From: Eledone cirrhosa
Taxonomy: Eukaryota
NCBI GenBank assembly: GCA_964016885.1
Contig: CAXHJY010000841.1
Location: forward strand, 1-64,000
Length of the DNA stretch: 64,000 bases
Direction of reading: 5' to 3'
Shown: positions 1 to 64,000 of the stretch, piece after piece
How positions within the stretch are numbered: position 1 is the stretch's first letter
Layout: every line of letters starts with the position of its first letter
Position numbers and translations under genes: made by a program
Notes under the pieces: model-generated
Seen by the model: only the letters and a program-made list of their open reading frames with translations
Told to the model about the DNA's origin: nothing
Databases searched by the model: none

Positions 1-14791: not shown

Positions 14792-14795
<4 letters not shown>
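14621..14795. mobile_element. Fold-back family D element in (TA)n
   Basis: Same tail and hairpin as 3117-3318, with deletions in one arm. Confidence 0.85.
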
Positions 14796-14878
<83 letters not shown>

Positions 14879-15611
14879 TATGAAGAGAGAAGAAACATTT
14901 AGATATAATTAGTAATAAAACGTATCATACCTAAATTGCTCCTAGATTCCTCGACTACGTAGTTTCGTGGCATAAACAAAAACAATACATCATAAAGATA
15001 TAGAGTCCTTGCGAGGTCTGCCGACTTATCAAGAGGATACCTCATTTAACTAGTCTCAAGAACGCGTCTACACGACGTGAGAAAGAATCCCAAAAGGCGG
15101 AGGGGGAGATAGTCACGCGATATAACGGTCGAGAAACAGAGCTAAGCCTCTTATAACCCCGAAGAAAACACCACGGAGGCGGAGGGGGTATTTATATCGA
15201 AGCCGTAGAAGAGGTGGTGAAGGAGGCAAGAAGTATGAGTAATGGAAGCTTTCCAGCAGTCCCCCCACTTCAAAGATTGCTCGACCAGAGGGAGTTATTA
15301 ACAATATATTTAGAAACACACAGATACATGCGGACACACACATATACATGAATGCATCCGCACCCAACCGTGAGTTAAGGGTGCCAGCTTCACCGATGTT
15401 GCTCAATGAATGACTGGGACAGACCAATCCGGTTGAACTAGACTGAAGGAGGGTAGAATAACACGGAACAGCTATACAGCAGGATTTATGAAATAAACCC
15501 TACTGAATAGCTGATCCGTGTAATTCTTCCCTCCTTTATTATTAATACACCAGGAACCGCTTAACTAGGAACTGTCTGATAGAAAGCTTTCCGGTATTAG
15601 TTCTGGCACTC

Positions 15612-16046
15612 TGATCTCTGAGCTCAAATAATACCGAGATCAACTTTGCCTTTCATCCATTCCAGGTTGATATACAAAGAACTAGTCCAGTACTGGAGTC
15701 GATTATTCCTCTATATCTCTTTCTCACCTCCTCTCTCTCTCATTGCCCATCCTAGAATTAACCACAGTGTCTTACTGGTACCCAGTAAGTGTTTTTTGAA
15801 ATGACAACAAACATTATTTTCCTATTTTCTCCAACTATTCATCAAGCCAGTGAACTAGCAGACTCCATTAGAATATCAGATAAAATACTTTGTGGTATTC
15901 GATCCGGTTCTCTGCTCATTGAGTTCAAATCCCGCTAAGGTCACGTTTGCCTTTCGTCTATTCAAGGTTGATAAAAAAACAAACCAGTCTAGTACTGGGT
16001 CGATTCTTCCTCCATATCTCTCTCTCTCTCTCTCTCCCTCTCTCTC

Positions 16047-16105
<59 letters not shown>

Positions 16106-16170
16106 TTCTCAATCCTTCTCTGAAAGAAATCTACTGTATTCAGATCTGGAGAGGGTATGAGCTCCACCAA
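15612..16170 (+). mobile_element. Two diverged SINE A-subfamily copies with microsatellite-containing tail
   Basis: B-box and body at ~15615-15705 and ~15860-16010; tail TGTATTCAGA.CTGGAGAGG shared with 34250 and 56335. Confidence 0.6.
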
Positions 16171-16732
16171 ACGTAGTATGTCAGTATGACACCCCTACAA
16201 CCGAATTAGGAATCACGGGACCATATATGCAAATGTATTAACAATTTGAATTAAAAGAGATTAGATTCTAAGAGGAATGGTAAATGGAAATTTTAATGAT
16301 CTGCCTGTAATCCTGGAGCAAAATTACTTCTTAACTCCTCATTTCCGGGAATGCTTCGTTTTTGCAATGCCATGTCCGGCGGACACAAATTAAAGGAAGT
16401 TCTGAGATTCACGAAAGGTTTAACTAACCAAGAAATGGAAGATGCTTGGTAAAAAAAAGATCACAACGAGAATCAAACAGATTGGAACTGACAGAAAGAG
16501 AAATAAAGAGAAATAAACATTTAAAGATATGCGCATGCGTAGAAGGACATCAGCCTTAATTATGAATAGGCAATGCCTTAATACTGGGAAAGGGGCGGAA
16601 TGGAGTTGAGTTTAAAATATGATAATTACATATCATTTTGACCTCCAGTAAGAAAAGTAGATTTCTGATGCCTTTATCGTTAATATAAACGTAATAGAAG
16701 TGGCAGATCTATCTATCTATATAAACACATGT

Positions 16733-16796
<64 letters not shown>

Positions 16797-16894
16797 ACAT
16801 GTGTTTATATTATATATATTTATACATATATATATGATATATATATATATATTTATATATATATATATATCATATATATTTATACATATATATA

Positions 16895-17052
<158 letters not shown>

Positions 17053-17067
17053 AATAAGTCGTTTATT

Positions 17068-17122
17068 ACTGCTATATATATTTCGGTGACAGCCATCTTT
17101 GGTTGTGACCTCTTCAGGCAGT
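17068..17122 (-). ncRNA. Type-I hammerhead ribozyme, family H5
   Basis: Minus strand: ACTGC-CTGAAGA-GGT.ACA.CCA AAGA TGG.TGT.ACC-GAAAT ATAT ATA-GCAGT, then AATAAA; perfect 5-bp stem I. Confidence 0.85.
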
Positions 17123-17379
17123 CCGAATTAGTGTGGTAGAGACGAGTACACATGTTTTTGAGGTGTATAACTTTGTCAATACTCTGATATGCCCAGTTCC
17201 TGGTTGGGTTGTTATTTCACTGAGGAACTGGAATCATATGATATATATGTGTGTGTGTATATACTATATATACATACATATACATGTAGGTATATATAGT
17301 TCTACGGTTCTTATATATTTGATATATATTTATCCTTATCGAGCCCTCTTTGGGTTTTAGTCTTCAAATTTATTATTAT

Positions 17380-19590
<2,211 letters not shown>

Positions 19591-19822
19591 ATATACAAGT
19601 ATGTGAAGACGTTAGAAGATATATACAATATGTAGCAACACATGTATACATGTGTTTGGAGAGGTTTGCTATTTTCAGAAGAACAGTAAACAGATCGTCT
19701 GTTTATCAATTTATACAGTAACATTACATTGCTGCCGAAACATTTATTATTTTGGAAATCTGGACATCTTGATCTCAAGTCGTACATATCTCTCACAAAT
19801 TATTTACAAACTCATACATACA

Positions 19823-19923
<101 letters not shown>

Positions 19924-20191
19924 ATATATATACACACATATGTGTGTTTATATATGTATGGTATGTAATCTATATATACATTTTATATAAATACATATGC
20001 ATATATATATATGTATATAATATATATATATATATAATATGTGTATAATATATATATATATGTGTGTGTATGTGTGTGTATATGTATGTAATATATATAT
20101 ATACATTTAATATAAATACGTATACATATATATATATGTGTATATATCTATATAATATATATATATATAAACATATATATATATATACAGA

Positions 20192-20255
<64 letters not shown>

Positions 20256-20574
20256 TAAATATATATAAAGAGAGAGGGTGAGAGAGAGAGGGGGCGAGCG
20301 AGAGAAGTAGTGAAAAGGATAGGGATAAAAAGTGAGAGAGAAGGATTTAAAGAAATCGATAACAATACTAATAATATATCAATATATATGGGTGTGTAGT
20401 ATGTACGTTTGTTTGTATATATTTATAACATATGTCATTTGATAATTATTTCACAGAACAGACATAGAAACATACTATGTTATGTAAAACTACGAGTGTA
20501 TAGATATTTATATATGTAGATATGTGTGTGTGTGATTGTGTGTTTGAGCATTTCAGTTTATATAACGGGCAAAG

Positions 20575-20862
20575 AGTAAAGACCTCCCTCGGTCAAGAAC
20601 GGACATGGGGTTTGCTCCCAAAAACTTCCCCCTCCGAAGCAAGATTGTTTGTGGAAGACCAGCAGTCGTTCATCCATACCAGTCTCCCCTCACCATGCCG
20701 GCGATGTTGTCTAATGCAAGGGCAATGGCGGATACAGCTTGGCACCAGTGACGTCGCAACTCATTTCTACAGCTGAGTGAACTGGAACAACGTGAAATAA
20801 AGTGTTTAGCAAAGCCCGGTCCTAGAATCGAACTCACAACCTCACGATTGTAAGCCACTAAA

Positions 20863-20865
<3 letters not shown>
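20575..20865 (-). mobile_element. tRNA-derived SINE family C
   Basis: Reverse complement of GAGTTCGATTC B-box and CACTTTATTTCACGTTG.TCCAGTTCACTCAGCTG body; homologous to 50848-51152. Confidence 0.8.
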
Positions 20866-20898
<33 letters not shown>

Positions 20899-20934
20899 TT
20901 AAATATTCATACATTTATATATACATATGTATTC

Positions 20935-20976
<42 letters not shown>

Positions 20977-21015
20977 TTATTTATTTAAATATACATACAT
21001 TTATCTATACATATG

Positions 21016-21103
<88 letters not shown>

Positions 21104-21148
21104 TATACATATACATATATATATATATATATATGTATGTATATATAC

Positions 21149-21216
<68 letters not shown>

Positions 21217-21279
21217 ATATACATATATATATATGTGTATATATATACATATATATATATGTATGTATATATACATATA

Positions 21280-21326
<47 letters not shown>

Positions 21327-21734
21327 GTATACCTATATTCATATATCTATACAGATAGAGATATGGTTATATAATATAATATAAATCATAACAGTATTTC
21401 TACCTACCAAACTGTTAAGTTGTTGTTTCACGCACATACATACACACAACCATATACACAGACATACACACACATACACAGACACACACAAACATTCACA
21501 TACACACAAACATTCACATACACACAAACATATACACATACACACATATCCCCCTATAGACACACACACACACACCACAAAAGCAGTAAGTATGTTTAAC
21601 AGACTGAAACCAATTCAATTATTTTCCTATAAACTACAAAAATGAGAAAATGACATAACAGTTATTTTGTACGGAAAATATAATTTAAAATTGATTGAAT
21701 TCCTTTTCTACCTGCTGGCCTTTTGTTCATTTAG

Positions 21735-22335
21735 TTGTTGTTGTTGTTATGGCTGTTGTCGTGGTTGTTGTAGCTGTTGTTTTGTTGTTGTTGTTATGGT
21801 TGTTGTTGTGGCTGCTGTTGTTGTTGTTGGTGTTACTGTTGTTGTTATGGTTGGTGTTGTTGTGGCTGTTGTTGTTACTGTTGTTATGATTGTTGTTGTG
21901 GCTGTTGTTGTTGTGGTTGTTGTTGTTGTGGTTGTTGTTGTGGTTGTTGTTGTTGTGGCTGTTGTTGTTACTGTTGTTATGATTGTTGTTGTGGCTGTTG
22001 TTGTTGTTGTTGTTGTTGTTGTGGTTGTTGTTGTTATGGTTGTTGTTGTTGTGGCTGTTGTTGTTATGGTTGTTGTTGTGGCTGATGCTGTTGTTGTTGT
22101 TGTTGTTACTGTTGTTGTTGTTGTTGTTGTTGTTGTTATGGTTGTTGTTGTGGTTGTTGTTGTTATGGTGATGTTATTGTTATCGTAGTTGTTGTGACTG
22201 TTGTTGTTGTAGTAGTTGTTGTAAAGATGATGTTTCTGTTACTATTGTGGCTGGCGTTTTGATCATTCAGTTGTTATGGCTGTTATTACGGCTGTTGTTA
22301 TGGCTATTGTTATTACTGTTGTTGTGGCTGTAGAT
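21735..22335. repeat. Degenerate (GTT)n microsatellite
   Basis: Direct inspection. Confidence 0.95.
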
Positions 22336-23729
22336 GTAGTTCTTACTGTTGTTGTTACTGTTATTGCTGTTTCTCCTTTTGTTGTTATTGTTGTGCTTAT
22401 TTTACTATTGCTACTGCGGCAGTTATTGCTGTTATTTTTGTTGTTATTTTAAATGTAGTAAGATTCGCTGTGGGGGGCTAATAAGGCAAAATCTTAACCG
22501 CAATTGTCATCCTACATACCAAGGATCAGATTCATAATCCACTGCATATCTCAAATAAATATTTTCTTTCAGATGATATTTAAAAAGTTCTCTCCATTGT
22601 CTATTTCCATCATAATTGTCATTGAAACCATTAGGTTTAATAAAACATTTCTTCTCAAATTCAGTTGGTGTTCCTCATTTCCTCATTGAAGAAGATGTAA
22701 AGACGTGGATAGGTTTGTGGCACCAGTTCTATCAATACACTGCATTGATAAATATGTTAGAAGCTACAGAACTTATATATTTCGTCGACTAAATTTTGAT
22801 AAATTGGTAACTGGAAATCATTCGGCTATTCTAAATACAATATAGAAAAGGAAGGGAAACGCAAGAGCTCTAAGGTCACAGAAGAAAGGGAAGGGGGAAA
22901 AGGGATGTGTTCTGGGCCTAGGGTGCGGCTTTGTTGGGGCTGCAGCCCGCGAGTAGAACCGCTAAAGCATTTCCGCGAACAATGGCCAGCGATACCCGCT
23001 GCAACAGCCACCCCACCTCGCGGAGGCGAGCTCCTTCCTCAGACGGACTGCTAACGTTCCGATCTTGCAGAGGTCTTCGGCAGTACGGGGTTACAAGTAG
23101 TACGCCTGAGGTCACGACGGCGGCGACCGTTGCGGAGAGGAAGAGGAAGCGGCCAGATAACTTCCTCCTATGCATTCGTTATTTTCCTACATTTAACAGT
23201 TTTCAATATAGTTTGGCAGTTGTATCCATGTTCAGGAATTTGCTCATTAAAATGCTATCGACATAGTTTCTACAGCTGCATGCGACATTGATGGATTTTT
23301 TTCTCCTGCTAAATAGCAATCGGGAGTTGTGTCTGCCTAAGAAAGCTGGCTTGATTAACGACAAGAAATTTCACGCAAGGTTAACTGAAGTATTTCTACT
23401 GAAAGGAAGGTTGAAGGATGATATTAAACTTTCTAGGCAGGATGAAATGTTGATATAGGTGTCCAGTGTAACTGAAATATTTTCCATATATAAGCATAAA
23501 AACATATTCTTATGGGGAATGGAAGGAAACCACAGCCAAATAAGGTGTTCAATATATTAGTAGAGAAGATACATATATAGTTGTTGTTTTTGGGGTTTTT
23601 TTTCATATAGAATTAGAAATATCTTCTACGTGATTAGAACTGTTTCATTCCTTTGAAATCATACCTGATGATTTCAAACTAATGAAATAGTTCTAAACCT
23701 GTCGAAATCTCTCTCTCTCTCTCCCTCTC

Positions 23730-23760
<31 letters not shown>

Positions 23761-23765
<5 letters not shown>

Positions 23766-23935
23766 AAAAGTAAACAGAAATCACAACATAAACGGTACAG
23801 TATAAGGAAGGAATATATTAGTTTAACGCTTGAAATAGCATGAAGAGGGTCTTAACGTTTCGGACGCTATTCTTTAATCAGAAAAAAAGATGGAGAAGCT
23901 AGAAAGATTCAGGATGGATTCAGTTTGAAATTAGT
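23761..23935 (-). mobile_element. Family H2 element with degenerate HHR (23850-23885)
   Basis: Minus strand: CTGATTA-A-AGAA TAGC GTCC-GAAACGTT-AAGA. Confidence 0.65.
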
Positions 23936-24129
23936 TAGACCATCACTCAAGAGAGTATTCGATATTTGGGGTAGTAGAGTATGGTTACATTATAAAGTGT
24001 CGTGGCGAAACGGCTGAGCTCTTGCCGTTTCAACGGTTAGTTCCAGACTGGGCGGTTTACTGGCCAGTAAATCACCTAAGCCCTTCGGCAATTAGTCTGG
24101 AACTAGTTGTGGAAAGGGCAAGAGCTCAG
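23936..24129. mobile_element. Diverged fold-back family D element with structured ~45-nt loop
   Basis: CTGAGCTCTTGCCGTTTC...GAAAGGGCAAGAGCTCAG arms; GGGTAGTAGAGT tail. Confidence 0.65.
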
Positions 24130-24183
24130 GATATATAATACGATATATTAACAAATGGAAACTATATTTATAAAACCATATTT

Positions 24184-24246
24184 ATTTCATTATACATATT
24201 TCAAGGACACCAAGTTAAATTATGGTGTGCTTTCATCAGATAAAAT
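24184..24246 (-). ncRNA. Type-I hammerhead ribozyme, family H1
   Basis: Minus strand: ATTTTAT-CTGATGA-AAG.ACACCA..TGGTGT.CTT-GAAAT ATGT ATA-ATGAAAT. Confidence 0.8.
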
Positions 24247-24393
24247 ATAATATAGATCAGTTTTATAAATAAATATTGACATACCCTTAAAGAATGCGAC
24301 CATTTCTGTTGGAAGCTCCCGGATAGTCCAACAGAAATGGTCGCATTCTTTAAGGGTATGTCAATATTTATTTATAAAACTGATCTATATTAT

Positions 24394-24456
24394 ATTTTAT
24401 CTGATGAAAGCACACCATAATTTAACTTGGTGTCCTTGAACTATGTATAATGAAAT
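24394..24456 (+). ncRNA. Family H1 hammerhead with GAAA>GAAC change
   Basis: Mirror copy of 24184-24246. Confidence 0.6.
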
Positions 24457-24589
24457 AAATATGGTTTTATAAATATAGTTTCCATTTGTTAATATATCGT
24501 ATTTTTACTCCAATAAGATGTTGAGTGCTTTATATCAGTTATAAAAATATTTTCTTGTTGTATCCCAACAATTTAAATAGAACTTCTAC

Positions 24590-24667
<78 letters not shown>

Positions 24668-24766
24668 AGGGAGTGTAACTTGGAGTTACTGTAGATTCAC
24701 TCGAGTGAGCACTCGATGTTTAGGTTCACTTCTGTGATGAGGTGTAGAGCTATACAGAGTGTATTG

Positions 24767-25048
24767 TAGTGAAAAGATAACAAGGACGATTGGTTACTCC
24801 TTCATTACATTTATTGGTTGGTGACGCGCGTTGCGCCACTGATCAGCTCAAGGTTCGATCTGTATCGATCTTACCCGACTCTGTAATCTGTAGCTCGACG
24901 GACCCCTTGAAATGCTAGGTGGTCCGTCGAGTTGCAGATTACAGAGTCGGGTAAGATCGATACAGATCGAACCTTGAGCTGATCAGTTGTGCAACGCGCG
25001 TCACTAACCAATAAATGTAAGGAGTAACCAATCGTCCTTGTTATCTTT

Positions 25049-25054
<6 letters not shown>
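24767..25054. repeat. Palindrome (~135-bp arms) with a non-canonical HHR-like fold in each arm
   Basis: GGTGGT-CCGTCGA-long stem II-GCAAC GCGC GTC-AC(C/T)AACC-AATAAA; similar to the 29.7-30.0 kb element. Confidence 0.85.
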
Positions 25055-25116
<62 letters not shown>

Positions 25117-26054
25117 TATATATATATAAATGTATATGCATATACATTTATATGTCTCTATAGAATGTTTGTGTTTGCATATATATGCATACATAAACAT
25201 TTTATAAAGACATATAAATGTATATGCATATATATATATATATATAAATTTTATATAGACATATAAATGTATATATGCATATATATATATATAAATTGTA
25301 TATAGACATATAAATGTATATATATATATATAAATTTTATATAGACATATAAATGTATATATATATATAAATTTTATATAGACATATAAATGTATATATA
25401 TATATATATGTATGTATATATATATATATATGTATGTATATATATACATACATACATATATATATATACATACACACACATACACACACACACACACACA
25501 CACCCATACACACACACACGTCCACACACACACCCACACACCCAGAGATTCATATGCATGCTGCGATGCTGCAAACCAAATCGCATTATTCAATGAAAGG
25601 GAAATGAAAACCTATATTAAATAAAGCCGAATCATGTTTTCCTAGAAAGCAGCTCAGTTGGTGGGGGACTAGATTCATTGATTATTAAAAGGGGGGACGT
25701 TTCAGTTATAGTATTACAGACTGTATTACAGTCGTTCTTATCTAATATTCCTTTGCTATTGTGTTTTTTTTTATATTCTCCTTTATTAATCTTCAGTTCT
25801 CATAAACTTTTCCACATACGTGCGGAGAGTACACCACATGCATACTCACACATATATGTGTGTGTGTCTGCGTGTATATATATATGTATATATGTATGTG
25901 TATATGTATAGTGTTTATATGTATGTATATATATACACATATATATATAATGTATTTTTTTTTAGGAACGATCGACTTTCGTCAAATCGGACCGAGGAAA
26001 CAATGTTTCCATTGGTCTTTCCAATTGCTAATACTATCTATCGGTCGCAACTCC

Positions 26055-26153
26055 AGGTAGAAGGAGCAACGTGAAATAAAGTGTCTTGTTCAAGGACATA
26101 ACGCATCGCCTGGTCTGAGAATCGAACTCACAAACTCACAACCACATGCCTTC
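26055..26153 (-). mobile_element. SINE family C, 5' fragment
   Basis: GGAGCAACGTGAAATAAAGTGTCTTG.TCAAGGAC...GAATCGAACTCAC. Confidence 0.75.
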
Positions 26154-26242
26154 ACCAATAATGTATATAATATGTATATAATGTATATATGTATATAATA
26201 TATGTGTGTGTGTACATATATTTATAACTATATATAAATCTT

Positions 26243-26680
<438 letters not shown>

Positions 26681-26683
26681 GCA

Positions 26684-26735
<52 letters not shown>

Positions 26736-26820
26736 CATATATACATACATATATATTTATTCAGGTTTGCGGTTCACCACGTGATAGAGCTGGTCAATTC
26801 CGTATGGTCAGTCTTAACAT

Positions 26821-27201
26821 AATAATTGTTTCTACTTTAGGCACAAGGCCAGCAATTACCCAGTGCATTACTGGTACTTTATTTTATCGACCCCGTAAGG
26901 ATGAAAGGCAAAGTCAACCTCGGCAGGATTTGAACTCAGATCGTAAAGGGACGTAACTATGGTGGAAAGCATGGCGTCCGACCCTCTACTGATACTGCCA
27001 ATCCAATGTAATAATTGTTTCTACTTTTTGGCACAAGGCCAGCAATTGTCCAGTACATTACTGGTACTTTATTTTGTCGACCCCGTAAGGATAAAAGGCA
27101 AAGTTAACCTCGGCAGGATTTGAACTCAGATCGTAAAGGGACGTAACTATGCTGGAAAGCATGGCGCCCGACCCTCTACCGATACTGCCAATCCACCGCC
27201 C
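26821..27201 (-). mobile_element. Two tandem SINE family A copies (26821-27005, 27008-27201)
   Basis: Two near-identical head-to-tail units with A and B boxes. Confidence 0.9.
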
Positions 27202-27580
27202 TTAATCTTAATGTAATAATATGGAGAGTACATACATATATATATATATTCACTGTTCAATAATTTACTTAACTTAAATAATCTATCGTTTACTCTGTCC
27301 TCTCTTTACAGTATTGTACAATATACACCTACTGATTGCTACTCAGTCTATTATTCCTTTATATCTTATAACAGAAGTTTTTGGTGTAAGCGGTTGGAAG
27401 CGGTGTAGTTGGATCCAGAACTTTCTATTGTGAACTTCTCTCTCTATAGCTTTCAGTCTGCATGTAAACATGTTCTCATTTAAAGCTAACTAATTTATAA
27501 ATCTATGAATGAATGTATGTATGTATGATGTACGTATGCCTGTGTGTGTGTGTGTTTGTGTTTGTATGCATATGCGCATG

Positions 27581-27797
27581 CTGCAGCTCAGTAGTTACCG
27601 ATTATGTTGATCTTTTCTTCTTTTCGGGTTATAGCTACTGTCGCTCAGAGAGTGGGATTGGCTCAGTGCACAGTCTTTCCTCACTTCTTTAAAAAGTATC
27701 TTCACGCACAGGCATTGCATGATAGAATTAATTAATAATTATTAATAATGGTATATCGTGCAATGGCCATACTCGATAAGGAGAGGGAAGCCATCAT
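27581..27797 (+). mobile_element. Repeat family B subfamily fragment, inverted relative to 26343-26543
   Basis: Reverse-complement match over ~200 bp. Confidence 0.75.
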
Positions 27798-29216
27798 GTG
27801 CGTATGTACGTATGTAAGTCTGTATGTATGTATGAGTGTGTGTATGAGCGTGTGTATGTATGTATGTGCGTGTGTCTATGTTATGAGAATATTATCATCT
27901 ATATATATATCTTATGAGGATATATATAATCTATATATATATATATATGTGCGTGCGTGTGTGTGTGTGTGGGGGGGGGGTGTCTGTGTGTATGAATATA
28001 GTGTTTGTGTATGTGTGTTTGTATAATTTGTATAGTTACGTCTGTTTAGACGAATGTGTCTGTCTACATGTAAAGGTAGACATGCTATCTATACATAATT
28101 TAATATGTCCCATTCTTTCTCAGGCATATATACAAGTGTACGTTTGTAATGGCTTGTTTGTCTGTATGTGTGTTTATGTTTGTGTCTGTGTATGTGTGTT
28201 TATGTGTTTGTGTGGGTGTTTATGCCTTTGTAACTTACTCTATATACAGTCATGTGACTCACTCTTACTTGACTTTAAAGTACTATATTTGAGTGTTTCA
28301 TAAATGTAGTTTTAGTTGGGTGGGTTACTAATGAGTGATATGTAGCGTCCATTAAACAACGATATAGAAACATTCTATATAAACTCTAGGGAAATTAACT
28401 ACGAGGCTGGTCGAATGTCCAGAATCATACTTCAATATTTCATATAGCAACATTTGTTATGTATTTCCAGAAACTAAACAAAGTATGATAATATCGAATC
28501 AATAATTTACCAACATTTGCAACTGAGTTTTACAGCCTAATGGCTTTCGAAAGATTTTTCAGGAGAGAGAAAAAAAAATATTAATCTAAAAAGGAAATCG
28601 TTATCAAAACTATACGTCATTTCTTTTTTTAAGAATTATTTTCTTTTAAAGGAAACAGTTTTGTAATGTAAATCTATATAATGAAAAGAATAAATTATTT
28701 AACAACTGAACGAATTAAAGATTTGTATTTAGTGAATAAATACATCTACATGTTTCTTATACAGTTAAATGTGTAGCTTGCAATACCGGTTTCAATTCCT
28801 TCTGTGAGCCTATAGAGGGCGCTTCAGCACTACCACAGTATAATCACTCGTTATCCGACTAAAATGAGAATACACACGTATATCCACAAATTATTTCAAA
28901 ACTACACCGTTAATAATTGCTTAAAGGAAAGAACAGATCCCTTTAACTGCTACCCGCACATGCCCAAAACTTTCTTTAAAAACTGGACAAATCCCAACTA
29001 AGTAGCTCCCCACCGTCACACGCATAGCAGCAACTTTGTTCAAGTAATAAATAACTGTATAACACAACTTGTCCCTCGGAATACACAATCTTGATAAGGA
29101 GCAAGATTCTGAAACAATTGTCGATTTTTTCTCTCAGCTACCGCTGGAACAAAAGGTTGACGTTATCATCTAACAAGTGGAGTTTATGAGACTGTTTGCT
29201 TACAAACAGACCGAAT

Positions 29217-29722
<506 letters not shown>

Positions 29723-29763
29723 GAAAACGAAAAATCAGTGATGCATCGGAACTTAATTTATTG

Positions 29764-29853
29764 CGTATTACAATTGTTTCCCCGGCGAACGGCTCGAGGT
29801 GCGATCTGTGTGTGGATCGACCTGACTCTGGATTCACAGGTTCTTCAGACACG
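29764..29853 (-). ncRNA. Hammerhead ribozyme with extended stem II, family H6
   Basis: Minus strand: CGTGT-CTGAAGA-A-CCTGTGAAT...GTTCG.CGGG-GAAAC AATT GTA-ATACG, then AATAAA. Confidence 0.75.
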
Positions 29854-29894
29854 TCTATTGATCCAGAAAGAGGATCTGCTCCGAAATCAATAGC

Positions 29895-29984
29895 CGTGTC
29901 TGAGGAACCTGTGAATCCAGAGTCAGGTCGATCCACACACAGATCGCACTTCGAGCCGTTCGCCGGGGAAACAATTGTAATACG
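29895..29984 (+). ncRNA. Hammerhead ribozyme with extended stem II, family H6
   Basis: CGTGT-CTGAGGA-A-CCTGTGAAT...GTTCG.CGGG-GAAAC AATT GTA-ATACG; AATAAA at 29986. Confidence 0.75.
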
Positions 29985-30130
29985 CAATAAATTGAGTTCC
30001 GATGCATCACTGATTTTTCGTTTTACATTCTATCATACTCTGCTCCGTAGGAGCGTAGAGTGCTCAACCGGCATACCACCTATGGAACCATCTTAGCTAC
30101 CATTAGACATTATATATATATATATATATA

Positions 30131-30623
<493 letters not shown>

Positions 30624-31007
30624 GTAATAAGGATATTTATATTTATATATGTTTATTACAACTATAAATATGGAGGGTAGTACTAAGTATTAACCGGTCA
30701 CTTCCCTCTGGAAGAAACAATTGTCAGCAAGTAAAAGTATCAATATATAGGAACAGTAAATATTCAAATATTCCTTCTGGAAATATTTTTTCTTGAAATT
30801 CCAATAATTTAACACTTTATCTCAACATCCTATTTTCTGGTTAAGATAATTCTGTCATTATTTAAGCAGATTTACACGAGATTATTTCTACTGTAATTCT
30901 ATCCCCGTTATGAATATTCATCTAGCGAGGAAATATATAGTCTGTTATAAGAAATAGATCAGAATCTCTCTCGTTCTACTGTACTAACCAGTTACTTCCT
31001 TCCTTTT

Positions 31008-31188
31008 TCTCATCCCATCTTCTTATCTGAGTGTCAGGGGTCATGGGACTTATGGACCAGCAACTCTCCATCTTTTCCCGTCTCTTGCCATTGTTGCAAA
31101 CATTCCCGCAAACTCCTTCCTGTCCATTCCCTAATATCATCTGTCCATCTCCTTTTCTGTCGTCCCCTGGCCTTTTTCCCCTGTATTC
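31008..31188 (-). pseudogene. 3' end of an RTE-type LINE
   Basis: Minus strand translates IQGKKARGRQKRRWTDDIREWTGRSLREC, a typical RTE C-terminus. Confidence 0.75.
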
Positions 31189-31189
31189 A

Positions 31190-60335: not shown

Positions 60336-60460
60336 TGCATGGAAGAGCCGCTGTAATGATTATTATGAATAAACGATTTATGTAGCATCAGCATCTTTCT
60401 TAATATTATTCTTTATATATATATATATATATATTCTTTATATATATATATATATATATT

Positions 60461-60503
<43 letters not shown>

Positions 60504-60517
60504 ATATATATATATAT

Positions 60518-60548
<31 letters not shown>

Positions 60549-61053
60549 TATTTCTTTATTAGCCACAGGGGCACAAAAGAAGGGGACAAATACAAAGGGG
60601 GAAGTTTACATACAATAAAAACGTGTAAAATGTTATCACAGATGGAATTTAAAAGTTAGTCGATTTTCCCCAGATAGAAGAAGAGATATACAAGAGACTA
60701 TGTAATATAAAGAGGTATTTTTTGGTTTGTTATATTATGTATTTCTGAAAGTTAATTTGTCTGCTGAAGCTTGAAGATTTTTCAATCTCAATCTCCATTA
60801 TAAATTCTGAATTAATGGTATATTTATGAAGCTAGTCTCACTTTATAATCTCAGCTATCTCACTTTATAATCAAAACAGTAGAGAAATATAAATCCCTCA
60901 GATGTAATGTTAACACTAACTGGTTTACTTGAAATATCTTGCTTCAAATTCCTTTTGCTGAAAACTTATGACTGCATCACAGCACACGTCATATAAATTA
61001 TGATGTATCTCAAATATTATGGCGCTATTCCTATTGGATGCGAGCATTATATC

Positions 61054-61300
61054 CAGTGAACTGTATAACTAGAATCAGAAACGTTTATGATTTATACACC
61101 TTTATGCGAAATGAGTTATGTTTATAGTCGATAACCACAGTGTATTACTGGTACTAGATTTTTTTTTTTTTTTAATGACAAAAATATTTTCATGCAGTGA
61201 ATCGTATAACCAAAATCAATAATGTTTATGATCGATACACTTTCGTGCGATATGGGTTATGTTTATAGTCGATAGAATTAACCAGTGTATTACTGATACT
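61054..61300. repeat. Diverged ~100-bp direct duplication (61054-61154 and 61195-61300)
   Basis: CAGTGAA..GTATAAC...GTTATGTTTATAGTCGATA..CAGTGTATTACTG.TACT occurs twice. Confidence 0.75.
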
Positions 61301-61978
61301 TCATTTAGACTTTTGGACCTTTGCCATTTTGTCCATGAAACACAACAGAAACACAGCTCTGACCTAGGTGTGACCCTTTCTCATTCCTCTTTCTTTTGTT
61401 GCCTAATAATCCATGTTCTTTCCCTCCTTTTCCTCACATTTATAGCATTTATAGTCCTTTCAAATACTACTTTCTTTTTCTATAAGGTTTGACTAAATAT
61501 TCAATTCTTCATTATTTGTATGTATTTTTATCCTAGGGTCGTGCTCCTAACTGTATCCATGAAATGATTGTGCTTATTTCAAAGATAGTAAAAGAAATTA
61601 TATATATACTTATATTATATATGTGTATATGTGTGTTTACATACATAAGGTGGAAACTTGAATGCGGCATTCGGCTGCTTTCACGGATCTTTCTCGCTTT
61701 AGAGTTTCCAAATTTGTCTATAAATTTCAAATATATTTATACTCATGTTTCAACTCAATAACTTCCGAATGGCACCCAAATAAAACAGCGCATCTTCCTT
61801 ACCATCTTCCTGGTAAACACCTTCTCCATTCTGTCCGCGGGAGCTGTGGGGAGGCCATCAATATGATTACTTAACCCTTTCATTACCATATTACTAATTG
61901 TCATATATTCTGGTTAAAAACAGAATATGAAATAAATTACAGAAATAAGAACAACTGGACCCTTTCGTTATATTTCTA

Positions 61979-62161
61979 ATTGGCAGTATAGGTAAAGGGT
62001 CGGACGCCATGCTTTGACGTATGGAGTTACGGCCCTTGCCATTCTGAGTTCAAATCCTGCCGAGGTTAACTTTGCCTTTCATCCTTACGGGGTCGATAAA
62101 ATAAAGTACCAGTCATACACTGGAATAATTGCTGGCCTTGTGCCTAAGGTAGAAACAATTA
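61979..62161 (+). mobile_element. SINE family A, near full length
   Basis: TGGCAGTATAGG A-box, GAGTTCAAATCC B-box, body and tail. Confidence 0.9.
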
Positions 62162-62732
62162 GATTTCTAATTATGTCTGCTTTATTTCAATTACTACAAT
62201 AAATAATCCCATTCTTTTGACTCACATCAGTAATATGTCTAAATATTACCAACTCTGTCACTTTGTAACTTACTTCTATTTCATCAATAACAACTTAGTA
62301 AGTTATGATTGCATGATGGGAACTTCCTTTCAGTCATGTCTCTCAGTTTAGTTAAATGTATCGTAGTGACTAAGTGTAAAGTTCCGAGATTAAATGAAGT
62401 AAAGAGAAAATTCAACGAGCTGTTACATAACAATGGGGCAAATAAAACCAATGTAAGAGCAGATAAATTTGACACATTGCATATTATATATATGTGTGTA
62501 TGTATGTGTGTCGATATGTGATTAACCCACTCTTATTCATCTCTCTCACACACACACACATACACGTGTGTGTGTGTGTGTGAGTGTGTGTTCCTAAATG
62601 TCTGTATATGTTTATATATGTGTGAATAAATGCATATGTATTCCTGTATGTGTGTGCATGTTTATATGTAGCTGTATGTGTGTATATATCATATGTATAT
62701 ATATGTGTGTGTGTATATATATAAATATATAT

Positions 62733-62780
<48 letters not shown>

Positions 62781-62877
62781 ATATATATATACAATATATA
62801 TATATATATATATAATATATATTTATTAAAATAACAGATTAAAGTTTAAGCAAAGAATCGCTGCTTTCATCCTTAAC

Positions 62878-62927
<50 letters not shown>

Positions 62928-62975
62928 ATATATATACAATATATATATATATATATACAATATATATATATATAT

Positions 62976-63035
<60 letters not shown>

Positions 63036-63069
63036 ATATATATCTCTCTCTCCCTCTCTCCCCCCCTCT

Positions 63070-63185
<116 letters not shown>

Positions 63186-63351
63186 AACGTCTTTCTCTAT
63201 ATGTTCCATGTTGAGTTACTAAAAATTATGTCTGAAGATTAAATGTAAATTTTTTCTTTCTATTCCACAAGTCGGATTAATTTGATCTCCATTCACAGCT
63301 AAGATTTAAACATATTTTACTCCCATCTGTTTTTAATGTTCTTCTTATTGA

Positions 63352-64000
63352 AGTTGTTGTTGTTGGTGGTGGTGTTGTTGGTGGTAGTGGTGGTGTTGTT
63401 GGTGGTAGTGGTGGTGTTGGTGGTGGTAGTGGTGGTGTTGTTGGTGGTAGTGGTGGTGTTGGTGGTGGTAGTGGTGGTGTTGGTGGTGGCAGTGGTGGTG
63501 TTGGTGGTGGTAGTGGTGGTGTTGTTGGTGGTAGTGGTGGTGTTGGTGGTGGTAGTGGTGGTGTTGGTGGTGGTAGTGGTGGTGTTGGTGGTGGCAGTGG
63601 TGGTGTTGTTGGTGGTAGTGGTGGTGTTGTTGGTGGTAGTGGTGGTGTTGGTGGTGGTAGTGGTGGTGTTGGTGGTGGTAGTGGTGGTGTTGTTGGTGGT
63701 AGTGGTGGTGTTGTTGGTGGTAGTGGTGGTGTTGGTGTTGGTAGTGCTGGTGTTGGTGGTGGTAGTGGTGGTGCTGTTATTGGTATTGTTGTTGGTGGTG
63801 TTGTTTGTGGTGGTGTTGGTGTTGTTGGTGGTGGTGTTGGTGGTAGTGGTGTTGGTGTTGGTGGTGGTAGTGGTGGTGTTGTTGGTGGTAGTGGTGGTGT
63901 TGTTGGTGGTAGTGGTGGTGTTGGTGGTGGTAGTGGTGGTGTTGGTGGTGGTAGTGGTGGTGTTGGTGGTGGTAGTGGTGGTGGTGTTATTGGTATTGTT
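63352..64000. repeat. (GGT/GTT/AGT)n trinucleotide-derived minisatellite
   Basis: Direct inspection; 18- and 21-bp units. Confidence 0.95.

Follow-up and report, generated by a model that had tools for sequence, protein, structure and literature searches.

The window analyzed here is a stretch of 64,000 nucleotides (positions 1 to 64,000) of an Eledone cirrhosa contig (CAXHJY010000841.1), one of the contigs of the 3 Gb genome that was searched. Positions 24667–25054 are occupied by an insertion that is bounded by (TA)n and consists of two pLTR end pieces joined head to head (Table 1). A sequence-only reading had described a fold-back at 24767–25054 whose inverted homologous arms resemble an element near 29.9 kb and carry a hammerhead motif with the core CCGTCGA/GCAA. 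The arms are real, differing from each other by 5 substitutions and one 4-nt indel, and local similarity to the 29.9-kb element (family B; the present element is family A) was found. Both core boxes, the palindromic stem III (ACGCGCGT) with its GUC site, and AATAAA are present in the two arms. The left border did not hold, as the element reaches 24667 through a 100-nt tail on the minus-strand arm. Many genomic copies share a long end like this tail, which in L188 is in frame with the ORF start. Linked markers assign the locus to subfamily S2.

Table 1. Coordinates of the fold-back insertion and of the family-B fold-back in the window
Feature	Position	Strand	Remarks
Tail, about 100 nt past the pLTR	24667..24766	-	Matches the 5′ leader into the ORF of full-length copies; abuts (TA)n
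Left arm, 5′-truncated pLTR	24767..24918	-	Begins 17 nt 5′ of C3
AATAAA	24810..24815	-	Read in the sequence
Stem III palindrome and GUC site	24823..24831	-	Read in the sequence; identical in subfamilies S0 and S5
Core box 2 GCAA (A13C)	24831..24834	-	Private to the locus
Core box 1 CCGUCGA (U4C, A6U)	24895..24901	-	Subfamily state
Inversion junction	24919..24920	.	2 nt belonging to neither arm; set against other copies
Right arm, 5′-truncated pLTR	24921..25054	+	Begins 3 nt 5′ of C3; short end abuts (TA)n
Core box 1 CCGUCGA	24924..24930	+	Read in the sequence
Long stem II and inner hairpin (predicted)	24931..24990	+	3 private changes in the + arm
Core box 2 GCAA (A13C)	24991..24994	+	Read in the sequence
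Stem III palindrome and GUC site	24994..25002	+	Read in the sequence
AATAAA	25010..25015	+	Read in the sequence
Family-B fold-back	29725..30023	.	Canonical cores CTGAGGA at 29900 (+) and CTGAAGA at 29848 (-)

Stems I, II, and III surround the core in the type I order, with private stem changes, and the core boxes read CCGUCGA and GCAA where the type I motif has CUGANGA and GAAA. The 6-bp stem I proposed earlier (GGTGGT/ACCAACC) is rejected as a chimera of the two arms: GGTGGT occurs only in the plus-strand arm, where its first bases derive from the junction (homology begins at 24921) and the 3′ strand is ACTAACC, and ACCAACC is the stem I 3′ strand of the minus-strand arm, where the 5′ strand is AAGGGGT. 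Stem I of the family is 3–4 bp. Stem II as first quoted fits the minus-strand arm but not the plus-strand arm. Rfam matches for the window and for the plus-strand arm comprised microsatellite noise without a hammerhead, the folding of the plus-strand arm was not better than that of shuffles (z -0.89), and monomer folding barely predicted stem II in either arm.

The window holds other elements of related shape. A near-perfect fold-back of another family lies at 24137–24503, 160 nt from the insertion, with canonical CTGATGA and the palindrome ATATGTAT. A young GC-rich fold-back repeat is present at 30130–30253 and 53233–53494 (the latter with a short RT-like match at 53311–53451); it gave 67 blast matches in the loci, often adjoining stubs of Penelope-like elements (PLEs). 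Minimal canonical hammerhead-like motifs are found at 11183 (+) and 8313 (-), and further inverted-repeat elements at 13125–13773, 26360–27779, and 60194–60335.

Upstream, longer family-A copies extend into an ORF that has RT and GIY-YIG motifs. In L237, an unbroken frame of 861 codons with YRDD and YIG motifs adjoins an S5-type pLTR that is cut inside stem II. The Pfam GIY-YIG profile matched L083 weakly (E 0.012) and did not match L237. There are 38 homologs of about 700 aa, the nearest named one being an octopod protein with 42% identity. The translations of L083, L186, L188, and L237 contain DKT, RWR (for RWK), a CxCX5C linker, and the endonuclease CxxC and CxH; the marks given for the Hydra clade are DKT, RWK, the CxCX5C linker, and endonuclease CxxC and CxH (PMC8557442). 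The likeness to this clade thus covers DKT for DKG, an RW-basic motif, the linker, and CxxC and CxH around the endonuclease E and N, as well as (TA)n targets, an inverted 5′-truncated copy, a tail, and a type I hammerhead with a short, near-palindromic stem III before the 3′ end (PMC8557442). (TA)n targets, pLTR, inverted copy, and tail are all present in family A. By these motifs and insertion features, the element is provisionally assigned as a Hydra-type EN+ Penelope-like element.

Differences from the Hydra clade, as far as the accessible text of its description goes, are a tail of about 100 nt instead of 30–40, a unit of about 4.5–5 kb instead of <3 kb, and a very long stem II (PMC8557442). 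In addition, that source calls canonical hammerheads universal in Hydra and has canonical cores in its supplement rows (PMC8557442), whereas families A and B are mostly CCGUCGA, with canonical cores only in S0 and B0. Published pLTR hammerheads likewise have a type I motif in the pLTR, a stem III palindrome predicted to act as a dimer, numerous copies, both dispersed and inverted, and high variation among families; however, the sole core variant in the accessible accounts of them is a compensated U3–A8 pair, without U4C and A6U. The anole Poseidon element PAc resembles the present one in its two RT start sites leading to long and short ends, its AT-rich targets, and its uncut RNA template, the likely kind of template here as well (PMC11167929). 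The PAc hammerhead is instead intact and protein-assisted, and its dispensability was found only in vitro, unlike the evolutionary evidence given here (PMC11167929). Inverted truncated copies, the tail, and two 3′ ends are already known for PLEs (PMC11167929; PMC8557442). A non-LTR retrozyme, which is described as non-coding head-to-tail tandem monomers with a hammerhead in each (bioRxiv 10.64898/2026.07.22.740005), was rejected, since family members occur here as scattered pLTR stubs, as inverted pairs, or at the ends of coding units. Taken by itself, the locus is an unremarkable dead stub of a common Penelope-like retroelement; without an ORF, and with a third core change, this copy is predicted to be inert.

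The three core changes had been taken together, as signs either of a ribozyme that died before the inversion or of a natural variant. Each half of this choice is true, for different letters: A13C is decay, and U4C with A6U is inherited. A search pattern that left position 13 free had 1703 genomic matches, with GAAA in 1681, GGAA in 12, GTAA in 5, and GCAA in 5; a GCAA subfamily was therefore rejected, two of the five GCAA matches being the two arms of the present locus, and the family consensus differs from CCGTCGA/GCAA. (No matches were obtained with reversed control patterns, either in this count or in the CCGTCGA/CTGANGA and family-B counts below.) A rare letter is common to both arms in 19 of 76 fold-back pairs, compared with 0.9 for random pairs (some loci counting as two pairs), which indicates that the two arms were in most cases copied from a single template, or that later conversion took place. 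By these counts, A13C is simple decay that is older than the copying of the arms or was converted between them, and it has little bearing on mobilisation.

U4C and A6U are subfamily states. With a matched flanking pattern, the genome contains 1089 exact CCGTCGA matches and 352 CTGANGA matches, exact patterns favoring young copies, which contradicts simple decay of one copy in a family that is otherwise canonical. A first DNA search and a first pattern (82 of 450 with CCGTCGA) were biased in opposite directions, and the matched patterns were used instead, together with a core-blind sample of 100 arms from one contig (C1), picked by their 3′ half only. Excluding 23 truncated or unreadable arms, the 77 scorable ones comprise 51 with CCGTCGA, 18 with point derivatives that keep U6, 5 canonical, and 3 others. 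An ATT marker of the young subfamilies occurs in 0 of 100 canonical matches, among the matches listed. In a tree built without the core columns, canonical copies group together and variant copies form a series, and linked markers define S0 (CUGACGA), S1 (CCGACGA), and S2–S5 (CCGUCGA); the U4C-only group in family A has 53 matches. Arm-to-arm divergence from S0 to S5 is, in order, 8.8, 6.9, 5.5, 4.4, 5.9, and 2.2% (63 pairs, a few non-independent, including 9 in S0, 12 in S1, 14 in S2, and 14 in S5), and S0 differs from S2–S5 with p=0.0009. The subfamily that divergence marks as youngest, S5, carries CCGUCGA, and U4C with A6U is, on this sequence record, a natural inherited variant. In contigs from one sample, possibly the source of the assembly, that do not clearly span the locus, no other letter exceeds 5% at S5-reference positions 4 and 6; this observation is given no weight here.

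Among 20 long loci, the tandem units L241, L245, and L246 (pLTR-ORF-pLTR) have a CCGTCGA-type core in both pLTRs. From S2 to S5, the ORF shows pS of 0.27 and dN/dS of 0.19 (474 codons, S2 being represented by 2 copies only), compared with a dN/dS of 0.73 for private ORF changes. Complete units and purifying selection on the ORF indicate that the variant lineage is autonomous and long-lived. It is this lineage-wide success of U4C with A6U, and not the death of one ribozyme before an inversion, that supports the earlier suggestion that cleavage may not be needed for mobilisation. Insertions seem to be longer in the youngest subfamilies: arms extending >100 nt upstream of the core number 60 of 95 in S4–S5 and 12 of 60 in S2.

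The direction of the changes is less uniform. Rooting with distant families did not fix the position of the family-A root, and older-looking family-A copies have C4 in 5 of 7 readable cores (both arms of L031, L133, L159, and L335, as opposed to L103 and L165), two of these C4 cores being CCGTCGA from a search that selected that word. Canonical S0 may therefore be a reverted side branch, and more than one switch may have occurred at position 4. On present evidence, U6 appears derived in both families.

The stems proposed for the motif are supported by alignment, with 90% of cells paired in family A compared with 24–43% in slid controls; despite this, no covariation above shuffles was found in that family. 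From S2 to S5, changes occurred at 1 of 47 core and stem positions (a stem II mismatch position), compared with 11 of 84 loop and flank positions (Fisher p=0.03), and for the nine core positions alone, conservation relative to pS was not significant (p about 0.06). C3, G5, G8, A9, GAAA, and the cleavage site are conserved in families A and B, and GAAA is present in 18 of the 19 informative copies that had been selected by their 5′ side alone. In family B, three stem pairs change on both sides between the canonical/U4C group and the variant group. Stem II as predicted for the monomer has a mean pair probability of 0.00–0.06 in S5, compared with 0.56–0.71 in S0–S2. Neither Rfam nor a descriptor detected a second or replacement hammerhead in three full-length S5 loci.

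Family B, whose ORF is about 55% identical to the family-A protein, contains the same 7-mer. In the first 100 of 844 genomic matches, cores are CCGTCGA in 79, derivatives in 6, canonical in 10, and U4C-only in 5; its U4C-only group has 64 matches, of which 52 are CCGAGGA. A flank-only tree rejects a single clade for the variant copies of both families (p-AU 3e-5). Within family B, a single long branch acquires both A6U and G7C, the 5 arms found with CCGACGA fall among the variant copies, and divergence is 3.8% in the canonical group and 3.9% in the variant group, the canonical group being no older. CCGTCGA shows no excess in other short-stem families (45 matches, 58 for the reversed control). 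U4C alone (CCGAAGA) is present in two further short hammerhead families, in 3 of 4 arms and 3 of 3 arms (loci L236, L271, and L311, and L073, L144, and L284); the window copy at 49590–49912 is canonical at 49760. In L252 (about 7490) and L253, which belong to a sister family with about 55% protein identity, the core box is CTGAAAGA, with one extra A that resembles the A6a insertion of PMC3088659.

Copies begin upstream of the motif. In family A, 5′ ends lie 24–26 nt before C3 in 20 of 60 short S1/S2 copies, and in family B, 34–38 nt before C3 in 12 of 29 short copies. Starts within 2 nt of the cut site occur in 2 of 345 arms and in none of 56 S0-assigned arms, in a sample picked mostly for motifs that lie upstream of this site, so that copies beginning at the site itself go unseen. 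Ends of this kind, almost never at the cut site, fit an uncut template. Two classes of 3′ end are seen, separated by about 100 nt. In published work, single and double mutants of the CUGA turn all had low activity except C3G/G8C (PMC9901934), and dead hammerhead mutants left the in vitro insertion of the anole element unaffected (PMC11167929). U4C is sufficient in vivo in a viroid, and A6C retains low activity (PMC3088659). These natural variants resemble the present one in altering positions 4 and 6, with activity reduced; unlike it, they are single changes in isolated RNAs, and the accessible text contains no double change, no A6U, and no fixation at high copy number (PMC3088659). On their own, PLE hammerheads are weak, and one of them depends on its protein (PMC4209133; PMC11167929).

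The low activity of CUGA-turn mutants, the 5′ ends, and the in vitro insertion result lead us to lean toward a weak or silent ribozyme: the inherited CCGUCGA hammerhead probably cuts poorly or not at all, and its fold has probably been kept for another job. The element's RT/endonuclease would nick (TA)n, and an uncut RNA starting about 25 nt before the core would be copied. Two short cDNAs of one template, one with the long end and one with the short end, would then join head to head, which would explain why both arms share the private A13C. If the template is uncut RNA, U4C followed by A6U would cost nothing or even help, and the three-way fold near the RNA 5′ end would continue to be selected, probably because it serves the element's protein as a site. 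Several observations weigh against a weak or silent ribozyme. C3, G5, G8, A9, GAAA, and the site are all kept, as in an active site; the same 7-mer in families A and B exceeds what loss of function requires; natural U4C and A6C retain some activity, and PLE hammerheads are weak alone, one of them needing its protein; the family-B canonical group is not older; and in family A, whose root the tree did not fix, the C4 of older-looking copies means that S0 may be a reverted side branch. The sampling of 5′ ends also hides starts at the cut site. Retention of the fold is also at odds with the weak prediction of stem II in S5 monomers.

The most serious alternative, which we consider unlikely on balance, is that CCGUCGA is a working core in which C4, U6, and C7 are co-adapted and support slow cleavage, aided by dimer formation or by protein, for which selection acted on two occasions. 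An identical 7-mer was reached in A and B from different canonical starts (CUGACGA and CUGAGGA), U4C-only groups occur in both, the other catalytic positions and the dimer palindrome are kept (including GAAA in the copies picked from the 5′ side), and three double-sided stem changes fall on the branch to the family-B variant. The idea of a U4–A6–U7 triple belongs to the background of the hammerhead core; no passage supporting it was found in the literature searched. A 5′-end peak at the cut site was likewise not seen, and U4/A6 double mutants are among those with low activity in PMC9901934, although that scan, in its accessible text, dealt with one type III construct and its single and double mutants. 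A match between A and B that arose without selection is improbable. It would require neutral hitch-hiking on master copies plus chance, or transfer of a short tract by template switch or conversion, as might be suggested by the joint arrival of A6U and G7C on one long branch with the CCGACGA arms nested among variants, by a stretch of only 9 nt common to A and B, and by U4C alone in the two further families. However, the variant creates CpG sites, against mutation bias, and the flank-only tree excludes transfer of a whole pLTR, if not of a 2-nt tract.

Quite improbable is the proposal that the core letters reflect a DNA-level constraint, namely an overlapping internal pLTR promoter, with the ribozyme as a bystander. 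In its favor, 5′ ends cluster at initiator-like sequences before C3 at the two distances given above. In the family-B pLTR (e.g., L269), we take the sequence 35 nt before the core, where 5′ ends cluster, to be initiator-like, and a hexamer at +28 to +33, within the 5′ strand of stem I, is presumably DPE-like. However, the core lies at +26 in A and at +36 in B from the inferred start, so that one element of fixed spacing cannot fit both, and the double-sided stem changes point to RNA structure. Post-insertion decay of one copy as the origin of all three core changes is barely tenable: it holds for A13C only, and is refuted for U4C and A6U by the exact CCGTCGA matches, which are tied to subfamily markers.

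The shape of the insertion and the presence of hammerheads in PLEs are already in print; for the CCGUCGA core in a PLE lineage, no earlier report was found. In a literature search short on subscription papers and bioRxiv supplements, no paper contained both "hammerhead" and "CCGUCGA"; with few subscription papers covered, none joined A6U with hammerhead, cleavage, and catalytic core, and none reported a PLE lineage in which a core predicted to be crippling has become fixed. In PLEs, the hammerhead may be a processing tool, a dispensable part, or a passenger (PMC8557442; PMC11167929). One genome here holds natural canonical, U4C, and U4C with A6U versions of the same motif, in dated subfamilies and in two families. 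That hammerheads have a second functional core in CCGUCGA, at which two autonomous families arrived independently because it tunes self-cleavage down or makes it protein-dependent, is a doubtful proposition, a little more so than a working core as such; if it is true, standard CUGANGA searches would miss a whole class. At stake are elements that may thrive without cutting in vivo on the one hand and an unrecognised active core on the other, and either would change the annotation of hammerheads.
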